DNA from: Escherichia coli
GTDB taxonomy: Bacteria; Pseudomonadota; Gammaproteobacteria; Enterobacterales; Enterobacteriaceae
DNA: 64,000 nt
Reading direction: 5' to 3' (one strand)
Assembly (NCBI RefSeq): GCF_016026235.1
Contig: NZ_CP065613.1
The translations under genes were made by a program, and so were the position numbers. Positions 1 through 64,000 of the stretch are shown here, in pieces; positions within the stretch are counted from its first letter, which is position 1, and each line of letters begins with the position of its first letter. The notes below the pieces were generated by a model, which saw only the letters and a program-made list of their open reading frames with translations, did no database searches and had not been told where the DNA came from.

Positions 1-11285: not shown

Positions 11286-13307
11286 ATGCGTCTAAACCCC
11301 GGCCAACAACAAGCTGTCGAATTCGTTACCGGCCCCTGCCTGGTGCTGGCGGGCGCGGGTTCCGGTAAAACTCGTGTTATCACCAATAAAATCGCCCATC
11401 TGATCCGCGGTTGCGGTTATCAGGCGCGGCACATTGCGGCGGTGACCTTTACTAATAAAGCAGCGCGCGAGATGAAAGAGCGTGTAGGGCAGACGCTGGG
11501 GCGCAAAGAGGCGCGTGGGCTGATGATCTCCACTTTCCATACGTTGGGGCTGGATATCATCAAACGCGAGTATGCGGCGCTTGGGATGAAAGCGAACTTC
11601 TCGTTGTTTGACGATACCGATCAGCTTGCTTTGCTTAAAGAGTTGACCGAGGGGCTGATTGAAGATGACAAAGTTCTCCTGCAACAACTGATTTCGACCA
11701 TCTCTAACTGGAAGAATGATCTCAAAACACCGGCGCAGGCGGCGGCAGAGGCAAAGGGCGAGCGGGATCGTATTTTTGCCCATTGTTATGGGCTGTATGA
11801 TGCACACCTGAAAGCCTGTAACGTTCTCGACTTCGATGACCTGATTTTATTGCCGACGTTGCTGCTGCAACGCAATGAAGAAGTACGCGAGCGCTGGCAG
11901 AACAAAATTCGCTACCTGCTGGTGGATGAGTATCAGGACACCAACACCAGCCAGTATGAACTGGTGAAACTGCTGGTGGGCAGCCGCGCGCGCTTTACCG
12001 TGGTGGGTGACGATGACCAGTCGATCTACTCCTGGCGCGGTGCACGTCCGCAAAACCTGGTGCTGCTGAGTCAGGATTTTCCGGCGCTGAAGGTGATTAA
12101 GCTTGAGCAGAACTATCGCTCTTCTGGGCGTATTCTGAAAGCGGCGAACATCCTGATCGCCAATAACCCGCACGTCTTTGAAAAGCGTCTGTTCTCCGAA
12201 CTGGGTTACGGCACAGAGCTAAAAGTTTTAAGCGCGAATAACGAGGAACATGAAGCCGAGCGCGTTACTGGCGAGCTGATCGCCCATCACTTCGTCAATA
12301 AAACGCAGTACAAAGATTATGCCATTCTTTATCGCGGCAACCATCAGTCGCGGGTATTTGAAAAATTCCTGATGCAAAACCGCATCCCGTACAAAATATC
12401 CGGTGGTACGTCGTTTTTCTCTCGTCCTGAAATCAAGGACTTGCTGGCTTATCTGCGCGTGCTGACTAACCCGGACGATGACAGCGCATTTCTGCGTATC
12501 GTTAACACGCCGAAGCGAGAGATTGGCCCGGCGACGCTGAAAAAGTTGGGTGAATGGGCGATGACGCGCAATAAAAGCATGTTTACCGCCAGCTTTGATA
12601 TGGGCCTGAGTCAGACGCTTAGCGGACGTGGTTATGAAGCATTGACCCGCTTCACTCACTGGTTGGCAGAAATCCAGCGTCTGGCGGAGCGGGAGCCGAT
12701 TGCCGCGGTGCGTGATCTGATCCATGGCATGGATTATGAATCCTGGCTGTACGAAACATCGCCCAGCCCGAAAGCCGCCGAAATGCGCATGAAGAACGTC
12801 AACCAACTGTTTAGCTGGATGACGGAGATGCTGGAAGGCAGTGAACTGGATGAGCCGATGACGCTCACCCAGGTGGTGACGCGCTTTACTTTGCGCGACA
12901 TGATGGAGCGTGGTGAGAGTGAAGAAGAGCTGGATCAGGTGCAACTGATGACTCTCCACGCGTCGAAAGGGCTGGAGTTTCCTTATGTCTACATGGTCGG
13001 TATGGAAGAAGGGTTTTTGCCGCACCAGAGCAGCATCGATGAAGATAATATCGATGAGGAGCGGCGGCTGGCCTATGTCGGCATTACCCGCGCCCAGAAG
13101 GAATTGACCTTTACGCTGTGTAAAGAACGCCGTCAGTACGGCGAATTGGTGCGCCCGGAGCCGAGCCGCTTTTTGCTGGAGCTGCCGCAGGATGATCTGA
13201 TTTGGGAACAGGAGCGCAAAGTGGTCAGCGCCGAAGAACGGATGCAGAAAGGGCAAAGCCATCTGGCGAATCTGAAAGCGATGATGGCGGCAAAACGAGG
13301 GAAATAA
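11286..13307 (+). CDS. rep: ATP-dependent DNA helicase Rep
   Basis: ATG at 11286 inside track ORF 11235..13307; [31 protein letters not shown] (Walker A), 673 aa. Confidence 0.95.
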
Positions 13308-13353
13308 TCAAGGCCGGAAAAGATGCGTCAGCATCGCATCCGGCACTTACTCA

Positions 13354-14838
13354 TTAATGCACTTCCAGCGGCCAGTGGACATAGCTCTGCCACTGGCTTT
13401 CCTGAGCAATAATCTCTTTACCCAGCGGATGTTGGGTTAGCCAACCTTGCGGAAGCGTCAAGGTCAACAGTTCATGGTTAGCCTGTAATGTCATCTCTGG
13501 CACGAGATCGTCACGGCGACGGCTGGCAAAAATGATGGCCAGGCGTAGTAAACGGCAGAGTTGTTCTGCGACGCGCGGCGGTACGGCATTTTGCTGATGC
13601 AGCGATGAGAGATCGACCGGATTAGTCTGGTTGAGCAGTAGCGTCGCCAGCAATTTTTTCTGTGCGGGGGTAAAACCGGGAAGATCCAGATTACGCACCA
13701 GATAAGCAGCGTGTTGCGGCGCTTGTTTGAAGTCAACGCTCAGGCCGATTTCATGAAGCTGACAGGCGCTGATGAGCAAATCGCGGCTTATTGCTTCAAG
13801 ATGCCATTCGTTTTCCACCTGATCGAAGAAGTTAGCCGCAACTTTGGCTACGCGCTGTGCCTGATCAATATCGATCATAAAGCGGCGTTGAATATTACGC
13901 AGCGTACGGCTGCGAATATCCTGGTCTACGGCCAGATGCAACATGCCGTAGACCAGGCCTTCACGCAGCGCACCGCCCGCCAGGGTCATACACTGAATAT
14001 TCAGTTCGGTAAAAATGGCGATCAGGATCGCCAGACCACTCGGGAACACTAACGCACGTTCCAGCGTCAGCCCGTCAATCTCCAGTTCCTCCAGCCGACC
14101 GCAATGAATGGCTCGCTGTTTCAATTGCTGCAACTTTTCCAGGGTAATGCGTTCATCCATCCCCTGTGCCATCATGATTTCCTGTAACGCCTGCACGGTG
14201 CCGGAAGCACCAACGCACACTTTCCAGCCGTGATACCGTAATTCATCGGCAACCGGACGTAACACTTCGCGTGCCGCTTTTTCTGCAGCATCAAAATTTT
14301 CCTGCCCCAGATTACGATCGGCAAAATAGCGTTCCAGCCAGGTGACGCAGCCCATCGACAGGCTGAACAACGAGGTGGTTTGTGCACCCGTGCCGGTTAC
14401 CAGTTCAGTACTGGCTCCGCCTATATCCACCACCAGGCGCTGATCGGCACCACCAGTGGTGTGAGCAACGCCCTGATAAATCAGACGTGCTTCCTCTTCA
14501 CCGCTGATCACCTGTACCGGACAACCGAGAATTTCCTGCGCTTTGGCAATAAAATCACCCGCATTGACGGCAAGGCGTAACGTCGCCGTAGCGACAACGC
14601 GAATTTGCGAGGGAGGAATATCTTGCAGACGTTCAGCAAACAGGCGCAAACATTGCCAACCGCGCTCCATTGCTTCATTGGAGAGGGCATTTTCGCTATT
14701 CAGGCCAGCAGCCAGACGCACTTTGCGTTTTATTCGCGTCAGCGTCTGGATGCTTCCAGCCACCTCGCGCACAACCAGCATATGAAAACTATTCGAACCG
14801 AGATCAATGGCTGCATACAGCGACGAGGTGGAACCCAT
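13354..14838 (-). CDS. gpp: guanosine pentaphosphate phosphohydrolase / exopolyphosphatase
   Basis: Track ORF 13354..14847; recalled GppA begins [20 protein letters not shown] (494 aa), so start placed at 14838; start choice +/- 9 nt. Confidence 0.9.
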
Positions 14839-14883
14839 ACTCTTCATCCTTCAATCTGTCTCTGTGTTGGCTGCATTCTTTCA

Positions 14884-14915
14884 CCTGAATCACTTACTAC
14901 AGTAAGTGATTCAGG
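14884..14915. repeat. perfect palindrome (15-bp arms, 2-nt centre) between rhlB stop and gpp start
   Basis: CCTGAATCACTTACT-AC-AGTAAGTGATTCAGG read directly; no flanking T-run. Confidence 0.7.
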
Positions 14916-14971
14916 ATTCATTCTCCTGCCATCTTGATACAGTTTGAATGATTTTGAGTATGACATTTTAT

Positions 14972-16237
14972 TTAACCTGAACGACGACGATTACGCGGAG
15001 CGCCAGTACGACGCGGACCATTGCCTGTACGTGGGCGCGTGAGGCGCAGCGGTTTTGGCAGATCGGTCATCAATGCGTCCGGATTGTATTTGCTTACCGG
15101 AATTGAGTGACCAATATAGGTCTCAATAGCAGGCAAATTCAATGCATACTCTTCACACGCCAGGCTGATAGAGTGACCGCTTGCGCCTGCGCGACCTGTA
15201 CGACCAATACGGTGAACGTAATCTTCACAGTCATCGGGTAAATCGTAGTTAAAGACGTGCGTCACTGCCGGAATATGCAAACCACGCGCGGCAACGTCGG
15301 TGGCAACCAGAATATCCAGATCGCCACGGGTAAATTCATCAAGAATACGCAGACGTTTTTTCTGCGCGACATCGCCTGTCAACAAACCGACACGATGACC
15401 ATCTGCCGCCAGGTGGCCCCAGATCTCTTCACAACGGTGTTTGGTGTTGGCGAAAATAATCGCTCTGTCTGGCCACTCTTCTTCGATCAGCGTTTGCAGC
15501 AAACGCATTTTTTCTTCGTTAGAAGGGTAGAAAAGCTCTTCTTTAATACGGTGGCCCGTTTTCTGTTCCGGTTCCACTTCAATATATTCGGCATTGTTCA
15601 TCTGCTCGAACGCCAGTTCACGTACCCGGTACGAAAGCGTGGCGGAGAACAGCATGTTGAGGCGCTGGTTTGCAGGCGGCATACGGCGGAACAGCCAGCG
15701 GATATCTTTAATAAAGCCCAGATCGTACATGCGATCGGCTTCGTCCAGTACCACCACCTGAATGGCACCGAGGTTAATGTGGTTCTGCTTGGCGTAGTCA
15801 ATTAAACGCCCCGTGGTGCCAATCAGAATGTCAACGCCGCTTTCCAGCACTTTCAGCTGTTTGTCGTAACCATCACCACCGTAAGCCAGACCCAGCTTCA
15901 GGCCGGTAGCTTCCGCCAGCGGTTCCGCATCGGCATGGATCTGCACGGCAAGTTCACGCGTCGGTGCCATAATTAAGGCACGCGGCTGATTCACCTTGCG
16001 ATCGACAATCGCGGGATGAGAGAGAAGATAATGAAACGTTGACGTAAGAAACGCCATCGTTTTCCCGGTACCGGTTTGCGCCTGCCCGGCTACGTCACGA
16101 CCCGCCAGCGTCAGCGGAAGGGCCAGTGCCTGAATGGGCGTACAGTTATGAAACCCTTTTTTTTCAAGGGCTTCTACAACCTTCGGATGCAGGGCGAAGT
16201 CGGAAAACTTCTGTTCTGTTAAATGTGTTTTGCTCAT
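14972..16237 (-). CDS. rhlB: DEAD-box RNA helicase RhlB
   Basis: 421-aa ORF; [18 protein letters not shown]..., AQTGTGKT and DEAD (VLDEADRM) motifs. Confidence 0.95.
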
Positions 16238-16367
16238 AGTGTGGTAGAATATCAGCTTACTATTGCTTTACGAAAGCGTATCCGGTGAAATAAAGTCAAC
16301 CTTTAGTTGGTTAATGTTACACCAACAACGAAACCAACACGCCAGGCTTATTCCTGTGGAGTTATAT

Positions 16368-16697
16368 ATGAGCGATAAAATTATTCACCTGACTGACGAC
16401 AGTTTTGACACGGATGTACTCAAAGCGGACGGGGCGATCCTCGTCGATTTCTGGGCAGAGTGGTGCGGTCCGTGCAAAATGATCGCCCCGATTCTGGATG
16501 AAATCGCTGACGAATATCAGGGCAAACTGACCGTTGCAAAACTGAACATCGATCAAAACCCTGGCACTGCGCCGAAATATGGCATCCGTGGTATCCCGAC
16601 TCTGCTGCTGTTCAAAAACGGTGAAGTGGCGGCAACCAAAGTGGGCGCACTGTCTAAAGGTCAGTTGAAAGAGTTCCTCGACGCTAACCTGGCGTAA
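16368..16697 (+). CDS. trxA: thioredoxin 1
   Basis: ATG at 16368 inside track ORF; [37 protein letters not shown] (WCGPC active site), 109 aa. Confidence 0.97.
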
Positions 16698-16837
16698 GGG
16701 AATTTCATGTTCGGGTGCCCCGTCGCTAAAAACTGGACGCCCGGCGTGAGTCATGCTAACTTAGTGTTGACTTCGTATTAAACATACCTTATTAAGTTTG
16801 AATCTTGTAATTTCCAACGCTTCCCGTTTTATCTTAA

Positions 16838-16939
16838 ATGCGAAGTGAACAGATTTCTGGCTCGTCACTCAATCCGTCTTGTCGTTTCAGTTTTGCGTAC
16901 TCTCCTGTGACCAGGCAGCGAAAAGACATGAGTCGATGA
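16838..16939 (+). CDS. rhoL: rho leader peptide (33 aa)
   Basis: Read directly: MRSEQISGSSLNPSCRFSSAYSPVTRQRKDMSR*, upstream of rho. Confidence 0.75.
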   Translation: MRSEQISGSSLNPSCRFSFAYSPVTRQRKDMSR

Positions 16940-17023
16940 CCGTAAACAGGCATGGATGATCCTGCCATACCATTCACAACATTAAGTTCGAGATTTACCC
17001 CAAGTTTAAGAACTCACACCACT

Positions 17024-18283
17024 ATGAATCTTACCGAATTAAAGAATACGCCGGTTTCTGAGCTGATCACTCTCGGCGAAAATATGGGGCTGGAAAACCT
17101 GGCTCGTATGCGTAAGCAGGACATTATTTTTGCCATCCTGAAGCAGCACGCAAAGAGTGGCGAAGATATCTTTGGTGATGGCGTACTGGAGATATTGCAG
17201 GATGGATTTGGTTTCCTCCGTTCCGCAGACAGCTCCTACCTCGCCGGTCCTGATGACATCTACGTTTCCCCTAGCCAAATCCGCCGTTTCAACCTCCGCA
17301 CTGGTGATACCATCTCTGGTAAGATTCGCCCGCCGAAAGAAGGTGAACGCTATTTTGCGCTGCTGAAAGTTAACGAAGTTAACTTCGACAAACCTGAAAA
17401 CGCCCGCAACAAAATCCTCTTTGAGAACTTAACCCCGCTGCACGCAAACTCTCGTCTGCGTATGGAACGTGGTAACGGTTCTACTGAAGATTTAACCGCT
17501 CGCGTACTGGATCTGGCATCACCTATCGGTCGTGGTCAGCGTGGTCTGATTGTGGCACCGCCGAAAGCCGGTAAAACCATGCTGCTGCAGAACATTGCTC
17601 AGAGCATTGCTTACAACCACCCGGATTGTGTGCTGATGGTTCTGCTGATCGACGAACGTCCGGAAGAAGTAACCGAGATGCAGCGTCTGGTAAAAGGTGA
17701 AGTTGTTGCTTCTACCTTTGACGAACCCGCATCTCGCCACGTTCAGGTTGCGGAAATGGTGATCGAGAAGGCGAAACGCCTGGTTGAGCACAAGAAAGAC
17801 GTTATCATTCTGCTCGACTCCATCACTCGTCTGGCGCGTGCTTACAACACCGTTGTTCCGGCGTCAGGTAAAGTGTTGACCGGTGGTGTGGACGCCAACG
17901 CCCTGCATCGTCCGAAACGCTTCTTTGGTGCGGCGCGTAACGTGGAAGAGGGCGGCAGCCTGACCATTATCGCGACGGCGCTTATCGATACCGGTTCTAA
18001 AATGGACGAAGTTATTTACGAAGAGTTTAAAGGTACAGGCAACATGGAACTGCACCTCTCTCGTAAGATCGCTGAAAAACGCGTCTTCCCGGCTATCGAC
18101 TACAACCGTTCCGGTACCCGTAAAGAAGAACTGCTCACTACTCAGGAAGAACTGCAGAAAATGTGGATCCTGCGCAAAATCATTCACCCGATGGGCGAAA
18201 TCGATGCAATGGAATTCCTCATTAATAAACTGGCAATGACCAAGACCAATGACGATTTCTTCGAAATGATGAAACGCTCATAA
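17024..18283 (+). CDS. rho: transcription termination factor Rho
   Basis: ATG at 17024 inside track ORF 16952..18283; [25 protein letters not shown]..., 419 aa. Confidence 0.97.
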
Positions 18284-18296
18284 ATTTGTCTTATGC

Positions 18297-18332
18297 CAAA
18301 AACGCCACGTGTTTACGTGGCGTTTTGCTTTT
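18297..18332 (+). terminator. rho-independent terminator after rho
   Basis: AAAAACGCCACGTG-TTTA-CGTGGCGTTTT hairpin followed by T-rich tract. Confidence 0.8.
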
Positions 18333-18522
18333 ATATCTGTAATCTTAATGCCGCGCTGGCGATGTTAGGAAAATTCCTGGAATTTGCTGGCATGTTATGC
18401 AATTTGCATATCAAATGGTTAATTTTTGCACAGGACTGGTGGGTTCGGAACGGACTTTCCCTTCTGAATAAAGGTCTTCGTGGTTATACTTCTGCTAATA
18501 ATTTTCTCTGAGAGCATGCATT

Positions 18523-19626
18523 GTGAATTTACTGACAGTGAGTACTGATCTCATCAGTATTTTTTTATTCACGACACTGTTTCTGTTTTTTGCCCGTAAG
18601 GTGGCAAAAAAAGTCGGTTTAGTGGATAAACCAAACTTCCGCAAACGTCACCAGGGATTGATACCTCTCGTTGGGGGGATTTCGGTTTACGCAGGGATTT
18701 GCTTCACGTTCGGAATTGTCGATTACTATATTCCGCATGCATCTCTCTATCTCGCTTGTGCCGGTGTGCTTGTTTTCATTGGCGCGCTGGATGACCGTTT
18801 TGATATCAGCGTAAAAATCCGTGCCACCATACAGGCCGCTGTTGGCATTGTTATGATGGTGTTCGGCAAACTTTATCTCAGTAGCCTGGGTTATATCTTT
18901 GGCTCCTGGGAGATGGTGCTCGGACCGTTTGGTTACTTCCTGACGCTATTTGCCGTCTGGGCGGCCATTAATGCGTTCAACATGGTTGATGGCATTGATG
19001 GCTTGCTGGGCGGGTTGTCCTGCGTCTCGTTTGCAGCAATCGGTATGATTTTGTGGTTCGACGGGCAAACCAGCCTCGCAATCTGGTGCTTTGCGATGAT
19101 CGCCGCCATCCTGCCATACATCATGCTTAACCTTGGTATCCTGGGTCGCCGCTACAAAGTCTTTATGGGTGATGCGGGCAGTACGCTGATTGGTTTTACC
19201 GTTATCTGGATCCTGCTCGAAACGACCCAGGGCAAAACCCATCCCATCAGCCCGGTTACCGCTTTGTGGATAATCGCCATTCCGCTAATGGATATGGTGG
19301 CGATTATGTACCGTCGCCTGCGTAAAGGCATGAGCCCATTCTCTCCTGACCGTCAGCATATTCACCATTTGATCATGCGTGCCGGGTTTACTTCCCGTCA
19401 GGCGTTTGTGCTGATTACCCTTGCCGCAGCACTGCTCGCTTCCATTGGCGTGCTGGCAGAATATTCTCATTTTGTCCCGGAGTGGGTCATGCTGGTGCTC
19501 TTTTTGCTAGCATTCTTCCTCTATGGATATTGCATTAAGCGTGCCTGGAAAGTTGCTCGCTTTATTAAGCGCGTAAAACGCAGACTGCGTAGAAATCGTG
19601 GTGGCAGCCCCAATTTAACCAAATAA
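18523..19626 (+). CDS. wecA: UDP-GlcNAc:undecaprenyl-phosphate GlcNAc-1-phosphate transferase
   Basis: 367-aa polytopic membrane ORF MNLLTVSTDLISIFLF...; first gene of ECA cluster. Confidence 0.93.
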   Translation: MNLLTVSTDLISIFLFTTLFLFFARKVAKKVGLVDKPNFRKRHQGLIPLVGGISVYAGICFTFGIVDYYIPHASLYLACAGVLVFIGALDDRFDISVKIRATIQAAVGIVMMVFGKLYLSSLGYIFGSWEMVLGPFGYFLTLFAVWAAINAFNMVDGIDGLLGGLSCVSFAAIGMILWFDGQTSLAIWCFAMIAAILPYIMLNLGILGRRYKVFMGDAGSTLIGFTVIWILLETTQGKTHPISPVTALWIIAIPLMDMVAIMYRRLRKGMSPFSPDRQHIHHLIMRAGFTSRQAFVLITLAAALLASIGVLAEYSHFVPEWVMLVLFLLAFFLYGYCIKRAWKVARFIKRVKRRLRRNRGGSPNLTK

Positions 19627-19637
19627 ATGAGGATGTG

Positions 19638-20684
19638 ATGACACAACCAATGCCTGGGAAACCGGCCGAAGACGCTGAAAATGAACTGGATATTCGTGGG
19701 TTGTTTCGTACCTTGTGGGCTGGGAAGCTATGGATTATTGGCATGGGGCTGGCGTTTGCGTTAATCGCGCTGGCGTATACTTTTTTTGCTCGTCAGGAGT
19801 GGAGCTCGACGGCGATTACCGATCGTCCAACGGTGAATATGCTGGGGGGATATTACTCGCAGCAGCAATTTTTGCGTAACCTGGATGTCCGTTCAAACAT
19901 GGCTTCTGCCGATCAACCATCGGTCATGGACGAAGCCTATAAAGAGTTTGTTATGCAACTGGCCTCGTGGGATACCCGCAGAGAGTTCTGGCTGCAAACC
20001 GACTATTACAAACAGCGGATGGTGGGCAACAGCAAAGCCGATGCGGCGTTGCTGGATGAAATGATTAACAACATCCAGTTTATCCCCGGAGACTTTACCC
20101 GCGCGGTCAATGACAGCGTGAAGCTTATTGCCGAAACCGCGCCTGACGCTAATAACCTGTTACGTCAGTATGTTGCTTTTGCCAGCCAGCGTGCAGCCAG
20201 CCATCTGAATGATGAGCTGAAAGGCGCATGGGCGGCGCGTACCATCCAGATGAAAGCACAGGTGAAGCGTCAGGAAGAGGTGGCGAAAGCCATCTACGAC
20301 CGCCGGATGAACAGTATTGAACAGGCGCTGAAAATTGCTGAGCAGCATAATATTTCGCGCAGTGCGACAGATGTGCCTGCCGAGGAATTACCTGATTCAG
20401 AAATGTTCCTGCTTGGGCGTCCAATGCTCCAGGCTCGACTGGAAAATTTACAGGCCGTCGGTCCGGCCTTTGATCTCGACTATGATCAGAATCGGGCCAT
20501 GTTAAACACCCTGAATGTTGGTCCAACCCTGGATCCGCGTTTTCAGACCTATCGCTATTTGCGTACGCCGGAAGAACCGGTAAAACGCGATAGCCCACGT
20601 CGTGCCTTCCTGATGATTATGTGGGGCATTGTCGGGGGGCTGATCGGGGCTGGTGTCGCATTAACCCGCCGTTGCTCGAAATAG
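19638..20684 (+). CDS. wzzE: ECA polysaccharide chain-length regulator
   Basis: [22 protein letters not shown]...; ATG at 19638 (track ORF starts one codon earlier at GTG 19635); 348 aa. Confidence 0.92.
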
Positions 20685-20739
20685 CAACACTGCTGCGGTG
20701 AGCGCAAAGGCGCTCGCCGCTTATTCGAAGAGAATCGAT

Positions 20740-21870
20740 GTGAAAGTACTGACTGTATTTGGTACGCGCCCGGAAGCCATCAAGATGGCGCCGTTGGTGC
20801 ATGCGTTGGCAAAAGATCCTTTTTTTGAGGCTAAAGTTTGCGTCACTGCGCAGCATCGGGAGATGCTCGATCAGGTGCTGAAACTCTTTTCCATTGTACC
20901 TGACTACGATCTCAACATAATGCAGCCAGGACAGGGCCTGACAGAGATAACCTGTCGGATTCTGGAAGGGCTAAAACCTATTCTTGCCGAGTTCAAACCA
21001 GACGTCGTGCTGGTTCACGGCGACACAACAACGACGCTGGCAACCAGCCTGGCGGCGTTTTATCAGCGTATTCCTGTTGGTCACGTTGAGGCTGGTTTAC
21101 GCACGGGCGATCTCTATTCGCCGTGGCCGGAAGAGGCTAACCGTACATTGACCGGGCATCTGGCGATGTATCACTTCTCTCCAACCGAAACTTCCCGGCA
21201 AAACTTGCTGCGTGAAAACGTTGCGGATAGCCGAATCTTCATTACCGGTAATACAGTCATTGATGCACTGTTATGGGTGCGTGACCAGGTGATGAGCAGC
21301 GACACGCTGCGTTCAGAACTGGCGGCAAATTACCCGTTTATCGACCCCGATAAAAAGATGATTCTGGTGACCGGTCACAGGCGTGAGAGTTTCGGTCGTG
21401 GTTTTGAAGAAATCTGCCACGCGTTGGCAGACATTGCCACCACGCACCAGGACATCCAGATTGTCTATCCGGTGCATCTCAACCCGAACGTCAGAGAGCC
21501 GGTCAATCGCATTCTGGGGCATGTGAAAAATGTCATTCTGATCGATCCCCAGGAGTATTTACCGTTTGTCTGGCTGATGAACCACGCCTGGCTGATTTTG
21601 ACCGACTCAGGCGGCATTCAGGAAGAAGCGCCTTCGCTGGGGAAACCGGTGCTGGTGATGCGCGATACCACTGAGCGTCCGGAAGCGGTGACGGCGGGTA
21701 CGGTGCGTCTGGTAGGCACGGATAAGCAGCGAATTGTCGAGGAAGTGACGCGTCTTTTAAAAGACGAAAACGAATATCAAACTATGAGCTGCGCCCATAA
21801 CCCGTATGGTGATGGTCAGGCATGCTCTCGCATTCTGGAAGCGTTAAAAAATAATCGGATATCACTATGA
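20740..21870 (+). CDS. wecB: UDP-N-acetylglucosamine 2-epimerase
   Basis: GTG at 20740 inside track ORF 20698..21870 gives [23 protein letters not shown]... (376 aa). Confidence 0.92.
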
Positions 21871-23129
21871 GTTTTGCGACCATTTCTGTTATCGGACTGG
21901 GTTACATCGGGCTGCCTACAGCAGCAGCGTTTGCCTCACGGCAAAAACAGGTGATTGGTGTCGATATCAACCAACACGCGGTTGATACCATCAATCGTGG
22001 CGAAATCCATATCGTCGAACCTGATTTGGCGAGCGTAGTAAAAACTGCCGTAGAAGGCGGTTTTTTACGAGCGAGCACGACGCCAGTTGAAGCGGATGCC
22101 TGGCTGATTGCTGTACCCACGCCGTTTAAAGGCGATCATGAGCCAGATATGACCTACGTTGAATCGGCTGCTCGCTCCATTGCGCCAGTGCTGAAAAAAG
22201 GCGCGCTGGTGATCCTTGAATCCACCTCGCCGGTGGGGTCAACCGAGAAGATGGCAGAATGGTTAGCAGAGATGCGTCCGGATCTCACTTTCCCACAGCA
22301 GGTGGGCGAGCAGGCGGACGTCAACATTGCTTACTGCCCGGAACGCGTGTTACCGGGCCAGGTTATGGTCGAGCTGATTAAAAACGATCGCGTGATTGGT
22401 GGTATGACGCCGGTTTGTTCGACCCGCGCCAGCGAACTGTACAAAATTTTCCTCGAAGGTGAGTGTGTCGTCACTAACTCGCGGACGGCGGAAATGTGTA
22501 AGCTCACCGAAAACAGCTTCCGCGATGTGAATATCGCTTTTGCTAATGAATTGTCGCTGATTTGTGCCGATCAGGGGATTAACGTCTGGGAACTGATTCG
22601 CCTGGCGAATCGTCACCCTCGCGTTAATATTCTTCAGCCTGGCCCTGGCGTGGGCGGTCACTGCATTGCTGTTGATCCGTGGTTTATCGTGGCACAGAAC
22701 CCCCAGCAGGCGCGGCTTATCCGTACCGCGCGCGAAGTGAACGATCACAAACCGTTCTGGGTTATCGATCAGGTGAAAGCGGCGGTGGCTGATTGCCTGG
22801 CGGCTACCGATAAACGCGCCAGTGAACTGAAAATCGCCTGCTTTGGTCTGGCGTTTAAACCGAATATTGATGACCTGCGCGAAAGCCCGGCGATGGAAAT
22901 CGCTGAACTGATCGCCCAGTGGCATAGCGGCGAAACTCTGGTTGTTGAGCCTAACATCCACCAGTTGCCGAAAAAACTGACCGGGCTTTGTACTCTGGCG
23001 CAGCTTGACGAGGCGCTGGCAACGGCAGACGTGCTGGTGATGCTGGTCGATCATAGTCAGTTTAAAGTTATCAATGGCGACAATGTCCATCAGCAGTATG
23101 TCGTCGATGCCAAAGGAGTCTGGCGCTGA
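21867..23129 (+). CDS. wecC: UDP-N-acetyl-D-mannosamine dehydrogenase
   Basis: 420-aa [25 protein letters not shown] (Rossmann GxGxxG); 4-bp overlap with wecB. Confidence 0.95.
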
Positions 23130-24196
23130 TGAGAAAAATTCTGATAACAGGTGGTGCCGGGTTTATTGGCTCGGCGCTGGTGCGTTATATCATCAACGAA
23201 ACGAGCGACGCGGTGGTAGTGGTCGATAAGCTGACCTACGCCGGAAACCTGATGTCGCTGGCACCGGTCGCGCAAAGCGAGCGCTTTGCCTTTGAGAAAG
23301 TTGATATCTGCGATCGGGCAGAACTGGCACGCGTATTCACTGAGCATCAGCCAGACTGTGTCATGCATCTGGCAGCCGAAAGCCATGTTGACCGTTCTAT
23401 TGACGGCCCGGCAGCGTTTATTGAAACCAACATTGTCGGGACTTATACATTGCTTGAAGCGGCGCGGGCTTACTGGAATACGCTGACGGAAGATAAAAAA
23501 TCAGCGTTCCGTTTTCATCATATCTCCACCGACGAAGTATATGGTGACCTGCACTCGACGGATGATTTCTTCACCGAAACCACGCCGTATGCGCCGAGCA
23601 GCCCTTATTCCGCGTCAAAAGCCAGCAGCGACCATCTGGTGCGCGCCTGGCTGCGGACCTACGGTCTGCCGACGCTTATCACCAACTGCTCGAATAACTA
23701 CGGTCCTTACCACTTTCCGGAAAAACTGATCCCGCTGATGATCCTCAACGCGCTGGCGGGTAAACCGCTGCCGGTATATGGCAACGGGCAGCAAATCCGT
23801 GACTGGCTGTATGTGGAAGATCACGCCCGCGCGCTGTATTGCGTGGCGACCACCGGGAAAGTCGGTGAAACCTATAATATTGGTGGTCACAACGAGCGTA
23901 AGAATCTCGATGTTGTGGAAACCATTTGCGAGCTGCTGGAAGAACTGGCTCAGAACAAGCCGCACGGCGTGGTGCACTATCGTGACTTGATCACCTTTGT
24001 CGCTGACCGTCCGGGGCATGATCTGCGTTATGCCATTGATGCTTCGAAAATTGCCCGTGAACTTGGTTGGCTGCCACAGGAAACCTTTGAAAGTGGAATG
24101 CGTAAAACGGTGCAGTGGTATCTGGCTAATGAAAGCTGGTGGAAGCAGGTGCAGGACGGCAGCTATCAGGGCGAGCGTTTAGGTCTGAAAGGCTAA
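23129..24196 (+). CDS. rffG: dTDP-glucose 4,6-dehydratase
   Basis: 355-aa [23 protein letters not shown]...; SDR signature YxxxK. Confidence 0.95.
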
Positions 24197-24214
24197 TTTT
24201 CAGCGGAGGCAAAC

Positions 24215-25096
24215 ATGAAAGGTATTATCCTGGCGGGCGGTTCCGGCACCCGATTGCATCCGATTACGCGCGGCGTATCGAAGCAACTGTTGCCGATTTA
24301 CGATAAGCCAATGATTTACTATCCGCTGTCGGTGCTGATGTTGGCCGGTATCCGCGAAATTCTCATCATCACTACGCCGGAAGATAAAGGTTATTTCCAG
24401 CGCCTGCTGGGCGATGGTAGTGAGTTCGGTATCCAGCTGGAATACGCCGAACAGCCCAGCCCGGACGGTCTGGCGCAGGCCTTTATCATCGGTGAAACCT
24501 TCCTCAACGGTGAACCTTCTTGTCTGGTGCTGGGCGATAACATCTTCTTCGGTCAGGGCTTCAGTCCGAAGCTGCGTCATGTTGCGGCGCGCACGGAAGG
24601 GGCGACGGTATTTGGCTATCAGGTGATGGACCCGGAACGCTTTGGCGTGGTGGAGTTTGACGACAATTTCCGCGCTATCTCGCTGGAAGAAAAGCCAAAA
24701 CAGCCGAAGTCAAACTGGGCGGTGACCGGGCTTTATTTCTACGACAGTAAAGTCGTGGAGTACGCAAAGCAGGTGAAGCCGTCGGAGCGTGGTGAACTGG
24801 AGATTACCTCCATCAACCAGATGTACCTCGAGGCGGGCAACCTGACCGTTGAACTGCTCGGGCGCGGATTTGCCTGGCTGGACACTGGCACTCACGACAG
24901 CCTGATTGAAGCCAGTACCTTTGTGCAGACAGTAGAAAAACGCCAGGGCTTTAAGATTGCCTGCCTGGAAGAGATCGCCTGGCGTAACGGCTGGCTCGAT
25001 GACGAGGGTGTGAAGCGTGCTGCCAGTTCATTAGCGAAAACTGGCTACGGCCAATATCTGCTGGAGTTACTTCGTGCCCGTCCGCGCCAGTATTGA
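24215..25096 (+). CDS. rffH: glucose-1-phosphate thymidylyltransferase
   Basis: 293-aa [21 protein letters not shown]... Confidence 0.95.
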
Positions 25097-25748
25097 GCCA
25101 CTAACCTGGGAAAACGCCTTCTTTGGTGTTAACAGCGCCATCGTGCGCATTACGTCTGAAGCACCGCTCCTGACGCCAGACGTGTTAGCGCCGTGGTCAC
25201 GGGTGCAGGCCAAAATTGCGGCATCAAATACGGGTGAACTGGATGCCCTGCAACAGCTGGGATTCTCCCTGGTAGAAGGTGAAGTTGATTTGGCACTACC
25301 CGTGAACAATGTCAGTGATAGTGGTGCTGTAGTGGCACAAGAGACCGATATTCCCGCATTACGTCAGTTAGCCAGCACCGCATTTGCGCAAAGCCGTTTT
25401 CGTGCGCCGTGGTATGCGCCTGACGCCAGCGGACGCTTTTATGCACAGTGGATTGAAAATGCCGTGCGCGGCACCTTTGATCATCAATGTCTGATTTTAC
25501 GTGCGGCGTCCGGCGGTATTCGCGGTTATGTCTCTTTACGGGAACTCAATGCGACAGATGCGCGAATTGGCCTGCTGGCTGGACGCGGTGCAGGTGCTGA
25601 GCTGATGCAAACGGCGCTAAACTGGGCGTATGCTCGCGGTAAAACAACTTTGCGGGTGGCGACCCAAATGGGCAACACCGCCGCGCTTAAACGATACATA
25701 CAAAGTGGTGCGAATGTAGAAAGCACCGCGTACTGGTTATACAGGTGA
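25074..25748 (+). CDS. wecD: dTDP-fucosamine acetyltransferase (GNAT)
   Basis: Track ORF 224 aa starting GTG at 25074, overlapping rffH by 23 nt; [21 protein letters not shown]...; true start may be further downstream. Confidence 0.8.
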
Positions 25749-25752
25749 TCAC

Positions 25753-26883
25753 ATGATTCCATTTAACGCACCGCCGGTGGTGGGAACCGAACTCGACTAT
25801 ATGCAGTCGGCAATGGGTAGCGGCAAACTGTGTGGCGATGGCGGTTTTACCCGTCGCTGCCAGCAGTGGCTGGAGCAACGTTTTGGCAGCGCCAAAGTGT
25901 TACTGACGCCGTCCTGCACCGCTTCGCTGGAGATGGCGGCGCTGCTGCTCGATATCCAGCCTGGCGATGAAGTGATCATGCCGAGCTACACCTTTGTCTC
26001 CACCGCCAATGCCTTTGTGCTGCGTGGCGCGAAAATCGTCTTTGTGGATGTTCGCCCGGACACCATGAACATCGACGAAACGCTGATTGAAGCGGCGATC
26101 ACCGACAAAACGCGCGTTATCGTGCCGGTCCATTACGCGGGTGTGGCCTGCGAAATGGAGACCATTATGGCGTTGGCGAAAAAGCATAATCTGTTTGTGG
26201 TAGAAGATGCCGCTCAGGGCGTGATGTCCACTTACAAAGGGCGTGCACTGGGAACCATTGGTCATATTGGCTGCTTTAGCTTCCATGAAACCAAAAACTA
26301 CACGGCGGGTGGTGAAGGCGGCGCGACGCTGATTAACGATAAAGCGTTAATCGAACGAGCCGAGATCATCCGTGAAAAGGGCACTAACCGCAGCCAGTTC
26401 TTCCGTGGTCAGGTCGATAAATATACCTGGCGCGATATCGGCTCCAGCTATTTGATGTCCGATCTGCAAGCTGCGTACCTGTGGGCGCAACTGGAAGCAG
26501 CGGATCGTATCAACCAGCAACGTCTGGCGCTGTGGCAAAACTACTACGATGCGTTAGCACCTCTGGCGAAAGCCGGGCGTATCGAGCTGCCGTCGATTCC
26601 CGATGGCTGCTTGCAGAACGCGCATATGTTTTACATTAAACTGCGGGATATTGATGACCGGAGCGCGTTGATTAACTTTCTGAAAGAAGCGGAAATCATG
26701 GCGGTGTTTCATTACATTCCGCTGCACGGTTGCCCTGCGGGGGAACGCTTTGGTGAGTTCCACGGTGAAGATCGCTACACCACCAAAGAGAGCGAGCGCC
26801 TGCTGCGCCTGCCGCTGTTCTACAACCTGTCGCCCGTCAATCAGCGTACGGTAATTGCGACTTTGTTGAACTACTTCTCCTGA
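25753..26883 (+). CDS. wecE: dTDP-4-oxo-6-deoxy-D-glucose aminotransferase
   Basis: 376-aa DegT/aminotransferase-type ORF. Confidence 0.93.
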   Translation: MIPFNAPPVVGTELDYMQSAMGSGKLCGDGGFTRRCQQWLEQRFGSAKVLLTPSCTASLEMAALLLDIQPGDEVIMPSYTFVSTANAFVLRGAKIVFVDVRPDTMNIDETLIEAAITDKTRVIVPVHYAGVACEMETIMALAKKHNLFVVEDAAQGVMSTYKGRALGTIGHIGCFSFHETKNYTAGGEGGATLINDKALIERAEIIREKGTNRSQFFRGQVDKYTWRDIGSSYLMSDLQAAYLWAQLEAADRINQQRLALWQNYYDALAPLAKAGRIELPSIPDGCLQNAHMFYIKLRDIDDRSALINFLKEAEIMAVFHYIPLHGCPAGERFGEFHGEDRYTTKESERLLRLPLFYNLSPVNQRTVIATLLNYFS

Positions 26884-26884
26884 T

Positions 26885-28135
26885 ATGTCGTTGGCAAAAG
26901 CGTCCTTGTGGACGGCGGCCAGTACACTGGTCAAGATTGGTGCCGGGTTACTGGTCGGTAAGTTGCTGGCGGTGTCATTTGGTCCGGCGGGGCTTGGGCT
27001 GGCGGCAAATTTCCGCCAGTTGATTACCGTGCTCGGCGTGCTTGCCGGGGCTGGCATCTTTAACGGTGTAACCAAATACGTTGCCCAGTACCATGATAAT
27101 CCCCAACAGCTGCGCCGCGTGGTCGGCACTTCATCAGCGATGGTACTTGGCTTCTCTACGCTGATGGCGCTGGTTTTTGTGCTGGCAGCTGCGCCAATCA
27201 GCCAGGGATTGTTTGGTAATACCGACTATCAGGGGCTGGTGCGTTTAGTGGCGCTGGTGCAAATGGGGATCGCCTGGGGCAACCTGTTACTGGCGCTGAT
27301 GAAAGGCTTTCGCGATGCCGCAGGTAATGCGTTATCGCTGATTGTCGGCAGCTTGATTGGCGTTCTCGCGTACTACGTCAGTTACCGTTTGGGCGGTTAT
27401 GAAGGGGCGTTGCTGGGTCTGGCGCTGATTCCCGCGCTGGTGGTAATCCCTGCCGCCATCATGTTGATCAAACGTGGTGTCATCCCGTTAAGCTATCTGA
27501 AACCCAGCTGGGATAACGGTCTGGCAGGGCAGTTGAGCAAATTTACGCTCATGGCGTTGATTACGTCGGTGACCTTGCCTGTTGCTTACATCATGATGCG
27601 TAAACTGCTGGCGGCGCAGTATAGCTGGGATGAAGTGGGGATCTGGCAAGGGGTGAGCAGTATTTCCGATGCCTACCTGCAATTTATTACGGCATCGTTC
27701 AGCGTATATTTGCTGCCCACGTTGTCGCGGCTAACGGAAAAGCGCGATATCACCCGGGAAGTGGTTAAATCGCTAAAATTCGTCTTACCGGCAGTGGCGG
27801 CGGCGAGTTTTACCGTCTGGTTGCTGCGTGATTTTGCTATCTGGTTGCTGTTGTCGAATAAATTTACCGCTATGCGCGATCTCTTTGCCTGGCAGTTAGT
27901 GGGTGATGTGTTAAAAGTGGGCGCTTATGTCTTTGGTTATCTGGTGATCGCCAAAGCGTCACTGCGGTTTTATATTCTGGCGGAAGTCAGCCAGTTCACT
28001 TTATTGATGGTATTTGCCCACTGGCTAATCCCTGCGCATGGTGCACTGGGCGCGGCGCAGGCATATATGGCAACTTATATCGTCTATTTTTCTCTTTGTT
28101 GTGGCGTGTTTTTACTCTGGCGTAGGCGGGCATGA
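26885..28135 (+). CDS. wzxE: ECA lipid III flippase
   Basis: 416-aa polytopic membrane ORF; cluster position. Confidence 0.9.
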
Positions 28136-29211
28136 CTGTACTGATTCACGTACTGGGATCGGATATCCCTCACCATAACCGAACCGTTTTGCGGTTTTTC
28201 AATGACGCGCTGGCCGCGACGAGCGAGCACGCGCGCGAGTTTATGGTTGTTGGCAAGGACGACGGCTTAAGTGATAGCTGTCCGGCGCTTTCTGTGCAAT
28301 TTTTCCCTGGGAAAAAATCGCTGGCGGAAGCGGTCATCGCGAAAGCAAAAGCTAACCGTCAGCAGCGTTTTTTCTTCCACGGTCAGTTCAATCCCACACT
28401 GTGGCTGGCTCTGCTGAGTGGTGGCATTAAGCCCAGCCAGTTTTTCTGGCATATCTGGGGGGCAGACCTGTATGAGCTTTCCAGTGGCTTGAGATATAAG
28501 CTTTTTTACCCACTACGTCGCCTGGCGCAAAAGCGAGTCGGCTGTGTATTTGCCACCCGCGGCGATTTGAGCTTTTTTGCCAAAACGCATCCAAAGGTGC
28601 GGGGCGAACTGCTGTACTTCCCGACGCGGATGGACCCTTCTCTCAATACGATGGCGAACGATCGGCAACGTGAAGGGAAAATGACCATTCTGGTGGGGAA
28701 CTCCGGTGACCGCAGCAATGACCATATTGCTGCCTTGTGCGCCGTTCATCAGCAATTTGGCGATACGGTAAAAGTGGTGGTGCCGATGGGATATCCGCCT
28801 AATAACGAAGCGTACATTGAGGAAGTTCGTCAGGCGGGGCTGGAGTTATTCAGCGAAGAAAATCTGCAAATTTTGAGCGAAAAACTGGAATTTGACGCCT
28901 ATCTGGCGCTACTTCGTCAGTGCGATCTTGGTTACTTTATTTTTGCCCGCCAGCAGGGCATTGGTACGCTTTGCTTACTGATTCAGGCGGGCATTCCTTG
29001 TGTGCTTAACCGGGAAAATCCGTTCTGGCAGGATATGACGGAACAGCATTTGCCGGTGCTGTTTACTACCGACGATCTCAACGAGGATATTGTGCGTGAA
29101 GCGCAGCGCCAGTTGGCGTCGGTGGATAAAAACACCATTGCCTTCTTTAGCCCTAACTATCTACAAGGCTGGCAGCGGGCGTTGGCGATTGCCGCCGGGG
29201 AGGTCGCATGA
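28132..29211 (+). CDS. wecF: TDP-Fuc4NAc:lipid II Fuc4NAc transferase
   Basis: 359-aa ORF overlapping wzxE stop; cluster position. Confidence 0.9.
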
Positions 29212-30560
29212 GTCTGCTGCAATTCAGTGGCCTGTTTGTTGTCTGGCTGCTCTGCACGCTGTTTATTGCCACGCTGACCTGGTTTGAGTTTCGCCGTGTG
29301 CGCTTTAACTTCAATGTCTTCTTTTCATTGCTGTTTTTGCTCACCTTTTTCTTCGGCTTCCCGCTGACCAGCATGCTGGTATTTCGCTTTGATGTTGGTG
29401 TCGCGCCGCCAGAAATCTTGTTGCAGGCGTTGCTTTCTGCGGGCTGCTTCTACGCGGTTTACTATGTCACCTACAAAACCCGCCTACGCAAACGCGTTGC
29501 TGATGTACCGCGCCGTCCGCTGTTTACCATGAACCGCGTGGAGACCAATCTTACGTGGGTGATCCTGATGGGCATCGCGCTGGTAAGCGTCGGCATCTTC
29601 TTCATGCACAACGGCTTTTTGCTGTTCCGGCTTAACTCCTACAGTCAGATCTTCTCCAGTGAAGTCTCCGGCGTGGCGTTAAAACGCTTCTTTTACTTTT
29701 TCATCCCGGCGATGCTGGTGGTCTACTTTCTGCGCCAGGATAGCAAAGCGTGGCTGTTTTTCCTCGTCAGCACGGTCGCCTTTGGCTTGCTGACTTATAT
29801 GATTGTCGGCGGCACTCGCGCCAATATCATCATCGCATTCGCTATCTTCCTGTTTATTGGCATTATTCGCGGCTGGATTTCGTTGTGGATGCTGGCGGCG
29901 GCGGGCGTGCTGGGGATTGTGGGCATGTTCTGGCTGGCGCTAAAACGCTATGGAATGAATGTGAGCGGCGATGAAGCGTTCTATACGTTTCTCTATCTCA
30001 CTCGCGACACCTTCTCGCCGTGGGAGAATCTGGCGTTGCTGTTGCAGAACTACGACAACATCGACTTCCAGGGCCTGGCTCCAATTGTCCGCGATTTCTA
30101 TGTCTTTATCCCTTCCTGGCTGTGGCCGGGTCGCCCGAGTATGGTGCTGAACTCAGCCAACTACTTTACCTGGGAAGTGCTGAATAACCACTCCGGACTG
30201 GCGATCTCGCCTACGCTTATAGGCTCACTGGTGGTGATGGGCGGCGCGTTGTTCATCCCGCTCGGGGCGATCGTGGTTGGTCTGATCATCAAATGGTTCG
30301 ACTGGCTGTATGAGCTGGGCAACCGCGAGCCTAATCGCTATAAGGCTGCGATATTGCACAGTTTCTGCTTTGGGGCGATCTTCAATATGATCGTGCTGGC
30401 ACGTGAAGGGCTGGATTCGTTTGTTTCACGCGTAGTCTTTTTTATCGTGGTCTTCGGCGCATGTCTGATGATCGCAAAACTGTTGTACTGGCTTTTTGAA
30501 AGCGCCGGACTCATTCATAAACGTACAAAATCATCGCTCCGGACGCAGGTTGAAGGATAA
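29208..30560 (+). CDS. wzyE: ECA polymerase
   Basis: 450-aa polytopic membrane ORF; cluster position. Confidence 0.9.
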
Positions 30561-30562
30561 CA

Positions 30563-31303
30563 ATGAATAACAACACCACGGCACCGACCTATACGCTGCG
30601 TGGCTTACAGTTGATTGGTTGGCGTGATATGCAGCACGCCCTCGATTATCTGTTTGCTGACGGGCAGCTTAAGCAGGGAACGCTGGTTGCCATTAATGCC
30701 GAAAAAATGCTGACCATTGAAGATAACGCCGAGGTCAGGGAGTTAATTAACGCTGCCGAATTTAAATATGCGGATGGCATTAGCGTTGTACGTTCAGTAC
30801 GTAAAAAGTACCCGCAGGCGCAGGTTTCCCGCGTTGCCGGTGCCGATCTCTGGGAAGAGCTGATGGCGCGCGCAGGCAAAGAAGGGACGCCGGTATTTCT
30901 TGTGGGCGGTAAACCTGAAGTGCTGGCGCAAACTGAAGCTAAACTGCGCAACCAATGGAATGTGAATATCGTTGGCAGTCAGGATGGTTATTTTAAACCC
31001 GAGCAGCGTCAGGCGCTGTTTGAACGCATTCATGCCAGCGGAGCGCAAATCGTCACCGTTGCGATGGGATCGCCAAAGCAGGAGATCTTCATGCGCGACT
31101 GCCGTCTGGTGCATCCAGATGCGCTGTATATGGGCGTTGGCGGGACTTACGATGTTTTCACCGGTCACGTAAAACGCGCACCGAAAATCTGGCAAACGCT
31201 GGGACTGGAGTGGCTCTACCGCCTGCTTTCGCAGCCGAGCCGCATTAAGCGTCAGCTTCGTTTGCTGCGTTATTTACGCTGGCACTACACCGGCAACCTC
31301 TGA
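30563..31303 (+). CDS. wecG: UDP-ManNAcA transferase
   Basis: 246-aa ORF; last gene of ECA cluster. Confidence 0.9.
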
Positions 31304-31493
31304 TTTTCCTCTCTTTGTAAAGCGACGGAGTGGTCACTCCGTCGCCTGTCTGCTTTTTTATTACACAAAGCATTCAAATTTTTAATGCTTTATTTGCCAT
31401 TTCTCCTGAATTACGAAAACATTCGCAACACTCGATGTACCCATAACGATAACCGGTAACACCGGAAAGCATGCAAACACAACACGAGGATTT

Positions 31494-32879
31494 ATGGCAG
31501 ATAACAAACCAGAGCTACAGCGTGGGCTGGAAGCTCGACATATCGAACTCATCGCCCTGGGGGGCACCATTGGCGTCGGCCTGTTTATGGGGGCCGCCAG
31601 TACCTTGAAATGGGCCGGGCCATCCGTATTGTTGGCCTATATCATCGCCGGGCTATTCGTCTTTTTCATCATGCGTTCAATGGGCGAAATGTTGTTCCTC
31701 GAACCGGTTACCGGTTCGTTCGCCGTTTATGCGCATCGTTATATGAGCCCGTTCTTTGGTTATCTCACCGCCTGGTCTTATTGGTTTATGTGGATGGCGG
31801 TGGGGATCTCAGAAATCACCGCCATTGGCGTTTATGTCCAGTTCTGGTTCCCGGAGATGGCGCAGTGGATACCCGCATTGATCGCAGTGGCGCTGGTGGC
31901 GTTGGCGAATCTGGCGGCGGTGCGGTTGTACGGCGAAATCGAGTTCTGGTTCGCGATGATCAAAGTCACCACGATTATCGTGATGATTGTCATTGGCCTG
32001 GGCGTGATTTTCTTTGGCTTTGGCAATGGCGGGCAGTCGATTGGTTTTAGCAATCTCACAGAGCATGGCGGTTTCTTTGCGGGTGGCTGGAAAGGGTTCC
32101 TGACCGCGCTGTGTATTGTGGTGGCGTCCTACCAGGGCGTGGAGCTGATTGGCATTACTGCCGGTGAAGCGAAGAATCCGCAGGTGACGCTGCGCAGTGC
32201 CGTAGGCAAAGTGCTGTGGCGGATCCTGATTTTCTACGTAGGCGCGATTTTCGTTATCGTCACCATCTTCCCGTGGAATGAAATTGGCAGCAACGGCAGC
32301 CCGTTCGTACTGACTTTTGCCAAAATCGGTATTACCGCAGCGGCGGGCATTATCAACTTTGTGGTGCTGACGGCTGCGCTCTCTGGCTGTAACAGCGGCA
32401 TGTACAGTTGCGGACGTATGCTCTACGCACTGGCGAAAAACCGTCAGTTACCGGCGGCGATGGCGAAAGTTTCCCGTCACGGCGTACCAGTTGCGGGTGT
32501 GGCAGTATCTATTGCTATTCTGCTAATTGGCTCATGCCTGAACTACATCATTCCCAATCCGCAGCGTGTGTTTGTCTACGTCTACAGTGCCAGCGTGCTT
32601 CCGGGGATGGTGCCATGGTTTGTGATATTGATAAGCCAGCTGCGTTTTCGGCGTGCACATAAAGCGGCGATTGCCAGCCATCCGTTCCGCTCAATCCTGT
32701 TCCCGTGGGCCAACTACGTAACAATGGCATTCCTGATTTGCGTTTTGATCGGCATGTACTTTAATGAAGATACGCGTATGTCGCTGTTTGTTGGCATCAT
32801 CTTTATGCTGGCGGTGACGGCGATTTATAAAGTTTTTGGCCTTAATCGCCACGGGAAAGCGCATAAACTGGAGGAATAA
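31494..32879 (+). CDS. yifK: amino-acid permease (APC family)
   Basis: 461-aa, 12-TM-type [36 protein letters not shown]... Confidence 0.92.
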
Positions 32880-32931
32880 GCAGCAAAACGCACAAACCGT
32901 AACCAAACGCGCAATTTATTTAAAAAGGGAC

Positions 32932-32968
32932 TAGACAGAGGGGTGGGAAGTCCGTATTATCCACCCCC
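32932..32968 (+). promoter_or_regulatory. candidate sigma70 promoter of the tRNA operon
   Basis: TAGACA (32932-32937), 17-bp spacer, TATTAT (32955-32960), then GC-rich discriminator CCACCCCCGC; inferred from sequence only. Confidence 0.5.
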
Positions 32969-32981
32969 GCAACGGCGCTAA

Positions 32982-33058
<77 letters not shown>

Positions 33059-33115
33059 TTTAGTCCCGGCGCTTGAGCTGCGGTGGTAGTAATACCGCGT
33101 AACAAGATTTGTAGT

Positions 33116-33192
33116 GGTGGCTATAGCTCAGTTGGTAGAGCCCTGGATTGTGATTCCAGTTGTCGTGGGTTCGAATCCCATTAGCCACCCCA
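33116..33192 (+). tRNA. hisR: tRNA-His (anticodon GTG)
   Basis: GGTGGCTATAGCTCAGTTGGTAGAGC...TTAGCCACCCCA, including the extra 5' G typical of tRNA-His. Confidence 0.95.
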
Positions 33193-33212
33193 TTATTAGA
33201 AGTTGTGACAAT

Positions 33213-33299
33213 GCGAAGGTGGCGGAATTGGTAGACGCGCTAGCTTCAGGTGTTAGTGTCCTTACGGACGTGGGGGTTCAAGTCCCCCCCCTCGCACCA
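33213..33299 (+). tRNA. leuT: tRNA-Leu (anticodon CAG)
   Basis: 87-nt long-variable-arm tRNA GCGAAGGTGGCGGAATTGGTAGACGCGCTAGCTTCAGG...CTCGCACCA. Confidence 0.95.
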
Positions 33300-33341
33300 C
33301 GACTTTAAAGAATTGAACTAAAAATTCAAAAAGCAGTATTT

Positions 33342-33418
33342 CGGCGAGTAGCGCAGCTTGGTAGCGCAACTGGTTTGGGACCAGTGGGTCGGAGGTTCGA
33401 ATCCTCTCTCGCCGACCA
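33342..33418 (+). tRNA. proM: tRNA-Pro (anticodon TGG)
   Basis: CGGCGAGTAGCGCAGCTTGGTAGCGCAACTGGTTTGGGACCAG...CTCGCCGACCA. Confidence 0.95.
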
Positions 33419-33424
33419 ATTTTG

Positions 33425-33452
33425 AACCCCGCTTCGGCGGGGTTTTTTGTTT
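33425..33452 (+). terminator. tRNA-operon terminator
   Basis: ACCCCGCTTCGGCGGGGT hairpin followed by T-run. Confidence 0.8.
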
Positions 33453-33564
33453 TCTGTGCATTTCGTCACCCTCCCTTCGCAATAAACGCCCGTAATAACT
33501 CATTGCCCCACGGTATGATTTCGCCCTTAACGTATTGAAGGATGACTTCAGGCAAGGAGTGACC

Positions 33565-34800
33565 ATGCTGCAACAGGTTCCAACGCGTGCTTTTCATGTG
33601 ATGGCGAAACCGAGTGGTTCCGATTGTAATCTGAACTGTGACTACTGTTTTTATCTCGAAAAACAATCCCTTTACCGCGAAAAGCCAGTCACGCATATGG
33701 ACGATGACACGCTGGAAGCGTATGTCCGTCACTATATCGCTGCCAGCGAACCGCAAAACGAAGTGGCTTTTACCTGGCAGGGCGGCGAACCAACGTTACT
33801 CGGGCTGGATTTTTACCGCCGTGCCGTAAAGTTACAGGCGAAATACGGTGCTGGCAGGAAGATAAGTAACAGCTTCCAGACTAACGGCGTGCTGCTCGAT
33901 GATAAATGGTGTGCATTTCTGGCAGAAAATCATTTTCTTGTTGGGTTATCGCTGGACGGTCCGGCTGAGATCCACAATCAATATCGCGTGACCAAAGGTG
34001 GCAGACCAACGCATAAGCTGGTGATGCGTGCCCTGACGCTGCTGCAAAAACATCATGTCGACTATAACGTGCTGGTCTGCGTCAACCGCACCAGCGCGCA
34101 GCAACCGTTGCAGGTTTATGATTTTTTGTGCGATGCGGGAGTCGAATTCATCCAGTTTATTCCGGTGGTCGAGCGCCTGGCTGATGAAACAGCTGCCAGC
34201 GATGGACTGAAACTACATGCGCCTGGTGATATTCAGGGGGAACTGACGGAATGGTCGGTGCGCCCCGATGAATTTGGTGAATTTCTGGTGGCGATATTCG
34301 ACCACTGGATCAAACGCGACGTCGGCAAGATTTTCGTGATGAATATCGAATGGGCGTTTGCCAATTTTGTCGGTGCGCCGGGTGCGGTTTGCCATCATCA
34401 GCCAACCTGTGGGCGCTCGGTGATTGTTGAGCACAACGGCGACGTTTACGCCTGCGATCACTATGTTTATCCGCAATATCGGCTGGGGAATATGCATCAG
34501 CAAACAATTGCAGAAATGATCGATTCCCCGCAACAGCAGGTGTTTGGTGAAGATAAATTTAAGCAATTACCGGCGCAGTGTCGCAGTTGTAACGTGTTAA
34601 AAGCGTGCTGGGGAGGCTGCCCGAAACACCGCTTCATGCTCGATGCCAGCGGCAAACCGGGGCTGAATTATTTGTGTGCCGGGTATCAGCGTTATTTCCG
34701 CCATCTACCGCCATATCTTAAAGCAATGGCTGATTTGCTGGCGCACGGTCGCCCGGCCAGTGACATTATGCAGGCACATTTGCTGGTGGTGAATAAGTAA
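33565..34800 (+). CDS. aslB: anaerobic sulfatase-maturating enzyme homolog (radical SAM)
   Basis: ATG at 33565 inside track ORF; MLQQVPTRAFHVMAKPSGSDCNLNCDYCFY (CxxxCxxC radical-SAM motif). Confidence 0.92.
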   Translation: MLQQVPTRAFHVMAKPSGSDCNLNCDYCFYLEKQSLYREKPVTHMDDDTLEAYVRHYIAASEPQNEVAFTWQGGEPTLLGLDFYRRAVKLQAKYGAGRKISNSFQTNGVLLDDKWCAFLAENHFLVGLSLDGPAEIHNQYRVTKGGRPTHKLVMRALTLLQKHHVDYNVLVCVNRTSAQQPLQVYDFLCDAGVEFIQFIPVVERLADETAASDGLKLHAPGDIQGELTEWSVRPDEFGEFLVAIFDHWIKRDVGKIFVMNIEWAFANFVGAPGAVCHHQPTCGRSVIVEHNGDVYACDHYVYPQYRLGNMHQQTIAEMIDSPQQQVFGEDKFKQLPAQCRSCNVLKACWGGCPKHRFMLDASGKPGLNYLCAGYQRYFRHLPPYLKAMADLLAHGRPASDIMQAHLLVVNK

Positions 34801-34835
34801 AAAAGCGGCCATTTTGTGGCCGCCTGCGGTTGATT

Positions 34836-34870
<35 letters not shown>

Positions 34871-34883
34871 TGATCGTGCAAAT

Positions 34884-35045
34884 TCAATAAATTGCAGCGT
34901 TCTGTGGATACTGGTTTGGGTGATCGTATCCGGCAAAGCCTTTGCGTGCGGTGGCAGTTGACGGGGTATCTGCTGCGCTGGCCATGAGAGGAAGAGCGGC
35001 GGCGACAGCAACAACAAGAAGTTTGGGTGAAAACGAAAATTCCAT
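34884..35045 (-). pseudogene. aslA: arylsulfatase aslA 5' remnant (53 codons; signal-peptide region only)
   Basis: Minus-strand ATG at 35045 reads [53 protein letters not shown] then stops inside the REP-linked motif; only ~240 bp separate it from aslB, where a ~1.65-kb gene is expected by synteny. Confidence 0.6.
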
Positions 35046-35468
35046 GCAAAATGCTCCGGTTTCATGTCATCAAAATGATGACGTAATTAAGCATTGATAA
35101 TTGAGATCCCTCTCCCTGACAGGATGATTACATAAATAATAGTGACAAAAATAAATTATTTATTTATCCAGAAAATGAATTGGAAAATCAGGAGAGCGTT
35201 TTCAATCCTACCTCTGGCGCAGTTGATATGTAAGGCAGGTTTATTATATCGCGTTGATTATTGATGCTTTTTTTAGTTTTAACGGCAATTAATATATGTG
35301 TTATTAATTGAATGAATTTTATCATTCATAATAAGTATGTGTAGGATCAAGCTCAGGTTAAATATTCACTCAGGAAGTTATTACTCAGGAAGCAAAGAGG
35401 ATTACAGAATTATCTCATAACAAGTGTTAAGGGATGTTATTTCCCGATTCTCTGTGGCATAATAAACG

Positions 35469-35676
35469 GGTAGATGCTCATTCCATCTCTTATGTTCGCC
35501 TTAGTGCCTCATAAACTCCGGAATGACGCAGAGCCGTTTACGGTGCTTATCGTCCACTGACAGATGTCGCTTATGCCTCATCAGACACCATGGACACAAC
35601 GTTGAGTGAAGCACCCACTTGTTGTCATACAGACCTGTTTTAACGCCTGCTCCGTAATAAGAGCAGGCGTTTTTTT
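35469..35676 (+). ncRNA. glmZ: GlmZ small RNA (activator of glmS translation)
   Basis: GTAGATGCTCATTCCATCTCTTATGTTCGCC... through terminator hairpin GCCTGCTCCGTAATAAGAGCAGGCG + T7; matches recalled GlmZ sequence and its position upstream of hemY. Confidence 0.85.
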
Positions 35677-35723
35677 ATGCATCAGAAAGGTCCCGGAGGT
35701 GCTTGCCTCCGGGTGAGAAGGAA

Positions 35724-36920
35724 CTACTGTGGTGGGTTGTTCTGCAACGTTAACATCAAACCGTCGCGACGCATCGCTGCAGCTTCTTCCGGCTTGTGCA
35801 GTCTGTCCAGCGCGTCGGCAAGCCATGCGTAATCGTAGGCGTCCGGACGTTGTTTCAGCGCCGCGCGGAAGGCGAGCGATGCTTCCTGCCATTCTCCGTG
35901 CTTCATCAGTGACTGGCCCAGTGTGCTCCACAACAGCGGGCGATCGCCGACGTTTTTGATCTGCTGGCGCAGCACTTTTTCCAGCTGTTCCGGATTGTTG
36001 GTTTTCAGTCGAGGAATCGGCAGCAGTAGGCGATCGTCGTACTGGCGTTTCAGGCCATCGATGATAATTTGCTGGGCAGTATCATGATCGTCACATTCAA
36101 TAAGATGTTCCGCCATTGCCACCTGCAACGCTACCTGATGACGCGTTTTCCGGCTTTGGTTTTTCCACCAGTTACGCAAACCTTCACTACCGTTATCGGC
36201 ACGCGCCTGATCCATCAGGCCAATCCATGCCTGTTGTTCCAGCATTGCACGATGTTCTTCATCACCAACATGGGCTTTCGCCATTGATGGGATGATATCC
36301 AGCAGCGAACTCCATGCACCTGTGCGGATATACGCCTGTTCCGCCAGACGTAATACTTCCGGATGGCGTGGCGTAACTTCCAGCAGCTTATCCACGCCGT
36401 GGCGTGCAGCATGGTTTTCATTACGGGCCAGTTGCAGACGTACACGGGTGATTTCTACCGGAATGGTGTCATTGCCGGCCAGCTCTGCTGCGCGTTCCAG
36501 ATGTTGGTTGGCGCGTGCTTCATCACCACGTTGTTGCGCGGCTTCGGCAGCCAGTAGATAGTTCACCACCGGTTGTTCCGCGTGATCGGCATTTTTCGCC
36601 ATCAGCTTTTCAACTTGCTGATAATCGCCTTCCGCCAGTTTCAGCAGCGCCTGTTCGGTCTGCTTACGGGCACGGCGACGCTTACGTCCGACAAACCACC
36701 CACGGGTGTGTGCGCCTGTGCGGAAGATCCGCCGCAGTAGCCACTCAATGGCAAACAGCACTACCATCGCCAGAATCAAAATAATCGCCAGGCCCGTGAC
36801 GCTGGTTTCGATATTGTAGTTGTCAGTCTGGATCAGCACGTAACCCTGATGACCGGCAATCATCGGGCCAACCACTATCCCCGCAATCAGCAAAACAAAG
36901 AGTAATAACACTTTTAGCAT
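35724..36920 (-). CDS. hemY: HemY (TPR-containing inner-membrane protein)
   Basis: 398-aa ORF MLKVLLLFVLLIAGIVVGPMIAGHQGYVLIQTDNYNIE... Confidence 0.93.
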   Translation of the reverse strand: MLKVLLLFVLLIAGIVVGPMIAGHQGYVLIQTDNYNIETSVTGLAIILILAMVVLFAIEWLLRRIFRTGAHTRGWFVGRKRRRARKQTEQALLKLAEGDYQQVEKLMAKNADHAEQPVVNYLLAAEAAQQRGDEARANQHLERAAELAGNDTIPVEITRVRLQLARNENHAARHGVDKLLEVTPRHPEVLRLAEQAYIRTGAWSSLLDIIPSMAKAHVGDEEHRAMLEQQAWIGLMDQARADNGSEGLRNWWKNQSRKTRHQVALQVAMAEHLIECDDHDTAQQIIIDGLKRQYDDRLLLPIPRLKTNNPEQLEKVLRQQIKNVGDRPLLWSTLGQSLMKHGEWQEASLAFRAALKQRPDAYDYAWLADALDRLHKPEEAAAMRRDGLMLTLQNNPPQ

Positions 36921-36922
36921 GG

Positions 36923-38176
36923 TTATTCTCCTTGCGGCGCGGCTGCCGGAGTATCACCTTGCGGTGCAGGTGCAGGTGCAGGTGCAGGTGCAGGTGCAGG
37001 TGCAGGTGCAGGTGCAGGTGCAGGTGCAGGTGCAGGTGCAGGTGCAGGTTTAGCTTCCGTTGTCCCCGCTGCCGGTTGTGCCAGCAGGTTACGCACGCGG
37101 GTCTGCATCAGTTTTTCCAGCATCGCCTGGCTTTGCAGGGTTTCCGGAAGATCCATCGAGATATTTTGCTGGCTTAACTGGTCCACCTCGTCGAGGAACG
37201 CTTTGGTGGTGGCATCATCAGTATCGTAGTAAGCACGTACCCAGGTGGAGACGTTCTCCAGCGCCTGGCGATAAGTCTCTTCCTGGTGACGCGGTACAGC
37301 TTGTGCTGCGACCAGCAGGCGAGAGCGAATATTTTCGCGCAGATAGATATCCTGATTTGGCGCTAACAGCGGTACGGCGGTGTCATCACGACGGCGAATC
37401 GTAATGAAGTTGTCCATAAAGTTCTGCCAGCTTTTTTGCAGATTGATACGCCATTCGCTGATGGAACTGGAAAGCTCTTCACCGTCGGAATCCATCGGCG
37501 AACCATCGCTGTCATTATCGGCCAGACGCAGGTTATCTACCTGATTTGAAAGCTGATTAAGCTTAAGGATGATGCCGTCATAATCCACCTGCGAAACTGC
37601 AGAAAGGCTGGCGATATCATCGGTAATTGCCCGACGAACGGTAATCAGACTCGGGTCATTCATATCCGCCAGGCTGGCATCTGCACTTTTCAGCAACGCT
37701 GCAGCGGTCGTGACGTCCTGATCGCTCCACAGCTTCCGTCCGGCGAGTTTCACCAGAAAATCGGCCTGAGCCAGCAGCCAGGTTTTAGCATCGCTGCCGG
37801 AAATGGTGGCGACCTTTTGTTGGACTTCATCCAACTGTTTTGCCAGCGTTTCTTGCTGACGATTCGCCTGCTTAAGCTGTGCAGCTTGTTGCTTAATAAT
37901 GCCTTCCAGCTCGGCTTTTTGGCTCTCCTGGGCTTTTTGCAATGCCGTCAGTTGGTTAGCCAGGGCATCGCTGGTGGCGGTCTGATTGACGGCCTGTTGT
38001 TTACCCCAGCCATACAAACCGACGCCCGCCGCCAGAGCAATAGCGATAGCCACCGCGCTGAGAATCAATGCGGTATTGTTCTTACTCTTTTTTTCTGTTG
38101 CGACAGGTTGTGACGTGGTGTCCACGGCCTCCCTGGTCTCTTCAACCACGGCGGAGGTTTTTTCTTGTTCCGTCAT
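36923..38176 (-). CDS. hemX: HemX (putative uroporphyrinogen-III C-methyltransferase-like membrane protein)
   Basis: 417-aa ORF; C-terminal region contains a long (Pro-Ala)n run encoded by the hexamer array. Confidence 0.9.
36965..37048. repeat. tandem hexanucleotide array (TGCAGG x ~14) inside hemX
   Basis: Perfect GGTGCA/TGCAGG repeats read directly; in frame, encoding (Pro-Ala)n on the minus strand. Confidence 0.95.
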
Positions 38177-38197
38177 TATGGCTTCCTGTTATGAGAG

Positions 38198-38938
38198 TTA
38201 TTGTAATGCCCGTAAAAGCGCATCGTTGTCAGCGTTATCGGCGACCTTAATGTCTTGCCAGCCCAGTTCCCGGGCGAGTTTCGCCAAACGCTCACTGACG
38301 ACCAATAGTCGACAGCGTAGTAACCAGTGCTCACGATACCATTGTGGGATCAGCGACCAGAGTTGCTGCAACATTTCACCGCTGGTAACAACGACCGTCG
38401 TCACCTCGCGGGATTGCCAGCGCATCGCTTCTTCTGCACCATCGTAATGGATTGCGCATCGTTGATAACATTCACAAAAAGTGACCTCAGCACCGCGCGC
38501 TGTCAGGGTATCCCCAATTAGCTCACGACCGCCATTGCCACGTAATATCAGCGCACGTTTGCCCGCAATATTTTGTAATTCAGGTAATTGTAGCAAGACT
38601 TCGCTGATTTCCCGATCCTGCGGGTAGAGAATCTTCTGTCCGCTTACGGTATGTAGCGCCAGTGCGGTGGTGCGTCCAATGGCGAAATAATCAGGTAGTC
38701 GGGGCCATTTACGATCTTGCTGATGCAGCTGTGATTGGGCAAAAGCAACCGCGTGTTGCGAGAGGGCAAACAGCAGATCGCTCTCCCCCAGCGCCGCCAG
38801 TTGATCAGCAAGTTGCGGTAATTGTCGACCCGGAGAAAACTCAATCAGCGGAAAATGCCAGGCCACCTGCCCCAGTGTGCGCAGACGGCTCACTAACTCT
38901 TCTCCAGCGGGAGACGGGCGGGTGACCAGGATACTCAT
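38198..38938 (-). CDS. hemD: uroporphyrinogen-III synthase
   Basis: 246-aa [23 protein letters not shown]...; overlaps hemC stop. Confidence 0.93.
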
Positions 38939-39876
38939 GTCGGGGCGTCTCCGTTATAGACTTCAGCGAGGATCTCGCGCGCGCCGTTATTCAGTAGCTC
39001 TTCTGCCAGCGAAATCCCCATTTGTTCGGCATCTTGCGGCGCACCGCGGCGTTCACCGCGAATAATCTGCGAACCGTCCGGCGCGCCGACCAGCGCACGC
39101 AGCCAGATTTCACCATCAATAAGCTCGGCGTAGCTACCAATTGGCACCTGACATCCGCCTTCGAGACGGGTATTCATGGCGCGTTCTGCGGTAACGCGCA
39201 GTGCAGTTTCGTGGTGATTCAGCGCGGCAAGCAGCTCGCGAGTGCGTGCATCATCAAGGCGGCATTCAATACCCACCGCACCTTGCCCTACCGCCGGAAG
39301 AGAAATCTCGGGTGGCAACGCGGCGCGAATACGTGACTCCAGACCTAAACGTTTTAGTCCGGCTACGGCAAGAATGATGGCATCGTATTCGCCGTTATCT
39401 AGTTTGCTCAGGCGAGTGCCGACGTTGCCGCGCAGGGAGCGGATAATCAGATCCGGGCGGCGTTCAGCCAGTTGGCACTGGCGACGTAAACTGGACGTCC
39501 CGACGATACTGCCTGCCGGTAACGCATCCAGACTGTCATAATTATTGGACACAAAGGCATCGCGAGGATCTTCACGCTCACAAATAGTGACCAACCCCAG
39601 ACCTTGCGGGAATTCAACCGGCACATCTTTCATTGAATGTACGGCGATATCGGCGCGATTCTCCAGGAGCGCGACTTCCAGCTCTTTTACAAATAAGCCT
39701 TTTCCGCCTACTTTCGCCAGCGGCGTATCAAGAATCACATCGCCGCGCGTCACCATCGGTACCAGTTCAACCACCAGGCCCGGATGGCTCGCCATCAACT
39801 TGTCTTTGACATAGTGTGCCTGCCAGAGTGCAAGTGGGCTTTGGCGTGTGGCAATTCTTAAAACATTGTCTAACAT
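38935..39876 (-). CDS. hemC: porphobilinogen deaminase (hydroxymethylbilane synthase)
   Basis: Track ORF 38935..39897; start placed at 39876 ([23 protein letters not shown], 313 aa); upstream ATG at 39897 also possible. Confidence 0.9.
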
Positions 39877-40262
39877 GCTTGTTACCGTCATTATCATCCG
39901 TGGTCCATCCTAACATCCTTGCCAGAGTGATGTCAGTGTTGTGGTGAAACGTAGACGCTTGCGCAAACCGTAAAATGAGGTCTGGCAGTGGATCCTGACA
40001 GGCGTTTCACGCCGTCGTAATAAGGAATTTACAGAGAATAAACGGTGCTACACTTGTATGTAGCGCATCTTTCTTTACGGTCAATCAGCAAGGTGTTAAA
40101 TTGATCACGTTTTAGACCATTTTTTCGTCGTGAAACTAAAAAAACCAGGCGCGAAAAGTGGTAACGGTTACCTTTGACATACGAAATATCCCGAATGCCG
40201 CGTGTTACCGTTGATGTTGGCGGAATCACAGTCATGACGGGTAGCAAATCAGGCGATACGTC

Positions 40263-42809
40263 TTGTACCTCTATATTGAGACTCTGAAACAGAGACTGGA
40301 TGCCATAAATCAATTGCGTGTGGATCGCGCGCTTGCTGCTATGGGGCCTGCATTCCAACAGGTCTACAGTCTACTGCCGACATTGTTGCACTATCACCAT
40401 CCGCTAATGCCGGGTTACCTTGATGGTAACGTTCCCAAAGGCATTTGCCTTTACACGCCTGATGAAACTCAACGCCACTACCTGAACGAGCTTGAACTGT
40501 ATCGTGGAATGTCAGTACAGGACCCACCGAAAGGTGAGCTTCCAATTACTGGTGTATACACCATGGGCAGCACCTCGTCCGTAGGGCAAAGTTGTTCCTC
40601 TGACCTGGATATCTGGGTCTGTCATCAATCCTGGCTCGATAGCGAAGAGCGCCAGTTACTACAACGTAAATGTAGTCTGCTGGAAAGCTGGGCCGCCTCG
40701 CTGGGTGTGGAAGTCAGCTTCTTCCTGATTGATGAAAACCGCTTCCGTCATAATGAAAGCGGCAGCCTGGGGGGCGAAGATTGTGGCTCCACCCAGCATA
40801 TACTGCTGCTTGACGAATTTTATCGTACCGCCGTGCGTCTCGCCGGTAAGCGTATTCTGTGGAATATGGTGCCGTGCGACGAAGAAGAGCATTACGACGA
40901 CTATGTGATGACGCTTTACGCGCAGGGCGTGCTGACGCCAAATGAATGGCTGGATCTCGGTGGCTTAAGCTCGCTTTCTGCTGAAGAGTACTTTGGTGCC
41001 AGCCTTTGGCAGCTCTACAAGAGTATCGATTCCCCATACAAAGCGGTACTGAAAACACTGCTGCTGGAAGCCTATTCCTGGGAATACCCGAACCCACGTC
41101 TGCTGGCGAAAGATATCAAACAGCGTTTGCACGACGGCGAGATTGTATCGTTTGGTCTCGATCCATACTGCATGATGCTGGAGCGTGTTACTGAATACCT
41201 GACGGCGATTGAAGATTTTACCCGTCTGGATTTAGTACGTCGCTGCTTCTATTTAAAAGTGTGCGAAAAGCTCAGCCGTGAACGCGCCTGCGTAGGCTGG
41301 CGTCGCGCAGTGTTGAGCCAGTTAGTGAGCGAGTGGGGTTGGGACGAAGCTCGTCTGGCAATGCTCGATAACCGTGCTAACTGGAAGATTGATCAGGTGC
41401 GTGAGGCGCACAACGAGCTGCTCGACGCGATGATGCAGAGCTACCGTAATCTGATCCGCTTTGCGCGTCGCAATAACCTTAGCGTCTCCGCCAGTCCGCA
41501 GGATATCGGCGTACTGACGCGTAAACTGTATGCCGCGTTTGAAGCATTGCCAGGTAAAGTGACGCTGGTAAACCCGCAGATTTCGCCCGATCTCTCGGAA
41601 CCGAATCTGACCTTTATTTATGTGCCGCCGGGCCGTGCTAACCGTTCAGGTTGGTATCTGTATAACCGCGCGCCAAATATTGAGTCGATCATCAGCCATC
41701 AGCCGCTGGAATATAACCGTTACCTGAATAAACTGGTGGCGTGGGCATGGTTTAACGGTCTGCTGACCTCGCGCACCCGTTTGTATATTAAAGGTAACGG
41801 CATTGTCGATTTGCCTAAGTTGCAGGAGATGGTCGCCGACGTGTCGCACCATTTCCCGCTGCGCTTACCTGCACCGACACCGAAGGCGCTCTACAGCCCG
41901 TGTGAGATCCGCCATCTGGCGATTATCGTTAACCTGGAATATGACCCGACAGCGGCGTTCCGCAATCAGGTGGTGCATTTTGATTTCCGTAAGCTGGATG
42001 TCTTCAGCTTTGGCGAGAATCAAAATTGCCTGGTAGGTAGCGTTGACCTGCTGTACCGCAACTCGTGGAACGAAGTGCGTACGCTGCACTTCAACGGCGA
42101 GCAATCGATGATCGAAGCCCTGAAAACTATTCTCGGCAAAATGCATCAGGACGCCGCACCGCCAGATAGCGTGGAAGTCTTCTGTTATAGCCAGCATCTG
42201 CGCGGCTTAATCCGTACTCGCGTGCAGCAACTGGTTTCTGAGTGTATTGAACTGCGCCTTTCCAGCACCCGCCAGGAAACCGGGCGTTTCAAGGCGCTGC
42301 GCGTTTCTGGTCAAACCTGGGGGTTGTTCTTCGAACGCCTGAATGTATCGGTACAAAAACTGGAAAACGCCATCGAGTTTTATGGCGCTATTTCGCATAA
42401 CAAACTGCACGGCCTGTCAGTGCAGGTTGAAACCAATCACGTCAAATTACCGGCGGTGGTGGACGGCTTTGCTAGTGAAGGGATCATCCAGTTCTTCTTC
42501 GAAGAAACGCAAGACGAGAATGGCTTTAATATCTACATTCTTGACGAAAGCAACCGGGTTGAGGTGTATCACCACTGCGAAGGCAGCAAAGAGGAACTGG
42601 TGCGTGACGTCAGTCGCTTCTACTCGTCATCGCACGACCGCTTCACCTACGGCTCAAGCTTCATCAACTTCAACCTGCCGCAGTTCTATCAGATTGTGAA
42701 GGTTGATGGTCGTGAACAGGTGATTCCGTTCCGCACAAAATCTATCGGTAACATGCCGCCTGCCAATCAGGATCACGATACGCCGCTATTACAGCAATAT
42801 TTTTCGTGA
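40263..42809 (+). CDS. cyaA: adenylate cyclase (class I)
   Basis: 848-aa ORF beginning with TTG at 40263 ([18 protein letters not shown]...). Confidence 0.95.
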
Positions 42810-42848
42810 TGAACGTGCCGGAAAGCGAGGCTTATCCGGCATGCAATC

Positions 42849-43169
42849 TTAGCGGAAACTGACTGTTTCACCCGCCTGCTGCGTCGCCGCCTGTTCCAGC
42901 AAATCCCAGAAGGTTTCGCCGCTGCGATCGCAAATCCACTCATCGCCTTTCAGATCAAAATGGTAGCCGCCTTGTTTGGTTGCCAGCCATACCTGGTGCA
43001 GCGGTTCCTGGCGGTTGATAATGATTTTGCTGCCGTTTTCAAAGGTAATGGTCAGCACGCCGCCGTTGATTTCGCAGTCGATATCGCTGTCGCCATCCCA
43101 GTCGTCCAGACGCTCTTCAATGGTCAGCCACAGTTGATCAGCCAGGCGATGAAATTCACTGTCGTTCAT
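42849..43169 (-). CDS. cyaY: frataxin homolog CyaY
   Basis: 106-aa [46 protein letters not shown]... Confidence 0.95.
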
Positions 43170-43631
43170 TGTTGTATCCTGTTTTTAAGTGATGGCGGCA
43201 GTATAGCGGCATGGGGTCAGGGCTTCAAAGTTTGCACCTCTGCTGCTGCGTTCCGGCATGATTCATCCGTCACCGGAATAATGATGTCTCTGTGTAGCGA
43301 AAGATTTGTCTCTTCATTAGGGCGCAGTTACACCACGCCTTTCCCTGTTTCTGGTAAACATTATGATCAGGTTTACCGAGCGAGCATCCTCACGCTGACG
43401 GAACTAAAAAAGCCAACAAACAAACTACATTGCGATAGTGCATAGAGCCATCTTGGCGCGAGGTGCCGATCACGAAACTACCAGCAAAACATAAATCCCC
43501 ACGAGTAAGCGTTATACTCGCAGCATTTCCTCACTTTTCAGACTTTATAAAGAGTCGCTAAACGCTTGCTTTTACGTCTTCTCCTGCGATGATAGAAAGC
43601 AGAAAGCGATGAACTTTACAGGCAATCCATA

Positions 43632-43835
43632 ATGAAAAACGTGTTTAAGGCACTCACTGTATTACTTACTCTCTTCAGCCTGACGGGCTGCGGTCTGAAA
43701 GGTCCGCTCTATTTCCCGCCTGCAGATAAAAATGCACCGCCGCCGACCAAACCGGTAGAGACGCAAACGCAATCCACGGTGCCGGATAAAAACGATCGCG
43801 CCACTGGCGATGGTCCATCCCAGGTGAATTACTAA
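43632..43835 (+). CDS. yifL: small lipoprotein YifL
   Basis: 67-aa ORF with signal peptide and lipobox LTGC (MKNVFKALTVLLTLFSLTGCGLKGPLYFP). Confidence 0.85.
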   Translation: MKNVFKALTVLLTLFSLTGCGLKGPLYFPPADKNAPPPTKPVETQTQSTVPDKNDRATGDGPSQVNY

Positions 43836-43871
43836 AAGTCAGTTTCTGTACCCGCGTGATTGGAGTAAATG

Positions 43872-44696
43872 ATGCAGTTCTCGAAAATGCATGGCCTTGG
43901 CAACGATTTTATGGTCGTCGACGCGGTAACGCAGAATGTCTTTTTTTCACCGGAGCTGATTCGTCGCCTGGCTGATCGGCACCTGGGGGTAGGGTTTGAC
44001 CAACTGCTGGTGGTTGAGCCGCCGTATGATCCTGAACTGGATTTTCACTATCGCATTTTCAATGCTGATGGCAGTGAAGTGGCGCAGTGCGGCAACGGTG
44101 CGCGCTGCTTTGCCCGTTTTGTTCGTCTGAAAGGACTGACCAATAAGCGTGATATCCGCGTCAGCACCGCCAACGGGCGGATGGTTCTGACCGTCACCGA
44201 TGATGATCTGGTCCGCGTAAATATGGGCGAACCCAACTTCGAACCTTCCGCCGTGCCGTTTCGCGCTAACAAAGCGGAAAAGACCTATATTATGCGCGCC
44301 GCCGAGCAGACAATCTTATGCGGCGTGGTGTCGATGGGAAATCCGCATTGCGTGATTCAGGTCGATGATGTCGATACCGCGGCGGTAGAAACGCTTGGTC
44401 CTGTTCTGGAAAGCCACGAGCGTTTTCCGGAGCGCGCCAATATCGGTTTTATGCAAGTGGTTAAGCGCGAGCATATTCGTTTACGCGTTTATGAGCGTGG
44501 GGCAGGAGAAACCCAGGCCTGCGGCAGCGGCGCGTGTGCGGCGGTTGCAGTAGGGATTCAGCAAGGTTTGCTGGCCGAAGAAGTACGCGTGGAACTCCCC
44601 GGCGGTCGTCTTGATATCGCCTGGAAAGGTCCGGGTCACCCGTTATATATGACTGGCCCGGCGGTACATGTCTACGACGGATTTATTCATCTATGA
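43872..44696 (+). CDS. dapF: diaminopimelate epimerase
   Basis: [21 protein letters not shown]...; 274 aa (track ORF begins one codon earlier). Confidence 0.95.
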
Positions 44697-45400
44697 AGCA
44701 ACCAGGGGAAGAACTGCAGGAAACACTCACGGAGCTTGATGACCGGGCGGTTGTCGATTATCTGATTAAAAATCCTGAGTTTTTTATCCGTAATGCGCGC
44801 GCAGTAGAAGCGATACGTGTGCCGCATCCGGTACGCGGCACCGTTTCGTTGGTCGAGTGGCACATGGCCCGCGCACGTAATCATATTCATGTTCTGGAAG
44901 AGAACATGGCGCTGTTGATGGAACAGGCTATCGCCAACGAAGGCCTGTTTTATCGCCTACTCTACCTGCAGCGCAGTCTCACCGCCGCCAGCAGTCTCGA
45001 CGATATGCTGATGCGCTTTCACCGCTGGGCGCGCGATCTCGGCCTGGCAGGTGCGAGTCTGCGCCTGTTTCCGGATCGCTGGCGCTTAGGTGCGCCGTCG
45101 AACCACACTCATCTGGCATTAAGCCGTCAGTCTTTCGAACCGCTGCGTATTCAGCGTTTGGGGCAGGAACAGCACTATCTTGGACCGCTTAACGGACCTG
45201 AGCTGCTGGTGGTGCTACCTGAAGCGAAAGCAGTGGGATCGGTGGCGATGTCGATGCTGGGAAGCGATGCTGATTTGGGTGTCGTGCTGTTTACCAGTCG
45301 CGATGCCAGTCACTATCAACAAGGGCAAGGAACGCAGTTACTTCATGAAATTGCGCTGATGTTGCCGGAGCTTCTGGAGCGTTGGATTGAACGCGTATGA
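44693..45400 (+). CDS. yigA: DUF484-family protein YigA
   Basis: 235-aa ORF overlapping dapF stop and xerC start; dapF-yigA-xerC-yigB operon order. Confidence 0.85.
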
Positions 45401-46293
45401 CCGATTTACACACCGATGTAGAACGCTACCTACGTTATCTGAGCGTGGAGCGCCAGCTTAGCCCGATAACCCTGCTTAACTACCAGCGTCAGCTTGAGGC
45501 GATCATCAATTTTGCCAGCGAAAACGGCCTGCAAAGCTGGCAGCAATGTGATGTGACGATGGTGCGCAATTTTGCTGTACGCAGTCGCCGTAAAGGGCTG
45601 GGAGCAGCAAGCCTCGCGTTACGGCTTTCTGCGCTACGTAGCTTTTTTGACTGGCTGGTCAGCCAGAACGAACTCAAAGCTAACCCGGCGAAAGGTGTTT
45701 CGGCACCGAAAGCGCCGCGTCATCTGCCGAAAAATATCGACGTCGACGATATGAATCGGCTGCTGGACATTGATATCAACGATCCCCTCGCTGTACGCGA
45801 CCGTGCAATGCTGGAAGTGATGTACGGCGCGGGTCTGCGTCTTTCCGAGCTGGTGGGGCTGGATATCAAACACCTCGACCTGGAGTCTGGTGAAGTGTGG
45901 GTAATGGGGAAAGGCAGCAAAGAGCGCCGCCTGCCGATTGGTCGCAACGCTGTGGCGTGGATTGAGCACTGGCTTGATTTGCGCGACCTGTTTGGTAGCG
46001 AAGACGACGCGCTTTTTCTGTCGAAACTGGGCAAGCGTATCTCCGCGCGTAATGTGCAGAAACGCTTTGCCGAATGGGGCATAAAACAAGGGCTGAATAA
46101 TCACGTTCATCCGCATAAATTACGTCACTCGTTCGCCACGCATATGCTGGAGTCGAGCGGCGATCTTCGTGGTGTGCAGGAGCTGCTGGGTCATGCCAAC
46201 CTCTCCACCACGCAAATCTATACTCATCTTGATTTTCAACACCTTGCCTCGGTGTACGATGCGGCGCATCCACGCGCCAAACGGGGGAAATAA
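45397..46293 (+). CDS. xerC: tyrosine site-specific recombinase XerC
   Basis: 298-aa ORF; C-terminal HxxR...Y catalytic region ([10 protein letters not shown] ... TQIYTHL). Confidence 0.95.
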
Positions 46294-47009
46294 TGCGTTT
46301 TTACCGGCCTTTGGGGCGCATCTCGGCGCTCACCTTTGACCTGGATGATACCCTTTACGATAACCGTCCGGTGATTTTGCGCACCGAGCGAGAGGCGCTT
46401 ACCTTTGTGCAAAATTATCATCCGGCGCTGCGCAGCTTCCAGAATGAAGATCTGCAACGCCTGCGCCAGGCGGTACGGGAAGCGGAACCCGAGATTTATC
46501 ACGACGTGACGCGTTGGCGTTTTCGTTCGATTGAACAAGCGATGCTCGACGCCGGGCTGAGTGCCGAAGAAGCCAGTGCAGGCGCACACGCAGCAATGAT
46601 TAACTTTGCCAAATGGCGCAGCCGAATCGACGTCCCGCAGCAAACTCACGACACCTTAAAACAGCTGGCGAAGAAATGGCCGCTGGTGGCGATCACCAAC
46701 GGTAACGCCCAGCCGGAACTGTTTGGTTTGGGGGATTATTTTGAGTTTGTGCTGCGCGCTGGCCCGCACGGGCGCTCAAAACCGTTCAGCGATATGTACT
46801 TTTTGGCTGCGGAAAAACTCAACGTGCCGATCGGCGAGATCTTACATGTTGGGGACGATCTCACCACTGACGTGGGTGGGGCAATTCGCAGCGGAATGCA
46901 GGCTTGTTGGATCAGACCGGAAAATGGCGATCTGATGCAAACCTGGGACAGCCGTTTACTGCCGCATCTGGAAATTTCCCGGTTGGCATCTCTGACCTCG
47001 CTGATATAA
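46293..47009 (+). CDS. yigB: HAD-family phosphatase YigB
   Basis: 238-aa ORF with HAD motif I ([12 protein letters not shown]). Confidence 0.9.
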
Positions 47010-47018
47010 TCAGCAAAT

Positions 47019-47034
47019 CTGTATATATACCCAG
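47019..47034 (+). promoter_or_regulatory. LexA (SOS) box of uvrD
   Basis: CTGTATATATACCCAG = CTG-N10-CAG with AT-rich core, ~60 bp upstream of uvrD start. Confidence 0.85.
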
Positions 47035-47092
47035 CTTTTTGGCGGAGGGCGTTGCGCTTCTCCGCCCAACCTATTTTTACGCGGCGGTGCCA

Positions 47093-49255
47093 ATGGACGT
47101 TTCTTACCTGCTCGACAGCCTTAATGACAAACAGCGCGAAGCGGTGGCCGCGCCACGCAGCAACCTTCTGGTGCTGGCGGGCGCGGGCAGTGGTAAGACG
47201 CGCGTACTGGTGCATCGTATCGCCTGGCTGATGAGCGTGGAAAACTGCTCGCCATACTCGATTATGGCTGTGACGTTTACCAACAAAGCGGCGGCGGAGA
47301 TGCGTCATCGTATCGGGCAACTGATGGGCACCAGCCAGGGCGGCATGTGGGTCGGCACCTTCCACGGGCTGGCGCACCGTTTGCTGCGTGCGCACCATAT
47401 GGACGCCAATCTACCGCAGGATTTCCAGATCCTCGACAGTGAAGACCAGCTACGCCTGCTTAAGCGTCTGATCAAAGCCATGAACCTCGACGAGAAGCAG
47501 TGGCCGCCGCGCCAGGCAATGTGGTACATCAACAGCCAGAAAGATGAAGGCCTGCGTCCGCATCATATTCAAAGCTACGGTAATCCGGTGGAGCAGACCT
47601 GGCAGAAGGTGTATCAGGCGTATCAGGAAGCGTGTGACCGCGCGGGCCTGGTGGACTTCGCCGAGCTGCTGCTGCGCGCTCACGAACTGTGGCTTAACAA
47701 GCCGCATATCCTACAACACTACCGCGAACGTTTTACCAATATCCTGGTGGACGAATTCCAGGATACCAACAACATTCAGTACGCGTGGATCCGCCTGCTG
47801 GCGGGCGACACCGGCAAAGTGATGATCGTCGGTGATGACGACCAGTCAATCTACGGCTGGCGTGGGGCGCAGGTGGAGAATATTCAGCGTTTCCTTAATG
47901 ATTTCCCCGGTGCCGAAACTATTCGTCTGGAGCAAAACTACCGCTCTACCAGCAATATTCTGAGCGCCGCTAACGCCCTGATTGAAAACAACAACGGGCG
48001 TCTGGGTAAAAAACTGTGGACCGATGGCGCGGACGGTGAGCCTATTTCCCTCTATTGCGCTTTTAACGAACTCGATGAAGCGCGTTTTGTGGTTAACCGC
48101 ATCAAAACCTGGCAGGACAACGGCGGGGCGCTTGCCGAGTGCGCCATTCTCTACCGCAGTAACGCCCAGTCGCGTGTGCTGGAAGAAGCACTGTTGCAGG
48201 CGAGTATGCCGTACCGTATTTACGGCGGGATGCGCTTCTTCGAACGCCAGGAAATCAAAGATGCGCTCTCGTATCTGCGCCTGATTGCCAACCGTAACGA
48301 CGACGCGGCCTTTGAGCGTGTGGTGAATACGCCAACGCGGGGTATTGGTGACCGGACGCTGGACGTGGTACGTCAGACATCGCGCGATCGCCAGTTAACA
48401 CTCTGGCAGGCATGTCGTGAACTGTTGCAGGAAAAAGCCCTCGCCGGACGTGCTGCCAGCGCCTTACAGCGGTTTATGGAACTGATCGACGCCTTAGCGC
48501 AGGAAACTGCCGATATGCCGCTGCATGTACAGACTGACCGGGTAATTAAAGACTCCGGCCTGCGTACCATGTACGAGCAGGAGAAGGGCGAAAAAGGTCA
48601 GACGCGTATCGAAAACTTAGAGGAACTGGTGACGGCAACGCGCCAGTTCAGCTACAACGAAGAAGACGAAGATTTAATGCCGCTGCAGGCGTTCCTATCC
48701 CATGCGGCGCTGGAAGCAGGCGAAGGGCAGGCGGATACCTGGCAGGATGCGGTACAACTGATGACCATGCACTCGGCGAAAGGTCTGGAGTTCCCGCAGG
48801 TGTTTATCGTCGGTATGGAAGAGGGCATGTTCCCAAGCCAGATGTCGCTGGATGAAGGCGGGCGTCTGGAAGAAGAACGCCGTCTGGCCTACGTTGGCGT
48901 AACCCGCGCGATGCAGAAACTGACGCTGACCTACGCGGAAACTCGCCGTCTGTATGGCAAAGAGGTTTACCATCGCCCGTCGCGCTTTATTGGCGAGCTG
49001 CCGGAAGAGTGTGTGGAAGAGGTGCGCCTGCGCGCCACGGTAAGCCGCCCGGTCAGCCATCAGCGGATGGGTACGCCGATGGTCGAGAACGACAGCGGCT
49101 ACAAGCTCGGCCAGCGTGTACGCCACGCTAAGTTTGGTGAAGGCACCATCGTCAATATGGAAGTCAGCGGTGAACATAGCCGTTTGCAGGTGGCATTCCA
49201 GGGCCAGGGAATCAAATGGCTGGTGGCAGCTTACGCCCGGCTGGAGTCGGTGTAA
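47093..49255 (+). CDS. uvrD: DNA helicase II (UvrD)
   Basis: ATG at 47093 inside track ORF 46904..49255; [38 protein letters not shown], 720 aa. Confidence 0.95.
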   Translation: MDVSYLLDSLNDKQREAVAAPRSNLLVLAGAGSGKTRVLVHRIAWLMSVENCSPYSIMAVTFTNKAAAEMRHRIGQLMGTSQGGMWVGTFHGLAHRLLRAHHMDANLPQDFQILDSEDQLRLLKRLIKAMNLDEKQWPPRQAMWYINSQKDEGLRPHHIQSYGNPVEQTWQKVYQAYQEACDRAGLVDFAELLLRAHELWLNKPHILQHYRERFTNILVDEFQDTNNIQYAWIRLLAGDTGKVMIVGDDDQSIYGWRGAQVENIQRFLNDFPGAETIRLEQNYRSTSNILSAANALIENNNGRLGKKLWTDGADGEPISLYCAFNELDEARFVVNRIKTWQDNGGALAECAILYRSNAQSRVLEEALLQASMPYRIYGGMRFFERQEIKDALSYLRLIANRNDDAAFERVVNTPTRGIGDRTLDVVRQTSRDRQLTLWQACRELLQEKALAGRAASALQRFMELIDALAQETADMPLHVQTDRVIKDSGLRTMYEQEKGEKGQTRIENLEELVTATRQFSYNEEDEDLMPLQAFLSHAALEAGEGQADTWQDAVQLMTMHSAKGLEFPQVFIVGMEEGMFPSQMSLDEGGRLEEERRLAYVGVTRAMQKLTLTYAETRRLYGKEVYHRPSRFIGELPEECVEEVRLRATVSRPVSHQRMGTPMVENDSGYKLGQRVRHAKFGEGTIVNMEVSGEHSRLQVAFQGQGIKWLVAAYARLESV

Positions 49256-49257
49256 CG

Positions 49258-49372
49258 TTGCCGGATGCGGTGCTGCGCACCTTATTTGGCCTAAAAAATC
49301 ATTCATATTCAATAAATTGCAACGTCATGTATGCCGGATAGGGCGTTTACGCCGCATCCGGCATCTGCGCCA
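49258..49372. repeat. BIME-like element (two opposed REP units around a linker) after uvrD
   Basis: GCCGGATGCGGTGCTGCGCACCTTATTTGGC ... ATTCAATAAATTGCA ... TGCCGGATAGGGCGTTTACGCCGCATCCGGCA. Confidence 0.7.
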
Positions 49373-49401
49373 TCTTCAGTATCTGACACAAAACTATCGT
49401 T

Positions 49402-49833
49402 TTAACCTTTCCGCTCGACGGAAATCATGGTGACAAAAGGATAGCGTTGCCACGGGATTGCCCCGCCTTTCATATACATATGTGAAATCGTACCATCAAG
49501 ATAAAGCAGCTGCTCAACGTTCAGTTTCGCTTTGGCATAACAGGCAAAATCATAAAAATTTGTCGCCTGCTGGCTCAACAAAAACACGGCATTCCCATGT
49601 TTATTAATCCCAACACCGTTACGAATTTTACGTGAGGCGACGTTGGGATGAATACGCGGATTAATTACACCGTTTTCCATCAACATTGGCCCTGACTGCA
49701 CCGCAAACTGAATATCTTTACTGGCTTTAAAAGCATCTAGACGAACGATGCCGACTTTATCTCCCGCGACATAAAACACGCCGCCAGGACGGATAAAGAA
49801 ATTCCCTTCACCTGAAGCGAGATTTAACGCCAC
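49402..49833 (-). pseudogene. yigE: yigE C-terminal fragment (DUF2233), separated from its 5' part by IS4
   Basis: Track ORF continues the reading frame of 51266..51604 across the IS4 target duplication (...QQKV | ALNLASGEG...). Confidence 0.8.
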
Positions 49834-49842
49834 CTTCTGCTG

Positions 49843-51268
49843 TAATGCCGATCAGTTAAGGATCAGTTGACCGATCCAGTGGCTGTGTAAGAATCCGGAA
49901 ACGCTCACTTGTTTCCGGATTTTTTTATGCACATTGGACAGGCTCTTGATCTGGTATCCCGTTACGATTCTCTGCGTAACCCACTGACTTCTCTGGGGGA
50001 TTACCTCGACCCCGAACTCATCTCTCGTTGCCTTGCCGAATCAGGTACTGTAACGCTACGCAAGCGCCGTCTTCCCCTCGAAATGATGGTCTGGTGTATT
50101 GTTGGCATGGCGCTTGAGCGTAAAGAACCTCTTCACCAGATTGTGAATCGCCTGGACATCATGCTGCCGGGCAATCGCCCCTTCGTTGCCCCCAGTGCCG
50201 TTATTCAGGCCCGCCAGCGCCTGGGAAGTGAGGCTGTCCGCCGCGTGTTCACGAAAACAGCGCAGCTCTGGCATAACGCCACGCCGCATCCGCACTGGTG
50301 CGGCCTGACCCTGCTGGCCATCGATGGTGTGTTCTGGCGCACACCGGATACACCAGAGAACGATGCAGCCTTCCCCCGCCAGACACATGCCGGGAACCCG
50401 GCGCTCTACCCGCAGGTCAAAATGGTCTGCCAGATGGAACTGACCAGCCATCTGCTGACGGCTGCAGCCTTCGGCACGATGAAGAACAGCGAAAATGAGC
50501 TTGCTGAGCAACTTATAGAACAAACCGGCGATAACACTCTGACGTTAATGGATAAAGGTTATTACTCACTGGGACTGTTAAATGCCTGGAGCCTGGCGGG
50601 AGAACACCGCCACTGGATGATACCTCTCAGAAAGGGAGCGCAATATGAAGAGCTCAGAAAACTGGGTAAAGGCGATCATCTGGTGAAGCTGAAAACCAGC
50701 CCGCAGGCACGAAAAAAGTGGCCGGGACTGGGAAATGAAGTGACAGCCCGCCTGCTGACCGTGACGCGCAAAGGAAAAGTCTGCCATCTGCTGACGTCGA
50801 TGACGGACGCCATGCGCTTCCCCGGAGGAGAAATGGCGGATCTGTACAGTCATCGCTGGGAAATCGAACTGGGATACAGGGAGATAAAACAGACGATGCA
50901 ACTGAGCAGGCTGACGCTGAGAAGTAAAAAGCCGGAGCTTGTGGAGCAAGAGCTGTGGGGTGTCTTACTGGCTTATAATCTGGTGAGATATCAGATGATT
51001 AAAATGGCGGAACATCTGAAAGGTTACTGGCCGAATCAACTGAGTTTCTCAGAATCATGCGGAATGGTGATGAGAATGCTGATGACATTGCAGGGCGCTT
51101 CACCGGGACGTATACCGGAGCTGATGCGCGATCTTGCAAGTATGGGACAACTTGTGAAATTACCGACGAGAAGGGGAAGGGCCTTCCCGAGAGTGGTAAA
51201 GGAGAGGCCCTGGAAATACCCCACAGCCCCGAAAAAGAGCCAGTCAGTTGCTTAACTGACTGGCATTA
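49843..51268 (+). mobile_element. IS4 insertion sequence (1426 bp)
   Basis: Terminal inverted repeats TAATGCCGATCAGTTAAG / CTTAACTGACTGGCATTA; perfect 12-bp direct repeat CACCTTCTGCTG at 49831-49842 and 51269-51280. Confidence 0.93.
49927..51255 (+). CDS. insG: IS4 transposase
   Basis: [34 protein letters not shown]... (442 aa, DDE type) inside track ORF 49909..51255. Confidence 0.93.
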
Positions 51269-51604
51269 CACCTTCTGCTGACCGTTTTCGATGTACAAAC
51301 CGAGCGGCGCATAGCTTTCATCATAGATGCCGCCGTTCATCGCCATCTGCACCTGACCCTGACTATTCATATCCGCCAGCAGAGCATGTAACGTTCCCCA
51401 CGCTTCGCCATTAGCTTTTTGCCAGTACATTTTCACCCGCTCTGTTTGAGGATTAACGGTATACGCCTGTACGGTCAGCGTCGGATCTGAGAGTGCGCAA
51501 TCATCAGCGGCAACAGCAAACAAGGGAAGTAAGGTGAGGGTGAGAAAAATCTGTTTGAGATTCAAGGTGATCATTCCTTTACCAATGAGTAGCCGATGCG
51601 CCAT
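51266..51604 (-). pseudogene. yigE: yigE N-terminal fragment (signal peptide + first ~110 codons)
   Basis: Track ORF MAHRLLIGKGMITLNLKQIFLTLTLLPLFAVAADDCALS...; stops two codons into the IS4 end. Confidence 0.8.
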
Positions 51605-51973
51605 TATAGGTCCTGGATGTTGGATTTTTTTATCCTGTTAGCGACCTTGACGAGTACCAAAAAGCGCGAAGTTCAACTATTGTTCTGTGGTGTTCTGTTG
51701 CGTGTTGACGGCAAAATTTTGCTGGCGTAACATGCGCGCACGATCACTCTAAGAGGACATTCGCCTTGGACACACCCAGTAGATACTGGCTCACTATCCT
51801 GTCATCCAGGATCAACTCCTAAGGCTATCCCTTTTTGCTGATAGCCTTAGCGGTTGTCAGCGACCTCAATTTTTCCCGTCGCGCTGAGTCAGGCTGTTTA
51901 ATGGTCTGAAACCCAATTTGTTTCTGTGTGCCCACCGAACTGTCCGATATTTTAAGCATTGGGAGTCCCGGTC

Positions 51974-52924
51974 ATGCTGAGCGCATTTCAACTGGAAAAT
52001 AACCGACTGACCCGGCTGGAAGTCGAAGAGTCACAACCCCTTGTAAATGCAGTATGGATTGATCTTGTCGAACCGGACGACGACGAGCGACTGCGCGTAC
52101 AATCTGAACTTGGCCAGAGCCTGGCAACCCGCCCGGAACTGGAAGACATCGAAGCATCGGCACGTTTCTTTGAAGACGACGACGGCCTGCATATTCACTC
52201 CTTCTTCTTCTTTGAAGATGCGGAAGATCACGCCGGTAACTCCACTGTGGCATTTACCATCCGTGATGGTCGTCTGTTTACTCTGCGTGAGCGTGAACTG
52301 CCCGCTTTTCGTCTGTATCGTATGCGTGCCCGTAGCCAGTCGATGGTAGACGGTAACGCCTACGAGCTGCTGCTGGATCTGTTCGAAACCAAAATCGAAC
52401 AGTTGGCAGATGAAATTGAAAATATCTATAGCGACCTGGAGCAGTTGAGCCGGGTGATTATGGAAGGGCATCAGGGCGATGAGTACGACGAGGCGCTCTC
52501 CACTCTGGCGGAACTGGAAGATATCGGCTGGAAAGTTCGCCTGTGTCTGATGGATACCCAGCGCGCGCTCAACTTCCTGGTGCGTAAAGCGCGTTTACCG
52601 GGTGGGCAACTGGAGCAGGCGCGTGAAATCCTGCGAGATATCGAATCCCTGCTGCCGCATAACGAATCCCTGTTCCAGAAGGTGAACTTCCTGATGCAGG
52701 CGGCGATGGGTTTTATCAACATCGAGCAGAACCGCATCATCAAAATCTTCTCGGTGGTATCCGTGGTATTCCTGCCGCCGACGCTCGTTGCTTCCAGCTA
52801 TGGGATGAACTTTGAGTTTATGCCAGAACTGAAGTGGAGTTTCGGCTACCCAGGCGCGATTATCTTTATGATCCTCGCGGGCCTGGCACCGTATCTGTAC
52901 TTTAAGCGCAAGAACTGGCTGTAA
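51974..52924 (+). CDS. corA: Mg2+/Co2+ transporter CorA
   Basis: ATG at 51974 inside track ORF 51959..52924; [20 protein letters not shown]...; GMN motif and C-terminal TM pair; 316 aa. Confidence 0.95.
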
Positions 52925-52931
52925 TATGAGT

Positions 52932-52968
52932 GCCGGATAAAGCTATTTTTTTATCCGGCTTATTTCTA
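52932..52968. terminator. bidirectional hairpin terminator (corA / downstream cassette)
   Basis: GCCGGATAAAGCTATTTTTTTATCCGGC followed by T-rich tract; sits between corA stop and the stop of the 159-aa minus-strand ORF. Confidence 0.7.
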
Positions 52969-52977
52969 AAAATTGTC

Positions 52978-53457
52978 TTATTTAAAGTCATGCGGATTGA
53001 AAACTCGCTCTATTTTATTTTCTTGTGTTAATTGATACTCAGTAAAATCGTTAATACCAATATGAGTGTTACGATAAGGGTATTCATTAATAACCATTAA
53101 GTAATTTTTCACGATGCAATTATCATTGCTCTTAATTGTCGGGAAACAGTAGAGATCTTCATACGGCCCTTCGATATATTTTTTATAGTCAGTGAAGCCA
53201 TTACCGATATCAATGACATACCAGGTATGCCAACTACCTTCTGGTAGGGGATGTTGATTTTTAATTTCATTCTGATGCTTCAGATACCAATTTATTTTAT
53301 CGCTGTCAGTCCATGGCAGATGATCAACGACCAGAAAGACTGAATTGCCAGCATCAGAGTATGTATACAAAATCTGTACAGGACGCAATGTCCATAAATT
53401 ATAGATGCAGCATAGAAGAAATAAACATAATATAATTTTCTGGAGTTTGCTTTTCAT
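52978..53457 (-). CDS. hypothetical signal-anchored/exported protein (159 aa), second gene of corA-adjacent cassette
   Basis: Track ORF; N-terminal hydrophobic segment MKSKLQKIILCLFLLCCIYNLW; start overlaps upstream ORF stop (ATGA at 53454-53457); AT-rich codon usage. Confidence 0.7.
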   Translation of the reverse strand: MKSKLQKIILCLFLLCCIYNLWTLRPVQILYTYSDAGNSVFLVVDHLPWTDSDKINWYLKHQNEIKNQHPLPEGSWHTWYVIDIGNGFTDYKKYIEGPYEDLYCFPTIKSNDNCIVKNYLMVINEYPYRNTHIGINDFTEYQLTQENKIERVFNPHDFK

Positions 53458-54308
53458 AGATAATTTTCGATTCTTTCGATAGTGTTAAAATTGGTGAAAA
53501 AAGGTTTGAAAGCAAAGTCTTTATGCCGTTGTAAAAAGAACCATATGCGAAAAAATCTATATTTGCTGTAAGTCTTGTTTTTGATATCAGTTACATCAAG
53601 ACCGAAGTGGTCCTGTGCTACAAAATGAATTGTTGCACTCCATCCTATAGCGTATTTTTGAAAACTTAAAAGAGATATTTTTTGAGCTGAAATATCATGA
53701 ACACTGATTCCTAAGCCATTAAAACTGTCCTCGAAGTCATTAAATTTATTTAGTCTTGATGAAAGTAATTTGGTTTTAATGCTTTGCAGGATAAGAGGTT
53801 GGTATCCTGTCGAGGGAGTTGAATTAATGCCATTTTCGATACATTCTTTGATTATTCGTATTGGACTATTATAACCATATTTATTTATTTTTTCATGAAA
53901 AGATAAATTTAATTGTTGGCTATGAAAATTGCTGCCATTTCCATATCTAAAATGTTCAATCAGATCTTCGATAAGTGTTTTATATTGTCCAAAAAAGGAA
54001 AGCATTTTTGCTAGTTCTTTCATTTCTGCAAATAAAATATCAGTGCATTCACGTTGTGATATTTTTGTTCCGGAACTTGAGGCACTAAAAGCAACATTAA
54101 TAGAACCTGGGCCAGGGAAATGGTATTTAATAAGTCTGTAAGGATCAACTTTTGCTGAGATATCGCTTAGGCCGAGTGAGAGAAAGTCTTGTTCTACCAT
54201 ATCACCATATTGCATATCATCAGCAGAAAAATCATCGAATAAACTAATAGTTTCGAAAAGTGTACAGGGAATATTAATTGGCGGAAGTAATATGTTATTC
54301 ATTTGCAT
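53454..54308 (-). CDS. hypothetical protein (284 aa), first gene of corA-adjacent cassette
   Basis: Track ORF MQMNNILLPPINIPCTLFETISLFDDFSADDMQYGDMVEQDF...; no TM segment or catalytic motif I can assign by eye; AT-rich. Confidence 0.7.
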   Translation of the reverse strand: MQMNNILLPPINIPCTLFETISLFDDFSADDMQYGDMVEQDFLSLGLSDISAKVDPYRLIKYHFPGPGSINVAFSASSSGTKISQRECTDILFAEMKELAKMLSFFGQYKTLIEDLIEHFRYGNGSNFHSQQLNLSFHEKINKYGYNSPIRIIKECIENGINSTPSTGYQPLILQSIKTKLLSSRLNKFNDFEDSFNGLGISVHDISAQKISLLSFQKYAIGWSATIHFVAQDHFGLDVTDIKNKTYSKYRFFRIWFFLQRHKDFAFKPFFTNFNTIERIENYL

Positions 54309-54498
54309 TTGCCTTGGTTATATTTAAGCTCAATATCAATTCGAGAACAAATGCTAGGGTAAAAAAATATTTAAAAAAGAAGTACACTTCACATTTTTTC
54401 ATTACATCTCTGAAGAGAACCTCGTTAATGATTGGTCTTGCTCATTGTTAATAACAAAATGTTGAATTTACCGATTAGGAAACTTTTTCCTACGCGGA

Positions 54499-54635
54499 TT
54501 GCCTCCAGTTCTGGCATGAACTTTGAGTTTATGCCAGAACTGAAGTGGGGCTTCGGCTACCCTGGCGCGATTATCTTTATGATCCTCGCGGGCCTGACAC
54601 CGTATCTGTACTTTAAGCGTAAGAACTGGCTGTAA
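54499..54635 (+). pseudogene. diverged duplicate of the corA 3' end (last ~45 codons + stop)
   Basis: ~137 bp alignable by eye to 52788-52924 with roughly ten mismatches; encodes ...[40 protein letters not shown]; track ORF 54432..54635 extends it to an upstream ATG. Confidence 0.85.
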
Positions 54636-54659
54636 CTATACGATGTCGCTGTGAGTAAG

Positions 54660-55046
54660 TTAGTGTGCTGACAGCGACATTTTAGCCGAGGGAATCGCAG
54701 ATAACATAATTGTTGTGAATAATATCCATGCCACGTTGAGTTGGACGCTTAATGACTCACATCTCACCCCTTCAATTGCTGCAGAGATAATAGAAAAAAG
54801 TGTCAAACCCAATGAAATCAATACAAAGTAGATTGCCTTACATCCAGTATCTCTTATTCTTTTTGCTCCAATATTGATATTTACATAGGTATTATTAATA
54901 ACCAGAATAAAACTCAAAGCCAGGTTGATATCATTCAAAGTTATTAATATTGACCATGATGTTAATGTATAGATTATGAACTGAAAGCGTGATAAACGCT
55001 CAAGCCTGGATGGGTAGAATATATTTCTGATGGATGATTTGAACAT
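54660..55046 (-). CDS. hypothetical small inner-membrane protein (128 aa); yigF position by synteny
   Basis: Track ORF with at least three hydrophobic segments; AT-rich; lies between corA region and rarD where K-12 carries yigF/yigG. Identity not verified. Confidence 0.6.
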   Translation of the reverse strand: MFKSSIRNIFYPSRLERLSRFQFIIYTLTSWSILITLNDINLALSFILVINNTYVNINIGAKRIRDTGCKAIYFVLISLGLTLFSIISAAIEGVRCESLSVQLNVAWILFTTIMLSAIPSAKMSLSAH

Positions 55047-55245
55047 TTTTACATTGTTTTATATATATAATTGTTTTGAATATATATTACCTGAATTATG
55101 TGGTTTGCATATATATATGCAATATAGCAGTCTTTGCATTGATAACTATACAGTAGTAATTTAGAGTGTGTAAGTTTTTATTGATGGGGTATATTTTAAT
55201 TAAATATAATTGAAATGTATTTTTATTCTATAAACAATATCTTGG

Positions 55246-55560
55246 GTGAATGGATTCTATATGGGAAATGGTAACTTTTGGCAGTTGTTCTTGGGTAAAG
55301 AACCTTACAGCAAAAAATCTTATTTTGTTAAGGCATGGTTATTGTGGTGGGCTATTACCATCCTTGTTCTATTTATTTTAAGCCTGACTACGACATTAAA
55401 TTTAAGAAGTATAGGTATAGGGTTAAGTTTTGGGTTTTGTCAAATTCTTGGTAGATATACGATGTCTCTAGGATGGAGTAAGTACTGGGGAGTTTTGGGG
55501 GTATTTCCTGTAACAAATATTGTTCTTTTTCTTATCTTAATTTTTTTCAAAAAAAGATAA
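55246..55560 (+). CDS. hypothetical small membrane protein (104 aa)
   Basis: Track ORF with two clear hydrophobic helices (AWLLWWAITILVLFILSL; GVLGVFPVTNIVLFLILIFF); AT-rich; followed by hairpin GGGTAGGC...GCCTACCC. Confidence 0.5.
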   Translation: MNGFYMGNGNFWQLFLGKEPYSKKSYFVKAWLLWWAITILVLFILSLTTTLNLRSIGIGLSFGFCQILGRYTMSLGWSKYWGVLGVFPVTNIVLFLILIFFKKR

Positions 55561-55606
55561 ATAAGTCAGTGGGTAGGCTCTTTAAACGGCCTACCCATGT
55601 TAATTC

Positions 55607-56494
55607 TTAACTTTTTCTACGCTGCGTATAAATCGCATCCATCACAAAAATTGCCAGCGCCACCCAAATAAAGGCGAAAGTCACCATCTTATCGGCACCC
55701 GGTTTTTCACCATAAAACGTCACAGCCAGCAGGAACATCAGCGTCGGGCCAATGTACTGGAAAAAGCCTAACGTTGAGAGACGCAAGCGCGTGGCAGCGG
55801 CGGTAAAACACAACAGCGGTACGGTAGTGACAATACCGGCGGCGATCAGCAGTAAATTCAGCGACATCGGGTTTTGCCCCATATGGCTGGTTGAGCTGTC
55901 GGCAATAGCAAACAGGTAAATTGCCGCCACGGGCAGCAGCCACATGGTTTCGATTAACATGCCGGTTTGCGCTTCAACGGCAATCTTCTTGCGTACCAGA
56001 CCGTAGAAGGCAAAACTAAATGCTAGCCCCAGCGCGATAATAGGTAGCGAACCAAAAGTCCACAGCTGGACCAACACGCCACATATCGCCAGAATCACCG
56101 CCAGCCATTGCATCCGGCGGAATCGCTCGCCGAGGAAAATCATCCCCAGCACAATGTTCACCAGCGGGTTAATAAAGTAACCAAGGCTCGCTTCCAGCAT
56201 ATGGTGATTGTTCACCGCCCAGATAAACAGTAGCCAGTTGCCACCAATCAGCACGGCAGAGACTGCCAGCATAAAAATTTTCTGTGGCGTCTGAATCAGC
56301 GTTTTTAAATAGGACCACTGGCGGCAAATGCTCATCAGCACCACCATAAAGAAAAACGACCAGATCACGCGATGCGTCAGGATTTCATCGGCGGGCACGT
56401 AGTAAATCAACTTGAAGTACGCTGGCGCTATACCCCAAATAAAATAAGCGGCAAGAGCGAGTAATACGCCCTGCCGCGTTTGTTTTGCATCCAT
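55607..56494 (-). CDS. rarD: DMT-family transporter RarD
   Basis: 295-aa ORF MDAKQTRQGVLLALAAYFIWGIAPAYFKL... Confidence 0.92.
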   Translation of the reverse strand: MDAKQTRQGVLLALAAYFIWGIAPAYFKLIYYVPADEILTHRVIWSFFFMVVLMSICRQWSYLKTLIQTPQKIFMLAVSAVLIGGNWLLFIWAVNNHHMLEASLGYFINPLVNIVLGMIFLGERFRRMQWLAVILAICGVLVQLWTFGSLPIIALGLAFSFAFYGLVRKKIAVEAQTGMLIETMWLLPVAAIYLFAIADSSTSHMGQNPMSLNLLLIAAGIVTTVPLLCFTAAATRLRLSTLGFFQYIGPTLMFLLAVTFYGEKPGADKMVTFAFIWVALAIFVMDAIYTQRRKS

Positions 56495-56545
56495 CGGGAA
56501 TACTCATTTTTAATTGGTAACAGCAGTTTACCTGCTTTTACGTTA

Positions 56546-57013
56546 TCAACCTACCATATAGGTGGCGGTGGCACTGGCAATATAAAGCTGTTCTTCATTG
56601 TGTAATTCAACGCGGGCGACGGCGACTTTATTGCCTGCACGCAACAGACTACTGGTAGCAGTAAAACGCTCGCCCCTGCCTGGGCGCAGATAATCAACGC
56701 GAAGATCAATGGTCCCCATCCGCGATAGCCGCTGGCGTAGTTCATCTTCACTGATGGTTTCGTGGCGGGTTAAGGTACTTCCCACGCACACCAGACCTGC
56801 GGCGACATCCAGCGCCGACGCAATGACCCCGCCGTGCAAAATGCTTTGCGCCCAGTTACCCACCATCATTGGCTGATTTTTAAAGGCCAGCTGTGCGAAC
56901 TCTTTTTCGTAACGCTCCAGCTCCATCCCTAACGCGCGGTTAAATGGCATGTGATAAACAAACATCTCACCCACTAATTTCAGGGCTTGTTCAGCGGTCA
57001 GTACGGCAGACAT
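56546..57013 (-). CDS. yigI: hotdog-fold thioesterase YigI
   Basis: Track ORF 56546..57031; start placed at [24 protein letters not shown] (155 aa). Confidence 0.85.
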
Positions 57014-57177
57014 ATCATCCTTACACTTCATTGGTTAATGAAATGTTGATTTTATGCTTCTTTGTTGTTGGTTTCTACTTTAGGAAGGGATAACTAACGG
57101 CTATGGAGTTAAGTATGTAAAATAGCCCGCAGAAAAATATTCACCTTATCAATAATTCGTTACGGAGAACACGACCG

Positions 57178-58047
57178 ATGCGGACTCTGCAGGGCTGGTT
57201 GTTGCCGGTGTTTATGTTGCCTATGGCAGTATATGCACAAGAGGCAACGGTGAAAGAGGTGCATGACGCGCCAGCGGTGCGTGGCAGTATTATCGCCAAT
57301 ATGCTGCAGGAGCATGACAATCCGTTCACGCTCTATCCTTATGACACCAACTACCTCATCTACACACAAACCAGCGATCTGAATAAAGAAGCGATTGCCA
57401 GTTACGACTGGGCGGAAAATGCGCGTAAGGATGAAGTAAAGTTTCAGTTGAGCCTGGCATTTCCGCTGTGGCGTGGGATTTTAGGCCCGAACTCGGTGTT
57501 GGGTGCGTCTTATACGCAAAAATCCTGGTGGCAACTGTCCAATAGCGAAGAGTCTTCACCGTTTCGTGAAACCAACTACGAACCGCAATTGTTTCTCGGT
57601 TTTGCCACCGATTACCGTTTTGCAGGCTGGACGTTGCGCGATGTAGAGATGGGGTATAACCACGACTCTAACGGGCGTTCAGACCCGACCTCCCGCAGCT
57701 GGAACCGCCTTTATACTCGCCTGATGGCAGAAAACGGTAACTGGCTGGTAGAAGTGAAGCCGTGGTATGTGGTGGGTAATACTGACGATAACCCGGATAT
57801 CACCAAATATATGGGTTACTACCAGCTTAAAATCGGCTATCACCTCGGTGATGCGGTGTTGAGTGCGAAAGGACAGTACAACTGGAACACCGGCTACGGC
57901 GGCGCGGAGTTAGGCTTAAGTTACCCGATCACCAAACATGTGCGCCTTTATACTCAGGTTTACAGCGGCTATGGCGAATCGCTCATCGACTATAACTTCA
58001 ACCAGACCCGTGTCGGTGTGGGGGTTATGCTAAACGATTTGTTTTGA
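57178..58047 (+). CDS. pldA: outer-membrane phospholipase A
   Basis: 289-aa ORF MRTLQGWLLPVFMLPMAVYAQEATVKEVHDAPAVRGSIIANMLQ... with signal peptide. Confidence 0.95.
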   Translation: MRTLQGWLLPVFMLPMAVYAQEATVKEVHDAPAVRGSIIANMLQEHDNPFTLYPYDTNYLIYTQTSDLNKEAIASYDWAENARKDEVKFQLSLAFPLWRGILGPNSVLGASYTQKSWWQLSNSEESSPFRETNYEPQLFLGFATDYRFAGWTLRDVEMGYNHDSNGRSDPTSRSWNRLYTRLMAENGNWLVEVKPWYVVGNTDDNPDITKYMGYYQLKIGYHLGDAVLSAKGQYNWNTGYGGAELGLSYPITKHVRLYTQVYSGYGESLIDYNFNQTRVGVGVMLNDLF

Positions 58048-58130
58048 TGAACGGTTGAGTGGTTGGCAAATCTGGAATCCAGCATCCAGGATTACCCTCT
58101 CAGAGACTAAAAGCATTGCAGTTTCTCGCG

Positions 58131-58161
58131 CAGGCGCTGAAAATAGCGCCTGTTTTTATTT
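58131..58161 (+). terminator. pldA terminator
   Basis: CAGGCGCTGAAAATAGCGCCTG hairpin followed by TTTTTATTT. Confidence 0.75.
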
Positions 58162-58179
58162 CAGGCAATCGGGGTGAAT

Positions 58180-60009
58180 GTGGCGCAGGCGGAAGTGTTG
58201 AATCTGGAGTCCGGAGCTAAACAGGTTTTACAAGAAACCTTTGGCTACCAACAGTTTCGCCCCGGCCAGGAAGAAATTATCGACACTGTGCTTTCCGGTC
58301 GCGATTGCCTGGTCGTCATGCCCACCGGTGGCGGAAAATCCCTTTGCTATCAAATTCCTGCCTTATTGCTAAACGGCCTTACCGTGGTTGTTTCACCGCT
58401 GATTTCGTTGATGAAAGATCAGGTGGATCAACTGCAAGCCAACGGCGTGGCGGCGGCGTGCCTTAACTCGACGCAAACCCGCGAACAGCAACTTGAAGTG
58501 ATGACAGGCTGCCGCACCGGGCAAATTCGTCTGCTTTATATCGCCCCGGAACGCCTGATGCTGGATAACTTTCTTGAGCATCTGGCGCACTGGAATCCGG
58601 TGTTATTAGCCGTTGATGAAGCGCACTGTATCTCCCAATGGGGCCACGATTTCCGCCCGGAATATGCCGCGCTCGGTCAGTTGCGCCAGCGGTTCCCGAC
58701 GCTGCCGTTTATGGCGCTGACCGCCACAGCCGACGACACCACGCGCCAGGATATCGTGCGCCTGCTGGGGCTGAACGATCCGCTGATTCAAATCAGCAGT
58801 TTTGACCGTCCGAATATTCGCTACATGCTGATGGAGAAGTTCAAACCGCTCGATCAGTTGATGCGCTACGTGCAGGAACAGCGCGGTAAGTCCGGCATTA
58901 TCTACTGCAACAGCCGGGCGAAAGTAGAAGACACCGCTGCGCGCCTGCAAAGCAAGGGTATTAGCGCGGCGGCCTATCATGCCGGGCTGGAAAATAATGT
59001 CCGCGCCGACGTGCAGGAGAAATTCCAGCGCGATGACCTGCAAATTGTGGTGGCGACGGTGGCGTTCGGCATGGGCATCAATAAACCAAACGTTCGCTTC
59101 GTGGTCCACTTTGATATTCCGCGCAATATCGAATCCTATTATCAGGAAACCGGTCGCGCCGGGCGTGATGGCCTGCCCGCGGAAGCGATGCTGTTTTACG
59201 ATCCGGCCGATATGGCGTGGCTGCGCCGTTGTCTGGAAGAGAAGCCGCAGGGGCAGTTGCAGGATATCGAACGTCATAAACTCAATGCGATGGGCGCTTT
59301 TGCCGAAGCGCAAACTTGCCGTCGTCTGGTACTGCTGAACTATTTTGGCGAAGGGCGTCAGGAGCCGTGCGGGAACTGCGATATCTGCCTCGATCCGCCG
59401 AAACAGTACGACGGTTCAACCGATGCTCAGATTGCCCTTTCCACCATTGGTCGTGTGAATCAGCGTTTTGGTATGGGCTATGTGGTGGAAGTGATTCGCG
59501 GCGCTAATAACCAGCGTATCCGCGACTATGGTCATGACAAACTAAAAGTCTACGGTATGGGCCGTGATAAAAGTCATGAACATTGGGTGAGCGTGATCCG
59601 CCAGCTGATTCACCTCGGTCTGGTGACGCAAAATATTGCCCAGCATTCTGCCCTACAACTGACAGAGGCTGCGCGTCCGGTGCTGCGCGGCGAATCCTCT
59701 TTGCAACTTGCCGTGCCGCGTATCGTGGCGCTCAAACCGAAAGCGATGCAGAAATCGTTCGGCGGCAACTATGATCGCAAACTGTTCGCCAAATTACGCA
59801 AACTGCGTAAATCGATAGCCGATGAAAGTAATGTCCCGCCGTACGTGGTGTTTAACGACGCAACCTTGATTGAGATGGCTGAACAGATGCCGATCACCGC
59901 CAGCGAAATGCTCAGCGTTAACGGCGTTGGGATGCGCAAGCTGGAACGCTTTGGCAAACCGTTTATGGCGCTGATTCGTGCGCATGTTGATGGCGATGAC
60001 GAAGAGTAG
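58180..60009 (+). CDS. recQ: ATP-dependent DNA helicase RecQ
   Basis: GTG at 58180 gives [30 protein letters not shown]... (609 aa); track ORF starts two codons earlier at another GTG. Confidence 0.93.
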
Positions 60010-60072
60010 TCAGCAGCATAAAAAAGTGCCAGTATGAAGACTCCGTAAACGTTTCCCCCGCGAGTCAAATGT

Positions 60073-60693
60073 ATGTTGATGTTATTTCTCACCGTCGCCA
60101 TGGTGCACATTGTGGCGCTTATGAGCCCCGGTCCCGATTTCTTTTTTGTCTCTCAGACCGCTGTCAGTCGTTCCCGTAAAGAAGCGATGATGGGCGTGCT
60201 GGGCATTACCTGCGGCGTAATGGTTTGGGCTGGGATTGCGCTGCTTGGCCTGCATTTGATTATCGAAAAAATGGCCTGGCTGCATACGCTGATTATGGTG
60301 GGCGGTGGCCTGTATCTCTGCTGGATGGGTTACCAGATGCTACGCGGTGCACTGAAAAAAGAGGCGGTTTCTGCACCTGCGCCACAGGTCGAGCTGGCGA
60401 AAAGTGGGCGCAGTTTCCTGAAAGGTTTACTGACCAATCTCGCTAATCCGAAAGCGATTATCTACTTTGGCTCGGTGTTCTCATTGTTTGTCGGTGATAA
60501 CGTTGGCACTACCGCGCGCTGGGGCATTTTTGCGCTGATCATTGTCGAAACGCTGGCGTGGTTTACCGTCGTTGCCAGCCTGTTTGCCCTGCCGCAAATG
60601 CGCCGTGGTTATCAACGTCTGGCGAAGTGGATTGATGGTTTTGCCGGGGCGTTATTTGCCGGATTTGGCATTCATTTGATTATTTCGCGGTGA
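60073..60693 (+). CDS. rhtC: threonine efflux protein (LysE/RhtB family)
   Basis: 206-aa membrane ORF MLMLFLTVAMVHIVALMSPGPDFFFV... Confidence 0.92.
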   Translation: MLMLFLTVAMVHIVALMSPGPDFFFVSQTAVSRSRKEAMMGVLGITCGVMVWAGIALLGLHLIIEKMAWLHTLIMVGGGLYLCWMGYQMLRGALKKEAVSAPAPQVELAKSGRSFLKGLLTNLANPKAIIYFGSVFSLFVGDNVGTTARWGIFALIIVETLAWFTVVASLFALPQMRRGYQRLAKWIDGFAGALFAGFGIHLIISR

Positions 60694-60716
60694 TGCCAGA
60701 CGCGTCTTCAGAGTAA

Positions 60717-60746
60717 GTCGGATAAGGCGTTTACGCCGCATCCGAC
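60717..60746. repeat. REP palindromic unit between rhtC and rhtB
   Basis: GTCGGATAAGGCGTTTACGCCGCATCCGAC. Confidence 0.7.
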
Positions 60747-60754
60747 ATTATTTT

Positions 60755-61375
60755 TCACGCATGCCTCGCCGATGCTAACAGCGCTCCCACCAGCATAAAC
60801 AACGAGCCGAAAATCTTATTCAGCGCCTTCATCTGCTTTGGTCCTTTAATCCATAGAGCAATCCGTTGAGCAAGGGTGGCGTAACCGATCATCACAATAA
60901 TATCGACCACAATAGTGGTGACGCCGAGCACGATATACTGCATCAGTTGCGGCTGTTGCGGCATGATGAATTGCGGAAATAGCGCCGCCAGAAACACAAT
61001 ACTTTTGGGATTGGTGAGATTCACAAAAACTGCGCGCTGGAACAAATGTCGACGCGATTGAGTAGAGGCCAGCGATTTAAGGTCAATTGCACCAGCGGCG
61101 CGCCACTGCTGGATTCCCAGCCAAATCAAGTAAGCCGCGCCTGCCCACTTCAACACTTCAAACGCAATCACTGAGCGGGAAAATAGCGTCCCCAACCCCA
61201 CGCCAACCAGCACAATATGAATCGCCAGTCCGGTCTGAAGCCCAGCAATAGACGCCACCGCGCCGCGATAACCGTGGTTGAGCGAGGTGGTCATAGTGTT
61301 GATTGCACCAGAGCCTGGCGACAGGCTTAAAATGATCGATGTCAGCAGGTAGGCAAACCACCATTCTAAGGTCAT
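60755..61375 (-). CDS. rhtB: homoserine/homoserine-lactone efflux protein
   Basis: 206-aa membrane [31 protein letters not shown]... Confidence 0.92.
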
Positions 61376-61485
61376 GATGAACTCCCGGTGTGTCTATTTT
61401 TGTGCCACAATACGCTACTGTCGCAGCGTTGTGTCAGGCACGCTAAAAAAAACGATTTTACGTGGTTTAAGAGGCAGATTACCCG

Positions 61486-62508
61486 ATGTTTCAGCAGCAA
61501 AAAGACTGGGAAACAAGAGAAAACGCGTTTGCTGCTTTTACCATGGGACCGCTGACTGATTTCTGGCGTCAGCGTGATGAAGCAGAGTTTACTGGTGTGG
61601 ATGACATTCCGGTGCGCTTTGTCCGTTTTCGCGCACAGCACCATGACCGGGTGGTAGTCATCTGCCCGGGGCGTATTGAGAGCTACGTAAAATATGCGGA
61701 ACTGGCCTATGACCTGTTCCATTTGGGGTTTGATGTCTTAATCATCGACCATCGCGGGCAGGGACGTTCCGGTCGCCTGTTAGCCGATCCGCATCTCGGG
61801 CATGTTAATCGCTTTAATGATTATGTTGATGATCTGGCGGCATTCTGGCAGCAGGAGGTTCAGCCCGGTCCGTGGCGTAAACGCTATATACTGGCACATT
61901 CGATGGGCGGTGCGATCTCCACATTATTTCTGCAACGCCATCCAGGTGTATGTGACGCCATTGCGCTAACTGCGCCAATGTTTGGGATCGTGATTCGTAT
62001 GCCGTCATTTATGGCACGGCAGATCCTCAACTGGGCCGAAGCGCATCCACGTTTCCGTGATGGCTATGCAATAGGCACCGGGCGCTGGCGCGCGTTGCCG
62101 TTTGCTATCAACGTACTGACCCACAGCAGACAGCGATATCGACGTAACTTACGCTTCTATGCTGATGACCCAACGATTCGCGTCGGTGGGCCGACCTACC
62201 ATTGGGTACGCGAAAGTATTCTGGCTGGCGAACAGGTGTTAGCCGGTGCGGGTGATGACGCCACGCCAACGCTTCTCTTACAAGCTGAAGAGGAACGCGT
62301 GGTGGATAACCGCATGCATGACCGTTTTTGTGAACTCCGCACCGCCGCGGGCCATCCTGTCGAAGGAGGACGACCGTTGGTAATTAAAGGTGCTTACCAT
62401 GAGATCCTTTTTGAAAAGGACGCAATGCGCTCAGTCGCGCTCCACGCCATTGTTGATTTTTTCAACAGGCATAACTCACCCAGCGGAAACCGCTCTACAG
62501 AGGTTTAA
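61486..62508 (+). CDS. pldB: lysophospholipase L2
   Basis: 340-aa ORF with alpha/beta-hydrolase GxSxG (AHSMGG). Confidence 0.93.
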   Translation: MFQQQKDWETRENAFAAFTMGPLTDFWRQRDEAEFTGVDDIPVRFVRFRAQHHDRVVVICPGRIESYVKYAELAYDLFHLGFDVLIIDHRGQGRSGRLLADPHLGHVNRFNDYVDDLAAFWQQEVQPGPWRKRYILAHSMGGAISTLFLQRHPGVCDAIALTAPMFGIVIRMPSFMARQILNWAEAHPRFRDGYAIGTGRWRALPFAINVLTHSRQRYRRNLRFYADDPTIRVGGPTYHWVRESILAGEQVLAGAGDDATPTLLLQAEEERVVDNRMHDRFCELRTAAGHPVEGGRPLVIKGAYHEILFEKDAMRSVALHAIVDFFNRHNSPSGNRSTEV

Positions 62509-62515
62509 ATTTCTT

Positions 62516-63316
62516 ATGTACCAGGTTGTTGCGTCTGATTTAGATGGCACGTTACTTTCTCCCGACCATACGTTATCCCCTTACGCCAAAGAAACTCTGA
62601 AGCTGCTCACCGCGCGCGGCATCAACTTTGTGTTTGCGACCGGTCGTCACCACGTTGATGTGGGGCAAATTCGCGATAATCTGGAGATTAAGTCTTACAT
62701 GATTACCTCCAATGGTGCGCGCGTTCACGATCTGGATGGTAATCTGATTTTTGCTCATAACCTGGATCGCGACATTGCCAGCGATCTGTTTGGCGTAGTC
62801 AACGACAATCCGGACATCATTACTAACGTTTATCGCGACGACGAATGGTTTATGAATCGCCATCGCCCGGAAGAGATGCGCTTTTTTAAAGAAGCGGTGT
62901 TCAAATATGCGCTGTATGAGCCTGGATTACTGGAGCCGGAAGGCGTCAGCAAAGTGTTCTTCACCTGCGATTCCCATGAACAACTGCTGCCGCTGGAGCA
63001 GGCGATTAACGCTCGTTGGGGCGATCGCGTCAACGTCAGTTTCTCTACCTTAACCTGTCTGGAAGTGATGGCGGGCGGCGTTTCAAAAGGCCATGCGCTG
63101 GAAGCGGTGGCGAAGAAACTGGGCTACAGCCTGAAGGATTGTATTGCGTTTGGTGACGGGATGAACGACGCCGAAATGCTGTCGATGGCGGGGAAAGGCT
63201 GCATTATGGGCAGTGCGCACCAGCGTCTGAAAGACCTTCATCCCGAGCTGGAAGTGATTGGTACTAATGCCGACGACGCGGTGCCGCATTATCTGCGTAA
63301 ACTCTATTTATCGTAA
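62516..63316 (+). CDS. yigL: HAD-family sugar-phosphatase YigL
   Basis: ATG at 62516 inside track ORF 62390..63316; MYQVVASDLDGTLLSPDH (HAD motif I), 266 aa. Confidence 0.9.
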   Translation: MYQVVASDLDGTLLSPDHTLSPYAKETLKLLTARGINFVFATGRHHVDVGQIRDNLEIKSYMITSNGARVHDLDGNLIFAHNLDRDIASDLFGVVNDNPDIITNVYRDDEWFMNRHRPEEMRFFKEAVFKYALYEPGLLEPEGVSKVFFTCDSHEQLLPLEQAINARWGDRVNVSFSTLTCLEVMAGGVSKGHALEAVAKKLGYSLKDCIAFGDGMNDAEMLSMAGKGCIMGSAHQRLKDLHPELEVIGTNADDAVPHYLRKLYLS

Positions 63317-63391
63317 TCGTTCTTTATTTGGTCAGTTGTCAACCTGATACTTCGCTACAATGGATACTCGTTAATCAAAGAGTTTTCCATT

Positions 63392-64000
63392 GTGGCGCTA
63401 CTTATCATCACCACGATTCTGTGGGCCTTCTCCTTTAGCTTTTATGGCGAGTACCTTGCGGGGCACGTCGATAGCTATTTTGCGGTGCTGGTGCGCGTTG
63501 GCCTGGCGGCACTCGTTTTTCTGCCGTTTCTGCGTACCCGTGGCAATAGCCTGAAAACAGTCGGCCTGTATATGCTGGTGGGCGCGATGCAGCTTGGCGT
63601 GATGTATATGCTGAGTTTCCGCGCTTATCTCTATCTGACGGTTTCCGAACTGCTGCTGTTCACCGTACTGACGCCGCTCTACATCACGCTGATTTATGAC
63701 ATCATGAGTAAGCGCCGTCTGCGCTGGGGATATGCTTTTAGTGCCTTGTTGGCGGTGATTGGTGCCGGGATTATTCGCTATGATCAGGTCACCGACCATT
63801 TCTGGACTGGCTTGTTGCTGGTGCAACTCTCCAATATCACTTTTGCCATCGGCATGGTGGGTTACAAACGCCTGATGGAAACTCGCCCGATGCCGCAGCA
63901 TAACGCCTTTGCGTGGTTCTATCTTGGCGCGTTCCTGGTGGCGGTAATTGCATGGTTCTTGCTGGGAAATGCGCAGAAAATGCCGCAAACCACGTTGCAA
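63392..64000 (+). CDS. yigM: DMT-family membrane transporter YigM (BioP), 5' part; runs off window end
   Basis: Own translation from GTG 63392: (M)ALLIITTILWAFSFSFYGEYLAGHVDSYFAVLVRVGLAALVFLPF...; no stop before 64000, so absent from the ORF track; synteny after yigL. Confidence 0.75.
   Translation, partial: MALLIITTILWAFSFSFYGEYLAGHVDSYFAVLVRVGLAALVFLPFLRTRGNSLKTVGLYMLVGAMQLGVMYMLSFRAYLYLTVSELLLFTVLTPLYITLIYDIMSKRRLRWGYAFSALLAVIGAGIIRYDQVTDHFWTGLLLVQLSNITFAIGMVGYKRLMETRPMPQHNAFAWFYLGAFLVAVIAWFLLGNAQKMPQTTLQ

Follow-up and report, generated by a model that had tools for sequence, protein, structure and literature searches.

The second corA 3' end that lies between corA and rarD in this segment of the Escherichia coli chromosome is most probably the gene's own original end, displaced downstream by a cassette that recombined into the locus and now decaying as a pseudogene remnant, a reading to which we assign a probability of about 0.88. 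The repeat, the colinear stretches, the one shared junction and the relaxed constraint are shown directly; which way the event ran, and by which recombination pathway, is what we infer. The earlier view of the fragment as more likely a recombination scar finds strong support in the other types of corA-rarD locus known from E. coli.

The repeated corA end and the cassette it flanks

The window (the whole stretch of DNA analysed here, 64,000 nucleotides) has the gene order uvrD-yigE-corA ... rarD-yigI-pldA. Intact corA occupies 51974-52924 on the plus strand, encodes 316 amino acids from the RefSeq start (the mechanical ORF begins at a TTG at 51959), matches the Pfam CorA profile with an E value of 1.7e-56 and corresponds to WP_000947159.1 in the annotation of a near-identical genome (L001). 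The 3' end of this working gene (52778-52924) recurs on the same strand at 54489-54635 as the right copy of a 147-nt direct repeat, with 91% identity and a spacing of 1711 nt, a similarity far beyond chance. The right copy holds CorA residues 269-316 plus the stop codon, which we take to be the GMN loop and TM2 preceded by the final eight residues of TM1. This confirms the duplicate corA end announced by the original prediction, with the GMN loop and the last helix in an open frame. The frame itself (54432-54635, plus strand) does have 67 codons and translates exactly as had been quoted, but it starts at a TTG and not, as had been stated, at an upstream ATG: its first in-frame ATG lies at 54459 (58 aa) and the next, at 54516 (39 aa), is the Met of the GMN motif. 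The frame is chimeric. Its first 19 codons are not corA, 14 of them being read from the plus strand of the cassette upstream region (54309-54472, colinear with genomes that carry the cassette alone) and five from a 16-nt junction filler (GATTAGGAAACTTTTT, 54473-54488) that matches neither those genomes nor corA; their reading in frame with the 48 corA codons is fortuitous.

The repeats enclose about 1.7 kb in which a DUF943 gene (52978-53457) and a DUF3289/YPO3983-family gene (53454-54308, RefSeq start 54302) are the sole genes, both on the minus strand and reading away from the fragment. These two adjacent genes have strong matches to PF06092 (E 1.4e-26) and PF11692 (E 1.5e-83), respectively, which identifies them as a DUF3289/DUF943 pair, and the latter gene also reaches 436 bits (E 3.6e-131) against TIGR03034, well over its cutoff of 156. 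Proteins of the DUF3289 family have been described as colicin-M-like toxins active in the periplasm and DUF943 proteins as their immunity partners, with toxicity and rescue shown for one DUF3289 family member and secretion through the T6SS not shown (PMC11148199). The resemblance to that toxin-immunity pair concerns the inserted cassette genes and not the corA fragment; for the E. coli copy, known here from sequence, the toxin and immunity roles are putative, and so is T6SS delivery. The cassette upstream region presumably holds the promoter of the minus-strand DUF943/DUF3289 operon. A plasmid search with the DUF3289 protein returned no near-identical plasmid copy. Its two matches at 99%, PLSDB CP061233.1 and NZ_OL790696.1, are records of 1.0 Mb and 4.8 Mb that, although filed as E. 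coli plasmids, are probably chromosome sequence, and a plasmid donor of the cassette is therefore not supported.

Immediately beyond the fragment, a plus-strand hairpin followed by T's can be read from the sequence at 54643-54683 (ATGTCGCTGT ... ACAGCGACAT); its loop of 18 nt is the reason why the terminator scan did not list it. Two further frames make up the rest of the downstream module. The first (54660-55046, minus strand, 128 aa) carries no RefSeq annotation, appears membrane-like and occupies the place of yigF in K-12. A DUF805-type identity was considered for it and set aside, as Pfam gave no matches; it is instead a distant YigG homologue (29% identity, E 1.8e-4; NF008474 at E 6.8e-6, far under cutoff). 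The second (55261-55560, plus strand; mechanical ORF from a GTG at 55246) encodes a 99-aa hypothetical protein known to RefSeq as WP_000526442.1 / WP_001330510.1. The conserved right flank is formed by rarD (55607-56494, minus strand). Scanned against Rfam, 51200-55800 yielded nothing beyond chance-level matches, well under gathering scores. On the other side of corA, a 1426-bp insertion at 49843-51268 splits yigE and is bordered on both sides by a 12-bp target duplication (CACCTTCTGCTG); its transposase ORF is presumably IS4-like. In FDAARGOS_943, a 99.9% identical strain, the insertion is absent and yigE is intact.

Structural alleles of the interval and origin of the fragment

The interval between corA and rarD (52925-55614 in the window) is replaceable, and E. 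coli has at least five structural alleles of it. In the K-12 type (A) the order is corA-yigF-yigG-rarD. Type C (e.g. L002 and L005) reads corA-DUF943-DUF3289-rarD and has no second corA end, while type D, found in about 12 genomes including MS 21-1 (L013), is devoid of the cassette and reads corA-hairpin-yigG-like ORF-99-aa hypothetical-rarD. The two remaining forms carry both the cassette and the second end (corA'): type B, that of E. coli B and BL21, is corA-cassette-corA'-yigF-yigG-rarD, and type W, that of the window, is corA-cassette-corA'-type D module-rarD. The right boundary of the variable interval falls inside rarD itself, the encoded protein ending in ...RRKS in types D and W and in ...RRTSK in types A, B and C. 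A literature search for corA together with rarD or yigF returned nothing on this locus.

The comparison set consisted of 5426 complete E. coli genomes, 2634 of which carry the cassette and 1430 the type D module. The junction and fragment, counted in genomes that cover at least 80% of a junction-plus-fragment query (all other matches being native corA only), occur in 1707 genomes (31%), about two thirds being without them; the cassette thus stands without a duplicated corA end in 927 genomes (2634 minus 1707). A single junction type was seen in the entire set, with two different downstream modules behind it. A terminator-like hairpin 3' of working corA (52932-52959, plus strand; 11-bp stem plus a T run) is common, by alignment, to the native corA genes of the window and of types B and C and absent from K-12-type genomes; it travels with the cassette, and the type C genomes, which have the cassette only, possess it as well. 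To the right of their cassette, type C genomes hold a 5' remnant of yigG and the rarD-proximal spacer of type A (4771-4924 in L002; 3956-4147 in L003), and in this lineage the cassette seems to have replaced yigF and most of yigG. A stretch of 138 nt at this position, entertained as unique sequence, proved to be the same yigG remnant and spacer. The annotation of B-type genomes marks yigG or yigF as a pseudogene interrupted by a stop codon (L004 3755-4135; L011 1849-2229; L012 2237-2617); there, the module 3' of the fragment is also decaying.

The junction in the window joins two of these alleles. In blastn comparisons, positions 51900-54488 are colinear with type C genome L002 at 92% identity, and beyond them the only match is to corA's own 3' end; a per-base view places the real end of the similarity to type C at about 54472. 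From 54489 onwards the window is colinear over 1212 nt, again at 92%, with type D strain MS 21-1, where a full corA is followed by the same hairpin and downstream genes. The hairpin at 54643-54683, lying directly 3' of full-length corA in that strain, is probably the original corA terminator. B strains have the same junction and fragment followed by K-12-type yigF-yigG, contiguous as they are in K-12. A duplicated segment thus flanks the insert, with type C sequence on its left and type D (type A in B strains) on its right, and this arrangement identifies the fragment as the recipient's original corA end. Since one junction is common to all 1707 genomes, the insertion event happened once.

The history that we propose would start from an ancestral chromosome with the type D order of corA, hairpin, yigG-like gene, hypothetical gene and rarD, into which DNA from a type C strain (corA-DUF943-DUF3289) would have recombined. 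Homology in or upstream of corA would have been used on the left side, and on the right side an illegitimate join would have been made to corA 147 nt before its stop codon. The recipient's corA would thereby have gained a new 3' end and the terminator at 52932-52959, with the cassette behind them, and the old 147-nt tail would have moved downstream, where it would by chance have stayed in frame with 19 upstream codons and produced the 67-codon ORF. The remnant would since have decayed slowly, partly refreshed by continued recombination with corA alleles, and might have offered the homology by which the downstream module was swapped (type D versus yigF-yigG), the exchange passing through the 147 bp or further right. 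The best-fitting route for the event would be homology-facilitated illegitimate recombination, with homologous pairing on the corA side and an illegitimate join on the opposite one. This process has been documented in E. coli at low frequency (PMC3240628) and has also been invoked for effector/immunity displacement in Vibrio cholerae and for Rhs loci (PMC5361080).

The details of the junction bear on this choice. Within the first 20 nt of the fragment lie five differences that are fixed in all W and B genomes examined and absent from every native allele seen. The filler and this mutated patch would fit an illegitimate join without proving it, and a simple insertion model leaves both of them (54473-54508) unaccounted for. 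A linear donor running from corA (about 147 nt before its end) to the right end of the cassette might instead have circularised and then entered by a single RecA-dependent, Campbell-type crossover within the 147 bp, which would likewise leave direct repeats and would make the junction-proximal part of the fragment donor-derived. Linear DNA entering E. coli by conjugation has been seen to take this route, and to do so more often than homology-facilitated illegitimate recombination (PMC3240628). A circular intermediate would account for the five fixed differences, the remainder of the fragment looking like ordinary E. coli corA, and could also account for the filler. Nonetheless, the corA alleles of E. 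coli type C do not have the divergent patch, no species representative has it in its corA, and the filler at 54473-54488 is unlike corA, so that we see this route as possible but rather unlikely. An exact-pattern scan for the patch (ACNCNNATTGCCTCCAGCTAYGGNATGAAYTTYGA) in 100,044 species representatives returned two contigs only and no donor species, both contigs being E. coli type-W DNA 98.7-99.1% identical to the window region. They are filed in metagenome bins labelled 'uncultured Clostridium sp.' and 'uncultured Alistipes sp.', an evident case of bin contamination.

The layout of the locus also recalls the islands that target tRNA genes, in which direct repeats flank the element, the copy next to the element completes the gene and the original end comes to lie on the far side. 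By this analogy, the two corA ends would be the attL and attR of an integrative element that inserts site-specifically at the corA 3' end and carries a replacement for it. As in such islands, 3'-end direct repeats flank the insert here and the gene stays intact. The parallel fails, however, in several respects. A Pfam search of the ORFs between the repeats found no integrase or recombinase, DUF943 and DUF3289 being the only genes in the 1.7 kb; before the right repeat come filler and a mutated patch, not a clean att core; the cassette sits at the same locus without a corA duplicate in the 927 E. coli genomes mentioned above and in Salmonella; and the one junction seen in 5426 genomes gives no sign of recurrent integration. 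Site-specific integration is accordingly regarded as extremely improbable. In the Salmonella case, S. enterica subsp. houtenae (L016 3894-7356), a DUF3289-DUF943 pair with 66% amino acid identity lies at corA-rarD with a single corA end. This speaks for ordinary flanking homology as the cassette's normal means of movement, and for the duplicated tail as the accident of one event. Two tandem DUF3289-DUF943 pairs are present at an unrelated locus in Enterobacter sp. (L017 3499-6319). As to the direction of change between E. coli alleles, type C might also derive from a B-type hybrid by deletion of corA', yigF and part of yigG, a reversal made possible by the position of the type C yigG 5' remnant exactly at the right end of the cassette.

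Coding status of the displaced end

What the displaced end could encode is a small and terminal part of CorA. The ORF matches Pfam PF01544 with an E value of 1e-9 and 38.6 bits (cutoff 27), the match being confined to profile positions 246-292 of 292; with the NCBIfam equivalog TIGR00383 it reaches 73 bits (positions 273-320 of 320), short of the cutoff of 200.75, and it aligns with the last 47 residues (305-351 of 351) of the solved Thermotoga maritima CorA structures. The cytoplasmic domain and nearly all of the pore-lining TM1 are absent. The YGMNF signature is broken in the window's copy, which reads SSSGMN (Y276S) against the native SSYGMN, and the MPEL signature has become LPEL (M283L) in common fragment alleles elsewhere. 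Judged by these alignments, the fragment would be homologous to CorA yet not a CorA transporter, and RefSeq flags an identical sequence as a pseudogene ('incomplete; missing N-terminus').

The loss of the signature tyrosine has a mutational history of its own. In the lineage of the window, AGCTAT in the fragment has changed to AGTTCT, whereas other fragments keep AGCTAT. Both changes remove mismatches from a natural quasipalindrome that surrounds the GMN codons (54503-54545), turning this near-perfect inverted repeat into a 17-bp perfect stem with a DNA hairpin MFE of -17.5 kcal/mol, as against -10.7 and -7.3 kcal/mol, and the odds that two random substitutions would perfect the hairpin are about 2.5e-4. 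The substitution, which also destroys the Tyr of YGMNF, bears what appears to be the signature of a quasipalindrome template-switch mutation (PMC7202029).

The original prediction had also raised the possibility that the fragment is expressed from a cassette-side promoter and co-assembles or interferes with native CorA pentamers. Taken further, the ORF would be translated into a single-pass membrane peptide of 39-67 aa, made of the GMN loop and TM2, that binds CorA pentamers and modulates or poisons Mg2+/Co2+ transport. It is true that the frame is open in 9 of the 9 copies aligned (the window and eight genomes), that the hydrophobic TM2 and basic C-terminus are kept and that gene callers have repeatedly deposited the ORF as a protein. 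There is, on the other hand, no consistent start, with database entries of 39, 58, 63, 65 and 67 aa, and where a small protein would show a conserved start and a ribosome-binding site, this ORF shows a TTG and five annotated starts. The ATG at 54459, the only one upstream of the GMN Met, is ATA in O157:H7. Pairing with the anti-SD sequence at the three candidate starts amounts to -2.9, +1.5 and -3.1 kcal/mol, compared with a window-wide mean of -2.2 and with -6.8 for corA and -6.6 for pldA, so that no ribosome-binding site stands clearly above background at any of the three. The cassette genes face the other way, and no sigma-70-like site was found on the plus strand between 53373 and 54880 in a scan that is weak, as it also misses the promoter of the DUF3289 operon. 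Besides missing most of the pore-lining TM1 and the whole cytoplasmic domain, the would-be peptide carries variants (Y276S in the window, M283L elsewhere) in the most conserved CorA motifs, and about two thirds of E. coli genomes do without the fragment altogether. Expression with co-assembly or interference gains no support from these observations, and a functional peptide seems very unlikely. The more specific proposal that the AT-rich cassette upstream region gives rise to a divergent or antisense transcript, yielding a GMN-loop and TM2 mini-protein that tunes or poisons CorA uptake, is one to which we attach hardly any credence.

Patterns of variation likewise separate the fragment from the working gene. 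Polymorphic sites number 5 nonsynonymous and 8 synonymous in eight fragments versus 0 and 11 in six native ends, a contrast with a Fisher p of 0.03 one-sided and 0.04 two-sided on small samples. In the 13 further genomes examined, CorA is invariant and bears the same accession, WP_000947159.1, in 13 of 13, while fragments in public records vary: M283L alters the MPEL motif in at least 1000 contigs, Y307H is present in about 900, and S289G, A305T and several premature stops occur as well. The residues L271R/P, V272I, S289G and A305T are specific to fragments. Constraint on the fragment is thus relaxed with respect to the working copy, as judged by polymorphism in small samples and by the premature stops. 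The CorA-derived part of the frame is still about 95% identical to corA, and an open frame is expected at less than 5% divergence without indels. Moreover, polymorphisms of the fragment alleles recur in native corA alleles from other genomes, a sign that recombination with native corA continues and slows the decay. Low divergence and recombination with native alleles therefore suffice to explain a frame that is open in all aligned copies, and selection, though conceivable, need not be called upon. As far as these comparisons go, the fragment has the appearance of a decaying pseudogene remnant, with nothing to suggest a working small gene.

Parallels and significance

Part of this picture was already available. 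The RefSeq/PGAP pseudogene 'CorA family divalent cation transporter; incomplete; missing N-terminus' (I6H00_RS18085 in FDAARGOS_943 and PIB26_RS22025 in E. coli B) covers exactly this 147-nt stretch, has no sequence difference and likewise lies between the YPO3983/DUF3289 gene and the downstream module. Public databases also contain the fragment many times, from both E. coli and Shigella sonnei, as a short 'magnesium transporter CorA' of 39-67 aa. To the existing pseudogene annotation, the present analysis adds the origin of the fragment, its frequency (1707/5426 complete genomes) and the signs of its decay.

The closest parallels come from the T6SS arrays of V. cholerae and from Rhs and CDI loci, where displaced 3' ends and orphan modules are left behind after effector/immunity replacement (PMC5361080). 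The locus described here shares with them a toxin/immunity module anchored in a conserved upstream gene and a resident 3' remnant shifted downstream. It departs from them in that both the anchor and the displaced piece come from a housekeeping channel gene, corA, and not from an effector, and in that no orphan immunity gene accompanies the remnant; the pathway, moreover, is deduced.

The value of these observations lies mainly in annotation: the public 'magnesium transporter CorA' records of this ORF appear to correspond to a pseudogene remnant, and what is known of CorA and of such cassettes is left unchanged. Were the mini-protein reading true, it would represent a gene fragment co-opted to regulate its parent channel in about one third of E. 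coli. More generally, the locus offers a clean natural example of an effector/immunity cassette entering a core-gene interval, in which one junction has been inherited by, or has spread into, nearly a third of complete E. coli genomes. The 147 bp left over from the event apparently let the neighbouring module be exchanged at a later time, and recombination between the two 147-bp repeats could permit the precise loss of the cassette.

Follow-up and report, generated by a model that had tools for sequence, protein, structure and literature searches.

A very AT-rich spacer in the corA–rarD interval of this 64-kb stretch of Escherichia coli DNA (hereafter the window) is probably an ordinary divergent promoter spacer, in which a perfect 18-bp palindrome would be the by-product of an (AT)n repeat, the promoters would lie rightward of the palindrome, and the surrounding island would be coated by H-NS. 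The palindrome is most likely an ordinary piece of sequence and not a regulatory operator, because it is not conserved in related lineages. The spacer would be the divergent promoter region of an accessory gene pair, a YigG-like gene of 128 aa on the minus strand and a gene of 99 aa on the plus strand. Within it, the palindrome would be a lineage-specific product of a short, self-complementary (AT)n run between TTGC and GCAA, with replication slippage interconverting (AT)4, (AT)5 and (AT)6, and it would contribute at most generic AT-rich, flexible upstream DNA to the 99-aa gene. As with the yigF-yigG allele of K-12, H-NS probably covers the entire island of 33% GC and to a large extent keeps it silent. 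The result matters little for regulation and removes a false lead, in that a self-complementary dinucleotide repeat explains the palindrome and the conservation test failed. The features discussed below are listed in Table 1.

The palindrome, TTGCATATATATATGCAA, was confirmed to be perfect over 18 bp at the position reported by the initial annotation; it cannot be extended and is the longest perfect palindrome in the window. The AT-richness reported for its surroundings was likewise confirmed, as positions 55047–55245 contain 21.1% GC compared with 51.8% in the window. The spacer is embedded in a 2.7-kb AT-rich island of 33% GC, and Rfam gave no credible match for the region. The role of chance was estimated with dinucleotide-preserving shuffles. 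A palindrome of at least 18 bp arose in 1% of them when the spacer was shuffled, in 2.7% for the 2.7-kb island and in 25% for the whole window. An 18-bp palindrome is thus only weakly unexpected in a scan of 64 kb. Moreover, 10 of its 18 bases are palindromic by construction, because the (AT)5 run is self-complementary.

Table 1 Features of the corA–rarD spacer and its surroundings (positions in the window).
Feature	Position	Strand	Basis or remark
DUF943 protein gene	52978..53457	-	within the 1.56-kb module
DUF3289/YPO3983 protein gene	53454..54308	-	within the 1.56-kb module
YigG-like small membrane ORF, 128 aa	54660..55046	-	distant YigG relative; conserved; three hydrophobic segments
Divergent intergenic spacer, 214 nt, 22% GC	55047..55260		between the YigG-like ORF and the 99-aa gene
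Second tract, (TA)5	55060..55069		length differs by 2 bp among strains
Third tract, (AT)4	55080..55087		length differs by 2 bp among strains
TTGCAT-16-CATAAT, weak promoter-like site	55095..55122	-	by eye; below scan threshold; speculative
Palindrome TTGC(AT)5GCAA, arms TTGC/GCAA flanking the AT repeat	55105..55122		read from sequence
(AT)5 dinucleotide microsatellite, palindrome core	55109..55118		alleles (AT)4, (AT)5 and (AT)6 among E. coli
TTGATA-17-TAGAGT, promoter-like site	55139..55167	+	consensus scan, alignment and conservation profile; putative function
CTTACA-18-TATAGT, promoter-like site	55145..55174	-	points at the YigG-like ORF; overlaps the core block; degraded in L017
TTGATG-18-TATAAT, promoter-like site	55181..55210	+	10/12 consensus; best score
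Hypothetical membrane protein gene, 99 aa	55261..55560	+	ECs_4748 (Sakai, 'membrane protein'); EDL933_RS25375 (EDL933)
Terminator-like GC-rich hairpin (inverted repeat)	55569..55598	+	between the 99-aa gene and convergent rarD
Invariant columns, spacer left of palindrome			52% (four Escherichia lineages)
Invariant columns, palindrome	55105-55122		22% (four Escherichia lineages)
Invariant columns, core block	55139-55185		64% (four Escherichia lineages)
Invariant columns, right part of spacer			67% (four Escherichia lineages)

Conservation of the palindrome, which the initial annotation itself had put forward as a test, was not borne out: the palindrome is imperfect or absent in every other lineage with the same gene pair. 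We compared the orthologous spacers of the Escherichia-like L012 and L021, of the more distant L017–L020, of E. coli with a simpler cassette and of Pseudocitrobacter, a small sample of four Escherichia lineages and one other genus; L010 and L011, which are error-ridden E. coli assemblies, were left out. The YigG-like protein is 90% identical to that of the window in L012, 88% in L021 (P0035) and 83% in the L017–L020 lineage. At the position of the palindrome, simple-cassette E. coli read TTGTTATATCCATGCAA and the sister Escherichia lineage (L012/L021) reads TTGCTATATCTATGCAA; nothing comparable was found in the orthologous spacers of L017–L020 and Pseudocitrobacter. The L017-type spacer had no match among complete E. 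coli genomes. These alignments indicate that the perfect form of the palindrome is derived and restricted to the allele with the DUF943/DUF3289 insert. The palindrome is the fastest-evolving part of the spacer, because its fraction of invariant columns is the lowest of the spacer segments (22%); the block at 55190–55214 is 87–93% invariant. A scan of one genome per species with a profile of the 99-aa protein found only E. coli contaminants in metagenome-assembled genomes (MAGs) and one Escherichia sp. contig, and the latter breaks off 126 nt upstream of the gene and does not reach the palindrome.

The proposal of a shared regulatory region has support from geometry and conservation, since divergent ORFs under purifying selection surround the spacer and its conserved blocks contain sigma-70-like matches. 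We infer that TTGATA-17-TAGAGT is the best conserved candidate promoter of the 99-aa gene. Its TTGATA −35 and its 17-nt spacing are the same across the four Escherichia lineages, and the bases between the hexamers diverge; the L017 version, for example, has the identical −35, the 17-nt spacing, TAGGAT as −10 and differences at 5 of the 17 spacer bases. In the site with the best score, TTGATG-18-TATAAT, the −35 is poorly conserved, and the TATAAT −10 lies together with an AT-tract just upstream inside the most conserved block, 55190–55214. A −10 with an upstream AT-tract is the type of promoter described for H-NS-silenced AT-rich genes (PMC7229825). Two simple-cassette strains, SCU-172 and GF4-3, carry deletions of 10–12 bp in this block. 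The number of promoter-like matches is as expected from composition, with 7 in 1.3 kb versus 6.4 ± 2.5 in composition-matched shuffles, as counted by a consensus scan and not by PlatProm. Judged by conservation, the blocks at 55139–55185 and 55190–55214 are the most likely place of functional promoter elements. The predicted starts would put the palindrome ~50–70 bp upstream of the start site of the 99-aa gene, outside the core promoter. Studies of ECs_4748 expression should look at these two blocks, not at the palindrome. The spacer maps to 4886667–4886880 in EDL933, for which coordinate-based Cappable-seq tables have been published (PMC10469882).

The repeat at the core of the palindrome varies in length among E. 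coli. In an alignment of six strains, two carried TTGC(AT)4GCAA. Of 59 full-length carriers sampled at even intervals, 42 had a 157-nt span of AT5 length and 17 a 155-nt span; among carriers, (AT)4 makes up ~29% and (AT)6 is rare. Allele-specific queries found the AT5 sequence within one mismatch in at least 883 genomes, the AT4 sequence within one mismatch in at least 88 and a span of AT6 length in at least 4. AT4 and AT6 each occur on more than one haplotype background, and all sampled O157:H7 genomes are AT5. The variation looks like occasional slippage, not rapid switching. Because the core is (AT)4, (AT)5 or (AT)6, the spacing of the arms shifts by 2 bp. Among E. coli alleles, the core between TTGC and GCAA thus measures 8, 10 or 12 nt; in L012 it is 9 nt. 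Half-site spacing is not fixed.

These results speak against the 'symmetric operator' of the initial annotation: the spacing of the arms varies, the site is imperfect or absent elsewhere, conservation within the spacer is lowest here, and no regulator gene was found among the neighbouring annotated genes. The palindrome does resemble operators of dimeric regulators, such as CytR octamer pairs and the 18-bp ARG boxes, in its 18-bp dyad, its GC-containing outer half-sites and its AT-rich centre, and, like palindromic operators, it stands in a divergent promoter region. It differs from them in the lack of conservation across orthologous promoters, in the variable half-site spacing, and in having neither flanking CRP sites nor a cognate regulator. 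In the main E. coli allele it could in principle be a recently evolved operator of a dimeric transcription factor, for example CytR, but we consider this very improbable. CytR half-sites resemble GTTGCATT and tolerate variable spacing, with 2 bp apart preferred. The octamers TTTGCATA and ATTGCATA, in inverted orientation, each match this motif at 6/8 positions, TTTGCATT at 55133–55140 matches it at 7/8, and the AT4 allele puts the two octamers at the preferred spacing of 2 bp. In addition, the arms TTGC and GCAA are invariant in the main-allele strains inspected, three TTGCAT hexamers fall within 35 nt (55105–55139) in a window that contains this hexamer only 32 times in 64 kb, and the centre of the palindrome would lie at about −60.5 from the predicted start near 55174. 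However, L012 and AR_0077 retain just one of the three TTGCAT hexamers, L017 and Pseudocitrobacter have none of them, and the unfixed half-site spacing and the missing regulator gene count against an operator in this form too. CytR-regulated promoters require flanking tandem CRP sites, and CRP-like sites flanking the palindrome are absent. A search for TGTGA-N6-TCACA with up to 3 mismatches gave no match between 55054 and 55293, and the sole nearby CRP-like match, at 55038–55053, overlaps the start codon of the YigG-like ORF. The chance of about one in four that the whole window holds a palindrome this long weakens the case further. Action of the palindrome through structure, either as a supercoil-driven DNA cruciform or, at the RNA level, as a hairpin within a long 5′ leader on the mRNA of the YigG-like gene, is extremely improbable. 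The symmetry is perfect, the predicted fold of the putative leader RNA includes a 7-bp hairpin, and the minus-strand promoter-like site running from 55174 to 55145, with a start near 55138, would put the palindrome at about +16 to +33. The stem, however, is AU/AT-rich and weak (DNA −4.7 kcal/mol, z = −1.7; leader RNA z = −0.7), and the hairpin is not conserved and shows no compensatory pattern. Tracts of (AT)n that are known to form cruciforms in vivo are much longer.

The length polymorphism also bears on the weak minus-strand site, in which the right arm of the palindrome, TTGCAT, would serve as −35 and CATAAT (55100 to 55095) as −10, so that (AT)n would tune the promoter of the YigG-like gene; we regard this as unlikely. 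The spacer between TTGCAT and CATAAT is 14, 16 or 18 nt for AT4, AT5 or AT6, and slippage would therefore switch or tune expression between lineages. That slippage among these 14-, 16- and 18-nt spacers makes expression of the YigG-like gene heritably on, off or intermediate, depending on the E. coli lineage, is quite unlikely in its turn. The promoter geometry is readable directly in the sequence, the same tract is polymorphic in length with at least three alleles on several haplotype backgrounds, and by eye a −10-like hexamer 15–16 nt from TTGCAT is present in L012 and AR_0077 as well. A precedent comes from a contingency locus of Haemophilus influenzae, in which a (TA)n tract separates the promoters of hifA and hifB; the likeness lies in a TA/AT tract that stands in a divergent promoter spacer and is length polymorphic among strains. 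However, known contingency loci have about 9 or more dinucleotide units, far more than the 4–6 found here, and the present alleles, unlike those of hifA/hifB-type loci, appear stable within clones, as the uniform AT5 of the sampled O157:H7 genomes illustrates. The −35 hexamer matches the consensus at only 3/6 positions, the site as a whole did not reach the cut-off of the scan, and L017–L020 and Pseudocitrobacter lack the arrangement. In contrast to contingency loci, the tract lies inside a weak putative promoter only, and the two TA tracts outside any candidate promoter spacer vary likewise, which suggests neutral slippage. If true, the reading would provide a low-frequency promoter-embedded microsatellite switch in chromosomal accessory DNA of E. 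coli, a small example of microsatellite-tuned spacing.

Two further observations concern motifs of this kind. An inverted pair, ATGCAA-n-TTGCAT, with the same hexamer as the arms of the palindrome, occurs at 18397–18409 of the window. By eye, TTTGAATATATATTAC near 55075 was considered as an ArgR box and dropped: neither the length of its half-sites nor the 29-bp spacing of the repeats suits such a box, and conservation is poor over this segment.

Within the preferred reading of an ordinary divergent promoter spacer, H-NS silencing of the present allele, which the initial annotation had raised as a possibility, is plausible by analogy with K-12. The yigF/yigG region of K-12 is one of 78 'promoter islands' and was H-NS-bound in all cited ChIP-chip studies (Panyukov & Ozoline 2013, PMC3661553), and inside yigG of K-12 there is a promoter that H-NS represses (Warman et al. 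2020, PMC7229825); these papers concern horizontally acquired, AT-rich DNA. Since the present allele is equally AT-rich and the K-12 allele is H-NS-bound, it is reasonable to infer H-NS coating here. As in promoter islands, AT content is high (21–22% GC in the spacer and 33% in the 2.7-kb island, compared with 52% in the window), and the occurrence is patchy, at 26% of genomes. The two alleles share the corA–rarD slot, a similar AT-richness and a small membrane protein of the YigG family, and here too there are multiple promoter-like sites, including a −10 with a preceding AT-tract. On the other hand, the two alleles share no DNA homology, YigG has only 29% identity to the YigG-like protein, and the cassette is without yigF and has an extra divergent gene of 99 aa and the DUF3289/DUF943 insertion. 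H-NS occupancy was measured on the K-12 allele, to which this cassette is likened by position and AT-richness. The high-affinity H-NS motif TCGWTWAATT has 24 of its 168 window matches in the island, which makes up 4% of the window, and just one of them is in the spacer; this enrichment reflects AT-richness only.

Both small ORFs reported to flank the spacer exist, and the minus-strand ORF was delimited correctly; the start of the plus-strand ORF, however, is almost certainly ATG 55261 and not GTG 55246. ATG 55261 is used as the start of the 99-aa gene by PGAP and by the Sakai annotation, and cross-lineage conservation of the N-terminus of the protein begins only there. In addition, a 1-nt deletion at 55248, present in some strains, would disrupt the frame opened by GTG 55246. 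As the gene starts at ATG 55261, the spacer extends from 55047 to 55260. The YigG-like ORF matches NCBIfam NF008474 (E = 7e-6), has 29% identity to YigG by BLASTP and is uninterrupted in all lineages in which it was found. It lacks an obvious Shine-Dalgarno sequence and is unannotated in the RefSeq/PGAP and Sakai records. This 128-aa ORF is probably a real gene that has been missed, and a conserved YigG-like gene missing from RefSeq in ~1400 complete genomes is a modestly useful by-product of the analysis. The YigG-like ORF and the 99-aa gene are both under purifying selection, with dN/dS of 0.15 for the former (E. coli versus L012) and 0.24 for the latter, as against 0.03 for rarD, and both proteins have hydrophobic segments of membrane-spanning length. 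The 99-aa family is nearly confined to Escherichia, with many truncated copies. Expression data on Z5339, with low read counts in the majority of eleven conditions and an increase in LB with antibiotics (PMC4048457), were set aside, because only consecutive numbering links Z5339 to the 99-aa gene.

Over this locus the window is 100% identical to strain FDAARGOS_943. The genes in and around the slot run in the order uvrD, yigE, corA, the DUF943 gene (−), the DUF3289/YPO3983 gene (−), a 147-nt corA 3′ fragment, the 128-aa minus-strand ORF, the spacer, the 99-aa gene, rarD, yigI, pldA and recQ. This cassette is carried by 1430–1434 of 5426 complete E. coli genomes (~26%), O157:H7, O111, O103, O145 and E24377A among them, and in K-12-type genomes yigF and yigG occupy this corA–rarD site instead. 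A simpler cassette, corA–YigG-like–99-aa gene–rarD without the DUF943/DUF3289 insert, is found in a few E. coli (AR_0077, SCU-172, GF4-3) and in Pseudocitrobacter corydidari. In E. coli, the corA–rarD slot (51959–56494) thus occurs in at least three versions: yigF-yigG of the K-12 type, the YigG-like gene with the 99-aa gene (~10 genomes), and the same pair with the DUF943/DUF3289 insert (~1420 genomes). Recognition of corA–rarD as a three-state variable locus is a second modestly useful by-product.

The insert is a 1.56-kb module at the 3′ end of corA (52925–54635), and it has left a duplicated 147-nt corA 3′ fragment, 54490–54635, that is ~94% identical to 52780–52924. One study described DUF3289 as a colicin M-like type VI secretion effector for which DUF943 is the immunity protein (PMC11148199). 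The module resembles an orphan effector-immunity pair and a late addition, because it is absent from simple-cassette E. coli and from Pseudocitrobacter.

The cassette seems to be dispensable and to be decaying in part. Both small ORFs occur in many truncated versions. In E. coli AF14 (L025, NZ_OZ546925.1), an IS1 interrupts the spacer immediately rightward of the palindrome position, at the equivalent of ~55131, and in genome S56 the match begins only at ~55173 onward. The genome NZ_CP026085.1, labelled E. coli DH5alpha, has the non-K-12 cassette with the AT4 allele; it may be mislabelled, because a true K-12 derivative should have yigF-yigG. Short contigs in three MAGs labelled Collinsella, Clostridium and Alistipes (L013–L015) encode the 99-aa protein at 98–99% identity to that of E. 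coli, and these contigs are almost certainly E. coli contamination of the bins.
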